In this document: piece by piece, positions 1 through 64,000 of the stretch | How the letters are laid out: each line of letters opens with the position of its first letter | How positions within the stretch are numbered: the first letter of the stretch is position 1 | Assembly: GCA_951406725.2 (NCBI GenBank) | Contig: OX597834.1 | Span: 18,972,001 to 19,036,000 of the forward strand | Source: Octopus vulgaris | Lineage: Eukaryota | Direction: 5' to 3' | Length of the DNA stretch: 64,000 nucleotides | The notes under the pieces: model-generated | What the model saw: only the letters and a program-made list of their open reading frames with translations | Told to the model about the DNA's origin: nothing | Database searches by the model: none | Translations under genes and position numbers: made by a program

Positions 1-359
1 ATTGTTACAGGAACAATAGTTATAAACTAATGTTCATCATTATATTTTTCGTAGCCATAGGCATGTGTTCTTTTAAGTGAGTTAGGTTAGAGCAGGTTGC
101 CGTCACCAGTGAAATTGAATTAGTTTCTGGATAGTTTTGTGGAACATAGCAGAGAAAATGTCTCCAGTGAGAGAGGATGATTGTTACTGGGTTACTATGG
201 AAACTGATGGAGCTCATCAAATATGCATGAGCTCATTGGGAAGTTCGGTTTTCTTGTCAAACTTTTGACAAAACAAATTTTTATTTATAATACATACACG
301 TATACTACATATCTACAGGCACGTATATACATTTGTGCGCACTAACACATAGTACATGC

Positions 360-368
360 ATATATATA

Positions 369-418
<50 letters not shown>

Positions 419-532
419 AACTTATATATATATATACATATACATATATAAACTTATATATATATATACATATATAAACTTATATATATATATATATATA
501 TATATAAAGTTATATATATATATATATATATA
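360..532. repeat. (TA)n-rich compound microsatellite
   Basis: Long TA runs interrupted by a recurring AAACTT/AAAGTT motif. Confidence 0.95.
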
Positions 533-1284
533 TGATTTGCATGAAAATGAAATAAATAATAATAAAATATATGTATATTCAGAAAACTTTCCATTCATTA
601 TTGGCACTTTGCAATAAACCAGAAATCTGGATTAAATAGCAGCAGATATGATAGAAATAGATGATTTAGCTGTTTACCTAATTTGCATAAGTAATATTCC
701 TGGGAACATGAATCAAGTAAAAAATTGACCAACAAGAATTTATACTTTATAGAAAAAGATGAGAATTTTTATTTTTAATTTTCCAATATTGGAAGATACA
801 GTGCAGTATATAAATACTTCAGAAATTGTAGTGAATTTTCCATCCAAGCATGGAGATCATCCCATTAACTGAATTCTTGCAGGAAGGGAAGGTCCCTGAA
901 GATTTAATTCAGTGCAGGAGAAATACATCATGTTTAATCAATAAAGAAATAAATAAAAAAAAAAATTAAGATTGATATCTTAAAAAAAATAATGGAGATA
1001 AGGCTGTCACATGTTTGATAATTTATCAAAATTTTGGAAATGAAAATTTCACTGTTAAATATCCATGCTTTATTTAGTATAACTTCTCACAACAATGAAA
1101 TATTCTGATTTTTCTAGCTTTCTCTCTCTCCTGAACTTGTCTTTATTTTTCCGTTAGATGTTTGCTGAGATAAGTTACACTTGTTGAAATACATATATAT
1201 GTATTATATGATAAAATCAGTTAATAATATTATTATATTAATGGTTTCTGGTTTTGGTTCAAGGCCAGTCAGTAATTTTTCTAG

Positions 1285-1673
1285 GGGTTTTGAGTTCGTC
1301 AACTACATTGACCATAGCATAATAAATGGCTCTTTATTTTAGCAGCCCTGAAATGATAAAAGGCAAAGCTGACATAGCCAAAATTTGAACTAACGATGTT
1401 AAAAACCGGAAGAAATACCTATTTCTTTACTACCCACAAGGGGCTAAACACAGAGAGGACAGACAAGGAGATTAAGTCGATTACATCGACCCCAGTGCGT
1501 AACTGGTGCATAATTTATCGACCCCAGTGCGTAACTGGTACTTATTTAATTGACCCCGAAAGAATGAAATGCAAAGTTGACCTCAGCGGAATTTGAACTC
1601 AGAACATAACGGCAGATGAAATACTGTTAAGCGTTTCGTCCGGCATGCTAACGTTTCTGCCAGCTTGCCGCCT
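1285..1673 (-). mobile_element. SINE family B (MetaSINE-like): young copy 1412-1673 joined to an older degenerate copy 1285-1411
   Basis: Minus strand reads GGCGGCAAGCTGGCAGAAACGTTAGC...GTTCTGAGTTCAAATTCCGCTGAGGTCAACTTTGCATTTCATTCTTTCGGGGTC (Pol III B box plus Meta-like core). Has an internal ~32-bp duplication at ~1486-1550. Confidence 0.9.
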
Positions 1674-1704
1674 TAATAATGTAGTTACAGTGGATAAGAT
1701 GAGA

Positions 1705-1910
1705 CAGCTACAAGTGTTGTTTGCATCCAGATCATCTTTGATTGAGCAAATCTATGATCAAAGATATACTAGTTATGATCAACCTGATTTCTCTCTTGCT
1801 TTTTTGTCTCTTCCAGACAATGTATTTGGGACTACATTATTCAGTATATTTTTTCCTTTTAAAATGCTAAGGTGTGATATAAACGAAATTTGGCAGTTAT
1901 TTCTAAGAGA
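1705..1910 (-). mobile_element. Old dispersed repeat (family J). Related copies at ~18480-18680 (+), 18885-19070, 24960-25020, 58340-58500 and 62860-63040
   Basis: Shared GATTTGGCTGCTATTTCTAGC-like and GATCAAAG..ATTCCAGC motifs across diverged copies. Confidence 0.6.
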
Positions 1911-2558
1911 TCAAATATTTGCAAAGATGCTCCCTCACTGGCTATTTACATCTGTGGCAGACATGGAAGCTGATGTATGGTTATAGCCAACATAGGAGAT
2001 ACTATTGCTAGCTGGCAGTTCTTAGGTTAATTAGAGAAATTACTTAAAACTTTGAATAAATTTTAAATAGCACAATAAAATCAATTATTTGAGCCTTCCT
2101 CCACTGCCATGTTTTTCATGGAACCATAATTCATGGAAATACACTCTTCCTCTGATAATTTCATGTTAATAAAACCAGTAAGATTGACACTTACATTGGC
2201 ATTTAATGGCAATAAAGTCTTTCAACTGTGCACTGTTGATATTTATAACTCCAGAAGGAACATAGAACTTGAGTAAGCCACAGGAATCACAACAGAACTG
2301 CTTAGTTGACAGTTTGATCCTTTACTTTGGAATTGTTGCTGCTGCAGGAACAGAATTATCAATCGCATGAGTTATTCAGGCATACTGTTGATTGACATAG
2401 CTTGCAAATATTTGGATTTTATTGGTGTTGAAGACATGAAAATAAAAGGTTCACCTCTTTCTATCTGAATATGTATTCAATTCCGGAGAGTTTTTCCCTT
2501 TTCCTTTCTTCTCTTGTTTGTTGGAGTAAAGGAGACCGAAGGGGAGAGAGAGATAGAC

Positions 2559-2622
<64 letters not shown>

Positions 2623-3423
2623 GAGGATGGTGGTGTCAACAGAATGCTGTGATTTTTAACAGATTGAATTTAACCTCTTACTTGAGGGGTGTTTTTCTAA
2701 AATAACTAAATGGATCAATGATTGCCAAGCTAAATTCGATATTTTTTTTTCATTATTGAAAGCTGTCATACCCAATACATATGAATTTAATTTATTTTTT
2801 TTATGCAAAGTAGGGTAATATTAGCACTGAAATTGCTAAAGCCAATAAAAAAAAAAGAGAGAAAAACAAATAAAATACTTTAAGAACTAACTATACTTAA
2901 ACATTTATAGTTGAATATCATGAATTAACGAATCTGTATTTTCTGCCAAATTAATCGGTTGTTTACAAAATATCAAAGTTTATTTGAAGAACTGGGTTGT
3001 GGCTAATAGGAGAAGATATTGTTTAAACAACATTCTGAAAACAAAATATGAGGCCAAGTGTCAGTTTTGGTTCCATAGATACATTAGAGCAATGCTTTTT
3101 ATTAACATATTTTCAAAAGATAATTATATTTGCATTATGGTTGATTGAATCAAAGCCAGTAAATTACTCATACTTATTTTATTAAACCCAAAGCGTTGAA
3201 AGGTAATTTTTTATCTCAAGGGGAATTTGAACCTAGAACTTAAACAAATGTAATTTAATACTACCCTAATTCATTTTAATCTGTGAAACTCTTGGTTAAG
3301 TTTGTATTGGGTTTTTCACTATTTATTTCTTATTTTCTTAACATCATGTGTCTATTTGGGTTTGAGTCATAAACTACACTATATTGTTATATTCTTTGAC
3401 AATTTAGCACAACTCTTCTAGAG

Positions 3424-3608
3424 CGGTGTTCTGCAACCTTTTTTCCCTTCTAGTACATTAATATTCTTTTCAAAATTCGGTGGTACACCTGAACTAAAAA
3501 TATAACCAAAAGTATAGGGAAAAAATTATATTCAGGTTACACTATGGCACACCTAGCATCGTCTCGCAACACACCTGTGTGCTGTGGCATATTGGTTGTG
3601 GAGGACTG
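3424..3608. mobile_element. hAT-type MITE
   Basis: Degenerate C(A/G)GTGTTCTGCAACC...GGTTGTGGAGGACTG termini flanked by a perfect 8-bp TSD TTCTAGAG (3416-3423 and 3609-3616). Confidence 0.8.
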
Positions 3609-5007
3609 TTCTAGAGTATCAGTTATGGTTAAAAACTCTAGATCAGAGGTTATTAACCTGGGTAGTTGTGTACCCTTGAGGGCAGTATGAGCTTAAAAGG
3701 GGGTCAGGTGTCAAGAAGATACCATGAGTGAAGGCAATGCTTGTTTAGGGGTGTGTGATTTTTATTTGAAACATAATATTTAAACCACATACAATACTTA
3801 AATTTTAACCCCTTTGATACCAGTGTGATTAAGACCAACTCTGATTCTAAGATAAAGGCTTCCTGCTTAAAGTCTTCTGAAAATTAAAATCTTCACCAAA
3901 ATTTCATGTTCAATTATTTTCCAAACATAAATATGATTAATATCATTAAAGATGATAATATTGTTTTACTAAAATCTTCATTATTTTAAGTCCAAAGCTG
4001 TAGGTTCTAAATATTATGGATGCTATTTTGAGGAATTACGTCTGGATCATTCCAGTGTCTTTAAGTGATTTGTACTTTGCTTCAAATGGAGAAAAACAAA
4101 CCAACACCATGTCTACATTTTTTAAAACACATTAACTTATTGTTCGCTCATAATTTTATCGCAGAGCGTTATATTCATATTTGTGAAAAGATTGTTCAGA
4201 GAGTCATATGGTATTTTCTAACTAATTTATTTTATTTATTTTTTAACAAAATTCCTTTTATGAATTAATAATGGAAGAAATCAATTTCCTTTAACTCTTT
4301 TGTTGTTGCAAAACTGGAATCTTTGTTGTTTCGGGAAGTAAATGGTTTCTCATAGACTGTCATTCTAAATTTCCAGTTGTTTCTTCATAGGAATCTCTTT
4401 GAAAGAGAGAAAAATACTTAATATTTTTCAATTCTAGAATCATTAAAATTTTATTGAACATGTCTTTTGAAAACAGAATCAATAGTTCTTCAAATGAATA
4501 GTTGCTTTTATTTCATATATTTATATATATATTTTTAATATTCTGTCATTAGAAATCACAACTGGATATTTCCTCTTTCTTAGAATTTTCTTTCATCTTG
4601 CTTTTGTACAAAGATGCTAATTATGTTCTTAAATCTGATTAATTCATTAGCAGTTGACCTCTCTTGGCTATTTGGCAGCAATTAGAGTGAGATTTTTTAC
4701 AGTTTTAAGTTGCCTGAATTCATCAAAGTTTTGAATTAACCTTTTATTTCACTTTATTGTCAAGAGAAATTTTTTTCAAGGAATGTAGCACTAATAGACA
4801 TTCAATAATCTTAAGCAGTTTTTTCAGTAAAGTTATACTAATTATTAGTCACCGTGGATATGATTCTAAAATACTTTAGAAAGTTAATGCTTCTTTATGA
4901 CACACTTTGCTGATCTGTATTACTGAATTCATACATAAAAAAAAAAACTCCTGCAAAAAGTGCCTGTGTAAAATGTTACATCCCTAAGTTAAATACATTT
5001 CTATATA

Positions 5008-5410
5008 GGTGCAGGAGTGGCTGTGTGGTAAGTAGCTTGCTAACCAGCCACATGGTTCCGGGTTCAGTCCCACTGCGTGGCATCTTGGGCAAGTGTCTTC
5101 TGCTATTGCCCCAGGCCGACCAATGCCTTGTGAGTGGATTTGGTAGAAGCCTGTCGTATATATGTATATATATATGTGTGTGTGTATGTGTTTGTGTGTC
5201 TGTGTTTGTCCCCCTAGCATTGCTTGACAACCGATGCTGGTGTGTTTACGTCCCCGTCACTTAGCGGTTCGGCAAAAGAGACCGATAGAATAAGTACTGG
5301 GCTTACAAAGAATATGTTCCGGGGTCGATTTGCTTGACTAAAGGCGGTGCTCCAGCATGGCCACAGTCAAATGACTGAAACAAGTAAAAGAGTAAAAATA
5401 GTAAAGAGAG
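5008..5410 (+). mobile_element. tRNA-derived SINE family A, full length
   Basis: A box TGGCTGTGTGG, B box GGTTCAGTCCC, CORE/V-like CTTGGGCAAGTGTCTT, central TA/TG microsatellite and tail CAGTCAAATGACTGAAACAAGTAAAAGAG. More than 10 copies in the window. Confidence 0.95.
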
Positions 5411-5879
5411 AGATATTATTGGTTCACAATCTCTACCTATATTCCAGGATCTAATTTCAGATTCGAGCTTACTGTAGACAATATCTACAACCAGTGCTCT
5501 ATAATTCAAATAATAATGTTCTATTCTTCAACTGGAATCCAGAGGCAAGATCTAGTTAGTAGCTAATACTTACTATTGTGTCACTAATAAGTTATATGAT
5601 TGTTTTCTGTCACTTAAAAGAATTCACAATAATGTAGTTACTTAGATGTAGTTACTTAGGGTGAAATGAGGAAAGTAGAAATTATATTTTGCAGAAGAGG
5701 TATATTCTATAGAGTTTGTATCTTGAAGCCAATCTACCAAAAGTTTGTAAGTAGAACACAAAGAAAGCTTTTTTTCAGTTAATAAAGTATTTTAATCATG
5801 CTAGATTAATCCGTTTCTAACAATGGTATCAAAATTACATGAGTGTTTTTGTGTGTGAACATACATCCATACTTACATG

Positions 5880-5922
<43 letters not shown>

Positions 5923-6309
5923 GTATACACACACACACACACAGATAATATATACATGCATGAATGTACATGCCTTTTATAATTAAATGCATTTATATAC
6001 ATTCATATATATATATATATATGTGCGTGCGTGTGTGTGTGTGTGTATGTATATATATATCGTCATCATCAGCATTTCATAACTGCTTTCCATTCTGGAA
6101 TGAACTGGTTGAACTATATGTATTCTCATCACCCACTCAGAAAAGAGAAAGAGGAGACACATGGCATAAAAAGTCGCTGAAGAGGTCACAGGATGTGTGA
6201 TGAAAGAGCTTGGTCAAAGAAACAAAAATAATAACAATAAAGCTGAAGCAAAGACCAAACATAAAGTGTGTGCGTTTAATTGGCAAAATATTACTATCCC
6301 CAACCATAG

Positions 6310-6542
6310 CCTATTTCTTTACTACCCACAAGGGGCTAAACACTAAGAGGACAAACAAGGACAGACAAACGGATTAAGTCGATTATATCGACCCCAGTAT
6401 GCAACTGGTACTTAATTTATCGACCCCGAAAGGATGAAAGGCAAAGTCGACCTTGGCGGAATTTGAACTCAGAACGTAGTGGCAAACGAAATACTGCTAA
6501 GCATTTCGCCCAGCGTGCTAACATTTCTGCCAGCTCGCCAGC
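6310..6542 (-). mobile_element. SINE family B (MetaSINE-like), full length
   Basis: Near-identical to the copies at 8727, 29822 and 59530. Core GCCTTTCATCCTTTCGGGGTCGATAAATTAAGTACCAG. Confidence 0.95.
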
Positions 6543-6699
6543 CAAACAGATAACTGTTATTTACCTAAACTTACACTCAAATGTCCAAGCCCTCTTCACA
6601 TCTCAAGAGAAAAAAAAAATAATATTAAATAAACCATAAATAGCAAACTACCAGAATTGGGTATAAAATTCAGAGTAGCTTCTTTTGTCAGACTTCATC

Positions 6700-7700
6700 T
6701 CCATACTCCCAGGTATGTGTCCATCCAGGTATCCTCTTATGCCATCAGATGAGGACTGCCCACATCAGACATTACCCAATTCTAGAATTATCTCCGGGAG
6801 GAAGGAAAAAAGAATTCTATAATGCAAATCTTTAAATTCTTAGATGGCTGTGGGCCTACTAACGATGGTTTGCATCTTAGAATCTCAAAGGTTCTATTTA
6901 CAAAACACTTTATAAAACAACAACCCATATTGTTTCTGTCACCAAATTTATCAGTGTTATAATCAAAGACATTTTCAGAAGCTATGCCCAAATCCCCAAT
7001 GGATACATCGGCTCCATCATCTTTGGTAACATCTATTATTTAGCAGCAAAAGTTGCTCTGCGTTATGGGGCTGACTAACATTTTCTTTCACATTCATTTG
7101 AGAGAGGGCAGTTCATTAGGCTGGAATGTAACAGGTCATACAGCACGCTAATTTATTCATCAGATTTTGTTGCTAATCTGGATTACCAATAGCTGAAAAG
7201 TTGGATTGCATCCTTCTTGGTGCTCTTACCATTGTTAATTTGTCTCCTTTAATCAATAACAAATTATTTTTGTTATCATGCAATACAAATACTTTTAAAA
7301 ACATTGATGCACACCAGTTTTCTTCTTGCTTTGAAATAGTTTAAGCTCTCTTGATATGATTTACGTTCTGTCCCCCAGCTTTCATATAAGTTAGTTGCCT
7401 GCCTGACAAATTAGACATTTTAATAAGGGCTTACTTCTCTACTACCACTAATAGCAGTCTCTGTGATTTAGCTTAAATACAGCTCTATTTACTTGTAAGA
7501 CATGGAAGACTGGGATTGCATTCTTCATGCTGTAACTTCTCTTTGCTATGCTTCCTGTATTCTCTCAGAACCTTATTCACTTCTTTGCCTTCTATGGCAA
7601 ATAAATCATCATTCCATGACATTGGAAACGTGCAGTCATTTTACTGGTGACACTTTTCAGGACTCTAAATTCTGCATTGTTTTAGTTAACCTTGTTGTAA
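6700..7700 (-). pseudogene. Highly decayed non-LTR (CR1/Jockey-group-like) reverse transcriptase relic
   Basis: Minus-strand fragments KGDK...EQLLLLNN...DDGADV..DLGIASENV....DKF...IKCFVNRTFEI are colinear with the LINE RT motifs KKGD / TQLL / D.G..VD...LDFSKAFD.V / WIKSFL.NR.F.V. Confidence 0.5.
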
Positions 7701-8657
7701 AAACCGGGTAATAGGCTTTTTGGAGAAAGTTACCTGCAATAGACTTCTGTCTTATCTGAGAGAGATTTGTCTTTGACTCTTTCAATGGAAACAGGACTTC
7801 AAAACTAACCATCTCTATTTCTATGGTAGGGGAAATTAGCTGACAACCAAATCAAATTAAGGAATTTAAATAGATCCATGTTAACTAACTGCCTCATCTG
7901 ACCATCTCAGAAATTCTAGTTTAACGTTGAGTGGCTTTTAAATGTCACAGGAACTTTTAAAAAGCCACTCAAGACTTAAAAGGCATTTTACAGTTGTAAT
8001 TTTTGCATTTTATCTTAACATTATAAACATCTGTGATAGCGCTCTTAGAAAGTGGAGTTCATGGTGAATATAAAATGTGTGGTAATTGTCAGGTGGTACA
8101 TTGATGCATCGAGGTTTGCAGTGTAACAGGTTCAGAAACAGCAAGATGATAACTCATTTAAAATTTATGCAACAATTGAAACAGGTTTACTCCTCTTCTG
8201 ATCTCATTGGCAGCATAAAAGATTTATTGATTTCTTTATTTTCATTGGGTTTCTTTAAATTTGCTGCATATTCCTACTGCTACAGAGATACATGTGCACA
8301 TGCATGCAAACACATGCACGTGCATCCATACATAGACACACACACGGGTAGAATTACACACAATGCATACATAATAAAGTGCATGTGTATTGTGGTTTGC
8401 ATTTGTAACCAGTGTACATGCTTGTGGTAAATCTTCGTAATCCACATTGAAAAGCAATACGATAAGCTCTATCTCTCTCTCTAGTTTCAATCCATCAGCC
8501 TGGATACTTGCATGAAAACATTGTATGAATTTAAACATGTCGTTACCTCAACACATTACCATAATCGTGAATCAAGCATTTCAATATTTTGTAAAGACCG
8601 TATCATACATGCACTAAACCACACGCATATAGATTTTGCTTACAAACAAAAGAAAGA

Positions 8658-9283
8658 GCATGCATGGCTGTGTAGTAAGAAACTTGCTTCCCAACAACAT
8701 GGTTCTGGGTTCAGTCCCACTACGTAATACCTATTTCTTTACTACCCACAAGGGGCTAAACACAGAGGGGACAAACAAGGACAGACAAACGGATTAAGTC
8801 GATTATATCGACCCCGGTGATTTATTGGTACTTATTTAATCGACCACGAAAGGATGAAAGGCAAAGTCAACCTCGGCGGAATTTGAACTCAGAACATAAC
8901 GGCAGACAAAATACCGCTAGGCATTTTGTCCAGTGTGCTAACGTTTCTGCCAGCTCGCCGCCTTAAACTATAGCCTCACACCGACCAAAGCCTTGTGAGC
9001 AGATTTGGTAAACAGAAACTGAAAGTAGCTCATCTCACACACACACACACACACACACACGTATATATGTATATATATAGTGTGTGTGTGTCTTTGTGTT
9101 TGTCCCCTGTCGCCACTTGACAACTGGTGCTGGTTAGTTTACGTCCCCGTGACTTAGCAATTTGGCAAAAGAAACTGATAAAATAAGTACTAGGCTTAAA
9201 GAAAATAAAACTTAGGGTTAATTTGTTTGACTAAAACCCTTCAAGGTGATGCTCCAGCATGACCACAGTCAAATGACTGAAAC
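8658..9283 (+). mobile_element. SINE family A interrupted by a family B insertion
   Basis: Head to ...GTCCCACTACG at 8724, resumes ACTATAGCCTC at ~8967, tail ends GACTGAAACA. Confidence 0.9.
8727..8964 (-). mobile_element. SINE family B nested in SINE A
   Basis: Full family B sequence. Confidence 0.95.
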
Positions 9284-9455
9284 ACCACCTTGAAGAATTT
9301 TAGTCAAGCAAATTGACCCCCTGCACTTATTTTTTAAAGTCTAGTGCATAGTCTGTTAGTCTCTTTTGCTGAGCTGCTAAGTTACAGGGAAGTAATCCCG
9401 TCAGTACTTATTGTCACGCAGTGGTAGGGGACAAAGGCACACACATGCATACATA
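9284..9455 (-). mobile_element. SINE family A 3' half, inverted and abutting the preceding copy
   Basis: CACCACCTTGAAGAATTTTAGTCAAGCAAATTGACCCC...GGGGACAAA is the reverse complement of the family A tail. Confidence 0.8.
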
Positions 9456-9548
9456 CACACAAATGGTTATCCTGCATCTATCTATTCTATATATGTACAT
9501 ACATACATATATTATCAAACAATATATTCGTTTTCCTGAATATCCACA

Positions 9549-9598
<50 letters not shown>

Positions 9599-11132
9599 TG
9601 AAAGTGTTTAATGGCTGAGGTTTCTGTTCACAGGTCTTGCTCTATCCTTTAATGCTGACAGACAAGATAATCGTTTTACCAAGAAGATGTATCATTTTAG
9701 ATGGCAAATTTTCACATTTTCTTGCCAACTTTTCTGGTAATTTAACACTAGGCCTCCACGTCGAGGCGTTCATGTTGATTATTTTCAATTTGTCACATCG
9801 AGAACACACTTTTAATAACGTTTACACGAAAATATCTTTTATGACATAATAAATCCATAGAAAGCATATCAAAACAAATTTGCATTTCACACTTACTCTG
9901 CTTGCCGCAATCCCCCCTACCTCTCTCTCTGTTTCTCTCTGTGTTTCTGTCTGTCTGTCTTTCTGTCAGTCTGCCTCTCTTGCTCACTCGCTTGCACCTG
10001 ATCCTTGACTAATCTGATCCTTTTAGGCATTGTTTCGTTAGCTTTTTCTACGAGGTATAATAAGTCAATTTCACTTGTGCAAATCCTTTCTCCCCAACCT
10101 TCCTTCTTCTCTCATTATTGGCATCTATGCTGTCAACTTAATGGAATTATAGCTTTTCAGATTTATCTTATCATTGCCAATAGTGTCACATGGCCATGCT
10201 CATTTCCTCTCTCACTCCGTTTTTCTCTCTCTTTCATTCATAGACTCATGCATGATCTCTGCAAGCCAGTGTTTTATGACCTCTTAGTTTTCTATTAGGT
10301 TTATTAACTTATTGACATCAATCGCTTCTTAGGTCATTTGACCTTTCTTTCTTCCTTTTAATGATGTCAGAGCAGCAAAGCAGTTTTTCTTTTTTCTTTT
10401 TTCCTTTTTTTATTGAATTTCTTCAAAATACTGAAATAAAGAGAGTGCTAGCATACTTAATCTAGCAAACCATGGGATATTAATTTATTAAAATTATACC
10501 CCTAGTAATGTGAACTAAACATTTAGATAACCAATTCTGATAAAAAAAGGACATGGGGGAAAAGTCTGAAAATTTTAATTAATTAAAAATGGAACCATAT
10601 GGAGGCATCTAGGTGTATATTTCAGTAATATTTGGTTGCTTCCATAATGCATAGACTAACTATTACAGTAGATCTTTAAATGATTTCTGTGGATAAACAC
10701 AGTAATATTAGAAATGAAAAAATTCCTTGGGAACATCTGCTGAAATGAAACTTAATGGTGAGGTGGATACTGGCATACTTGAGTAATAAACCAATAAAGT
10801 TTAACTAATTAAAATCACGCCCTTAGATCTGAAAACAATTGAAGTTCCAAGAAAGTGTTTTGGTTGATTAACGACAAAACACTAGCACCAAAAGTTCTCA
10901 CCTCTTATAAGGTAATTAGTACCCTCTGAAACTACCATCCTCATTTGTCTGTATTTAACAATACAGCTGAAGAAGAATACCTCAGGTGATGTTTTGCCTC
11001 TCCAGGGGTATTTTCTATTTGCAAATACAATAAGGACACAAATGTGTAATACGAAGTGAATGGGGAACAGAGCACAACTAACTGGACGTTGTCATTGAGA
11101 AGAATAAGAATACGTTTTGTAATTGATATAGC

Positions 11133-11297
11133 ATCATCATCATCATCATCATTTAATGTTCGTCTTCGATGCTGGCACGGGTTAGATCATTTGAAAGAAG
11201 CTGGCCAGGTAGAAGACAACACCAGGCTACTGTGTCTGTTTCGGCATGGTTTTTATGGCTGGATGCCCTTCCTAACACCAACCACCCAATAGAGTGG
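11133..11297 (-). mobile_element. Family C SINE-like element, 3' part
   Basis: (CAT)n tail and GGCTGGATGCCCTTCCTAACACCAACCAC motif. Confidence 0.8.
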
Positions 11298-11574
11298 ACA
11301 TTTAAAATCAGAATCAAGGAAAGGGAAAGAGAGATAGAGAAATGTAGAGTATTGAACTTAACAACTAAACAACTAAATTAACAAGAGTGAGATAAGCTAA
11401 TACTAATTTCATGATCGTAATATTAGTATACATTCACATGTTATTGGTTATTGTAATGTTTTAATATAGACATCATCCTCTATAACCTATTATGTTATCA
11501 AAAATATATAACAACCATTGGGGATATATTTAGTGATGTCTGTAATTTCTGGACACCCTATATATATATATATA

Positions 11575-11734
11575 TTTTTTTTCTCTCCTTGTTTTTTCTG
11601 TGTCCCTTTCTGTAGAAGAGCGTAGGCTCGAAACGTAAAAGACTTTTTCTATTCCTGAGCGTTATACTAATACATCTGTTTGTTTTGTACACCACCTGTT
11701 TTCGTCTTTTGTTGTTTTTTTCATAAACTCTCCC
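11575..11734 (+). mobile_element. Family D: ~160-bp element in a (TA)n tract carrying a minimal hammerhead-like motif
   Basis: Homologous copies at 53851 and 55612 and a relative at 35495. Flanked on both sides by TA repeats. Confidence 0.85.
11606..11641 (+). ncRNA. Minimal type I hammerhead ribozyme-like motif (A6U variant)
   Basis: CTTT-CTGTAGA-A-GAGC-GTAG-GCTC-GAAA-CG-TA-AAAG. Stem I is CTTT/AAAG, stem II is GAGC/GCTC, stem III is palindromic ACGT. Confidence 0.65.
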
Positions 11735-11959
11735 TATATATATATGATAGTAACCACATGAACTACGATGAACAAAATATGAGAAAGACATGGTATATAA
11801 TTTTTTTTGTGCAGGGGTTCCCTGAGAGATGTAATTTATTTTAAGGGTTACACAAGGGTAAAAAGGTTTGAGAAACACTCACCTAGACTATAGGATGCAG
11901 TTCAACAGGAAGTATAATTAAGCTGGTTACAGTATAGTACCATGTAACAGCAAAATAAT

Positions 11960-11994
<35 letters not shown>

Positions 11995-11995
<1 letters not shown>

Positions 11996-12680
11996 CCTTT
12001 CTACAATAGGCATATGGCTTGAAATTTTTTGGGACGGGGTGTAGTCGATTACACCGACCCCATTACTCAACTAGTGTTTATTTCATTGACCCCAAAATGA
12101 TGAAAGGTAAAGTCAACCACACTGGCATTTGAACTCAGAACATAGAGACAAACAAAATGCTGTTAAGCAATTTATTTGGCACTGCTTTAATAATAATAAT
12201 AATAATAGTAATAATTATAATGATGATGATTGTTTCTGATATTGCCACAGGATACTGACCTGATGTTGGCACATAATAATAATAATAATAATAATAATTT
12301 TTCAAATTTTGCCACAAGGCCAGCAATTTCAGTGAGTGGGTAAGTCAATGCATTGATCCCAGAACTCAGCTGGCACTTATTTTAAGGGATGAAAAGTAAA
12401 GTTGACCTTAGCAGAATTTGAACTCAGAACGTAAAGACAAATGAAATGCTGCTAAGTATTTTGCCTGGCCTACTAATAATTCTACCAGTTTTCTACTTTA
12501 AGAATAGTAATAATAATTGTTTCTGATATTGGCTTTAGATATTGACTTCAGTACTTGACTAGTATTTTATTTTATTGACCTTGGAGGTCAATGAGGTAAA
12601 GTTGACTTGGCAGGATTTGAACTCAGAAAATAAAGAGCTAGAAGAAATACTCCAAAGCTTGATGATCTAACAATTCTGCT
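11995..12680 (-). mobile_element. Three degenerate family B-like SINEs separated by (AAT)n tracts
   Basis: Three repeats of GATGAAA(G/A)GTAAAGT..AC...ATTTGAACTCAGAA. Confidence 0.75.
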
Positions 12681-12735
12681 ATCCACCACATTTCATAACA
12701 ATTATAATAATGGGGATGAAATTTTCCAAAAGTAT

Positions 12736-13152
12736 CTCTCTTTTACTCTTTTACTTGTTTCAGTCATTTGACTGCGGCCATGCTGGGGCACCGCCTTTAG
12801 TCGAGCAAATCAACCCCGGGACTTATTCTTTGTAAGCCCAGTACTTATTCTATCGGTCTCTTTTGCCGAACCGCTAGGTGACGGGGACGTAACACACCAG
12901 CATCGGTTGTCAAGCAATGCTAGGGGGACAATCACAGACACACAAACACAGACACACAAACACAGACACACAAATAGATACATATTCATATATACGACAG
13001 GCTTCTTTCAGTTTCCATCTACCAAATCCACTCACAAGGCTTTGGTTGGCCCGAGACTATAGTAGAAGACACTTGCCCAAGGTGCCACGCAGTGGGACTG
13101 AACCCGGAACCATGTGATTGGTAAACAAGCTACTTACCACACAGCCACTCCT
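12736..13152 (-). mobile_element. SINE family A, full length
   Basis: Reverse complement of the 5008-5410 sequence. Confidence 0.95.
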
Positions 13153-14274
13153 ACAAATCATAAAGAAGAATTACTGGGATAAGATGTTTAATGAAGGTTA
13201 AGATTTCTGAACTTAGTCAAGTTGAAGCATTACATTTATTCTTTGATTTTACACCTGGAAGATACAACAACATGAGACATTAACAGATAATAAATTCTTG
13301 AAAGCTTTATTGCCATTATATGAAAGTGTCATGTCATAGATTGCTTTCGAAAAAGGTAACAAGGCTGTGAACCATTTGATATGTTTATGACTAAACTGAG
13401 AGCTATATCGAAAAGAATTTCAACACAAGCTTTATCACTTCATAAAATGTAAAGATGAGTTAATATGCAACGCCTTTATTTCAGGTTTGTTAAATCTTAA
13501 TATTCAACAAAGTGTTTTGAAATGATCAATAACTATCTATCACATCTGAGACAGCCATGAATAATGCAAACTCATATGATTCATCATTGTGAGTGAGTGC
13601 ATCCATATATCAGCAGTAAGCGTAAGCTCTGTTGTTATTTCCGTGGTGGTGGTCTTCAAATGTTTAGACAAGCTTGTTATACAAAGCTCTCAACATCAAA
13701 AAGGGAAATTGAAATGCAAAAAAAAAAAAAAAAAATTGCTGCGGTAAGCAAATTTGTCCATTTGAAGATTTAGATAAAAAGCATACCAACGGATGATGAG
13801 ACTATACAGGCATCTTCAACATTTACCATTATGTCATCTTGTAACAAGATATTCCTTGTAAATCTTTGTAATGAAATTCCTGTGAAATATTTGATTTATA
13901 CAAGATCTGATAGTACTTTCACAGAAGAGCACTTCTATGTAATTAATCAAGTTATGTATGATGAACAATCTAAGAATGTCAATGTAACAAATAATTCAAA
14001 TTATTATATTTTAGGCCAACTAAATAAAAGCAATCATATCTTTCAGAAATGTTAATCGAAATATCATTGAGGTACCCGTTGTTAACAATCTTATATCTTT
14101 TCTCCCTATTGGAAATGATACTTAGATTGTCATAAATAAAAAATGATGACGAGGAAAAATTTTGAAATTCCACTTTTTGTCTCTTCATGAAATCGAAAGA
14201 AAGCCCCCATCCCTTCATTAGTGAGTCACTATAAGACATTTTTACACAAGTGAAATCTAAAATTTTGAAGGACA

Positions 14275-14593
14275 CCCCGACTGGCCTCCGTGCTGGTGGC
14301 ACATAAAAAGCACCATCCAATTGTGGCTGTTGCCAGCCTCATCTGGCCCCCGTGCCGGTGGCACGTAAAACGCACCATCCGATCGTGGCTGTTTGCCAGC
14401 CTCGTCTGGCACCTGTGCCAGTGACACGTAAAAAGCACCCACTACACTCATGGAGTGGTTGGCATTAGGAAAGGCATCCAGCTGTAGAAACATTACCAGA
14501 TCAGACTGGGCCTGGCACAGCCTTCTGGCTTCCCAGACCCCAGTTGAACCGTCCAACCCATGCTAGCATGGAAAGCAGATGTTAAACGATGAT
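14275..14593 (+). mobile_element. Family C SINE-like element with three tandem ~62-bp units
   Basis: GTGCCGGTGGCACGTAAAAAGCACC-like unit x3, then GGTTGGCATTAGGAAAGGCATCCAGCTGTAGAAAC...CCCATGCTAGCATGGAAAG...TTAAACGATGATG. Confidence 0.9.
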
Positions 14594-15475
14594 GGGAGGT
14601 GATATTTACACACAAGTGTGACTTATATACAAATAAATAAGGCAGTCTTCACTCTTCATCAGAAAATCTCCCTGTGAAATTAGAATGTAGTCTTTCCTTT
14701 TTATCAGTATGTCTCTTTAAAGTTCCTGAACATAAATCTTCTACACATATTGCTTGGTGCCGACATAAGAAAACTTGAGCCCATAACAGCAAAATTGCAC
14801 AAAAATAACAAACACCAAGTATTCACCTCAAAATGAAGAAAAACTATTCAAGAGAATAGAATCCTATAATGTTTAATGTTACTTCTTTACTTGACTTAAG
14901 AAAATTCAAATCCATGGTCAGTTATCGATTATACAAAAAATAATTAACTTAGTTTCATGTATTTCCTGTGTCAATGATTGATTATATTCTTCTGAATAGT
15001 GTTCAAAATTCAATTTTCTCTCTTGTCCATCTCCATAGCTTATATTGAGATCCATTCTTTTATTCAGAGTACAATATGACAGCATTTGGAACACAGAGAA
15101 AACTTGATGAATTCACAAAAACTTCCTGTCATATGTACAAACACTGTATGTAGGATATAACAAAATATTGGCTCATTTTTTATGACAAAATAATAGGAAA
15201 AAATGTGCATTATCATCTGCGGCAATATGCAAAAGGAATAAAATAGCTAAATATCTTTGGCATATAGTGTACTACAAATAAAGAAAGAAAACAAATTAAT
15301 ATTTCTTTAAAGAAATAAGTTTTCTCACTTACAATATAAGTTACATTATAAATGATAACATGAAGAGATCTCAAGAGATGTGAGACATTAATGAATTTTA
15401 AAAATATCAATTAAACTTAGTTTAATAATCTCATTGATTTTTTTTCCATTCTTTTCAAAATGTATACCTAAATAT

Positions 15476-15790
15476 CATTGTTTAATGTCCATTTTTCATA
15501 CTGGCATGAGTTGGATGGTTTGACAGGAGCTGACCAGGTGAAAGACTGCACCAAACTTCTGTGTCTGTTTTGGCAGGGATTTTATGGCTGGATGCCCCTC
15601 CTAACACCAATCACTCTACAGAGTGGACTGAGTGCTTTTTTACATGGCACCAGCACATGTAAGGGCAGTATTATCATGGCTTTTATGGCTGGGTGCCCTT
15701 CCAAATCTAAACCACTTTACACTGTGGACTAGATGCTTTTTATGTGGCCCCAGCACTGGTAGGGTGCCATATATATACTGGCAGGGTCAC
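15476..15790 (-). mobile_element. Family C, diverged and partly duplicated copy
   Basis: TTTAATGTCCATTTTTCATACTGGCATG...GGCTGGATGCCC...TGCTTTTTACATGGCACCAGCAC. Confidence 0.75.
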
Positions 15791-15820
15791 CAGTATAATG
15801 GTATATACACCCCCCACCAC

Positions 15821-16161
15821 CACAAACCTGTTATCAGTTCAAATATGTTTGAGGCATATTTGAACCCATAAGACAGCTATTCACTGTTTTTTTGTCACAG
15901 AGAAAATTTCCTATTGTTTGCAAATAGGTGTAAATACATTAAGTCAGTTCATTGTGCTCCCTAACCAGACTCTTGGGTGCATGTATTTTGGAGCGGTTAT
16001 CTCCTCTTTAGCACCAGAGACAGGGAACACTGAACTGATTTTATGTATTTACATCTGTCCGTCTACAACAAGAAATTTTTCTCCAGAACAAAATGCAGTG
16101 AATGGCTTTCTTTATGGTCTTGAATATACCTAAAGCATATTTGAACTGGTGACAAGTTTGT
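15821..16161. repeat. Old fold-back (long imperfect inverted repeat, ~140-bp arms)
   Basis: ACAAACCTGTTATCAGTTCAAATATGTTTGAGG... pairs with ...CCTAAAGCATATTTGAACTGGTGACAAGTTTGT. Confidence 0.85.
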
Positions 16162-16364
16162 ATTTATACACATCCCTGCTTAGCACTGTCTCCCACCATG
16201 TATATAAATAAGAAATTATTTTATTAAATACAAGTTTATATCATTTGTACACCATGTGTTTCACTGTTATTTGGAATGTGTGCGTTGGATGTTCTGAGTA
16301 AAATTGGATGCTTAATCACAGCAGATCATCATAGGAACACTTCATTACATTATGTTACAGAGAT

Positions 16365-16400
<36 letters not shown>

Positions 16401-19329
16401 TCGTTAATCATGATTATCTAAAGGCAACTAAATTAATATTCCAAAGGAACTGCTGACGTCTTCAGTACTGAATCTACCAAAATTTCAGTGGTCATTACAT
16501 GTAAAGAAGAGACATAGCAAACTTTAACAGGAGACACACACACACACTCTTAGAATGGATATTCATTGGCCTTTCACTGTCGATCTTTCTATTTCCTTCA
16601 CAGGAGAAAAACAATCAATCATTGAACTAGAGACTATTGCAATTATAGAATGTATTTGAAAATGGTGAGGTCTATTACATTCCATTCACACTTTCACAAT
16701 TCTCACTGATCAACTTTCACTTTCATTCTTATTCTCAACATCATGTAAATCTTAAAAAGGAAAAAAAAAACCCATTTACATGATGGTGCCTTGAGCTAGT
16801 TGATTTCTCTTACAATATCTCTTACAAACAGAAGAGAGAAGACAAGGCAATTGTTTCTCTATCTTGTAATGCATTAAAAGATATCAATGATTTTAAAAAA
16901 AAAGTTGTTACATGATTAATTATCCCATCGAGGAGTAAGAACATTTGTTCATTGTCAGAATCAGAGAAAAGGTAGTGAATTGGCTGGGTTGTCGGATAGA
17001 TTGTTTTGTGTATTCATTACTGTTCTTTGTACTCTGAGTTCTAATATTGTTAAGGTCAGCATTACCTTCATTCTATTAGGGTTGCAAAATAAAGTACTAA
17101 TTCTGTTCTGAAGTTGATTCTTCTCCCCTTCTTCAACTCTCTCTCTCTCTCTCGGTGGAAGAAACCAGCTGTAAGCAAATTTAGAAAGGGGTGAGAGTCT
17201 ACCAACAATACATGCTGTATATCATGGCCGTACTCCTATGATTGTATCTAGAGATATATTATTGATGGTTAATGAATTCTCAAGGACCCCTATTTTTTTT
17301 TTTACCATTTGATTAGGGAATGGAAAGCAGTAGTTATGATACTTTTTTTTTTCCAAAGCCTTTAAGACTGGTAGGAGGAATATAGAAGAAGTGATCCTCA
17401 AATTGGAAACTTGAGTCTGAATGCTTGTAAAATAATGAAATTCACTAAAGGCACCCAAGGATTAAGTGTCGGTGTTAAACTGCACGATAGATTAAGTGTG
17501 CCATCCAAACACTCAGAATGCAAAGAACCCCTAAACCGAATATTGCAAATCATCTTGTCTGACATTTTAAGTATTTTGTCATTCCATGATTTTGTACTGG
17601 TAGTTACGTTGTCAAATCTGAAAGGATAAAAGAATGTTTGGCACTGATGGGGTTTGAACTTACAATGTTGAGAGCTGCAATGGCAATCTAAAATCTGTAT
17701 TTGCCAGTTCCAGGCCTCCAAGTTCATTTTACTCAGATAAAGGTACACAGCCTGAAAGCATCAAATTAAAACAATTGGTTGATGGCATTGTAAGAACAAG
17801 AACTAAACCATACTTGTTATAGGTCAATGAACAACATGAAATAACTAATGGGTCTATTGTAAATTCAATGAAACTTGCACTTAAAGCTACAGGCTCAACT
17901 AAAAAAGACTTGTAATAAGTATTACCTTTGATGCTGTCATGTATAAGAGCTTTGTTATGTACCTTAACAAATGCAGCACCACATGGAAGTTTCTTTAACA
18001 TTATCTGCTCTTCCATTTCAAGATCAGACATCGCTGGCTTCTTACAATGCTTTGTTTCAATGTTAGGCCATTGTCTTCCATTAGCATTGAAATACGAGGA
18101 CAAAGTTGGAAAATATACCATTAAAGGAAACAATATCACTGTACTGTTCAATTTCTGAATGGTAGAATTGATTTCAATTTTGATTAGACATCTTTTACAG
18201 TGTTAATGTAATAATCATATCTGAGCAATTCTCTACAATTATATGATGAACCAAAAGCTACTACAGCTAATATATATATATATATATGTATTTATATATA
18301 TTAGTACAGTAAAATTTAGATTCAGATGAATATGGTACTTAAGTTAAAGGCACCAGAATTTAGTATGGTAATTATCCATATAATTCAAAATGGGGTTGAT
18401 TATAATCAAAATAAGCAACAAGGATATCCAGCTCTGGATATATATATATATATATATATAAGCAAAATACCAAGAAGGGAAACTCAGTGTGGTCACTTGA
18501 CAGGATGGAAATAGCAACCAAATTTCCCTAAAATTAGACCTTATCACATGCAAAGAGTCAGGACACCTTGAAAAATATATTATTTGATATACAAAAAGAT
18601 GGAGTGGTCAAGGCTGGAATATCTCTGATGATCGGTCTGATTAGTCAGAGCTCATCTGGAAGTTAAACGACCACAAAAACAAAATTAAACTATCACTTTT
18701 CAAATATACACACTTCGACTATCTTTTATATAAACAATGTTAAAAATGAAGAATTCAACACATCTTTCATATCTTGAATGAATTGGAACCACAAATACTT
18801 AATTTAGTTAGGGTACCATCTTGTAATGTGTCTGAGGCATTATTAAGAAACAGGTTGAGAAGAATATTGTATATTTATGTGTTTATTGTTAAGGGTATTT
18901 AGTCTCAAGTAAGCCCTAATTGAGCAGACTCAGGGTCAAATGTGTTCCAGCTGTTACCATTTTATTTTTGTGCACTAGGATCTGTTCCTTGATGTGTCCC
19001 TTTATTCAAAAAAAGTCATTTGGGCGATATTTGATGGCTATTTCCAGCACATAAAGACTCCCTGTTGGCTCATAATGCTCTGAGTGTTGGTGTGAACTAA
19101 AGAATATTACAATGTTACATTTGTTCTATTTTGCAGATTGAAATAAAATATGATGAATGGTAGTCTTTTGTAGTCTGAGAAAGAGAATTCTCCAATTTAT
19201 TGCCAAACAACTTGCGCAAATGATTTGCTTATAGCAACCGAATGTGCTGTACATAAGCTTACTCTCTCTGTCAAATCTAGGTTGACTGAACAGGAGCAGG
19301 GTCTAACGTATGTCATGTGTTGAAGCGAT

Positions 19330-19450
19330 TGCAGAGCAAGTGCAAGATGAAGTGTTTTGCTCAAAAATACAACACACCAACCAGTCCAGGAATTGAAACC
19401 ACAATCTCATGATCCTGAGTGCCACTCCCTAACCACTTGGCCACATGCAT
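19330..19450 (-). mobile_element. tRNA-head SINE fragment (head shared with families E, F and G)
   Basis: Minus strand GCATGTGGCCAAGTGGTTAGGG...GGTTTCAATTCCTGGAC...TTTTGAGCAAAACACTT. Confidence 0.7.
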
Positions 19451-20176
19451 TCAACTGATGTAGAATAAACCTTGGGTATAACACTTATTTTGCTCTACCT
19501 ACCCAACCACCTTGTTTTGGATTCAGTCCTACTTGTGGCCCTTGAGCAAGTGTACTTCTTTATAGACTTAAACCTTGTGAGTGAAATTGCATATGAAAAC
19601 TATTGTATCCGTGTGTGTGTAGGTATGTTTGTGTCTCCTTGTCATGCGATGGTTATTTTATTCTATCTAAAATTTAATTCTAATGGTTATTCTAATATTC
19701 TAAAATTTTATTCTAATGGTTAGAGACGAGTGATGTCTCTTACTTCTAGTCTTTTATGAAAACATGTTTCATCATGGAGAACTATTGCCTTACCTGGAAA
19801 CAGCTGAGCGTTGGCAGTTTTTATGTCAAGGATATTCAGTATCTCTTTATCAATCCTTTACGTTCAGTGTGTAACTAATTATTAAATTGACGAGACCATT
19901 AATATTTCAAAATCTTCTCAGTTTCATCACCAGAATGGAATGATGATAGTATTGAAAATATTGTTATAACTAATAAAATCATCACAGCTGGATTTTAAAA
20001 TTATTCAACAGTTAAGCCTAAGAGTTAATGGTTTATTTCATGTGTGCTCTACCTGTGCATTGAATTTTGTTTCATATTTTACTTATAAATTTTTTTTTAA
20101 TTATTCCATTATCAGTCTTCCAAAATATTGTGGAATTTTATATGAAATTGTAATGCAATCATCTAATGCTTTTCTA

Positions 20177-20512
20177 GGTGCATGGCTCAGTGGTTAGAGC
20201 ATTGGGCTCATGATCATGAGATAGTGAGTTCAATTCCCGGACTGGGCTGTGTTGTGTTCTTCAGCAAGTTACTCTATTTTCATGTTGTTCCATTTCACTC
20301 AGCTGTAGAACTGAGTAGCATCATCACTAGTACCAAGCTGTATCAGCCCCTTTATCTTTCCCTTGGATAACATCAGTGGCATGGAGAGGGGAGGCTGATA
20401 TTCATGGGTGACTGCTGGTCTTCCATAAACAACTTTGCCCAGACTTGTGCCTTGGAAGGGAACTTTCTAGGTGGAATCCCATGGTTTTTCATGACCAAAG
20501 GGGATCCTTTAC
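20177..20512 (+). mobile_element. tRNA-derived SINE family F. Tail fragments also at 23445-23645, 31043-31155 and 48830-48862
   Basis: A box TGGCTCAGTGG, B box AGTTCAATTCC, tail AACTTTCTAGGTG(C/G)AATCCCATGGT..TTCATGACC. Confidence 0.8.
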
Positions 20513-23500
20513 TCTGTTAAAATGAATTACAATGATTACTTGTTGCAAAAAACATGGTCAACCAGCAAGAGAGTATCATACTGTATGTCTAAAGTAACAG
20601 TTTGAGTGACAAAGTTCATAACTTTCATGATTACATTGAAATTAGTACATTGCAATGGTTGGCTTGGCTTGCAAATTTATATAAATTCATATATATATAT
20701 CAGTTGTGTATTTTCTGTTGCATCTGTTATATCAGTGTGAGTGATTTTGTTCCTCTATTAATTAATGTTTGTTTTACATAAAAACGTTTCATTTTTAAAG
20801 TTTCTAAATAAGAAAAATCTTATATTTACATATACCTGTCTTATTGACTGGGCATGTATAGACACACACTGGGTGGCCTCTATGCTCCAACATAACTGAA
20901 TTTCAATGAATGAAATCAGTTAAACATTATAGAACCAATTAAAAAGAGTGAGAGAGAGAGAGAGAGAGGGAAGATTTTTAGGCAGTTTCCTTACTCATGT
21001 GTTTGTTACCATTTAGATTATTTTTTTTCTTTATCTCTGTCTTTCACTTTATTTCTTGTTAGTGATTCTCCAGAGCTTCTTTTCTTTCTTATATAAGCAT
21101 TTTGGACAGATATGTTTGATTCATTGTTCTGAAAATACTGACAAGTTACTTGTATACGTGTATATCTATGCATGCATATATGTGTGTATGTATGTGTAGA
21201 TGTGTGTGTATGTGTGTGTGCACACATATGTGCATGTGTGTCTGTGTGTGTGTGTATGCATGTACATGTATATAATGCTGCCATTCACAATATGTCCTAT
21301 TGTGCTGTATATAAATCTATCTGTCTGATTGCCTATCCACAGAAACATTATATATGTATATATATATACATATACATACATATATATGTACATATTTGTG
21401 TCTAGTTTAAACATGAATAGGCACAGATACTCACGTATGTATATTTATTTAAATATATTCCCAAGTGCATGCCACACACACACACACACACACACACGTG
21501 TGTGCATATGTGTGTAACTGTATAGATGCAGTTTGTGCAGTGTGCCTTCACACATGAAACTTACACATGATCCAATCTGAATATGGATTTACGTATATGC
21601 ATATAAGCTCTCGCAGACATGCATACACTATAAATATTACATGCATTCATGTTTTTATGCAATTAGGGAATTTGTTATGTTCTCTTTACTATGTTAAGAC
21701 CTTTCTCTTCAAGTTTGTGCCAAGAAATTGTGTAGGTTCTTTCATGAAGCGATTCTTTGGTCTGTTAGGCTCCATCTCATTGTCTTTGACTTAGCATTTC
21801 CTATTGTTGCATAGTGTCCAGTCTCATTAATACATCCAACATCCTGCCGGCATCATGATTTTTCTGTAGCAGCTCTATTATATTTCATTTACATGAGTTT
21901 CTTCATTGAAATTCCTTCCTTTAGTTTGATCAATGTTTTCTTTCTTTTCTTTTTCTTCTTCCCTCTTTTTCTTTTTCTTTCCTTTTCCCACCCTCAATAA
22001 CCACCATGGATGAATTCTTGTAATGATACCCAATTGATCTCTGTGGCTTCTCAAAACTTTACAACAGGCTATATATTTGCCCCCTCATTTACTTAGTCTA
22101 TCAGAGCAAGTGCCAAAATGGTAAAAGCAATATATATATATATATATATAAAAGCAATACACACATACACAAATGTGTGTATATTTATTACATATATATA
22201 AACATATACATACACACAAATGTGTCTGTATACACACAAATGTATCTGTATACACACACACACACACACACGTCTATACACACTCTTACACACATATATA
22301 TATGTACATACACAGGCACACACGTGCAACAGTGGTGGCTAAGAGAACTGAATGCAATGCTTGCTCTTTTTCATTCCCCTCCCCTCTCCTTCTGCATGTA
22401 TATATATGTGTGCATGTGAATATATATATACACATTCTGTCTGCACTTACAGATGCATTAGCCCATGTCTTACTTTAACATGCTTGCACTTTGTGATGCA
22501 TGAACACATGCCTGCGCACAGTTTAGTAACCAGCTTGCAATGGATTGCAGTCAAAAACAATAATGGCTGGTGGTAAAATTTATTGCGAAAATTCCCTGGA
22601 AACCTAACCTTATTGCATTTAAGTTTGTGCTGGTTTTACTGGACATTATCAAAGCAAAATAAATGAGTCTTTGTATGTCTGGGTGTTGGAAAAGTACAGA
22701 TCAAAATGGATTGATTTTATCATTCGTGGTGGTGGTGGCCACGTTAGTTTCAATAAACAGTGTTCTTGATGTTTTATTAACAGAACTGCCTATCCGCTGT
22801 ATTTTTGTGTTGAAGACGGAGTATTATACAGATGTTAGTATTGCTATGTAATGCTCATGTGAAATCAGCTTGACAATGTGTGTGTCCAGGAGCATAGAAA
22901 TTACTATTACAGCTCATCTGATGAACTTTGACACAAATTTTTGTTTTCAAGTTTTCACTAACAGGGCTGTATGGTAGAAGATACTTGCCAAATGTATTAT
23001 CTGGCAAGAATGGAAACAGAACCATAACCATCTGGCCATGATGCACTCAGAATATAGGATGTTTGTATACACATCTATCCACACATATCTGGGTGTACAG
23101 ATACCCACACATGTATGTATATTAAGTGTGTAAAGGTTTTTATTTTGTGTCAACTTGTAAGGGACATTATCTTCAGAGATTAACATATATAATATTGCCC
23201 AAACCACATACAAAGGGGTTATGCTATTTGACAGTTTACAAAAAAGGAAAAGGAAACACAATATTCTATCCAAAAATAAAAGTGTTATTTAAAAAATCAA
23301 AAAATACCAATTAGATTATGGCTGAGAGATGACCGTTCATTCGAAGTAGTTATCCTCAGCTTCCACCATGACTTTGAGATGATTCAGGCATCTGGCACAT
23401 GCATTCCTCACTGTCTCCCTGGGAAGATCTTGATCTTGGCCACTAAGCTGTAGAAATGGGTTGCAACATTATTGGTACCAAACTGGATTGGCCTTTGCCT

Positions 23501-23651
23501 TTCCCTTGGTAACACTGGTGGTGTGGAGAAGAGAGGCTGGAATGCATGGGCAACTGCTGGTCTTTCATAAACAATCATGCCCAGACTTGTGCTTCTAGGT
23601 GCAATCCCATGGTCATTTGCAACCAGAGGGATTTTTTACCCTTTACTTTCT

Positions 23652-23862
<211 letters not shown>

Positions 23863-23986
23863 ATGTATGTATGTATATTTTCCTTTTATATTTTCTGCAT
23901 TATATCAAATTTCTTGTGTATATCTCCAGAATAACTTATAAAATAATGGATTGTACTAATTATTTCTAATGAAGCTCTTTTAACTC

Positions 23987-24034
23987 ATCTCTGATGATGG
24001 GATATCATTTATTTCCCTGAAACAGCTGTAAAAC
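23987..24034 (+). ncRNA. Degenerate type I hammerhead-like motif
   Basis: CTGATGA-T-GGGA-(11 nt)-TCCC-T-GAAA-CAGCTG-TA with palindromic stem III ACAGCTGT. Stem I is decayed. Confidence 0.5.
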
Positions 24035-24439
24035 CACCTTTCTACTTATCAAATTCTACTTATCAAATTGCCTTGGCCTTGTTATCATATTTTATTTGAC
24101 ATATACACACTCACACACAACCTACCTTAGACTTCTCATGCTATTATTGAACCAGGAGCTTAACAGCAGTCCTTCCATAGCACTTACATAGCCTTACCTG
24201 CCTTTTGGATCTTCTGGATACCAAAACATTTCATATATTATATATATTCAACAGGTACCATTTCTTTTTCGTTTTTCCTCTCTCCATTTATCTTCTCTCC
24301 TCATTTCATTCTGTAGAAAAACAAAAGCTTGAAACTCCTGAGTGTCAAACTAATATACATTGTTTGTTTGTTTCCTTACTTGTCTCTGTCTTTAGTCTTT
24401 TGAATAATTTTGAACCATATATATATATATATGTATATA

Positions 24440-24607
24440 TCATCATCATCATCGTTTAACGTCCGTTCTCCATGCTAGCATGGGTTGGATGGTTCGACTG
24501 GGGATCTGGGAAGCCAGAAGGCTGCACCAGGCTCCAGTCTTATCTGGCAATGTTTCTACAGCTGGATGCCCTTCCTAACGCCAACCACTCCGTGAGTGTA
24601 GTGGGTG

Positions 24608-24608
<1 letters not shown>
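24440..24608 (-). mobile_element. Family C 3' part embedded in a TA tract
   Basis: CATCATCATCGTTTAACGTCCG...GGATGCCCTTCCTAACGCCAACCACTCC. Confidence 0.9.
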
Positions 24609-24638
<30 letters not shown>

Positions 24639-24640
<2 letters not shown>

Positions 24641-24907
24641 GAAGGTGTTTGGCCTAGTGGCTAGAGTGTCATACTCATGATTACTAGATTGTGTGTTCGA
24701 TTCCCAGACCTGGTTGCACATTGTGTTTTTGAGCGAACCACTTCATTTCATGTTGCTCCCTTCCCCCTTTCAATCAAGGGGGGAATGCTGTCCTGCTTGC
24801 CTAGCCAATAGGGTGGCATTGTTCGGAGGCTAAAGCAATGCAAAGCGCATTGTGACCAGCGATGTGTAACAACATCTGATAGTCTGGTTGGTCATGTGGT
24901 CACATGA
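24639..24907 (+). mobile_element. tRNA-head SINE family G (second copy at ~55088-55375)
   Basis: TGGCCTAGTGG A box, GTTCGATTCCC B box, tail GCATTGTGACCAGCGATGTGTAACAACATCTGATAG. Confidence 0.75.
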
Positions 24908-25807
24908 TATATATATATATATATATATACATATATATATTTATGTATGTGTGTGTGTAAAAGTGGGGGTGTAATTTGAGGGAGATTTGGTTGCTATTTC
25001 TAGTAGGTCATTCAATCCTTTAAAAGCTACTTCTGCTTAGCTCATATATATTGCAATGTTGGTGTGATGCAATGCATTTAGTTTGGTATTGTACTCCTAT
25101 CCTGGGCAATAAAAATGGCAAAAATCTAAAATAAATAAGTAAATATTACAGAAAATACGAACAATATACGCATGTGTGTGTGTGTATTTGGTAAGAACTT
25201 AATTGAAAGCCCCAAGGCAAACCATGCAACTAGTCAATTATTCAGTCGATTGCCCTACCTACTGCAGTGCTGCCTAATTGAGCTGTCTCGGTTTATTGCT
25301 TTCATAACTAGCGCGATTCATGTGACTTCCATTTAAAGTGAAGAGATTTCATTTCTTGTTAGCAAGAAGTAACTTACGAGTGAAATACAGCTTTATAAAT
25401 TATTCAATTACACCTGCTTTTCTCTTTTCTGCCACAAATCTGGTTTATTACATGGAACATGTGAATAAAAAATATGGGAATCAGGGACTTCAAAATCCAA
25501 AATAGAAAATTTTGGTAATAAAACACTTGACAGGTTCAGTTTCGGTTTTTGTGCATGTAGGAATTATTCAATGAAGTATAATGCACTTTATGATATATAA
25601 CATGGGATAGAATTTAGGGTTACAGTTTGGGTTTAGGGCTAAGGGTTCTGTTGGTATATATCAGGTTTAGCAAGAACGAAGTCCGCTTGCATGTTAATTT
25701 CATGAGCTGCCCAAGCTGTTGATTGGGTCAACTGGAACACTCGTCATCGTAACCAATAGAGGGCCAAGTTTTTAGTTTTACACACACACACATATAATGT
25801 ATACACA

Positions 25808-26207
25808 AGAATTGTTAGCACACCGGGCAAAATGCTTAGCGGTATTTCATCTGCCGTTACGTTCTGAGTTCAAATTCCGCTGAGGTCAACTTTGCTTTCA
25901 CCCTTTCGGGGTCGATAAATTAAGTACCAGTTACGCACTGGGGTCGATGTAATCGACTTAATACCTATGTCGGTCGTTGTTTGCCCCCTCTATGTTTAGC
26001 CCCTTGTGGGTAATAAAGAAATAGGTATTTCATTGGTCTTTACGTTCTGAGTTCAAATTCCACTGAGGTCAACTTTGCCTTTCACCCTTTCGGGGTCGAT
26101 TAAATAAGTACCAGTTATGCACTGGGGTCGATGTAATCGACTGAAATCCCTTTGCCTGTCCTTGTTTGTCCTTCCTATGTTTAGCCCCTTGTGGGCAATA
26201 AAGAAAT
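25808..26207 (+). mobile_element. Head-to-tail dimer of SINE family B
   Basis: The second unit restarts at the internal GGTATTTC (25841-25848 vs 26024-26031). Confidence 0.9.
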
Positions 26208-26668
26208 ATATAAATTCCTACACTTTTAGATTTTCTGAAGCTTGCTCTTTGTCCTTGTGGCCAAGGCTGTACGACAGTTGATCAATCAATCAAGTGATAC
26301 ACATACACACACACACAAACACATATATACATATGCATACACACACACCACACACACAAACACACACACACATGCATACACACGCACACACAGAAGGAGA
26401 GAAAGAGAAGCCTGCAGGCTGGAGGTAAAGGGAAGTAAAAGAGGAGTACAGGTTGGTTGAATAAAAAACAGGTATGAAACTGGTCACAAAATGAAAAAGA
26501 AATGTCAAAGACCTTCTCACTCAGTGAAGCGCTTCAAAATAAGAAACACTGCGAGGGGTCGCTTCAAACAGTGCAGTCTGATAGGCTTTTGCCGGTTGTC
26601 TTGTGTTAATTACTGACGCACACACATTACACAGAGAAAGAGTGCATGAATTTGAGACTCACTGCTTA

Positions 26669-26850
<182 letters not shown>

Positions 26851-27179
26851 GTGTGCTTGCTTGTCTCACACTCAGCGGCAGTCTGCTGTTCCAATCATGC
26901 ATGCTTCAGTTTCTGCAAAAAAAGATAGTTGATGAGAATGGTGCTCATTAAAAATAAAACACGTTTTTGGTAGGATACACAAGATAAATGGTCTTGTAAA
27001 GATAAGAAATGGAAAGCACGACAGAAAGAGAGGAAGCAGATATCATGCTGAATTAAGATTTGTTTTCTGGTTTAATTATTTAGCTGAGAACTGTCTTAAA
27101 AGAGGGATCATAAAAGCCAGATTGTCATGAAAATCTATTAAAATTGGAATTTCGAAGATTTTTCTATTCTGGTTACATA

Positions 27180-27350
27180 GGCGCAGGAGTGGCTCTGTGG
27201 TAAGTAGCTTGTTTACCAACCACATGGTTCCGGGTTCAGTCCCACTGCGTGGCACCTTAGGCAAGTGTCTTCTACTATAGCCTCGGGCCGACCAAAGCCT
27301 TGTGAGTGGATTTGGTAGACGGAAACTGAAAGAAGCCTGTCGTATATATG

Positions 27351-27393
<43 letters not shown>

Positions 27394-27610
27394 GTGCGTG
27401 TGTGTGTTTGTGTGTCTGTGTTTGTCTCCCTAGCATTGCTTAACAACTGATGCTGGTGTGTTTATGTCCCCGTTACCTAGCGGTTCGGCAAAAGAGACCA
27501 ATAGAATAAGTACTGGGCTTACAAAAGAATAAGTCCCGGGGTCGAGTTGCTTGATTAAAGGCGGTGCTCCAGCATGGCCGCAGTCAAATGACTGAAACAA
27601 GTAAAAGAAA
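27180..27610 (+). mobile_element. SINE family A, full length
   Basis: Same as the 5008 copy. Confidence 0.95.
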
Positions 27611-27647
27611 GAGAGAGAGAGAGAGATGTAAATGCATTTTTAAAGTT

Positions 27648-28003
27648 CATGGAGCAGCTCCTTGAAGGATTTTAGTCGAATGAACTGAGCCCTGTACTTA
27701 ATTTTTTCAAGCCTGGTACTTATAGTATCAGTCTCTTTTGCTGAACCACTAAGTTATGGAGGCGTAAACACAGCAACATCAGTTGTCAAGTGCTGGTGGG
27801 AGACAAAGACACTCATAGGCATATATATGTATGTATATATATATAATGGGCTTCTTTCAGTTTCCGTCTACCAAATCTGCTCACTAGTTCTTGGTTGGCT
27901 TGAAGCTATAGTGGAAAGCAATGACCAAGGTGCCATGCAGTGAAACTGAATCCAGAATCTTGTGCTTTGGAAGCAAACTTCTAACCACACAACCACACCT
28001 GCA
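27648..28003 (-). mobile_element. SINE family A, older copy, tail-to-tail with the preceding one
   Basis: GGGCTTCTTTCAGTTTCCGTCTACCAAATC...CTAACCACACAACCACACCTGCA. Confidence 0.85.
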
Positions 28004-28032
28004 TCTGTGTGTGTGTATATATATATATATAT

Positions 28033-28284
28033 ATGGCACATAAAAAACACCAACCGACCGTGGCCGATGCCAGACCCCTCTGGCACCTGTGCAGGTGGCA
28101 TGTAAAAAGCACCCACTACACTCGCAGAGTGGTTGGCGTTAGGAAGGGCATCCAGCTGTAGAAACACTGCCAGACCAGACTGGAGCCTGGGGCAGCCCCT
28201 GGCTCCCAGACCCCGGTCGAAACCGTCCAACCTGTGCTAGCGCGGAAAACGGACGTTAAACGATGATGATGATGATGATGATGA

Positions 28285-28287
<3 letters not shown>
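28033..28287 (+). mobile_element. Family C in a TA tract
   Basis: GGTTGGCGTTAGGAAGGGCATCCAGCTGTAGAAAC and (GAT)n tail. Confidence 0.9.
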
Positions 28288-28335
<48 letters not shown>

Positions 28336-28961
28336 ATTGCTGAAAACTGAAACTTCATCAAATGCAGCTGTAAGTTTCACATCATTCTGACACCAAAGCA
28401 AAAAAAAAAAGAATAAATAAATAGATAAATAAAAGAAATACAAATAATCAAATGATCTTAAATTTTTGACAAAAATAAAAAAAAATGAATAAAATTGTTA
28501 ATTATTCATATTGACATAGAAAGCCACACAGCAATATTCTACAAGGCAGTTTGAGGTTTTCTTGGCATTTTGGAATAGTTCACTGAAAAATTCTGATTTG
28601 ACATGATAAAAAATTTTAAATGTTCACACTAACAAAAGAAGAAATGTTTGATTTATTTGGAAAGAAAATTATGATACGAGGCTGTCTAATGTTCAAGCAT
28701 TAGGCACTTTAAAATGTCTCAGGAAATATTTTGATTTATGGCACCAAAAAGATATTGGTTCTGAACTGGTGTTCGTGTCTGAATGTCTATGGAACAAAAT
28801 ATTAATGTTTTCAGCATGGCAAAGATCACAACCATTGTTACCTTAGTTATAAGGTTTGGTTCCTTTTTTTTAATACCTTTAAAATGATTTTACAGTTTAT
28901 TATATAGCTTCTTAAGATCAAAACTAGGTGCACTTTTGACAAAGCTGTTCTTTCATATATA

Positions 28962-29099
28962 TATTACATACATAAAAAAGGGATGACCTGTAAGTGGACA
29001 TCCATTATGCTAGAAGATCCGCTATGGTCTTACCACCGGATCTTCTTCTAGCATAATTGATGTCCACTTATAGATCATCCCTTTTATATGTATATAATA
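28962..29099. repeat. Fold-back hairpin with ~60-bp arms at the start of a TA-flanked segment (28955-29215)
   Basis: AAAAGGGATGACCTGTAAGTGGACATCCATTATGCTAGAAGATCCG pairs with CGGATCTTC(TTC)TAGCATAATTGATGTCCACTTATAGATCATCCCTTTT. Confidence 0.9.
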
Positions 29100-29223
29100 G
29101 AAATTTTTTCTGAAACTTCAGATTTTTAAATATGCTAGACCACTGGTTTTAAATTGATATTAATCAAATTGATATTCGATTTTTCACTCTTATTATTTCA
29201 AATATATATATATATATAGAGAG

Positions 29224-30371
29224 AGAGGTGGTATCAAAAAGTTTCTGAATCTACTTCTGTAGTCAACCAAGAGATGACAGCACATGGTTGCATGCACAGT
29301 GAGAGCTAACTGTGATCTTCATGAGGCAGTGTGCTGAGTGATATCACTGTGTTTACTTCACAAGTTGTGAAATTTGGGTTTTTGTGACCACGTATTTGCT
29401 GTAGGCTGTGATTTTGTCATGGATAGTAAGAAAGAAACAACATGAAATTTTGTCTTAAACCTGGGAAGTCTGGTTCAGAGACATTGAGCATGCTTCAGCA
29501 AGCTTATGGTGATGAGGCAATGGGTCAAATGCAATGTTTTTGAGCAGCACAAATGCTTCAAAATAAGAAGAACATACATCCCTGGAAGACAATGAGTGAT
29601 CTGAAAGACCTGCCACAAGTGGCATCCCTGAAAATGCTATATTGTGCATTGAAAATTCATCTCCCAGGGTGTCAATTAAGAGTTCTATGGCAACATTTTG
29701 AAGCACTTGAGGGGGCACCAGATCTGTGAAGCATGAAAAATTGGATTCTTCATGATGACAACTCACCATGTCTCCAAGCTCCCCTCACTCGTGAGTTTCT
29801 CACCAAAAACAGTATAGTATTTATTTCTATACTACCCACAAGGGGCTAAACACAGAGGGGACAAACAAGGACAGACAAAGGGATTAAGTCTATTACATCG
29901 ACCCCAGTGCGTAACTGGTACTTAATTTATCGACCCTGAAAGGATGAAAGGCAAATTTGACCTCGGCGGAATTTGAACTCGGAACGTAATGACAGACGAA
30001 ATACGGCTATGCATTTCGCCCCGTGTGCTAACGTTTCTGCCAGCTTGCTGCCTTTATAGTATTACTTCTGCACCCACCTTATTCACCAGGTTTAGAACCT
30101 GCAGGCTTCCATCTCTTTCCCAAGAGGAAAATGCAGCTCAAAGGTTACCGTTTTAGCACCATTGTCAAGGTCAAGAGTGAATTGCAGAAGGTCTTCAACT
30201 CACGGAAAATGACTTCCAGGCCAGAATCCCAAAGTGGCAGGAACGCTGGGACCAGTGTATTGCTATGCACGTGTATTGGTGTATTTCAAAGGAGATGATG
30301 TTAAAACTGAGGTAAAGAAATTATATTTTTACTAAACATAACTTGTGTGGGAATGTTTTGATACGACCTTG
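29224..30371 (+). mobile_element. Internally deleted, decayed mariner transposon
   Basis: TIRs GAGGTGGTATCAAAAAGTT and TGTTTTGATACGACCTTG followed by TA. Translated remnants KFCLKPGKSGSETLSMLQQAYGDEAMG, NWILHDDNSP, LHPPYSPGLEPAGFHLFP and KWQERWDQCI...FKGD match mariner transposase. Confidence 0.92.
29822..30054 (-). mobile_element. SINE family B inserted into the mariner ORF
   Basis: Full element with 9-bp TSD TATAGTATT (29813-29821 and 30055-30063). Confidence 0.95.
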
Positions 30372-30381
30372 TATATATATA

Positions 30382-30420
<39 letters not shown>

Positions 30421-30422
<2 letters not shown>

Positions 30423-30603
30423 GCACATTAAAAGCACCCTCTACACTCTCGGAGTGGTTGGCATTAGGAAGGGCATCCAGCTGTAGAAACTCTGCCAGAT
30501 CAAGATTGGGGCCTTATGCAGCCATCTGGTTTGCCAGCCCTCAGTCAAAATCATCCAACCCATGCTAGCATGGAAAGCGGACGTTAAACGATGATGATGA
30601 TGA

Positions 30604-30606
<3 letters not shown>
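30421..30606 (+). mobile_element. Family C 3' part
   Basis: GGTTGGCATTAGGAAGGGCATCCAG...GGACGTTAAACGATGATG. Confidence 0.9.
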
Positions 30607-30634
<28 letters not shown>

Positions 30635-30636
<2 letters not shown>

Positions 30637-31034
30637 CGCAGGAGTGGCTGTGTGGTAAGTAGCTTGCTAACCAGCCACATGGTTCCGGGTTCAGTCCCAC
30701 TGCGTGGCATCTTGGGCAAGTGTCTTTTGCTATAGCCCTGGGCCGACCAATGCCTTGTGAGTGGATTTGGTAGACGGAAACTGAAAGAAGCCTGTCGTAT
30801 ATATGTATATATATATAAGTGTGTGTGTATATGTTTGTGTGTCTGTGTTTGTCCCCCTAGCATTGCTTGACAACCGATGCTGGTGTGTTTACATCCCCGT
30901 AAATTAGCGGTTCGGCGAAAGAGACCGATAGAATAAGTACTGGGCTTACAAACAATAAGTCCTGGGGTTGATTTGCTCGACTAAAGGCGGTGCCCCAGCA
31001 TGGCCACAGTCAAATGACTGAAACAAGTAAAGAG
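30635..31034 (+). mobile_element. SINE family A, full length
   Basis: Same as the 5008 copy. Confidence 0.95.
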
Positions 31035-32981
31035 TATATATACATGGGTGACTAATGGTTTTCCATAAACAACCTTACCAGGACTTGTACCTCGGAGGGT
31101 AACTTTCTAGGTGCAATCCCATGGTCATTCATGACTGAAGGAGGTCTTTACCCTTTTGGATACAAGATATCAATACATTCATGGTAGATTTAGAATTTAT
31201 GAAATATGGGAAATGGTTCTGTTTCAAAATGCTTTGACACTCTAAGTACCAGTTCAAGTTAGAAAGAGCAGCACCTCTGATGATTTAAATCAAGCTATAT
31301 ATCTATTGCTTGGTAGGAGAATAAGGAACTGGTTACATACTTTTGTTTCGTCCATTAGACCATCAAACTATATTTTATTTCTTCTATTTTAACTATAGCA
31401 TTTAATCTCAACAATTCATCATCAACTTAACATTAACAGCATAGCTTAGTAATGTCCAACATAGACCAAAATGATTGACAAATTGCATGAAAAGCTTCTA
31501 CCTAAAACTGCAATGCTGTAAAACTACCATTAGAATATCTTCGTGTATCACATAACCCTGCACGCTTTCTCTATGCAAAAATTGCATGTTCTCTATCATT
31601 GTCACAGAATCGCCCTATCCACCATTCTTGAACTAAAATGGTTCACTTATCAACTTTCTCTTTGAAAAAGTTTCCATTTTTACCCTCTGCTTTGTTTCTG
31701 ACTCCATGCTACTCATACCCAACAAAACTCCTCCCATACTTTCTTTTTCTGTGTTTCCAGTCTAACCATCCAGTTTCCACACACACCCTTTTCCCAAGAA
31801 ATCTAATTGCTCTGATCCAACAAGGCAATTGTCTCAACTGTATCCTTTTCATCTCCTCCAAATAGTGAATGATAAAGCAAACCTCTATTCTCACCTCACT
31901 CCCATACTCCTCTCTCTCTCTCTCTTTAGGGATCTATATTAATTTTTCAGTATACACACTTCAGTTCATCTTGTCACTGAAAACAGCAACAATCTGACCC
32001 AGCTAACTAAGTACAGAATGTCATGTAATACATTCAAAGTGGGACAGAGATTAATTAATCAGGAACCAAGAGTTTAGTATCTTAACCACTCAGTTATTAG
32101 CGAAATGTCTGTCAATGTTTTGTTTGTTAGTATTGATGTTTGGAATAAGTGCTGTCTCCACAGGCAAATCACTGGAAGTAGTAAGAGACAAAACAATACA
32201 ATTCCGAAATCAATCTTGCAGTTTAATTTCCAATAACCATTCCACAAAAATAATTACAAGTAAATAAAAGGAGGATTATCTTCCCAACCCTGAAATTCTA
32301 ATTAACAAAATTACTTCAGTGACTCAAGTTGCTAATGATTATCTAAATGTTTCCATTGTTGCTGTTTGACAATTGTTCATCTTAAATTTTAATTAGTGTG
32401 TAGATCATCTTGTATTCAAAGGTCCAGATGAAGCTCTGTGAGTGTGTGTGTGTGCATGTATGTGAGTGTGTGTGTGTGTGTGTGTTACAGGGATGTTAAG
32501 TTTCTGGTCATATGAAATAATATAGCTGTATTGATTGTAATGGTTTGCCTCTGTGTGAATGTCTCCATGCACCTGTGCACTCTCTCTCTCCCTCTCTCTC
32601 TCGCACACACACACACACACACCAAAATATCTCCAGAGTACTAACTGTATTTACCAAAGATCAAACTTAAAAGATATTTCCAATTAATTTTTAATCAATA
32701 TAAATTTTGGAGCTCTCTCCCTGACCTTCATTAAAAAGAACTAGCATTAATGCTAATTACTTCTTGTTAACAGGTGTAGTATTAATTAATGAAAAATTCT
32801 TCTTGGTTCACTACATTATATAAAAATAATAAAGTTATAATCCTTTATCCATGACATATAAGGTATTTAAAAGAACAATTGAATGCTATACATATTTATA
32901 TTCTTCCTCTGAAAGACTAAAAACAAAAGAAGAAAAAAATAACATTATCAACTATCTCTCTGCATAGACCTATCACATTAA

Positions 32982-33201
32982 CCCTGTAGCACTTAAACCT
33001 GCCTTATCCAACCCCAACATTCTATTTGTTTTATTTTCAAACAAGCCAGATCCAGCCTCTCACACCTACCTTGCAATGTCATTTTAAAAATAACCAATCA
33101 CATCATAGAAATCTCAAAGCTGCAAAATAATCCAAGATTAATTCAAATCAGTGTGAATTAATAAGCAGTGGATTTGGCAGAATAATCTGAATGCTAAAGG
33201 G
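32982..33201 (+). mobile_element. TTAA-flanked piggyBac-type MITE (family H)
   Basis: TTAA-CCCTGTAGCA...TGCTAAAGGG-TTAA. Homologues at 42074-42293 and ~51630-51830. Confidence 0.85.
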
Positions 33202-33349
33202 TTAACCTAGTGCTAAGGAAAAAGAAACAATTGCAGTCAAAACATGAATGTAATGAGGGAAGACTCTCCTTTAGAGTGTTTTTTTTTGAGGCAATAACAG
33301 GAGGGTACTAAAAAAAAGGAAAAAAAATCTTCATGAAAATTAGCATGCA

Positions 33350-33475
33350 TGGCATGGCTGTGGTAAGAAGCTTACTTCCCAACCACTTGGTTCCGGGTTC
33401 AGTCCCATGGTGTGGCACCTTGGGTAAGTGTCTGCTACTAGAATTTGGTAGATGGAAACTGAAAGAAGCCTGCCA
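33350..33475 (+). mobile_element. SINE family A 5' half
   Basis: TGGCTGTGGTAAGAAGCTT...GGAAACTGAAAGAAGCCTG. Confidence 0.85.
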
Positions 33476-35429
33476 TATATATATATATATAAGCAGTGGT
33501 GGGGACACATACACACACAGATACAGAAAGCTAGATTTTGCAATATGTGTATGTGCATGCATGTGTAAATTTATGTGTGTGCATATGTGTGTTTGTGCGC
33601 ATGTGAATGGATGTGTGTGCATGTATGTGTGTGCACGTGTGTGTACATGTGTGCATGCATGTGTGTGTTTTGTGTGTGCATGTATGTGTGTGTACATGCT
33701 TATGTAAATTTCTATAATGTGAGTACTTTCATGCATTTGTTCATATTTTCCGCACGTTTGAACACACTGTCCCCTTCTCATATATGTATGAATAGATATA
33801 CAAATGTTCTTCCAAGCATGGATAAGCACATTGGGATGCATGTTCATATAAACATCTGTACAAGACGTACATTAAAAACTTGTTCATATGTATTTTGTGG
33901 TGTTTAATATGGTTGAAATATGTGGGTTTGTAGAACTTTTAATGGGAAAAATTGGAATAGGTCAGAGTGTGGGAGAGATGTAGAAATTTAAAAGAAAAAG
34001 TTTCTTACAATGGAAGAATATGGACTTTTGAAAACTATATTCCCAGCTTCAAAAAGAAACACTCCATTCAACTTATCAAACCCAGAAAAAAATCTGACAG
34101 CGGTAATATTAATAAAAACACACAAGCTAGAATAATTTCAGAACCTTCAACTAGTATCACCATTACAAATTATTCAACCGAGCATATAAACAGTTGATTG
34201 AAATAAAATTTACAGAAAAAAAAAAAAATTAAAGAAACATCAATTATAAGCAAAAAGGAAATAATTTATCCAATAGCTTTTTGAATCAACTGTTAATTGA
34301 ATTATGGTAACTATTAAAATAATTTCTTTCTTAAAAGTGTTAGATTGTTGTGTTTTACATAAATCTTTCTTCTTTTTTGAAATGCAACAAACGATTGATT
34401 GAAGTACTAAAAAATTGTGCAAAGCATCTTAAAAGGCTCACTGAATCATTTCAAGAATACACCGAGGTAGTTGATTATTTCATTTATGTGCAGTTTTCCA
34501 TAATGTTAGATTATAATGCCTTTGTGAAATTTGGTTGAACTGTTAATGTCTTTTGTACAGTAGTATACAGTACCACATTCAAATATTGATTCAGTTACCT
34601 GCAATTTTGAACCTGCTCTGATAAAGGACATAAAAAGCATTAACATACACTACGCTGGTTTTCTTACCGTAAACATAAATTTCACACACATATAGACACA
34701 ATATAACACTTCAACCTTCGCTCCTCACCAAAGATATTCTTAATAAAACATTGCAATAAAATCAACTTTTTTCTTTCAACTTATTTTCCATGCTTTGAAA
34801 ATTTGCTATAATTTGATTAATTGTTGATTCAAACCACCGTTACTTCAAATAGTTGTTTTCTACAACAAATCTGTTTAGTCATTTGTATTGAAATCAATTG
34901 TTTTTGATAACTTGGTGCCAAATCACAGAATAACACACACATATTGATAGAATGTTTTAAATCCATACCTGATAAAATCCAATTTAAGTTTATACAAATT
35001 AATATTCTAGAATGTTAATCTTCAATTTAGACTTTGTAAGACTTTTTTTCTAGCATTTAATGAGAAGGAAACTTAAAACATGATTGCATAGAAAAATGAT
35101 TATTCACCATGAAAACACCTTATGAATTGAAAACATGTCTGGGGTGGCATTACCTTACTTGGAAACAGGTGAAGGTTATTGACAGGAAGGGCATCCAGCT
35201 ATAAAACAATCTAATCCTACAAATTCTGTCTGATCAATGCAAGCATGGAAAAAGTGGATGTTAAATGATGATGATAGCTCTCAGGATATTATTGCATTTT
35301 ATACTATAGTGTTGATTTCTGTTTTAGAGCTCACAAAGGAATGTTGAGAGTGGTATGGCTTTGTTTCTATTTTCAAATTTGTTTTGGAAAAGATTAAAAA
35401 GATTTTATGTCACACACACAAACACACAC

Positions 35430-35494
<65 letters not shown>

Positions 35495-35496
<2 letters not shown>

Positions 35497-35690
35497 TCAA
35501 ATAAACGAATAAAAAACAAAAATGAAAGAAAAAAACTAACACGAGGATGTGCACAAGAAATATACTAACATGATGCTTGGTGAAAGGAGAGAGTTTGACA
35601 TTTTGAGCATAGCTCTTCGTCAGAAAGTAGAAATGGGAAAGACCAATGATGGAAAAGAAATTGCCAACGGTACATGTGTAGTAACATTGC
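35495..35690 (-). mobile_element. Family D relative with a canonical hammerhead core (motif at 35594-35626)
   Basis: Minus strand TTT-CTGACGA-A-GAGC-TAT-GCTC-AAAA-TG-TC-AAA. The two departures from GCTCGAAACGTC are CpG-type transitions. Abuts a (CA)n tract. Confidence 0.65.
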
Positions 35691-36172
35691 TATGACATAT
35701 AGTTTTAGAGTGTGTAGTCCTTTACAAGACAGTTTAAGTGAATTGATTTATATACTGTCTTCTTCACCAAACCATCTTTCAATCTCAGTTTAAAGTCAAA
35801 TACAATCATCTAAATTCCAATTTAAATTGTTGCAGTTACTATTATTTGTTGAATTAATAAATGATGTACTGAATTTAAACTAATTACACAAGGCAAATAT
35901 ACAAACGAGTTTTAGTGTAGTAGAATAGACTAACATCAGCAAAACTTGAATGTTAGTTAAAGCAAACCAGCTAAAACCATGACAAATCTATTCTATGATC
36001 AAAGACCTCTTTGCCACGATCGTCTTAACCCATTTATATAGTTTTATTGTTTAGTGTATTTGCTTTATAGATTAATCTCTCCTCTTACTGTAATGCATTG
36101 GCCACGATTGCTTATTTTGTTTACTCTTTTGTAGCCTTGACAGGTGTGTGTATAGGAATAATTGATAACGTT

Positions 36173-36231
36173 CTGAATGACTGATGACCTACTGGAGGAT
36201 AGAAACAACAATATACATTAGTAACATTCAG
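36173..36231 (+). ncRNA. Degenerate type I hammerhead-like motif
   Basis: CTGAATG-A-CTGATGA-CCTACTGGAGGATA-GAAAC...GTA-A-CATTCAG. A 7-bp stem I flanks the core; stems II and III are imperfect. Confidence 0.45.
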
Positions 36232-36320
36232 CTATTTTTTAAACACCTCATCAATTAATTTGCTAGCCTGCTCGGAGTTCTTTTGGTTATTTGTGGTTTA
36301 TGTTATTCAATATGCACGAT

Positions 36321-36323
<3 letters not shown>

Positions 36324-36379
<56 letters not shown>

Positions 36380-36509
36380 ATCTGTCTGTCTATCTATCTC
36401 CCTACCTATCTAACTACCTACCTACCTACCTATCTACCTGTCTGTCTGTCTGTCTACTTATCTATCTATATATCTATATCCATCCATCCATCCATCCATC
36501 CATCCATCC

Positions 36510-36571
<62 letters not shown>

Positions 36572-36688
36572 ACCTACTATCTATCCTACCTACCTACCTA
36601 CCTACCTACCTACCTACCTACCTACCCACCCACCTACCTACCTACCCACCCACCCACCCATCCATCCATCCATCCATCCATCCATCCA

Positions 36689-36742
<54 letters not shown>

Positions 36743-36770
36743 ATATAATTAGAGAGAGAGAGAGAGAGAC
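36324..36770. repeat. Compound microsatellite (CA)/(CTAT)/(CTAC)/(CCAT)/(CT)/(TA)/(GA)
   Basis: Direct inspection. Confidence 0.97.
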
Positions 36771-36981
36771 ATGCACATACTTAGTCGTATGTATATACAC
36801 ATACATGAATACATACACACAAATATATGTACATACATACATACACCCATATAAGGGATAAGTTATTTTAAATCAAGCATTTTTGCTATCTATTTGATCT
36901 GTGCATTACAAACACATATAACATTAACTCCTTTACCAATATCAAGTTCTAAACCTGTATGCAATATTTGCATTCAATAAT

Positions 36982-37330
36982 TCATAGATTTGTATATAAT
37001 AATAAATAGACTGTATACAATAATAAATAGATCTCTATGCAATAATTCGGAGATCTGCTTTCAATGGTATATAAATCTGTATACAGTAATTCATAGATCT
37101 GTATACAATAATACATATATCTGCTTACAATAAAATAGATCTGCTTACAGTAATACATAGATCTGTAAATATCGATATATAAAACTATATATATATATAC
37201 ATACATACACACACATACACATACAATATGTAAGCCTGTATACAATAATACACAGATTTGTATACAATAATGCATAGATCTGTCTACAATAAAGAAACGA
37301 GGTTTACCATAAATCTTTATACAATAACAA
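36982..37330. repeat. Degenerate ~22-bp minisatellite, consensus CATAGATCTGTATACAATAATA
   Basis: About a dozen imperfect units, interrupted by a TA/CA tract at ~37185-37225. Confidence 0.85.
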
Positions 37331-37686
37331 AGAATTGAAACAACAGGTATATCTAATCATTTAGTTCTTCGGTGCATTCAACCCATTTTGGTTCTGGCCA
37401 TGCTTGAACACTGTTACGTGTACTGCATTTTTCTTTTTTTTTTTTTTTTTTGCTTTTCTGGTTCAGTTTTTATTTTCATTGTATTACTTTCTATGTTTAT
37501 TAATATATTTGCTGATGTATTGGTTTATTGCTAGTGGTTGCTCCCATCCAGTTGTAGTTATTAGGGATGGGTAGTCAGTGACATGACAGAAGTATATTGC
37601 CTCCGAACACTGGCTCTCAAGCAGGGTCCATATAACCCTTGAAGGGGTCCACGTAAGATTTCGCTGTTAAAGTTTATGTGAAATTG

Positions 37687-37842
37687 ATGCAGGCATGGCT
37701 GTGTGATAAGAAGCTTGCTTCCCAACCACATGATTCTGGGTTCAGTCCCACTGCATGGCACCTTGGGAAAATGTCTTCAACTATAGCCTCAGGTCAGCTA
37801 AAGCCTTGTGAGTGGATTCGATAGACAGTAACTGAAAGAAGC

Positions 37843-37906
<64 letters not shown>

Positions 37907-38482
37907 TACATTTATATATGTATGTTGTTGATAAATCATAAATCCAATAAAGAAGTACACTCTATATTACAGAGCAGTAGAGTATATAAATAAAGATGGA
38001 TAATGGCCAGTCTATGGCCTGGGTTTTATGTCCATAACATGCTTAGCATCACAGTGTTTCTTGAGAACCTGAAACCCATTGGCTTATAGCCTCTCTTGCA
38101 AATGGCCTCTCAGAAGATGGAATAGCCTCTTGCTAGAGAGGCCATTGGCCAACGGGTTTTAGGATCTGAAGAAACGCTGTGATGCTAAGCACCTTATGGA
38201 AGTGAAACCCAGAGTATCCCTGTAGACAAGCCATATCTGTCCTTATCTACATATATATATATATATTTATGTGTGCATGTCTGTATTTGTCCCCCTGCCA
38301 TCACTTGACAACTGATGCTGGTGTGATTATGTCCCAGTAACTTAGCGGTTCGGTAAAAAGAGACCAATAGAAGTACTAGGCTAACAAAGAATAAGTCCTG
38401 GAGTTGATTTGTTTGACTAAAACCCTTCAAGGTGGTGCTCCAGCATGGCTGCAGTCAAATGACTGAAACAAGTAAAAGTAAA
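37687..38482 (+). mobile_element. SINE family A with a ~330-bp insertion in its central TA tract
   Basis: Head at 37687-37848, tail at 38270-38482. Confidence 0.9.
37983..38252. repeat. Fold-back element inside the SINE A microsatellite
   Basis: TCCATAACATGCTTAGCATCACAGTGTTTCTT...AAACCCATTGGC pairs with GCCAACGGGTTT...AAGAAACGCTGTGATGCTAAGCACCTTATGGA. Pairing extends outward imperfectly. Confidence 0.85.
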
Positions 38483-39049
38483 AATATACTTCTACAATAA
38501 ACAAAATCTTTTAACATTCTTTTATACAGTTCCTAATAATAATTAATTATTAAAAAATAAAATTGTGGGAATTTTTAAAACATCAAATGTCTATGAAGGT
38601 CCAGTAGAGTAAAATAAAAACTAAAGGGATCCATTGGCAAAAAAAGGGTTGAGAACCCCTGCCTTAGAATAAAACCCTCAGTAGCACCAGTCAAGTTTTA
38701 TACTCAGGTCAAATGTTGCACAACTTGCCCAAAATTGCCCTTGGTTCTAGTATATAAACTTCCTACTTCAAGGAAATCTAAATTAAACCCTTCTATCAAG
38801 ATTACATTTTAATTTAAGTTCCAAATGCCAGATTAGTAATGCATAAGTTATTTTCCTAAATTCTTTGTTATTTTCAAAATTAATTTAAGCACGAGCAGTG
38901 TATTTTATCAGAAACATGATGACAAAAGAGTTAAGGTCTCTTTAGAGCAAGACTACTGTAAAACAGCATCTTCATATCACTGTTGATGGATAGATGGATG
39001 GATGGCTGGCTGGCTGGCTGGCTGGCTGGCTGCTTGCTTGCTTGCTTGC

Positions 39050-39274
39050 TTAACCCTTTGCCTGTCCAAAGAATTTTCATTAGTTTATTCAAAACATCGA
39101 TGCATATTTTCAGACTTTTAGTTAGCTCTTGTTTCAATAAAGTTTTCCTTTCATAAGACCCAAGCTATCTTGGTGCTTGAAAAAACTGGGAATGTGTGTC
39201 ATAAATACTGCATGGAGACTAGAGACATGTGTTCTGTGTACCACATGCAATATATTACAGGACAAAGGGGTTAA
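39050..39274. mobile_element. TTAA-flanked MITE (piggyBac-type)
   Basis: TTAACCCTTTGCCTG...CAGGACAAAGGGGTTAA. Confidence 0.6.
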
Positions 39275-39539
39275 AAATCAACAGTTATGTTTAGTTTCTT
39301 CTTTTAAATTTTTGAAAATTATAATTTTTTTTGTAATGGTACTGTGGTGTTGGCGGAAGAAATTTTTAAATGTTGATGATGGCAGCTTTCTCTTTCCTAA
39401 TTCATTCCATAAACTTATTTCAAGGCCCATTCCCAGTTTGTACAATCTTTAACCAATCTTAATTTTATTGATGAGGTATATTAGAAGCTATTCTTACAAG
39501 TATATGTAATTTAAATAACACCAAAATCTTGTTATTGAA

Positions 39540-40400
39540 TTTTGATATCCTGAGTAGTCTTATCTATATTAAATTGCATTTTAGTTCTTGTTTATGGTGT
39601 TTTTGGTGCCATATACTTTGCTCCTTATATCTGATAACATGATAAATAAAACAAAACTGTGAACAGTCTTGTGGTACTCCATTTACTACAGATTTCATAC
39701 AAGTTATTTTTGAGATCATACCACAGAATAGAGGTTATATTGTCTTTAATCATACTGCTTAGTGTGAACCAATAAAGTTCTAAAAGTCCTTGTAATTCTA
39801 TAGATCGATTTGAAAGCATGTGAATAATCTCTTATTAAAACTTTTGCCATAGTTCTATGTTCAAATAAACCAAGTGGGCTGTGTCTGTTATGTCTCTTGT
39901 CTCTAGCTATTGGTCAGAACATGTTATGATATGTTACTTCTTCCAATGATATTTGGATATCATTAGTCATGTCTTTTTTCACAGCCAGAAACTATTTTCC
40001 ATGATAAAATAATATTCTCAAACAATTTGACATTTTCTGTAGCAAAAATTTATCCTCTTCAATAAACTTGCCTTTGGTGTGTGCTTCCACTTTATTTGCA
40101 ATCAGCTCATACATTCATAGCATGCATGTCTTTTGAAAACGGATTGGTGTTTGCATAAAGATTCTTTTAAAAATGTTATCCTGTCTCAATGCAGAGAGTC
40201 TTTTTCCACTTTTTTGCTTTTTTGTACTCCCAATATTTGGTCAAAGACTGACATTCAAAATTGTACTTTTTATGAACTGCAACTTAATCTTTACAAATAA
40301 GACACACGTTTTCCTTTTAATTTGATGTGAAAATAATTATCCGTTCCTTTTTAATCGAACAAAGACCTATAGCCAGCAATTCTCTTTCATTGTTAGAACT
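39540..40400 (-). pseudogene. hAT transposase relic (SPIN/Buster/GTF2IRD2-like N-terminal half)
   Basis: Minus-strand remnants TDNYF..LKGK.CLICKD*VAVHKKYNFE, HQSVFK, ELIANK....TKGKFIEE, ENVKLFENIILSWKIVS and DITDTAHL are colinear with this transposase family. Confidence 0.75.
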
Positions 40401-40790
40401 AGCCATTGAACCTAGCAATATTGATTTAAAATCTTTAATAAAAAATAGACAAATGAAGCACCAAATGTTAATTGACTGCAATAAGGGTGGGAATATTATT
40501 AGGCCATAAATTCTTATGTATTCCTACTCTTGATTAATGTTACAATAACAATGTTGTTGTTAACAGAAATTTGCTTATGCTTTATGGGTTTCAAAGCACG
40601 TTATATTAAGTTATGATAGTATTTTGTTATTAACCATTAATTTATTTTTCACTTATTTTATTTTTATATATTTTTTTATAATCTTCCCCAATTTTCAGTG
40701 AATTGCCAGGAAGCAGGAAACAGCTTCTAGTTTGAATACTGCTGAAATTTTGCTCATAGGGGAAGGATTCCCTACTACCATAGTCTAGAC

Positions 40791-41168
40791 CAGTGATTCT
40801 CAATGTGGAAATATGCTTCACTGGTGAGGCTTGGGAAAATTGTGGTGGGGTGTGGGGCCCAAAATCTTTTCTTTTTTTTCTTTTTTTTGTAGGGGGACAT
40901 GTAATTGTGAGAATCCTTTTTTCACAGCAAGCATACTACACCTATACTCAGCCTAGCCAAACCAATCCCTCCAGCCAAGCATCCTGTGTGAAAACTGGTT
41001 GTTACAGTATAGTGCTATTCTAATGCCTTAGTGTGGATATTTCTCTAAGGAACTTATTATAATTATAAAATTTTTAAAATAAAGTTATTTTTTCCAACCT
41101 GCTGATGGGGCATACATTTTTCTAGAGAGCTATAGTGGGGCCTGGGAAAAATAGGTTGGGAAAAACTG
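40791..41168. mobile_element. hAT-type MITE
   Basis: CAGTGATTCTCAA...GGTTGGGAAAAACTG with 8-bp TSD GTCTAGAC/GTCTAAAC. Confidence 0.8.
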
Positions 41169-42073
41169 GTCTAAACAATAATGTTTCTTTGCAAATTAGT
41201 TTGTTCCTGCCATTTGGACAAATATCCGAATGCATTTTCTCCTATTTTTTTTGTATTTGTTATATGCTTGTTTTATGGACCTACTATGTGTCTCTCTTAT
41301 GATCAGAGGCGGGTTGACCAAGTTGCCAGCATGCCCGATGGCAAGTGGGCTCCTTCACAATTAGAATCCATATATGGGGGCCCTTGTTAATATCTAAGGA
41401 GCCCATCTTCTCAAGTTTGAGAATTTTTAATTCACTCCTGGAAGAATGCATTAATTCTTTCAGCCTGGCTGTTTGTAGACAGTTGAAAAGAATACTTTTA
41501 ACAAATAAAGTGTACTGAGTGCTTTTTATGTGACACCAACACCAGTGCATTCTGTGTGGAACCAGCACCAGAGTTTTATATGACATCATCAACTGTGTTT
41601 TTTTACATGACACCATCATCAGTACTTTTGGGGTGTTAAGGAATGAGCTTTGTGTGCATAATAAATAATAAACTTATCTCTGAATTAATTGCTCAGGGTT
41701 CAAGAATAGAATGAAAGTAAACAAACTTCTAATTGTACCATTTTCAGAATTAGTAAGAATAATTAGCAATTTAAGCATTTAAATTAGTTTTATTTAGAGC
41801 ACCTGTTAGCTGACATAAATATACTGTAGAATCTTAATCTATTTAAAAATAACCCAACAAAAATAAGTCTCATTTGAGAGAGAATATGTTATCTTACTTA
41901 CTGAGGTTGTCCCATCTTATACAGCTCATTCAATTTCTACATATCTTCTCCAGTGGAAAATTCTATTATGAAAGAGAGATTTCTTAAAAGCTATGCCACT
42001 GTTGCAGTTACAATGTCGAAGACACACACATTAGCCATTCAAAAACACCCCAGAAACTGTTAAATTCATTTAA

Positions 42074-42293
42074 CTCTTTAGTGTTCAGATTGCTCCGTTA
42101 AATGTAATACTTTTTCACTCAAATTGTTTTTAATTAGTCATGCATTATCTTCTAGCTTTGAGGTTTCAATGATGTGATTGTTTAATTTTAGAATGACATT
42201 GTGGGGCAGGTGTGAGAGACCAGATCTGATCAGCTGGAACATAAAGCATGTAGAATATCTGGGCCAGATATGGCCAGTTTAAACACTAAAGGG
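42074..42293 (-). mobile_element. piggyBac-type MITE family H
   Basis: TTAA on both sides; reverse complement of 32982-33201. Confidence 0.85.
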
Positions 42294-44345
42294 TTAAATA
42301 TTTATTATTTTGTGCCAACATCTTTTCACACTAACTGTGACCTGGTTAATACAGCTCCACTGCAGCTCCTACTGTTAATTGTATAAATTAGTGGAAAAAC
42401 AGAAGTTCATTATAGACAATAAAATGTACTTATTCACTAAATGCCAGATTATTTTAAAGTAAATTAAGTGTTTCAAGGTGTTTTGTGCATATGGTGCCAG
42501 TAAACAGAAACTAAAAATTGATAATTGCTCTCAGTAAGCATAAGTTGTTTGTCTGGGAAATAAATCTGTTGTTGCTAACATTTCTCAAATGCAAGGTGTA
42601 ATTGGCAGAATCTTTCGAGTCTTGGATGAAGTATCTGCAGTATTTAATTATTGACCTTTATGTTCTAAGTTCAAATCCCACTGTCAACTTTGCTTTTCAT
42701 CCGACTGTAATTGGTTAAATAAGATACCAATGAAGTACTTGGATCTGTTTAATATTCATTCAATAAAGCATTCTAGATGTAAATGGAATTATGATAGAAG
42801 ACTCTGACTAAATGCAGTCAGTGTGCAGATAGCCTGAAGTATTGATAACTCAGTGTAAAAACTTAGCTGCTTAAATAGATTAAACTTGTTTATAAACATA
42901 ATTGGACTGAATACATCAACATCAGTTTATCGTTTAAAGTATCTTTTGAAGTTCTTTCATTTCACTGTTCGCATAGTAATGGATTAGGTAAGTTTATAAA
43001 GACTCTTAGGCAACCAGTTAAAATATTGAATAATTAACTCGAACATGGGAGAACTGGTGTAAGTCCAATTTGTCTTCCTGTTTAAAGATAATATTGTTAC
43101 GGTTTTACATAGATGTCTTCATCTGCAGTTGTCAGTCGCAAATTAGATATGGATGTTTGTAGCATGTAATGCAATGGCGAGGATGAAAGGATTTCAAAAG
43201 TATACGATATGGATGGTATCATGTAATAAAATGTCTGTCTGCCTGTAGATGATAAACTCAATAAAAGAAAACTGATTGAAAATGAACGCTTGGGTTATCT
43301 TGTTTTGGCATGTCCATTTAATGACCTATTCGGTGCCAAATTGTATTTGTATTAGTTTGAATAACTTAGCTACTGTCTTTGAATACAAAATAGTGATTTT
43401 CTTTATCTTTTAATATAAGGTATCCTTTCAGATTGTTTTTCCTTTAAAACAGTTAAAATACCTGCAGCTGGTTATACATGTACAATTATCATTATCATTA
43501 TTGACCACCAGATAAAATGTCTAACAGTACTTAGTTTGCTTTCTGAGTTCAAATCTCACTGAATTCACTTTGTCTTTCATCTCTTCATGTTTGAGAACTT
43601 AATGTACCTAAGAAGTCATGGGGTCCCTTTGACTGATTTGATCTCTTCTCCAAAATTCGAAACAATGTGTCTGTTGCTAGACATCAAAGTCATACAGTGA
43701 AGGATGACAATTAATTGAGTGTTAAGCAAAATAGCCAAACTCTATTATGTTTCTTTACATTCTACTTCAAACCCTGCCCAAAGTGACTCTGCTTCTCATT
43801 CTTCTTGAGTCGATAAAATAGGAATGAGACAGTTTACTGGAGTGGATTGGTTCTAAGATGCTTTCCCACAAAATTTATCCTGTTTTCATGTTAGAAAATT
43901 AATAATCATTGCACTTAGTATCTGAAAAGGCAGAGGTAGCAAATAAATACATTATCTCTGTCATTTATTACTCCTGACCATTGGGACTTATTTCAGTTTT
44001 CATCAGACCATTCTGGAGCATTCTGTTCTTTTGCTCTTTGTATACTTTTCAGTGGACAAAGGGTCCATCTGCTGCCAACACCCTTTGCATGGAAAGCTTG
44101 ATACATATTATAGCTGATGCTGATGTTGCCAAGACATTCACTGAGACTACATCACTTACTGCAATTCCTGGTTGTGGTTTCATTATTTGCAAAGCAAGTT
44201 CTCCCACTGTTCATCTCTTTAACAGAACTGTAGTGCTGAGTTTGGTGAAGACCAAGACTGGGTCCCTGGCATCTGAAATGTTGTCAGACACTCAGAGCAC
44301 TTGACCAATAGGCCAATAGGGGTAGCTATTGTCAGATGTATAGCT

Positions 44346-44474
44346 ATTCTTTTCTGCTTTAGGCACAAAGCCCGAAATTTTGTGGGAGGGAGACAGTCAA
44401 TTGGATCGACCCCAGTATGCATCCAGTACTTAATTTGTCGACCCCAAAAGGATGAAAGGCAAAGTTGACCTCGG
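44346..44474 (-). mobile_element. Family B variant, 3' fragment. Degenerate plus-strand copies at ~42602-42750 and 43500-43850
   Basis: GTCGACCCCAAAAGGATGAAAGGCAAAGTTGACCTCGG. Confidence 0.8.
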
Positions 44475-45636
44475 TAGCTGTTGTTAACACATATAAAAAG
44501 GGAAAAATGAAAATGATTGGGGGAAATATAAAATTAGGGTCTATGTTTTTTACAAATTTTTAAGAATATTTCAAACTTAACTTTAGGTTGTTGAACAAAT
44601 TTTCATTTTGTACAGCTAATAGCATAATAAATTTCGTTTTTAAATTTTATTTTTCTTGTTACCTTGTTGGTGTCATGCTATAACCATTTGTTTTTCCTTT
44701 TCATCATTATAAACCAAAGCATCCTAATATATCACATATCAGATCACATTATGAATTAACTTTACAACTTAGACTTTCTCAAAGCACGAATTGATTTATA
44801 GACTGACAAACTGCAGAGAGCAATCTGGAATCCCATAATAACTATTTCAAATAAATAAATAAATAAATAAATAGATAAATGAATAAATAAATGATGATGA
44901 TGATGATAAATAAACAGCATTAATTTTTTTTTTTTCCTGAACACAGAATAAATTTCTTTTGAGCTTTTATCTTTAAAACTTCAACTTCTCTGTTTATTGC
45001 TTTTTAAAATCCGAAACTTATTTACATTGTCAATTATAATGTTGATTACTGCCATAAATCTGATTTAAATATGTTAAATAAAGTTATTTGGGATAATCTT
45101 TCCGTTTGTGTTTCGAAATATTTTTGTCGAATTAGATAGTTGGGATTTACATGAATTTAATGTGCTGGAAGCTTTTCAACATGAAATGAATGAGTTACTA
45201 TTAAGAGATTTCAGCATTTCTTCAACCTGAACCTGTCAGTTATTTTTGTTTTGACAATTTTTAAATCTCTTGTTTCCCTAATCATATTTAGTAAATCCCC
45301 TTCTAATCCCAGTATCAAAAGAGATCAATTTATTACCAGTTGTATTTATGTTAATCTCTATACTGGTGAGAATTGGTTCCAGCACCGCTTGAATAATATA
45401 TTTCATTGCATCCTAAACTTAAAAAGAAGAAAGCAATAGTTTTCAAAATATAGTACCCCACCCCTGCCCCTGAATAAATGCTCATAAACAAGCATTGAGG
45501 AGGATATCTTTCTAGATGGTTACACCTAAATATATGAAAGCTGTGCTTTCTTTTTATATTGATTTTTCTTTTCAAATTATAAATAATTTTTGTTTTTAGG
45601 TTTTCCTGCTAGAATTGATATCTCTCTAAGGTTGCT

Positions 45637-45954
45637 TGTCTGTCTATCTATCTATCTATCTATCTGTCTGTCTATCTATCTATCTGTCTGTTTGTCTATC
45701 TATCTATCTATCTGTCTGTTTGTCTGTCTATCTGTCTGCTTGTCTGTCTGTCCAGTTAATCATCCATCCATCCATCCATCCATCCGTCCGTCCGTCCGTC
45801 CGTCCGTCCGTCCGTCCGTCTGTCTGTCTGCCTGTCTATCCATCTATCTGTCTGCCTATCTATCCATCTATCTGTCTATCCATCTATCTGTCTGCCTATC
45901 TATCCATCTATCTATCTATCTATCCTATCCATCTATCTGTCTGCCTATCTATCC

Positions 45955-45987
<33 letters not shown>

Positions 45988-46090
45988 CCCATCTATCTAT
46001 CTATTCAGCCATCCATCTACCCATCTATTCAGCCATCCATCCATCCATCTATCTATTCAGCCATCCATCCATCATTCATCCATCCATCCA
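45637..46090. repeat. Compound tetranucleotide microsatellite (TCTA/TCTG/TCCA/TCCG)
   Basis: Direct inspection. Confidence 0.97.
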
Positions 46091-46350
46091 GGGGAGTAAG
46101 TACTCAGTATCTGTAACAGAGTATATTTAATTTATTCATCTGAGCACTATGCTTCTTTAATTGCTTCTTAAAGTTTCCTTCCAATTACAATACTTCAGAT
46201 GGCAAAAGATTATTAAATGAATTCTACAATAAGCTGGCCTTATTCATTAATCTTACACAGCTACTTTCCTACACTAATTTATATATCTTGCTCAGATGTG
46301 GTTCCTTCACACAATGAACTCACAATTGAAAAGGGAGCAATATTTATTCA

Positions 46351-46571
46351 CTGGCAGAATTGTTAGCATGCTGGGTAAAATGCTTAGCAGTATTTCGTCT
46401 GTGTTACGTTCTGAGTTCAAATCCCACCAAGGTTGACTTTACCTTTCATCCTTTCAAGATGGATTAAATAAGTAGCAGTTTGGCACTGGGGTCGATGTAA
46501 TTGACTTAATGCCTTTGTCTGTCCTTGTTTGTCCCCACTATGTTTAACCCCCTGTGAGCAGTAATGAAATA
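46351..46571 (+). mobile_element. SINE family B
   Basis: CTGGCAGAATTGTTAGC...GTTCTGAGTTCAAATCCCACCAAGGTTGACTTTACCTTTCATCC. Confidence 0.9.
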
Positions 46572-46717
46572 AATATTTATTCACTTACTTTACAAAACTT
46601 TCTGATACCATCGAAGAAATTCTATGACAAACAGTTATCTTTTGTTGCCTGAGATATTGCATCTAACAAGAAACTCCGGATGATTAGCTGCAAATTAATA
46701 CATATTCTCTCTCTCTT

Positions 46718-46932
46718 TCTTTTACTCTTTTACTTGTTTCAGTCATTTGACTGCAGCCATGCTGGAGCACAGCCTTTAGTCAAGCAAATCGACCCCAGGA
46801 CTTATTCATTGTAAGCCTAGTACTTATTCTATCGGGCTCCTTTTACCGAACCGCTAAGTTACGGGGACGTAAACACATCAGCATTGGTTGTCAAGCGATG
46901 TTGGGGGGACAAACACAGACACGCAAACATAT

Positions 46933-46985
<53 letters not shown>

Positions 46986-47156
46986 CATATATACGACGGG
47001 CTTCTTTCAGTTTCCATCTACCAAATTCACTCACAAGGCTTTGGTCGGCCCGAGGCTATAGTAGAAGACACTTACCCAAGGTGCCACGCAGTGGGAATGA
47101 ACCCGGAACCATGTGATTGGTAAGCTAGCAACTTACCACACAGCCACTCCTACGCC
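46718..47156 (-). mobile_element. SINE family A, full length
   Basis: Reverse complement of the family A sequence. Confidence 0.95.
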
Positions 47157-47579
47157 TATATATAAATAAATAAATGAGTGTATGTATGAATGTAAGAGAG
47201 CACACACACACACACATATTCTTTCCTTTGCTCATTCATGACCTCCAAGAGCAATTTTGGAATGCAAAGCAAGACTGTATTCAGATCTTGGGTGGTTAAG
47301 GTGAGTAGGGTGAGAGATTGTCTGAAAATTGATATTTTTCCAGGTTGTAGTTTCCATTTCTTTGTAGAAAGAATATAGTTACGATAAAGTGTGAACAAAG
47401 CCGACAGTTTTTAATGTAAGATTATGAAAGCATAATTGAACATGATGGCTAATCTCTGGCTATCTGAAATATGACCACTGGTAAACTTTCATAAATACTT
47501 TATTCCCAGCGCACCAGAATGACCAGATAACAATATACTTTATATACAGAACAATGATAAGCCTAATCTGCTAATGAAA

Positions 47580-48305
47580 TGAGCTTTTCTGGTATTTTTT
47601 ATCTGCCAAATTTCTAATAACATTATCATAATCAATTTCTCTTGTAACACTTGATTCAATATTCAGTCTTGCTAAATCCTCAAGTTGACTTCATGACATG
47701 ATAGACCTAGAAATAAAAACAAAGAACAATTATATTTCAATATTGTAGACAATATTCTCAAACTAGCACAAAAACATAGAAATTGCTGACAGAAAGTTGA
47801 TAACCATTGGATAAATTTTATGATTTTAAAGGGCTTATATCTGGTTTTCCAAAATTTGGCTTTTGTATTGACAATAAACTGAGCATTTTTTGTTTCAAAA
47901 TCATCATCAATTAAAGTCAATGGGATTTTGGTGTGCTCACATTTTAATTTTCTTTTTATTTTTAATCTAATTAATTTTCATGCATCGTGGAATATTTTCA
48001 CAGGAAACCAAAATTTTCAACCAACTGCATTAACACATACAATTGATAGGTCTTTTCTGAAGACTGTCTCTTCTAGTGAATCATCTCTGTCAGACATTCC
48101 CCCCAGGTTGGCATCAGGTATTTTGTCTTTGTGCACCCTTCTTCATTTTCAGTTTAAGCCTGTCTGACCCAGGGAACATTTGATTTCCATCACAAGAGCT
48201 GGTGCCACTTCTTTGGGTTCATTCCCGATGCTTTTCCATTGCTTTTGTAACTTCGTCAAGTCTCCAAGAAGAATTTCACAATTAAGTACTTCCACATCCA
48301 ATGTA
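47580..48305 (-). pseudogene. hAT transposase relic, C-terminal half (ZMYM1/TTF-type-like dimerisation domain)
   Basis: Minus strand LDVEVLNCEILLGDLTKLQKQWKSIGNEPKEVA...EETVFRK and RSIMS*SQLEDLARLNIESSVTREIDYDNVIRNLADKK resemble the hAT C-terminal LRSTMSQERL..LA.LSIE.....IDFD..I..FA.KK. Confidence 0.75.
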
Positions 48306-48396
48306 AAATTTCTGGCTTAATTTAATTTATCTCAACACATATACACATATATATATACTGCAGCCAATACTTTATGCTAAACAGCTGACATTAAGT

Positions 48397-48432
<36 letters not shown>

Positions 48433-49257
48433 ACAATATTTTAGGTATGCTAATATTCCATTTCCTTCACTCTTTGTCTTGGCTGTTAAGCTCTGAAAGG
48501 TTTTGAAATTTTTACCAAATTTTTGCATCATTGTCTTATATTTGCCTCCTGAACTTGTTCAGAGGAAGACATGCTCTTCCAAAGTGTTAAATAAGTAATC
48601 ATTTCCTTGTGTTTATTGCTGCAATCTCTGAACTTTAGAAATTCTTCTCTCACCTTTGTATCTTATATCTTTCATCCTTTAAATTAATAGAGATATTGCA
48701 TAAGCCTGGATATTTTGAACTCTACCTTTCCAGCAATATATGTTGTTTTACGTATTACATGAAATATTAAAAACTACTGTTTTGGATTATAGTAGATTAT
48801 CTCCACTTGTGTAAAAAAACAAAACGTAAAGACCCCCTTTGGTCGTGAATGACCATGGGATGGCCCCTGTTCAGACAAAGTCGATTTGGTGGAGAGAGTG
48901 AACTTAGGTGTGTTATGAATATTTGATCACTATAGACAAATCATTTGCGCAGGTCATTTTGCAAACACTGAATGCTCATACATCAACTTCAATGGCAGAG
49001 TCCATCACACACACACACACACCTACACCCCCACCCCCCCCACCCCACACACACACATATAAAATTAGAAAAAAACACCTTTTATCAATTCAAAATGAAC
49101 AATTAACTTACGCCATCTGGAAAATTACATATAATAGAAAAATTAAAATTAAAATAATAAAATGTCAAAGATTAAGTAAATTTCTAAATTAAATTTTTTT
49201 TCCCTTGTAAGTTTGGATTTTATTCCCTCAAATAATGATTATATATATATATATATA

Positions 49258-49558
49258 GACAGAAACTGTCTATTTAGATAGAAAGAAACTGGAAGAAACC
49301 TGTTGTGTATATATATTTATAATTATGTGTGTGTGAGAGTGTGCGTCTTCATGTCTGTGTTTGTCCCTCACCACCACTTAACAACTGGTATTGGTGTGTT
49401 TATGTCCGCGTAACTTAGCGGTTCGGCAAAAGAGACTGATAGGATAAGTACCAGGCTTAAAAAGATAAGAACTGGGGTCAATTCAATTAAGTATAAATTC
49501 TTCAAGGTGGTTCCCCAGCATGGTTGCAGTCTAATGATTGAAACAAGTAAAGGTTAAA
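49258..49558 (+). mobile_element. SINE family A, 5'-truncated older copy
   Basis: GTAACTTAGCGGTTCGGCAAAAGAGAC...CAGCATGGTTGCAGTCTAATGATTGAAACAAGTAAA. Confidence 0.85.
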
Positions 49559-49629
49559 GAACATAAAACCAGAACATTTCACTTCGCCACTCAATAGAAT
49601 AAAGATTGATCAGGTAAATATTAGAATAA

Positions 49630-49995
49630 AATAAATACATAAGTTGATATGATCAGCCAGAGGATTTTGAAGGCAGAAGTAGACTATTGAATAGTAATTA
49701 GTGCTTCTCTGGTCACAGCTTTGATGCTATTGGCAAGTAATTAGAATGTTGCGAGGAAGAATCAGAAGACAAACCCTTCAAGCCAAGTCAACTGGTAGGA
49801 GACCTAGGGTTAGATGAAGAATGAGATGGTAAGGATAATATCCATAGTCTCAGTTAGTAATGCTTAGGAGTGCAGCTGAAAAGTCTAATGGTGGTTGCTT
49901 CTTATAGGATCCTATGGAAAAGGCACCTGAGGAGTCTATCCTCACAACTGTCGCAGGAAAAGTGAATGGAGAACATGGAAAAAGTGGTTGGATGA
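49630..49995 (+). pseudogene. RTE-type LINE 3' end fragment
   Basis: SQL*CYWQVIRMLRGRIRRQTLQAKSTGRRPRVR*RMRW*DNI matches the RTE C-terminal QLRW.GHV.RM...G.RPRGRPR.RW.D. Confidence 0.75.
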
Positions 49996-51014
49996 TCCTT
50001 TGATAGAAAATATATCACGAGGAAACATTCTCTAATACCTGGCTTCAATATATGACTGAGTCTCACCTGAAAATCTCTTGTAACTTTGAAACATATGTTA
50101 TTGAATATATTTGTGTCTAATTTTGCTACGACCCACTTACAAATTTCTTTAATTCACATCATCTACTTCTTCAAATATTCAATAGATATCCATCGTATTT
50201 GATAATGGTACTATTATATAACTTTATTTTCTCTGTGGCAATTCCATAGACTTAGGAAGCAGCTTCTAGACATTATCTTCATCACATAATAATACCCAAT
50301 CCCTCAGTCACACTGGAAAATTCCTCTTACTATTTCATGCTGACAACTTAGAAACTGCTAGATTTTATTTTCTAATTTTGTTTCTGGAAACTGTATCTGG
50401 CCTTGCTTGTTTCCTTGTCTCTTGATTCTCTTTATATATTCTTTATATATCTGTAGCATTTGTTAATGGTGTTAGCGATCATATATCTTTTGTTTAAGTG
50501 CTATGTGGCAATTTGTCAGGATGCACTTCAATTTACAATGCTTTCATTTGGAAAGCAAGACATTCTACAATATTGGAGTACTTCCAGGCTTTCATGTCAG
50601 CTAGTATTAACATGGCCTTGTAATAAAAACAAAACCTTGTAAGTAATGACAGATGAGAAAAATAAAAGGCATTTTGTCTGCTAACAGAATGCTCTGGTAT
50701 CTCTTAAAGAAACTATTCTACTCAACTTACAGCTTTTGTTTTGATGATATTTCCACTCGAAAGTGTTTGCCAATTCATTCATTTTCAAGTGAGAACAAGA
50801 TTTGATGTCAGTACTTTAAAGTACTCAAACTACATGTAACTGTCCAATTACTTTGATCTTTATTGCAGAATCGTTCTTTTCCTGATCTTATTTGCATGAC
50901 TTGTTGGGAGCTGCTGCACCTCATTGATCCCATGATTAGAAGTTCAAATCTTGATTTAGCTATTGCAGTTGTTCCCTGAGTAAAGCTAAAAACCCAGCTA
51001 CCTTTAGTTTGCAT

Positions 51015-51582
51015 TCATCCCCCTTTTCAAGCCTAACCAGGCTCATGGTCCCGGTTTCCCAGTTTCTGTGGTGTATGTGTTCCCCCCAGCTGGACAGGAC
51101 GCCAGTCCATCACAGAAATAAATGCACCCTTTTAAAACCTAGCCAGGCTCATGGGCCCGGTTTCCCAGTTTCTCTTGTGTATGTGTTCCCCCCAGCTGGA
51201 CGGGATGCCAGTCCATCATAGGAATAAATGCACCCTTCTCAAGCCTAGCCAAGCTCATGGACCTGGTTTCCCAGTTTCTGTTGTGTATGTGTTCCCCCCA
51301 GCTGGACAGGATGCTAGTCCATCACAGAAATAAATGCACCCTTTTAAAGCCTAGCCGGGCTCATGGGCCCGGTTTCCCAGGATTCAATGGCGTATGTGTT
51401 CCCCAGCTGGATGGGATGCCAGTCCATCGCAGCGTTACTCATTTTTGCCAGCTGAGTGGACTGGAGCAACGTGAAATAAAGTGTTTTGCTCAAGAACACA
51501 ACGCGTCACTCGGTCCAGGAATCGAAACCACAATCTTACGATCATGATGCTGACACCCTAACCACTAAGCCACGTGCCTCCA
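51015..51582 (-). mobile_element. tRNA-derived SINE family E with its 3' ~107-bp module present four times, inside one 13-bp TSD
   Basis: Head GGAGGCACGTGGCTTAGTGG...GGTTTCGATTCC, core GTGTTCTTGAGCAAAACACTT and GCGATGGACTGGCATCCCATCCAG. TSD CTTTAGTTTGCAT at 51002-51014 and 51583-51595. Confidence 0.92.
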
Positions 51583-51849
51583 CTTTAGTTTGCATGACTA
51601 CTACAAAATCCTCAATATTCTCCTAAATGCTTAACATTCAGATTAATCTGTCAAAGTGTAATGCATTTTTATTCACATTGTTTTGAATTAACGATTCATT
51701 ATCTTGTAGCTTTATGGTCTTGATGATGTGATTGGGGATTTTTAGAATGACAGGTGTGAGGGGTTGGATATGACCAATTTGCACATAAAACAGGTAGAAT
51801 ATTTGGACTGGATATGGCCAGTTTTAAACTGGTCAATGTGCCTAATTAA

Positions 51850-52125
51850 GAAGTGATGACTTAAGCTGTGGTAAATGGGAGACTGCTTTGTGAGATAAGG
51901 GCCAAGGAACTGATATTTCTTGGTCATGTGATGAGGAAAGAGGGCCTGGAGAATTAAGTGATGACTGGAATGATTGAAGGAAAAAGAAGCTGCAGAAGGA
52001 GAAAGATGATGAGGATGTCAAGCTTGATGTGCTTGTTGGAAGAAAGAGGCGTGAAACATGGTTAAGCAGAACTGTCACAGAAAATAAAGAACAGAGAATT
52101 GGACATGGCACCAAATGAAGAAGAC
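51850..52125 (+). pseudogene. RTE (BovB-like) LINE 3' end fragment
   Basis: LIFLGHVMRKEGLEN*VMTGMIEGKRSCRRRK is a typical RTE C-terminus. Ends in GAAGAAGA. Confidence 0.8.
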
Positions 52126-53690
52126 TACAAAATTACATTTCCTTCCCTGCAGAGCTGTCCATCATTATCATCGTTTAATGTCCATTTTCCATGCTGGCAT
52201 GGGTTGTTTATCTTGATATTTGGTCTGGACTGTGTTTCTGATGACTGGGAATTGTTTACAAGGACAATTCCTGTGAAGTCCTCAAGCAGCTCATTACTGT
52301 GTGCCATTCAGACACTCTGTTTTTTCTTTCTTTCTTTCTTTCTTTTTTTCTTCTGCGAACGCTTTGCAGAACTGGCATTGCAGAGACATCTCCATAAGAT
52401 GCTGTATTGTAGGACTGAAACCAGAGTGCACATTTTGTAGCAACACTAATACAAGGCTGTATTAGTGCTGTCTTTTATGGGTTAATTTATTATTGGTGAG
52501 AACCAGAATTTAGGGCATGGGTAAAAGCTAGCTGATTTGAGTTTTCCCTCATTATGCACCAGTCTCTGCACTAACCTGTGTCAAGTTGAAAAACTCTTTT
52601 TGCTACTCTATTGCTGTAATTTACGTTTTTCAACACATTCTTTTATATGTGCTGTCTTTCTTCATATGGCCATCCATGCAGCTGCCATTCTCTCACTCAC
52701 TCTCTTTTTTCTTCTTTTTTGCTGATGCTTTGTAGAACTGGCATTGCAGAGATATTTCCATAAATTCTGTGCTGTAGGACTGAAACCAAAACGCTGTGGT
52801 CAGGAAGTAAACACCTTAATCATACCACCACCACCACATCTGTGCATAATTTATCGATATTTTTATAAATATATTAATTTTATAGAAGTATATAAATTTT
52901 CTGATGGTATTTGAATGATAACTGAGGATATGGTGAAATTGGTGGCGGTGATAATGGTGGTGGTGGTGGTAGTGATGGTAGTAGTTGTTGTTGTTGTTGT
53001 TGTTGTAACACAGTCATTTGAATATCCTTTACATTTAAAAATAATTACTATTGCACTGATAGGAGTTGTTAAATAAATGTGAAAAAAAAAACAAAAAACA
53101 AAAAAAAATAACAAAAACAAACGTAAAACAGAAAAGAACAGAAAGCCACACACACAAACAAGTGCTAATACAAACAACAAGGCGAGAATATTTAATTAAA
53201 TAAAGCTTCTGTGCTTGCTTTCATTGAAATAGTATACACCACACGCATTTGTACTAACGGAAAATCATATTTAATACAAATGGACATATTGACGTGTGTG
53301 CGTGAACAGGGACTGTGTATGGACACTTGTTCTATTCATATACACCAAATACATTTTAAATTAAGTGTACACATACAGCTTTATGCAAATAGAATTTTTA
53401 ATATTTCACATAAAGATGTAAAACATGCATGGATATGTATGAACTCACTTTTATATATGCGTGTGTATATATGTGTGTGTATGTGTGAGTAGCCTAGTGT
53501 GTATACATGTACATATTCATTTGACATTAGGCTATTTGTACATTCAAAATAATTTGTGTCTTCTCTTATTGATGTGGTCACGTGAAAAGAAGTTTATTTC
53601 CCAACCACATTGTTTGGGTTCAGTTCCACTGCATGGCACCTTGGGCACGTGTCTTCTGCTATAACTTCAGTATATATATATATAACTCCA

Positions 53691-53726
<36 letters not shown>

Positions 53727-53731
53727 TTATA

Positions 53732-53772
<41 letters not shown>

Positions 53773-53850
53773 CCGTCCAACCCATGCTAGCATGGAAAAC
53801 GGACGCTAAACGATGATGATGATGATGATATATATATATATATATATATA

Positions 53851-54040
53851 GGGAAAGTTTATGAAAAAAACAAAAGACGAAGACAGGTGGTGTACAAAAC
53901 AAACAGATGTATTAGTATAACGCTCAGGAATAAAAAAAGTCTTTTACGTTTCGAGCCTACGCTCTTCTACAGAAAGGTACACAGAAAAAACAAGGAGAGA
54001 AACAAGGAGAGAAAAAAATGTGTGTAGTGGCTAACGATCT
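53851..54040 (-). mobile_element. Family D hammerhead-bearing element (motif at 53941-53976)
   Basis: The 36-nt motif is identical to 11606-11641. Abuts (TA)n. Confidence 0.88.
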
Positions 54041-54281
54041 ATGTTAAATGTCATATGTCCAAATTTGGCCAAATGCATTTTTTTCAATATTTATTTTTGC
54101 TTGCAATAGCCAGTTCTCTTGGTCAAACTATTATATCTCCAGCTGCTTCAGATGCTAAGATATCAAAAATTGTCAAAGTGTAGTATAGTGGTTTTGCATT
54201 GGCATAGTGAAACTATTTTTTCCTTTTCTGAAAAAGCAACATTTTGGACTTACAACACTTTAGCATAATATCAACAATATA

Positions 54282-54564
54282 CGTTTATATATTTGTTGTG
54301 CAAGATTTTTTATGTAAAGTCGTGTGTTGAAACAGATATTGTTATATTTCGGAATGGTCATTTTGCCAGTTTAGCCAATAAAAACACATGCACAATATAT
54401 TTGGTGTTATTTTGCTTCAGTGTTATTTATTTTTTATATTAATGTAAAAAAAAAAAATATAAAAAAAATAATAATAACACTGAAGCAAAATAACACCAAA
54501 TATATAGTGCGTGTGTTTTTATTGGCTAAACTGGCAAAATGACCATTCCAAAATATAACAATAT

Positions 54565-54565
<1 letters not shown>
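54282..54565. mobile_element. Fold-back insertion (~93-bp arms at 54335-54428 and 54472-54565) between 15-bp direct repeats
   Basis: Arms differ at only a few positions. AATATCAACAATATA at 54267-54281 and 54560-54574. Confidence 0.88.
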
Positions 54566-54595
<30 letters not shown>

Positions 54596-54598
54596 TGT

Positions 54599-54990
54599 GG
54601 AGTGGCTGTGTGGTAAGTAGCTTGCTAACCAACCACATGGTTCTGGGTTCAGTCCCACTGCGTGGCACCTTGGGTAAGTGTCTTCTGCTATAGCCCCGGG
54701 CCGACCAATGCCTTGTGAGTGGATTTGGTAGACGGAAACTGAAAGAAGCCCGTCGTATATATGTATATATATATATGCATGTGTGTGTTTGTGTTTGTCC
54801 CCCTAGCATTGCTTGACAACCGATGCTGGTGTGTTTACGTCCCCGTCACTTAGTGGTTCGGCAAAAGAGACCGATAGAATAAGTACTGGCTTTACAAAGA
54901 ATAAGTCCCGGGGTCGATTTGCTCGACTAAAGGCGGTGCTCCAGCATGGCCACAGTCAAATGACTGAAACAAGTAAAAGAGTAAAAAGAG
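54599..54990 (+). mobile_element. SINE family A, full length
   Basis: Same as the 5008 copy. Confidence 0.95.
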
Positions 54991-55400
54991 TATATATATA
55001 TATATTCCGCAAGGTCGTTCCCCAGCATGGCCACAGTCTAATAACTGAAATAAAGAATAAAAAATATGTGTGAGTGTGTGTGTGTATGGGAAGATCAGTG
55101 GTTAGGTCGATGAATTTGTGATCATAAGGTCATGGTTTTGAGTTCCAGAGTGATGATGCATTTTGCTCTTAAGCTAAACACTTCATTTCATGTTGTCCCA
55201 GTTCACTCAGCTGTTTAAAAAGGTAATCATGTGAAGGACTGGCATTCCATTCAGTGAGAATGTTGGTTGGCTCACTTAGCCAGCAAGGAGGCATCACTTG
55301 AAAGCTACAACACTGCAAGGAAACACATTGTGATCAGCGTTGTAAAATAACATTTCATAGCCTGGTTGATACAATTATATATATATATATATATATATAT

Positions 55401-55572
55401 TTCTTTACTGCCCACAAGGGGCTAAACATAGAGGGGACAAACAAGGACAGACGAAGGGATTGAGTCGATTATATCGCCCCCAGTGTGAAACTGGTACTTT
55501 ATTTATCGACCCCGAAAGGATGAAAGGCAAAGTTGATCTCGGCGGATTTGAACTCAGAACATAACGACAGAC
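55401..55572 (-). mobile_element. 5'-truncated SINE family B in a TA tract
   Basis: Family B core and tail. Confidence 0.9.
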
Positions 55573-55573
55573 G

Positions 55574-55611
<38 letters not shown>

Positions 55612-55614
<3 letters not shown>

Positions 55615-55780
55615 AGAATTCACAAAAAAAAGCAAAAGACGAAGACAGGTGGTGTATACAACAGATGTATTAGTTTAACGCTCAGGAAGTGAAAAAGTCT
55701 TTAACATTTTGAGCCTATGCTCTTCCACAGGAAGGAACACAGAAAAGAACCAAGGAGAGAAATTAAAGAATGTGTAGTGG

Positions 55781-55783
<3 letters not shown>
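55612..55783 (-). mobile_element. Family D hammerhead-bearing element, diverged (motif at 55699-55734)
   Basis: Minus strand CTTC-CTGTGGA-A-GAGC-ATAG-GCTC-AAAA-TG-TT-AAAG. Lies between TA and CA tracts. Confidence 0.8.
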
Positions 55784-55854
<71 letters not shown>

Positions 55855-55876
55855 GCATAAATATATATATATTTAA

Positions 55877-56085
55877 TCATCATTTAACATTTGTTTTCCA
55901 TGCTAGCATGGGTTGGGCAGTTAGACAAGAACTGGCAGGTCGTAGGGTGCATTGAGCTCCACTGTCAAGTTAAGCTAGCTTTCTAAAGCAGGAAGTTTTT
56001 CTTAATGCCAACCACCTTACACTGTATACTGGGTGCTTCTTTTTTGTGCCACCAGTACCAGTGAGGTCACCAAGAAACTTGCAAG
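55877..56085 (-). mobile_element. Family C, diverged
   Basis: TTTAACATTTGTTTTCCATGCTAGCATGGGTTGG...CTTAATGCCAACCAC. Confidence 0.75.
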
Positions 56086-56764
56086 GCCAGAAAAGAACTG
56101 GAAAAAGGCAAAAGACTCCTCAACTAAATGGCAGTGTTGGTGAGAATTATTTGAGAGGTGGCTTTATGCTTGGTGTGGAAAGCTAAAGTATGATAGAGCA
56201 ACAAGCCCAGGTATTTTTCTACAGTGGAAATCCATGGCAATACAGCATTATATAAGGGTAGACGGGAGTAGCTGGAAAGAAGACAGATTTTTTGCATGTG
56301 ATTGTAGAAACATTCATACAGATTCACACATATACATTTGCACACATAAATACATACACAGACACTGGAGCACTCATTCACACACATATATGCTCCAGAA
56401 TACAATGTGATGCCAGGTCCAGGAATTAAACCCACAACCTTATAATTCTGAGTCCAACATCCTAACCACTGGGCCATGTGCCTGCACTCGTAAATGATGT
56501 GCTTTAATACAACCGTATGATGATATATATACCACCTGGGGGGTGTAGATTTAGCAATCAGTTGTTGAAAGAAAATTCGATAATGCACAACAGTGCACGT
56601 GAATAAATTAAGTTTTATATAAGAATATTTTTCTAACTTTGCTCCAAAACAATTTTGTATTCATAACCCTTCATTTTTGTAGCGAATTAATTAATTGAAA
56701 TATTCCTTGGTGTATTTTGTAATCTTCCCTCACAATCATATGTATGAATGCATACAAACACAAT

Positions 56765-56798
56765 TATGTATTTATGTGTATATATGTGTGTGTGTATA

Positions 56799-56847
<49 letters not shown>

Positions 56848-57095
56848 ATATGTATATATGTATATGTATATATGTATATGTATATATGTATATATATATA
56901 TGTATATGTATATATATGTATATATGTATATATATGTGTATATGTATATATATGTGTATATGTATATATATGTGTATATATATGTATATATGTATATATA
57001 TATATATATGTATGTATATGTATATATATATATATGTATGTATATATATATATGTATATATATATATATACATGTATATATATACACACACACAT
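56765..57095. repeat. (TA)/(TATG)/(TG) low-complexity tract
   Basis: Direct inspection. Confidence 0.95.
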
Positions 57096-57500
57096 GGTCT
57101 TAACACCATTCATCCGTTACACATGAAGACTATTGAACTGAAAATTCTACAGTGGTAGTATATGTATCAATTTGAACATGATTGGTTCAATGCGTGTAAA
57201 TATTATATATCCAAATGTAAACCATGAATAAATCGGAAGAAAAACAGAGGTCAGAATAAATTTGCATATCTTATTTAATACACAGATTTCAAAATACACT
57301 TTAACATGCTCACATGCACACACAATTCACACACCTCCAAACCGTATATATATAGAGAACGCTCCTTATTTATAATAGTTGACTAGCTTTTCACTAGCCA
57401 CCGTTATAACCAACCTGTTTTTGTTGTGAACATAAATGTTCATGTTGTTGTGAGAATAATTGTTGATGTGTTTACTTGGGAACATTTTCCAAAACCTTAC

Positions 57501-57507
57501 TTGCCAT
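57501..57507 (-). CDS. Candidate start-codon exon end of an unidentified host gene (ATG GCA A, phase-1 donor)
   Basis: Minus strand GCCGCAACATGGCAA|GTAAGG: strong Kozak-like context directly followed by a consensus donor, in repeat-poor sequence. No downstream exon identified. Confidence 0.3.
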
Positions 57508-57743
57508 GTTGCGGCTAAATCTGTAAGTAACAAGTACTGCTAACTGCCGTTGCTTTGTTTAAAAGCACACATTAAATGGTGCGGTCTGGTTGCTTTACAG
57601 TGTTTACCTTTTATAATTATCCTGTTAATAGTCTCACTGCTGCTAGTTTTGCCTCTGATCACTGATGTGCTCCACCATAAGCACATGTAATCGAAATGTT
57701 ATCTTTGATCTGTTGTTTTTCAAGAACTGAAAGATGTTTCACC

Positions 57744-57753
57744 GACCAATCAG
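57744..57753. promoter_or_regulatory. NF-Y-type CCAAT box in a possible promoter region
   Basis: GACCAATCAG matches RRCCAATSR and lies ~240 bp upstream of the candidate ATG. Confidence 0.25.
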
Positions 57754-58506
57754 AATTTGACATGCCTCTGGTTTTTGCTTTCCTCTATCATCTCTCTCTC
57801 TCTCTCTCCCTCTCTCTCACTTTATATTTTTCTCTTCTTCATCTTCTTTTTCTTCTTCTCTCCCTTATCACTTGCAGTCAATCAGCCAAAAGCGGCAGTT
57901 TGGTGATAGATAAAAGTCTTGTCATTAATCGAAGCATTATAGTTGACAGTAATGTCTGTCATGTGTTTCAGAGCAAACATTGAATTCAATCCAAACTAGT
58001 ACACATCCATTAGTTAAACTTGGCAGCTTCATGCTCATCTAAAGTGCCGGCATTTGGAGGCTTCATGCTGTAATGTGCTTCTCAGTTTCTGCAGTTCCCA
58101 TGTTCCATGATCACAAGTGGAATTAAGATGAGGTTACACTGTCACAAGTGGCATTAAAACATAGCTAACCAATTGTATCCAGTGCCCTGGTTGCTGCCTT
58201 TGAATCTAACAATAATTTTGGTAAATGACAAGTACAGATATCATACAAACATACATGTATTCTTACACTGAGAGTTAGGTACCATATGAGGAAAATATTG
58301 TTTTTCCTTCTAAATGAATATGAATAGAGATTTGAAACATACCTATGAACAAATAGCTTCCAGCTATGATCATGCCAACCTTTTGTATATATCTCAATTA
58401 TGTTGTCCAACATAGCTTACCATTTTTGTTCTGAAGCTGAGGGATATTTAGTAGCCATCTCAAGCAGGCCAAGTAACTACATATAGATGCTCTTCTTAGC
58501 TTGTGA

Positions 58507-58623
58507 ACTTTAGTTTTTAGATAAGAGGGGTATACATATGAATATACATACATATATATATGTATGCATGTATATATGTATGTATATTCATATGTATATC
58601 CATCTCATCTAAAAACTAAAAGT
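58507..58623. repeat. Palindrome with ~50-bp arms
   Basis: CTTTAGTTTTTAGATAAGAGGGGTATACATATGAATATACATAC pairs with GTATGTATATTCATATGTATATCCATCTCATCTAAAAACTAAAAG. Confidence 0.85.
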
Positions 58624-58640
58624 TATATATATATATATAT

Positions 58641-59336
58641 ATTAATCAAAGGACATACTGAATATGTCTACCTGTTGGAAATAAGTCAAAACTCTTATTT
58701 AAACCACTGATAATAACTATGTAAATCAACTGTCTGCAAGCATACAGGTTAAGAAAATCATTCAATAACCCAATATAGTGCCCAGCTATATATATTTTCT
58801 AGTATTTGGACTCATGTGGACCAGTTTCTAAACTGGCATTATAGCCTCACCTTCTTTAGCACATGATGAAAAATCCCCCAACTGTCTGTGCTGCAACTGA
58901 TTGCTTTTGTACCAAATCATAGCATTTTCAGTGTGAAAAAAATAATTCCAATACAGAGCAAATAATTCAGCAGAAAATATTTGTGAAGATACCATTAACT
59001 CTATTATTATCTAGGATAAAATAATTAAATTGATAATTACAGAATTAATAATATAGGCGGCTGGAGGCCCAAAAAAGGCATTAAGTAGCTGAACGGTTAA
59101 AATTTATATTAATCAAAGGACATACTGAGGGTGTCTACCTGCTGGAAATACCAGTCAAAACTCTTATTTAAGCTGTTGAAAAAATAACACTGATAATAAC
59201 TACAGAAATCAACTGTTTGCAAGCATAAGGGTTAAGAAAATCATTCAACATTCCTATATAGCACCCAGCTATATATTTTCTAGTATTTTATCCTAGATAA
59301 TAATAGAGTTAGTGGTATCTTCACAAATTTTAGCTC
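58641..59336 (-). mobile_element. TA-flanked Penelope-like non-autonomous element: direct repeat, inverted segment and hammerhead motif
   Basis: Direct repeats at 58641-58808 and 59107-59289. 45-bp inverted repeat at 58979-59023 and 59284-59328. Hammerhead-like motif at 58812-58866. Confidence 0.7.
58812..58866 (-). ncRNA. Type I hammerhead-like motif (G5A-decayed)
   Basis: TCATGTG-CTAAAGA-AGGTGAGGCTATAATGCCAGTTTA-GAAA-CTGG-TC-CACATGA. Perfect 7-bp stem I and GUC cleavage triplet; stem III probably ACCGGT before CpG decay. Confidence 0.6.
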
Positions 59337-59400
59337 CATATATATATATAAATAGTAAGTGTGGCTTGTTAGCAATTTTTCAACTGCAAGGCAAAAATAT

Positions 59401-59966
59401 ATATGTCACTAAAGTGACTGAGTGTACTATTCAGCACCAGTATTGTTAGAAATTAGAATTGAAACATAGCAACAATAATGCACCGTCTTATTTACTGACA
59501 AAGAGGTGAAGCTTCCTAATCAAGTATATATTTCTTTACAACCCATGAGGGGCTAAACACAGAGGGGACAAACAAGGACAGACAAAGGTATTAAGTCGAT
59601 TACATTGACCATAGTGCGTAACTGGTACTTAATTTATCGACCCCGAATGGATGAAAGGCAAAGTTGACCTCGGCGGAATTTGAACTCAGAACGTAACGGC
59701 AGACGAAATACGGCTACGCATTCCACCCGGCGTGCTAACGTTTCTGCCAGCTTGTCAGTGGCTCTCAGAAGCACCTTGGGTTAAACTCAGTTTGCTTAGT
59801 CAGCTTACAAGATCACCGTAGAAATATAGCTAAGCCCAGTGTTTAAGAAGTTTGTTTCCCTTGTCAGTAAATAAGACAGTGCGTTGTTATGGCTATGAAT
59901 TGTATTGACTCTTATTTCTAGCAACACTGGTGCTGAATAGTGCCCTCAATTGCTTTAGTGATGTAT
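59401..59966. repeat. Old fold-back (~120-bp arms) with SINE B inserted in the loop
   Basis: TCACTAAAGTGACTGAGTGTACTATTCAGCACCAGT...GTCTTATTTACTGACAA pairs with TTGTCAGTAAATAAGAC...ACTGGTGCTGAATAGTGCCCTCAATTGCTTTAGTGA. Confidence 0.85.
59530..59753 (-). mobile_element. SINE family B
   Basis: Near full-length family B. Confidence 0.95.
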
Positions 59967-59981
59967 GTGTATGTGTATATA

Positions 59982-60385
59982 GGTGCAGGAGTAACTGTGT
60001 GGTAGGTAGCTTGTTTACCAACCACATGGTTCCGGGTTTAGTCCCACTGCGTGGCACCTTGGGCAAGTGTCTTCTACTATAGTCTCAGGCCGACCAAAGT
60101 GGATTTGGTAGACAGAAACTGAAAGAAGCCTGTCGTATATATGTATATATATATATATATAAATATATATGTATGTGTGTATGTTTGTGTGTCTGTGTTT
60201 GTCCCCCTAGCATTGCTTGACAACCGATGCTGGTGTGTTTATGTCCCCGTCACTTAGCTGTTTGGCAAAAGAGCCCGATAGAATAAGTACCGGGCTTACA
60301 AAGAATAAGTCCCGGGGTCGAGTTGCTCGATTAAAGGCGGTGCTCCAGCATGGCTGCAGTCAAATGACTGAAACAAGTAAAAAAA
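59982..60385 (+). mobile_element. SINE family A, full length
   Basis: Same as the 5008 copy. Confidence 0.95.
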
Positions 60386-60704
60386 AAAGAAAAATACATA
60401 CATGGAAACAAATATCTGATTACGGATAATTTTAGGAATAAACAGAAATCCTGAACTTCATTCTGGTTCAGTTTTCAAACACGAAAACAAACTATTTATA
60501 CTCCCTGTGCCATTGATGTGCATTTATCAAGTTCTATTCCAGGTGAATGTAAAAGCTTTGGAATGACATGCAAAGCATTTCCTGACGAGAATGGAACGGC
60601 ATTGGATTTTTATATCTTCTGCCATATGTTTATCTCTACATGCACACAGATGTTATTAAAATTTATAGTTTTACTATATCATTGTCAATGACAGTATATC
60701 TGCA

Positions 60705-60748
60705 TGCATATATATATATATGTATGTATATATGTATATATGTATATA

Positions 60749-60790
<42 letters not shown>

Positions 60791-61061
60791 ATATATATAT
60801 GTGTATATATATATATATGTATGTATATATGTATATATATGTATATATGTATATATGTTTATATATGTATGTATATATGTATATATATATGTATGTATAT
60901 ATATATGTATATATATGTGTATATATATATGTGTATATATATATGTATGTATATATATATGTATATATATATATGTATATATATATGTATATATATATGT
61001 ATATATATATATATATATACATGTATATATATGTATATATATATATACATGTATATATATG

Positions 61062-61114
<53 letters not shown>

Positions 61115-61155
61115 ATATGTATGTATGTATATATATATATATATGTATATATATG
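60705..61155. repeat. ~450-bp (TA)/(TATG) tract
   Basis: Direct inspection. Confidence 0.97.
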
Positions 61156-61545
61156 CAGTTGTTGGTTTACACAGCATCTTCTATAAAAGATGCTGTCAAG
61201 CAACCTACCCTTTAGCTATTTAGAGGGGTTATTTTTCTAGACTGACACACTGGCTTTAAACCTGTAAATACATGGATTTAGAATGAAACGAATGAATAAA
61301 ACAAAGATTTATCTTTGAAGAAAAGAACAAAATGTTTAAGAACTTTGGGTGTTGCAGCTACTGAAAAAGTTTGTGACGTTGCATATTCCTGCATATTTAC
61401 AGAGAAACAATAGCAGTAATGGTGGTAATTGTTGAAGCCACAGAAATTTTATTTTTGTTTCCAATTCTTTCATGCAACCAAACATGAATACAGAATAAAA
61501 CTATTATAATAGTTTTCAAGATGAAAATAGATTTCTCAATATTTA

Positions 61546-62038
61546 TGAAGGGGTGCTAAAAAAGTTCCTGGTTTTGGGTAAAAGCAAATACAGGAGGATC
61601 AGTTAATTATGATTTTATTCAACTGATGCCAGTGCCACCTTGACTGGCATCCGTGCCGGTGGCACGTTAAAAGCATCAACCGATCGTGGCTGCTGCCAGA
61701 CTCCCCTGGCACCTGTGCCGGTGGCACGTAAAAAGCACCCACTAGACTCATGGAGTGGTTGGCGTTAGGAAGGGCATCCAGCTGTAGAAACACAGCCAGA
61801 TCAGACTGGAGCCTGGTGCAGCCTCCTGGCTTCCAGACCCCGGTCGAACCATCCAACCCGTGCTGGTGCGGAAAACAGACATTAAACGATGATGATGATG
61901 ATGATATTCCCCTCTCAGATTCACACACTTATTGCAGTGGTCCTTTAGTTTTTCTAAGCCCTGCAGAGGAACTCATAAGGTTGGGCCTTCAACCAGGCCT
62001 TTCACAAGACCCAGGAACTTTTCAGCACCCACTGCCCG
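61546..62038 (-). mobile_element. Mariner-derived MITE interrupted by family C
   Basis: TIRs GGGTGCTAAAAAGTTCCTGG and CCAGGAACTTTTCAGCACCC. The minus strand retains the transposase C-terminus DHCNKCVNLRGEY(VE*) across the insertion. Confidence 0.85.
61624..61904 (+). mobile_element. Family C inserted in the mariner MITE
   Basis: Two GTGCCGGTGGCACG units, AGGAAGGGCATCCAG and (GAT)n tail. Confidence 0.92.
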
Positions 62039-62525
62039 TACATTTATTTAATAAGGAATGCAACTGAGTATTATGAACTAGGGATTTACAGCTATCATGC
62101 AATGTAAAGAGACGCACACACTCACTATGCTGGTTTCACAGCAGGTGAAGTTTTTTGACTTACATTCAGAGTGTTGTAAGGGGCGTGCACAAGGCAGTCA
62201 CTTTGTTATAGACATATTGTGCTGTATTCAAAAGTGTGTTACATTTATAAAGAATATCTGGTCATAGCCAGTGATAATGGTTACACATCACAAGGTGACT
62301 AAAAACTTGATGCTTCACTAGTAAAACTCAAATACACTTTCATATTTGCTTTTGATTCAGTTAGGATTCACTTTCAATGTATTTTACATAGCAATTATAA
62401 TAAATCTGACTAAGTACTTTTTCTATATATCATTCAACTAAAGAAAAGTCAATGCATATTATCCACAAGACATTTTGCTTCAACATAATTTCCTTCAGTT
62501 ACGATGCATTTTATACATGAGTGTA

Positions 62526-62766
62526 TCATCATCATCATCATCATCATCATTTAGCATCCACTTTTCATGCTAGCATGGGTTGGATGGTGCAACTGGGGTC
62601 TAGGAAGCCAGAAGGCTGCACCAGGCCCAGTCTGATCTGGCAATGTTTCTATGGCTGGATGCCCTTCCTAACGCCAACCACTTCGTGAGTGTAGTGGGTG
62701 CTTTTTACGTGCCACCGGTACAGGTGCCAGACGAGGCTGGGAAACGGCCACGGTCAGATGGTGCTT
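62526..62766 (-). mobile_element. Family C
   Basis: (CAT)n...GGATGCCCTTCCTAACGCCAACCAC...GTGCTTTTTACGTGCCACCGG. Confidence 0.9.
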
Positions 62767-63349
62767 GCAGTAACTAACCTAAGAATTTTCTTCTCCAGTT
62801 ATATATATAAATTACTTGTTTTCAGTTGGCAGATCACTATTGTAATGTTGCTGTTTAACACTAGGCTGACTCTGATTTAACAAATTTGTAATCGAAAATC
62901 CTCCCAGCTGTAACTATCCCGACATTTTGTATATAAAGAATACTACTTACTTAAAATGTTCTTCCTTTTCTAAAGTGAGTAGGATATTTTTGAGAAAGAT
63001 CTATCTGTTATTTCTAGCAACCAAATAAAGGTGCTCTCATTGGATTGTCAGACGTATATATTCTTTCTAGAGGTTATCACACCAAAATTATTTTGTAAAT
63101 ATATATATTCTTATGTAGTATTAATTCATATGCTCTAAGCTGGGTTAGGCACATTTTCTCTTCGTTTCTTATTGTGTTTCTGAAATATGGATGACTATTC
63201 TTCTGTATAGCAGAAGAATTGAAGCTTTTAATGTTATTACTTTCTGGAAATACTTTTGGTAAGATTTTGGATCTGATGATCTTTATTAATAATGTTTGTA
63301 CATGTAAGCATGTTGCACGTGGTATCAGATATGCACACACATAAACATA

Positions 63350-63391
<42 letters not shown>

Positions 63392-63573
63392 CACATAATA
63401 TATATACTCACACATCCAAACACAAATATTTATGCTTATACACTTGCACACACACATGCATGAATACATTTATTTATGTATAAAGATTAGGTATAAAAAG
63501 TGAGATACTTATTACCTGTCCGAGTTTTAGCAAAGAATTGTAAACGATAGAGCTTTCTGAGAGTGTAACAACC

Positions 63574-63586
63574 ACACACATACACA

Positions 63587-63680
<94 letters not shown>
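63574..63680. repeat. (CA)n microsatellite
   Basis: Direct inspection. Confidence 0.97.
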
Positions 63681-63681
<1 letters not shown>

Positions 63682-64000
63682 CCTCTTATGTGAATCCTAC
63701 CATAATAGCTAGGAAGTTATTTATGTCCTTGGCCGGGGTTTTCCATTAGCAACACCCTAATTCTACATCATTGTGGCTGTAAATCTAGCAATGTCTTCCT
63801 TTTGTCATTTTGTATATGTCACTACTTAATCACCACCACCACCACCACCACCACCATCGTCATCATTGTCATTCTCCCTTGCATCCACATCATCATCATT
63901 AACAAACCAATATACACATAATGTATATATTCTGCTTAATTGTGATTCCTTCTGTTGCTTTTTCCCTTCTTTTTGCATCTTTTTTTTCTTCATCCATTTA

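Follow-up and report, generated by a model that had tools for sequence, protein, structure and literature searches.

Three repeat copies in the window

The window, the whole 64-kb stretch of octopus DNA that was analysed, contains three homologous copies of a repeat, one on the forward strand (11575-11734) and two on the reverse strand (53851-54042 and about 55612-55783), with a (TA)n tract at an end of each. A sequence-only reading had placed copies here and had given each a minimal hammerhead ribozyme with U at the normally invariant core position A6. The copies and their (TA)n tracts were found where it had put them, and U at position 6 (U6) was confirmed in all three (11613, 53969 and 55727). 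The copies, their parts and other repeats of the window are listed below.

11559..11574, no strand: (TA)n adjoining copy 1 on its 5' side, likely target site
11575..11734, + strand: copy 1, very probably the 5'-truncated terminal-repeat (pLTR) end of a Neptune-type element; U6/A7/A17 subfamily; stops at the family's common 3' end
11606..11641, + strand: copy 1 hammerhead-like motif, minimal type I, from its sequence, its fit to the consensus in the searchable PMC4209133 supplement and its conservation
11606-11609/11638-11641, + strand: copy 1 stem I
11610-11616, + strand: copy 1 core, with U6 at 11613 and N7 at 11614
11617, + strand: copy 1 extra A
11618-11621/11626-11629, + strand: copy 1 stem II
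11630-11632, + strand: copy 1 G12-A13-A14
11633-11636, + strand: copy 1 palindrome A15.1-C-G-U16.1
11637, + strand: copy 1 H17, with the predicted cut directly 3' of it
11735..11745, no strand: (TA)n adjoining copy 1 on its 3' side; at the same point full-length elements carry an internal TATATAT
53851..54042, - strand: copy 2, short pLTR copy of copy 1's subfamily; lacks about the first 10 nt from the common 5' start, and (TA)n follows it
53941..53976, - strand: copy 2 hammerhead-like motif, same sequence as in copy 1; U6 at 53969
55612..55783, - strand: copy 3, older subfamily U6/G7/U17, flanked by (TG)n and (TA)n tracts
55699..55734, - strand: copy 3 decayed motif; U6 at 55727, G12 to A at 55710, C15.2 to U at 55706
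51021-51432, 14281-14439, 36975-37292 and 58508-58621 (coordinates as grouped): tandem repeats of 106 bp (3.9 copies) and 62 bp, a 22-bp minisatellite, and a long AT-rich inverted repeat with sub-threshold microRNA matches

Copies 1, 2 and 3 diverge from their own subfamily consensuses by 1.6%, 2.4% and 5.8%, respectively. The 36-nt motif is identical in copies 1 and 2, 42 kb apart, as had been pointed out; since the two copies are 94.9% identical overall and the chance of 36 identical bases is about 0.15, this identity is unremarkable. The motif end GAAA-CG-UH, which had been attributed to every copy, is present in copies 1 and 2 but not in copy 3. There the sequence reads AAAA-UG-UU, with G12 and C15.2 lost by CpG-type decay and one stem I mismatch. 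The CpG decay ascribed to copy 3 is real, but its G7 and U17 are not products of it: both are consensus letters of its own subfamily.

A scan of the window with the full-length element revealed no further pieces of it. No tRNA gene was found in the 64-kb window, in agreement with the reported absence of a tRNA head, and a tRNA-derived SINE was ruled out because there is no tRNA-like head and the 5' part is the UTR of a Penelope-like element (PLE). Rfam detected no hammerhead on the element and none among the window matches listed (150 of 196). A canonical sister copy with A6 was likewise missed, so this blank is uninformative. Directly 5' of copy 1, the sequence at 11480-11559 ends in a motif plus TA that we take to resemble a Tc1/mariner terminal repeat; copy 1 may occupy the TA site of that element.

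Identity of the parent element

In a genome-wide search the family was found far beyond chance: a 25-mer from the window has 5,643 exact genomic copies, and the reversed-pattern control has 0. Some copies extend 5' into C/A- and C/T-rich sequence, and one of these leads to a GIY-YIG frame. Used as a genome query, the GIY-YIG fragment gave 7,385 candidates, of which 150 were scored. Four candidate places coincide with matches of the window subfamily's UTR, and the motif was present within 1.3 kb downstream on the same strand in 21 of the 29 other GIY-YIG loci fetched (hand count). Locus L170 has the order (TA)n, truncated UTR, motif, common 3' end, TTATATAT, 5' UTR, ATG, RT/EN frame, UTR, motif, common 3' end and (TA)n. 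Its two motifs are 4,285 nt apart and the RT/EN frame between them is broken. L164 has the same two-motif layout of pLTR, ORF and pLTR. The unit of about 170 bp that had been taken for the whole element is therefore only a part, as long copies run on through low-complexity UTR into the GIY-YIG/RT ORF, which starts about 700 nt downstream of the motif. The Penelope origin proposed in the sequence-only reading was supported: the motif lies in the pLTRs of full-length elements L170 and L164, and lack of homology to Penelope-like terminal repeats, which the reading had named as evidence against itself, was not what we found.

The protein encoded at L160 matched Pfam RVT_1 (E 7.7e-8), with a weak GIY-YIG match (E 0.075, below cut-off); a first, frameshifted EN fragment gave no Pfam match. 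The element protein carries ADKG, YIDD, YIGQT and flanking C/H motifs, and the L160 frame has a zinc-finger-like C-X4-C-X2-C linker at residue 504, between RT and EN. Features of EN+ PLEs found here are an RT followed by a C-terminal GIY-YIG domain, pLTRs with a hammerhead, a CX2-5CxxC linker and (TA)n junctions. We are confident that the three window copies are short pLTR ends of an autonomous Neptune-type Penelope-like retrotransposon. The Neptune type itself is a probable assignment, made from features described in PMC8557442; Nematis, which has the same linker, is a less likely one. Recent mobility, which had also been proposed, is borne out by the low divergence of copies 1 and 2 and by the ORFs of the youngest copies, which are 98.4-99.7% alike. 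Old U6 subfamilies hold copies that are 7-12% from consensus.

In the window subfamily, the consensuses of 11 EN-bearing and 15 short copies are identical across motif and 3' flank and differ at two places in the T-rich 5' flank (ungapped). As the consensus is shared, the short copies are products of the coding element and not the distinct non-autonomous family that had been proposed. Such a separate short family, with its own masters and mobilised in trans by Penelope proteins, would account for the predominance of short copies and their sharp 5' limit; a solo pLTR also retains the likely promoter and could be re-copied, and small tandem arrays exist (L006 and L142). We nevertheless consider it highly improbable, since besides the common consensus a tree made from EN DNA alone reproduces the subfamily series, and the array units are separated by TA and often differ in their 5' ends, unlike retrozyme tandems. 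A non-LTR retrozyme was ruled out on similar observations: the copies are dispersed with variable 5' ends, their consensus is that of the ORF-bearing copies, and the few arrays are TA-spaced.

Several other arrangements were observed around the fetched loci. Small direct arrays of short copies with TA spacers (L006, L142 and L030) could form dimers in cis. Inverted copy pairs at L028, L185, L216, L201 and L007 are as described for PLE insertions. GIY-YIG-like frames, apparently of another PLE lineage, lie beside Neptune copies at L157:7194-7997 (- strand; no Pfam match) and L159:6479-7702 (+ strand). Locus L094 has broken reverse-transcriptase frames, presumably of an RTE-like LINE, 0.6-2.3 kb upstream of its motif; an assembly gap lies between them and the long copy that they adjoin.

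Copy ends and a proposed route of mobility

The common 3' site is the end of 72 of 99 window-subfamily copies and lies 97 nt past the predicted cut in copy 1. Past this site, L170, L164 and L028 continue with TATATAT and the 5' UTR. Among 64 copies found by means other than long upstream parts, 40 have their start 66-78 nt ahead of stem I, 7 run further upstream and 17 are shorter. The A of TCAGT is the precise start of ten of the 64, and the next 13 nt hold a single start, which places a sharp 5' limit some 76-78 nt ahead of stem I. Loci L001-L030 were chosen for holding the 160-nt query; this choice is biased against shorter copies and not on the upstream limit. The sequence TCA(G/T)T resembles an initiator. 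When TA-joined 5' ends within 30 nt of the predicted cut were tallied, 3 of 38 lay exactly at the cut and 14 of 38 within -2 to +4. Four upstream bins for comparison held 6, 7, 3 and 8, and the mild, ambiguous excess falls on TA/A-run microhomology. The tally was made by hand on the first 100 of 258 rows (43 loci), with four tandem duplicates counted once and two complex cases dropped. Because copies span the cut site, the insertion templates were uncut at the hammerhead.

Judged from sequence alone, these ends suggest a route of mobility. Transcription may start at the initiator-like TCA(G/T)T of the upstream pLTR. The element endonuclease would nick a (TA)n target, and the nicked end would likely anneal to the internal UAUAUAU just past the common 3' end, priming reverse transcription there. 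Priming in the first pLTR and copying to the RNA 5' end would give solo copies of about 205 nt, and priming in the last pLTR would give long copies, mostly 5'-truncated. Since both priming routes need uncut RNA, slow cutting that requires a dimer or the element protein may be tolerated or favoured.

A four-codon upstream frame (M-I/L-D/I-R-stop) was observed about 7 nt past the common 5' start, for example in L002 and in the L170:6131 region. It is preserved across U6 subfamilies with different stops (TAG, TAA and TGA) and is missing from the window copies. In the sister family described below, the frame is ATG-TGA in 8 of 10 copies that have an ATG.

U at core position 6 across the lineage

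The motif agrees with the minimal hammerhead consensus in the searchable PMC4209133 supplement in all points except U for A6, and the layout that had been read from the window, a minimal type I hammerhead with a palindromic ACGU, is supported. A genome pattern count with the stems fixed and the loop and N7 free gave U at position 6 in 22,761 of 24,051 matches, A in 515 and C or G in 775. The sister family accounts for about a quarter of the listed A6 rows checked (hand count of about 50). At position 6 of 122 copies found without use of the motif, U occurs 116 times, C 4 times, and A and G once each. Exact pattern matches make up 50 of these 122, and dividing 22,761 by this share gives a rough copy total of 55,000. 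For clustering, 286 distinct motif copies were extracted at a threshold of at least 25 of 36 matches, 19 with poor 3' flanks were dropped, and the remaining 267 were clustered on their flanks only, with three singleton clusters set aside.

The tree of 41 copies made from EN DNA only is a single ladder in which 40 copies have U6, the youngest included. Along this ladder N7 runs U, A, C, U and H17 runs A then U. L092, the lone EN-bearing copy with A6, was picked for that letter; as it branches off deepest, there may have been an older A6 subfamily. In contigs of four runs with four organism labels, no other letter reached 2% at 11613; 11614 and 11637 vary in the same contigs, 11614 at 12, 9 and 29% in X15. 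A clock given in the accessible text of PMC13282606 equates a distance of 0.09 with 25 million years; were it to apply here, U6 would, by loose inference, be some 20-30 million years old. At L162:6826 (+ strand), a far more diverged motif that has U6 and another loop II sequence may place the origin of U6 deeper.

The A6 copies of the family itself (61 exact canonical 25-mers) were considered as an ancestral subfamily, and this was rejected because the 30 fetched scatter over the U6 subfamilies. None of their flank letters is convincingly private to them (the best nominal p was 0.01, among more than 100 columns). Being scattered, without private letters and represented by 1 of 122 motif-independent copies, they are most likely back-mutations. 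A slight A6 excess remains, with roughly 380 family-type A6 copies compared to roughly 60 with G6 (by hand, first rows listed) against a background A:G of 8:4 at GT sites.

No report of an A6U hammerhead core was found in the literature searched; Lunse et al. (on PLE hammerhead variants) and Arkhipova et al. 2017 lie outside that scope, and prior mention is possible. Judging by titles and abstract starts, none of the papers listed concerns an octopus hammerhead ribozyme, and the search for octopus, Penelope and Neptune together returned only Craig 2021.

Conservation of the motif

The consensuses of seven U6 subfamilies vary in 2 of 36 motif columns, N7 and H17, compared to 44 of 99 ungapped flank columns. 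For the constrained motif columns the comparison is 0 of 29 against 44 of 99 (Fisher p 8.5e-7), a nominal and overstated p value since the consensuses are related by descent and one rests on 3 copies. Stems no better conserved than their flanks had been named beforehand as evidence against the sequence-only reading, and the opposite was observed. N7 and H17 are the free core positions of the hammerhead, and G17 occurs in no subfamily consensus. Three CpG sites of the motif decay in the copies, C15.2 for example being changed to U in 17 of 122, yet all subfamily consensuses keep them. The consensuses also keep G8 and G12, the latter in spite of lying in a CpG. Invariance extends further to loop II and the extra A, both of which are free in hammerheads generally, and to a 12-nt run in the 3' flank; the constraint is therefore in part non-catalytic.

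When positions 6 and 7 were left free, every sister-family match (45 of 45) had A6; the flanks of this family are 57-60% identical to those of the U6 family. Besides H17, its motif differs from that of the window subfamily at position 6, in two loop letters and in one stem I pair (C-G versus G-C), this last being a single compensatory event. The conservation pattern favours a fold that would still be under hammerhead-like selection. A conserved GAGCG block about 20 nt 3' of the motif (11656-11661 in the window, and homologues), also present in the sister family, duplicates the stem II 5' strand, with which it could compete for pairing to the 3' strand. Other canonical minimal hammerhead-like motifs with A6 and a different stem II were seen at C13:47431163, C21:24745107, C23:5693518 and C17:9898823, and are probably further PLE families.

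Two explanations of this pattern dispense with a ribozyme fold under selection. In one, U6 killed the ribozyme in a single founder and the motif is too young to have drifted, which would explain family-wide U6 without any benefit. This is hardly credible, as the subfamily flanks have drifted down to 71-97% identity with 34 of 36 motif columns unchanged, and the old U6 subfamilies hold the copies at 7-12% from consensus. In the other, the constraint acts on DNA or coding, through an internal promoter element or a small reading frame, and the likeness to a hammerhead is a leftover. The motif does lie about 77-112 nt past the likely start site, PLE promoters are located in pLTRs according to the accessible text of a review (PMC6765202), and N7 is a third codon position in two frames, a forward and a reverse one. 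However, no reading frame accounts for the pattern: the other third positions are invariant, stops occur within or beside the motif in some subfamilies, flank indels shift the frame, and the compensatory stem I pair in the sister family points to RNA pairing. We regard constraint of this kind as very unlikely.

Predicted folding and expected cleavage

In a secondary-structure model of isolated U6 motifs, stem II forms with a P of about 1.0 and stem I with only 0.27-0.39. For the isolated 36-mer, an additional U4-G5-U6/A15.1-C-G helix is predicted with U6, at a P of 0.53-0.98 compared to 0.01-0.10 with A6, and this helix closes the core. With flanks, the P of this helix ranges from 0.01 to 0.95, and it is unstable in several subfamily contexts. 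By secondary-structure energy, a double-hammerhead dimer (-10.9 kcal/mol) has no advantage over two monomers (2 x -6.3), nor over another cofold (-20.6). In the accessible account of a full pairwise scan of one hammerhead, CUGA-turn mutants had low activity and none was rescued, the C3-G8 swap excepted (PMC9901934). Natural A6C variants are described as retaining low activity that is better in Mn2+ (PMC3088659 and PMC7151607), and minimal PLE hammerheads as slow even as dimers (PMC4209133 and the review PMC6765202).

We lean towards the U6 hammerhead being a slowed ribozyme that would still be kept by selection. A doubtful but serious alternative is that the motif of the same element does not cut and serves as a folded or protein-bound signal, for RT/EN binding or for positioning the RT start, and that U6 folds the core into a closed hairpin. 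This would agree with copies that span the cut site, with the predicted pairing of U6 with A15.1 and with the invariant loop II. It would also agree with published work: CUGA mutants are nearly inactive (PMC9901934), in vitro insertion persists with hammerhead-dead mutants (PMC11167929) and Naiad PLEs spread without canonical hammerheads (PMC8557442). On the other hand, variation that is confined to N7 and H17, recurs there and never gives G17 in a consensus is the tolerance of a cutting hammerhead. Fixation of G8 and of G12, the latter in spite of CpG decay, and the instability of the extra U6 helix in several subfamily contexts also argue against a non-cutting role. A broader tentative proposal, to which we give some weight, is that U6 was carried through the whole visible history of the lineage either as an A6U ribozyme activated by the element protein or by dimerisation, or as a ribozyme fold converted to a signal that does not cut but determines the RT start.

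The role of PLE hammerheads is unsettled: they cut poorly in vitro and are dispensable for insertion in the one reconstituted system. The lineage described here has remained mobile despite a core change that should cripple cutting, and has kept every other core letter fixed. Together, the U6 family and the A6 sister family are a ready natural pair for assays that test the need for ribozyme cutting. If either an activated A6U ribozyme or a non-cutting signal is true, the A6 sister as a control would show the role of the hammerhead in PLE transposition directly. Descriptor searches that demand CUGA would miss such families, so some PLEs reported to be hammerhead-free may hold variant cores.

Comparison with known systems

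The motif resembles the minimal hammerheads of metazoan PLEs (Cervera and de la Pena 2014, PMC4209133) in its U-rich 5' flank, short stem I, extra base before stem II, G10.1-C11.1, GAAA, palindromic C-G that replaces stem III, UH and AU-rich 3' flank, and likewise in its pLTR location and its mostly single dispersed copies. It is unlike them in that U6 is lineage-wide, whereas the core change described there is U3-A8, and in that the motif is nearly invariant, while those hammerheads are highly variable within genomes. In the searchable text of the PMC4209133 supplement, CUGU was not found within cores and occurs only outside them.

The parent element resembles Neptune-clade EN+ PLEs (Craig et al. 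2021, PMC8557442) in its RT, CX2-5CxxC linker, GIY-YIG domain and DKG motif, in the partial tandems that make pLTRs, in its inverted truncated partners and in its (TA)n targets. The non-canonical hammerhead core sets it apart from them.

In PAc, a green anole Poseidon element (Frangieh et al. 2024, PMC11167929), the RT starts lie at 111-118 nt of the ORF and the hammerhead cut is at 26, which by subtraction puts the RT starts 85-92 nt past the cut. The PAc hammerhead cleaves only with the protein, and dead hammerheads insert normally in vitro. The octopus element is similar in its insertion ends about 90-100 nt past the cut, its uncut templates and its AT-rich targets. In contrast, PAc has a canonical core that overlaps the ORF start and a priming site without target homology; in the octopus element the ORF start lies well downstream of the motif and the internal TATATAT matches the target.

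Non-LTR retrozymes (PMC7229834; bioRxiv 10.64898/2026.07.22.740005) are likewise short, non-coding and pLTR-related with a type I hammerhead, but they are head-to-tail tandems with canonical hammerheads, whereas the copies here are dispersed by-products of a coding element. The hammerhead of phage Bcep176 (PMC3088659, PMC7151607) also has a natural change at core position 6. There the change is to C and not U, in a single phage copy with a full stem III, and its low Mg2+ activity is rescued by Mn2+. Elements of this class and motifs of this class are already known, which limits the surprise.

Follow-up and report, generated by a model that had tools for sequence, protein, structure and literature searches.

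Close to one end of a 64,000-nt stretch of Octopus vulgaris DNA, referred to here as the window (contig OX597834.1, positions 18,972,001 to 19,036,000, assembly GCA_951406725.2), a short element combines a partial tandem repeat, an inverted segment and a hammerhead-like motif. Such a combination raises the question of whether the element is a remnant of a Penelope-like element (PLE), or a unit of a different kind, and how it came to lie between two TA tracts. The surrounding DNA is microsatellite- and SINE-rich animal sequence. The element itself belongs to a multi-copy repeat of ~480 nt that encodes no protein, and it is an old and broken representative.

Layout of the element

An earlier note, made from the letters of the window, had described a direct repeat of ~170 bp, a near-perfect inverted repeat of 45 bp, a minus-strand hammerhead-like motif and two ends in (TA)n. 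All four features are present, and above chance. The two copies of the direct repeat (58641-58807 and 59108-59288) differ by 17 substitutions in 165 aligned columns and by three indels with 18 letters in total; BLAST aligns them at 81% (E 1e-47). The inverted repeat (58979-59023 and 59284-59328) has one mismatch in 45 positions, and can also be matched as 48 nt at 96%. Both repeats are thus as described. The description of the ends holds for the left one, which lies in a (TA)9 tract (58624-58642), while the right one adjoins only (AT)6 (59338-59349). Positions within 3 nt of a (TA)6 or longer tract make up 2.9% of the window. A target-site duplication is unreadable within TA repeats, and a second copy of the element was not found in the 64-kb window.

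For comparison with other copies, contigs of public DNA runs were aligned to the locus at 80% likeness. Majority letters are depth-weighted and were taken position by position, in runs X1, X2, X4 and X13, from contigs chosen for their likeness to the locus copy; variant rows and loose ends of contigs are among those listed, and pairings in the family letters were judged by eye.

The element consists of two arms. The long arm (58641-59288, minus strand) spans 648 nt, or 1.35 units of a non-coding monomer of ~481 nt, as judged from the repeat offset and the bridged junctions; its RNA 3' end is joined to the (TA)9 tract. Read on the minus strand, its order is R2-X-B-Y-hammerhead-R1. R1 (58641-58807), the unit part 3' of the hammerhead, terminates at the TA tract. 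It is preceded by the decayed type I hammerhead (58812-58866), recognised from the copy's own sequence and the family letters, and by Y (58867-58969), the unit sequence 5' of the hammerhead, which was delimited by eye from loose ends of family contigs set against the copy. Segment B (58970-59023) is internal, and the short arm is its second copy. Segment X (59024-59107) is the unit sequence that follows R in the family, as loose ends before 59108 and 59132 indicate in four runs. R2 (59108-59288), the second copy of R, stops 11-15 nt short of the equivalent of the predicted cut, and 6 extra nt stand at the X-R2 junction of the locus copy. The short arm (59284-59337, plus strand) comprises 54 nt of segment B in reversed orientation, with its RNA 3' end at the right TA tract, (AT)6. 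The G found at 58971 in the majority of family contigs lengthens the match between the arms to 58970, and hence up to the tract. The inner ends of both arms have the 5-nt microhomology TATTT (59284-59288) in common.

The (TA)9 tract that bears the left end of the element is also abutted by a fold-back at 58506-58623. Its halves of 54-57 nt are 93% complementary and centred on a TA/CA tract, and it is apparently low-copy flank DNA. It could reflect snap-back synthesis during the insertion, or be unrelated.

The hammerhead in the locus copy and in its family

The motif at 58812-58866 of the minus strand is made up of a 7-bp Watson-Crick stem I, the core CUAAAGA, a stem II region of 24 nt and GAAAC-UG-GUC. 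It is the only match to a strict hammerhead descriptor in the window, and the same descriptor has no match in 40 block-shuffled windows. A looser descriptor gives three real matches versus three in 100 shuffled windows, none of the shuffled ones with a stem I of at least 6 bp. Rfam reports no hammerhead at gathering score in the window, nor at E up to 10 in 58400-59600; its matches to microRNA models correspond to an AT-rich fold-back, and all are below cutoff. Cleavage is predicted after GUC, between 58819 and 58818 on the minus strand.

The letters of the locus copy deviate from the conserved core of a type I hammerhead: G5 is replaced by A, and position 11.1 is U. In addition, the predicted fold ties up GAAAC in a decoy hairpin whose pair probabilities are 0.69-0.94. 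Because of these three features, the ribozyme of the locus copy is predicted to be very likely inactive.

A plus-strand candidate for a second hammerhead in the direct repeat (CTGA...GAAA...GTC, at 58659 and 59125) was rejected, since it has no stem I and its G is absent from the family majority at 59127.

The family letters restore what the locus copy has lost. The 136-nt hammerhead stretch is matched by 151, 121 and 91 contigs in three runs, most of them less than 95% alike, and the summed depth in X1 is ~11,000 versus ~45 for single contigs, a figure that is not a copy number. On the evidence of these contigs the element is a family of many copies, in keeping with the proposal of a multi-copy ribozyme-bearing family. 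In all four runs, C at 58857 (80-97%) restores G5, C at 58855 (77-89%) makes N7 a G, and G at 58823 (76-89%) gives ACCGGU, a palindromic stem III. G at 58830 (85-92%) and at 58831 (75-89%) yields G-C pairs at the base of stem II, and with C at 58815 (69-75%, four runs) the 3' arm of stem I gains a CpG. The family majority, with G5, C11.1 and the palindromic stem III, therefore reads CUGAGGA ... GAAACCGGUC, which has the conserved core of a type I hammerhead. The consensus predicted beforehand proved right for GAAACCGGUC; its core was to be CUGAAGA and is CUGAGGA, still of the form CUGANGA. Variant rows on the hammerhead stretch occur only at 58822, 58823, 58830 and 58831, in a table that seems limited to the middle of the stretch; in this same, seemingly middle, part GAAAC and GUC have no variant rows, and the CpG between them decays.

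Stem I of the locus copy needs a different explanation. In 6, 13 and 5 contigs, the loose ends behind 58854 run without a break through the core and one arm of a 6-bp stem I. Compared by eye with these loose ends and with those behind 58862, the locus copy appears to be without 8 nt at the border of Y and stem I, which the family has in the 5' arm of stem I. By the same by-eye comparison, the family stem I appears to consist of 6 bp, a 3x3 internal loop and a further 3 bp. The perfect 7-bp stem I, which had been singled out together with the GUC site as a mark of the motif, is thus present at the locus but probably a by-product of the 8-nt deletion: the deletion would have shifted an upstream look-alike into place, and the decay of one CpG would have completed the 7 bp. 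One X2 contig (record 17, with 10 differences and one gap) seems to carry the same deletion.

An extra A follows A9 (position 58852 in the locus copy), and the family keeps another A between C11.1 and G12, with no variant row at 58829. Stem II of the family is apparently composed of 2 bp, a 3x3 loop and 3 bp, and its inner letters are of low agreement. The extra A before G12 and the short, interrupted stem II could indicate that the ribozyme is weak or a variant. The internal loop of stem I and, with low agreement, that of stem II both read UAA opposite AGU in the family letters.

The family is present in runs X1, X2, X4, X10 and X13, which are labelled with four or five different organisms, so it is older than their split. 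It comprises two subfamilies, which differ by ~24 nt between R and the hammerhead; R1 and R2 both belong to the rarer one. Two family-like contigs come from a run that is only guessed to be RNA, and are uninformative on transcription. A pattern scan of metagenomes for the layout of the family core gave eight matches, all of which were rejected as GC-rich coding DNA without stem I or likeness.

The repeating unit and its known relatives

The ends of the two R copies are 481 nt apart, and each junction implied by this spacing recurs elsewhere. The passage from R to the hammerhead is seen in other copies in all four runs, as joints from 59224-59269 back to 58789-58797. The passage from X to R is seen in loose ends before 59108 that match X, in at least 34, 36, 30 and 44 contigs. 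Diverged contigs cross the remainder of the unit: X1 record 2 covers hammerhead-Y-B-X, and X1 record 4, X2 record 19, X4 record 28 and X13 record 9 cover B-X-R. On this evidence the unit is a closed loop of ~480 nt, with every junction bridged by other diverged copies. No loose end among those listed leads out of it.

The unit has a GC content of 0.32, and the longest open stretch in the element is 60 codons. Linkage to an open reading frame for a PLE reverse transcriptase (RT) or GIY-YIG endonuclease had been anticipated. None was found at the locus: a Pfam search of the 140 stop-free frames of at least 45 aa from 50-64 kb, out of 548 in the window (the remainder being outside this interval or of low complexity), gave no match to either domain, and its four weak matches to other families are all below cutoff. 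Because no such frame is present at the locus and the unit closes after ~480 nt, it is, as far as its sequence tells, a non-autonomous, retrozyme-like unit and not the ends of a coding element. The locus monomer, which is a decayed copy and not an intact one, folds no better than shuffles (z -0.86). A start of an open reading frame within stem II, as in the Anolis element, was considered and rejected; the AUG is present, but its frame stops within a few codons in the locus copy and, by eye, also early in the loose ends of the major subfamily.

Two parts of the unit deserve mention in their own right. Contig depth on its last ~70 nt (59102-59180) is ~10x that of the hammerhead. Here the letters of the family majority fold into a short hairpin, ~12 nt from the unit end. 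The high depth may mean that this terminus is shared with sister families or with a partner element, or that it is better conserved. Segment X contains, on the minus strand at 59050-59090, a run of six U and a TATA-like stretch, ~30 nt ahead of the short arm's inner end; this may be a promoter.

At the level of DNA, the likeness of the family to animal non-LTR retrozymes extends to a head-to-tail, non-coding unit of a few hundred nt, a single type I hammerhead, a low GC content (32%, below the 45% taken as the limit for retrozymes) and dispersed copies (PMC7229834; 10.64898/2026.07.22.740005). At ~480 nt, the unit exceeds the 170-400 nt given for invertebrate retrozyme RNAs by Cervera and de la Pena (2020, PMC7229834) and lies inside the range of 51-972 bp of Li, Clavereau and Pollet (2026, 10.64898/2026.07.22.740005). 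The latter preprint reserves the term 'active' for two or more units in succession whose hammerheads are complete. With 1.35 units and one broken hammerhead the locus falls outside this rule and is therefore, by its sequence, a decayed retrozyme-like copy, not an active retrozyme. Its inverted second arm and its ends in TA tracts are absent from the retrozyme descriptions in the available parts of these two sources (PMC7229834; 10.64898/2026.07.22.740005).

These very features are shared with endonuclease-bearing (EN+) PLEs whose pLTRs contain hammerheads, in which a partial tandem, an adjacent inverted 5'-truncated copy and a TA target are found (PMC4209133; PMC8557442; Anolis Poseidon, PMC11167929). 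As in PLEs, the insertion's 3' end lies inside the RNA, downstream of the hammerhead. The hammerheads are alike as well: both are of type I and have an extra nucleotide separating position 9 from 10.1 (here A 58852) and a short, 2-bp stem III with a palindromic loop, here ACCGGU (PMC4209133). An extra A after A9 and a palindromic 2-nt loop 3 are characteristic of PLE hammerheads, for which function as a dimer has been predicted (PMC4209133; PMC6765202). Unlike EN+ PLEs, the locus has no RT/GIY-YIG frame and is thus not an autonomous element; on the unit, 138 nt separate its outer ends, unlike the 30-40-nt 'tail' between RT starts in PLEs; and the extra A before G12 distinguishes the family from PLE hammerheads. 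This A between C11.1 and G12 and the short stem II lie outside the published hammerhead descriptions available here.

In the literature searched, no description of such a family in octopus was found. An annotation of octopus repeats lists 31 recently active Penelope-like families, and its main text makes no mention of ribozymes in the part available (PMC13282606). The family adds a cephalopod-type member to the animal retrozymes. It likely behaves as animal non-LTR retrozymes do, with Penelope machinery as its vehicle, and is an unexceptional example of a type of mobile element already known.

Probable insertion into the microsatellite

The locus is a decayed copy of this non-coding ~480-nt hammerhead unit, and a borrowed Penelope-type RT/endonuclease, priming on both cut strands, probably inserted it into a TA microsatellite. 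The two arms (648 and 54 nt) stand back to back, with RNA 3' ends facing outward at the TA tracts and 5 nt of microhomology between them. The Penelope-type footprint of a partial tandem with an adjacent inverted 5'-truncated copy is present, as had been proposed, with the amendment that the supposed inverted end is the short arm, copied from inside the unit and not a terminal repeat. At this one locus, the target is an AT-rich microsatellite. Partial tandems, adjacent inverted 5'-truncated copies and a (TA)n bias have been described for Penelope-like elements (PMC8557442), and in vitro work on a purified Penelope-type protein has shown it to nick both strands at AT-rich DNA, to extend them and to start inside the RNA (PMC11167929). 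Mobilisation of retrozymes by Penelope-like elements has been proposed (PMC7229834; 10.64898/2026.07.22.740005). A Penelope insertion footprint on a protein-less hammerhead unit fits this proposed, unproven dependence of retrozymes on Penelope enzymes.

The template, the enzyme and the succession of events are inferred as follows. The RNA, of minus-strand sense, would be a tandem transcript, or else a circle joined at the site of the hammerhead cut. Cleavage by the family hammerhead would require a dimer, formed via the palindromic stem III ACCGGU. One strand would start synthesis within the RNA, where R ends, and copy 1.35 units; the other would start 138 nt farther on, where B ends, and copy 54 nt; and the two cDNAs would be joined at TATTT. 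A fixed second start at 58970 is putative; contig depth is already high at 58948. Other copies contain at least three further strand-switch joints, each seen in two or three runs and there in a single contig, which suggests that inversions recur in the family.

R2 could derive from a second RNA or a second insertion, given that it differs from R1 by 10% substitutions and a 14-nt indel and that 6 extra nt stand exactly at the X-R2 junction. Such an account, in which a second copy (R2 and the inverted arm) was inserted into an existing copy at its X-R junction, or template-jumped onto it, would need neither a multi-unit nor a circular template. The inverted arms differ at only 1/45 positions, and the Anolis enzyme is known to cut ATT in its own pLTR junction (PMC11167929). 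Two events are nonetheless unlikely. The difference between R1/R2 and arm/arm divergence is not significant (Fisher p 0.13), the X-R junction is common in other copies, and R1 and R2 are of one minor subfamily, with common non-majority letters at the equivalents of 59127, 59226 and 58781; their shared minor-subfamily segment before 58789, together with the p value of 0.13, is as a single event would give.

Descent from an autonomous Penelope-like element, with the locus holding its terminal (pLTR) remnants and the coding part lost at the locus only, would account for the palindromic loop 3 and for the nucleotide added behind A9, both as in PLE hammerheads (PMC4209133), and a longer partner sharing the last ~70 nt of R could cause the ~10x depth there. 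This explanation is very unlikely, given that all junctions of the 480-nt loop are bridged by other diverged copies, that the loose ends listed contain no exit from the unit and that 50-64 kb holds no RT or GIY-YIG match. It is highly improbable, too, that a dispersed repeat was moved or rearranged at the DNA level, as a satellite fragment, local duplication or fold-back, with the hammerhead as a passenger. The unrelated 54-nt fold-back directly to the left does indicate that the site can form inverted duplications by itself, but the inverted arm has its second copy in the interior and not at an end, each outer end is an RNA 3' end that meets a TA tract, conservation of the core letters contrasts with the decay of CpG neighbours, and other copies have strand-switch joints of their own. 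A DNA transposon or MITE was rejected, one arm of the inverted repeat being internal.

Conceivably, each arm breaks off where the template RNA had a natural 5' end, so that insertions of this family would record cleavage in vivo, via a hammerhead variant with an extra A before G12, and the start of transcription; this is a rather improbable reading. The distance of 11-15 nt between the stop of the long arm and the hammerhead cut has a chance of ~3% of arising by coincidence on a 481-nt unit and was noticed post hoc, and the short arm stops ~30 nt behind the TATA-like stretch, of a kind common in DNA this AT-rich. Contigs, which are poor at showing a pile-up at the cut site, have no depth step at 58807-58819 and no cluster of ends among those listed, which argues against the arms recording cleavage. 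A tie between arm ends and the ribozyme cut, if true, would matter, as cleavage is dispensable in the sole in vitro Penelope system (PMC11167929). This possible tie and the conserved extra A before G12 are the small points that are possibly new.

The window holds further repeats. A min-hammerhead family of ~155 nt occurs at 11577-11734, 53851-54005 and 55624-55762, with the core CUGUAGA or CUGUGGA, and U at position 6 in all three copies. Its stem II has 4 bp, and its 3' end lies in (TA)n. It is probably the family, called D in the earlier note, to which the present element was said to be unrelated; indeed, the likeness between the two is no better than that of shuffles. Common to both are a type I-like motif with an additional A behind position 9 and the location of the 3' end in (TA)n, whereas the ~155-nt family differs in forming single pieces with a CUGUAGA core, no stem III loop and no tandem or inversion.

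Directly after the (AT)6 tract, another high-copy repeat starts (59350-59500). An inverted counterpart lies at 59861-59961, separated from it by a SINE; the two are likely parts of one MITE-like element that the SINE has interrupted. Four fold-back segments, each single in the window (15822-16161, 28965-29096, 38019-38212 and 54335-54565), are probably MITE-like; two of them are flanked by TA tracts. Finally, 51021-51432 consists of 3.9 tandem copies of a 106-nt unit of a SINE-like family.
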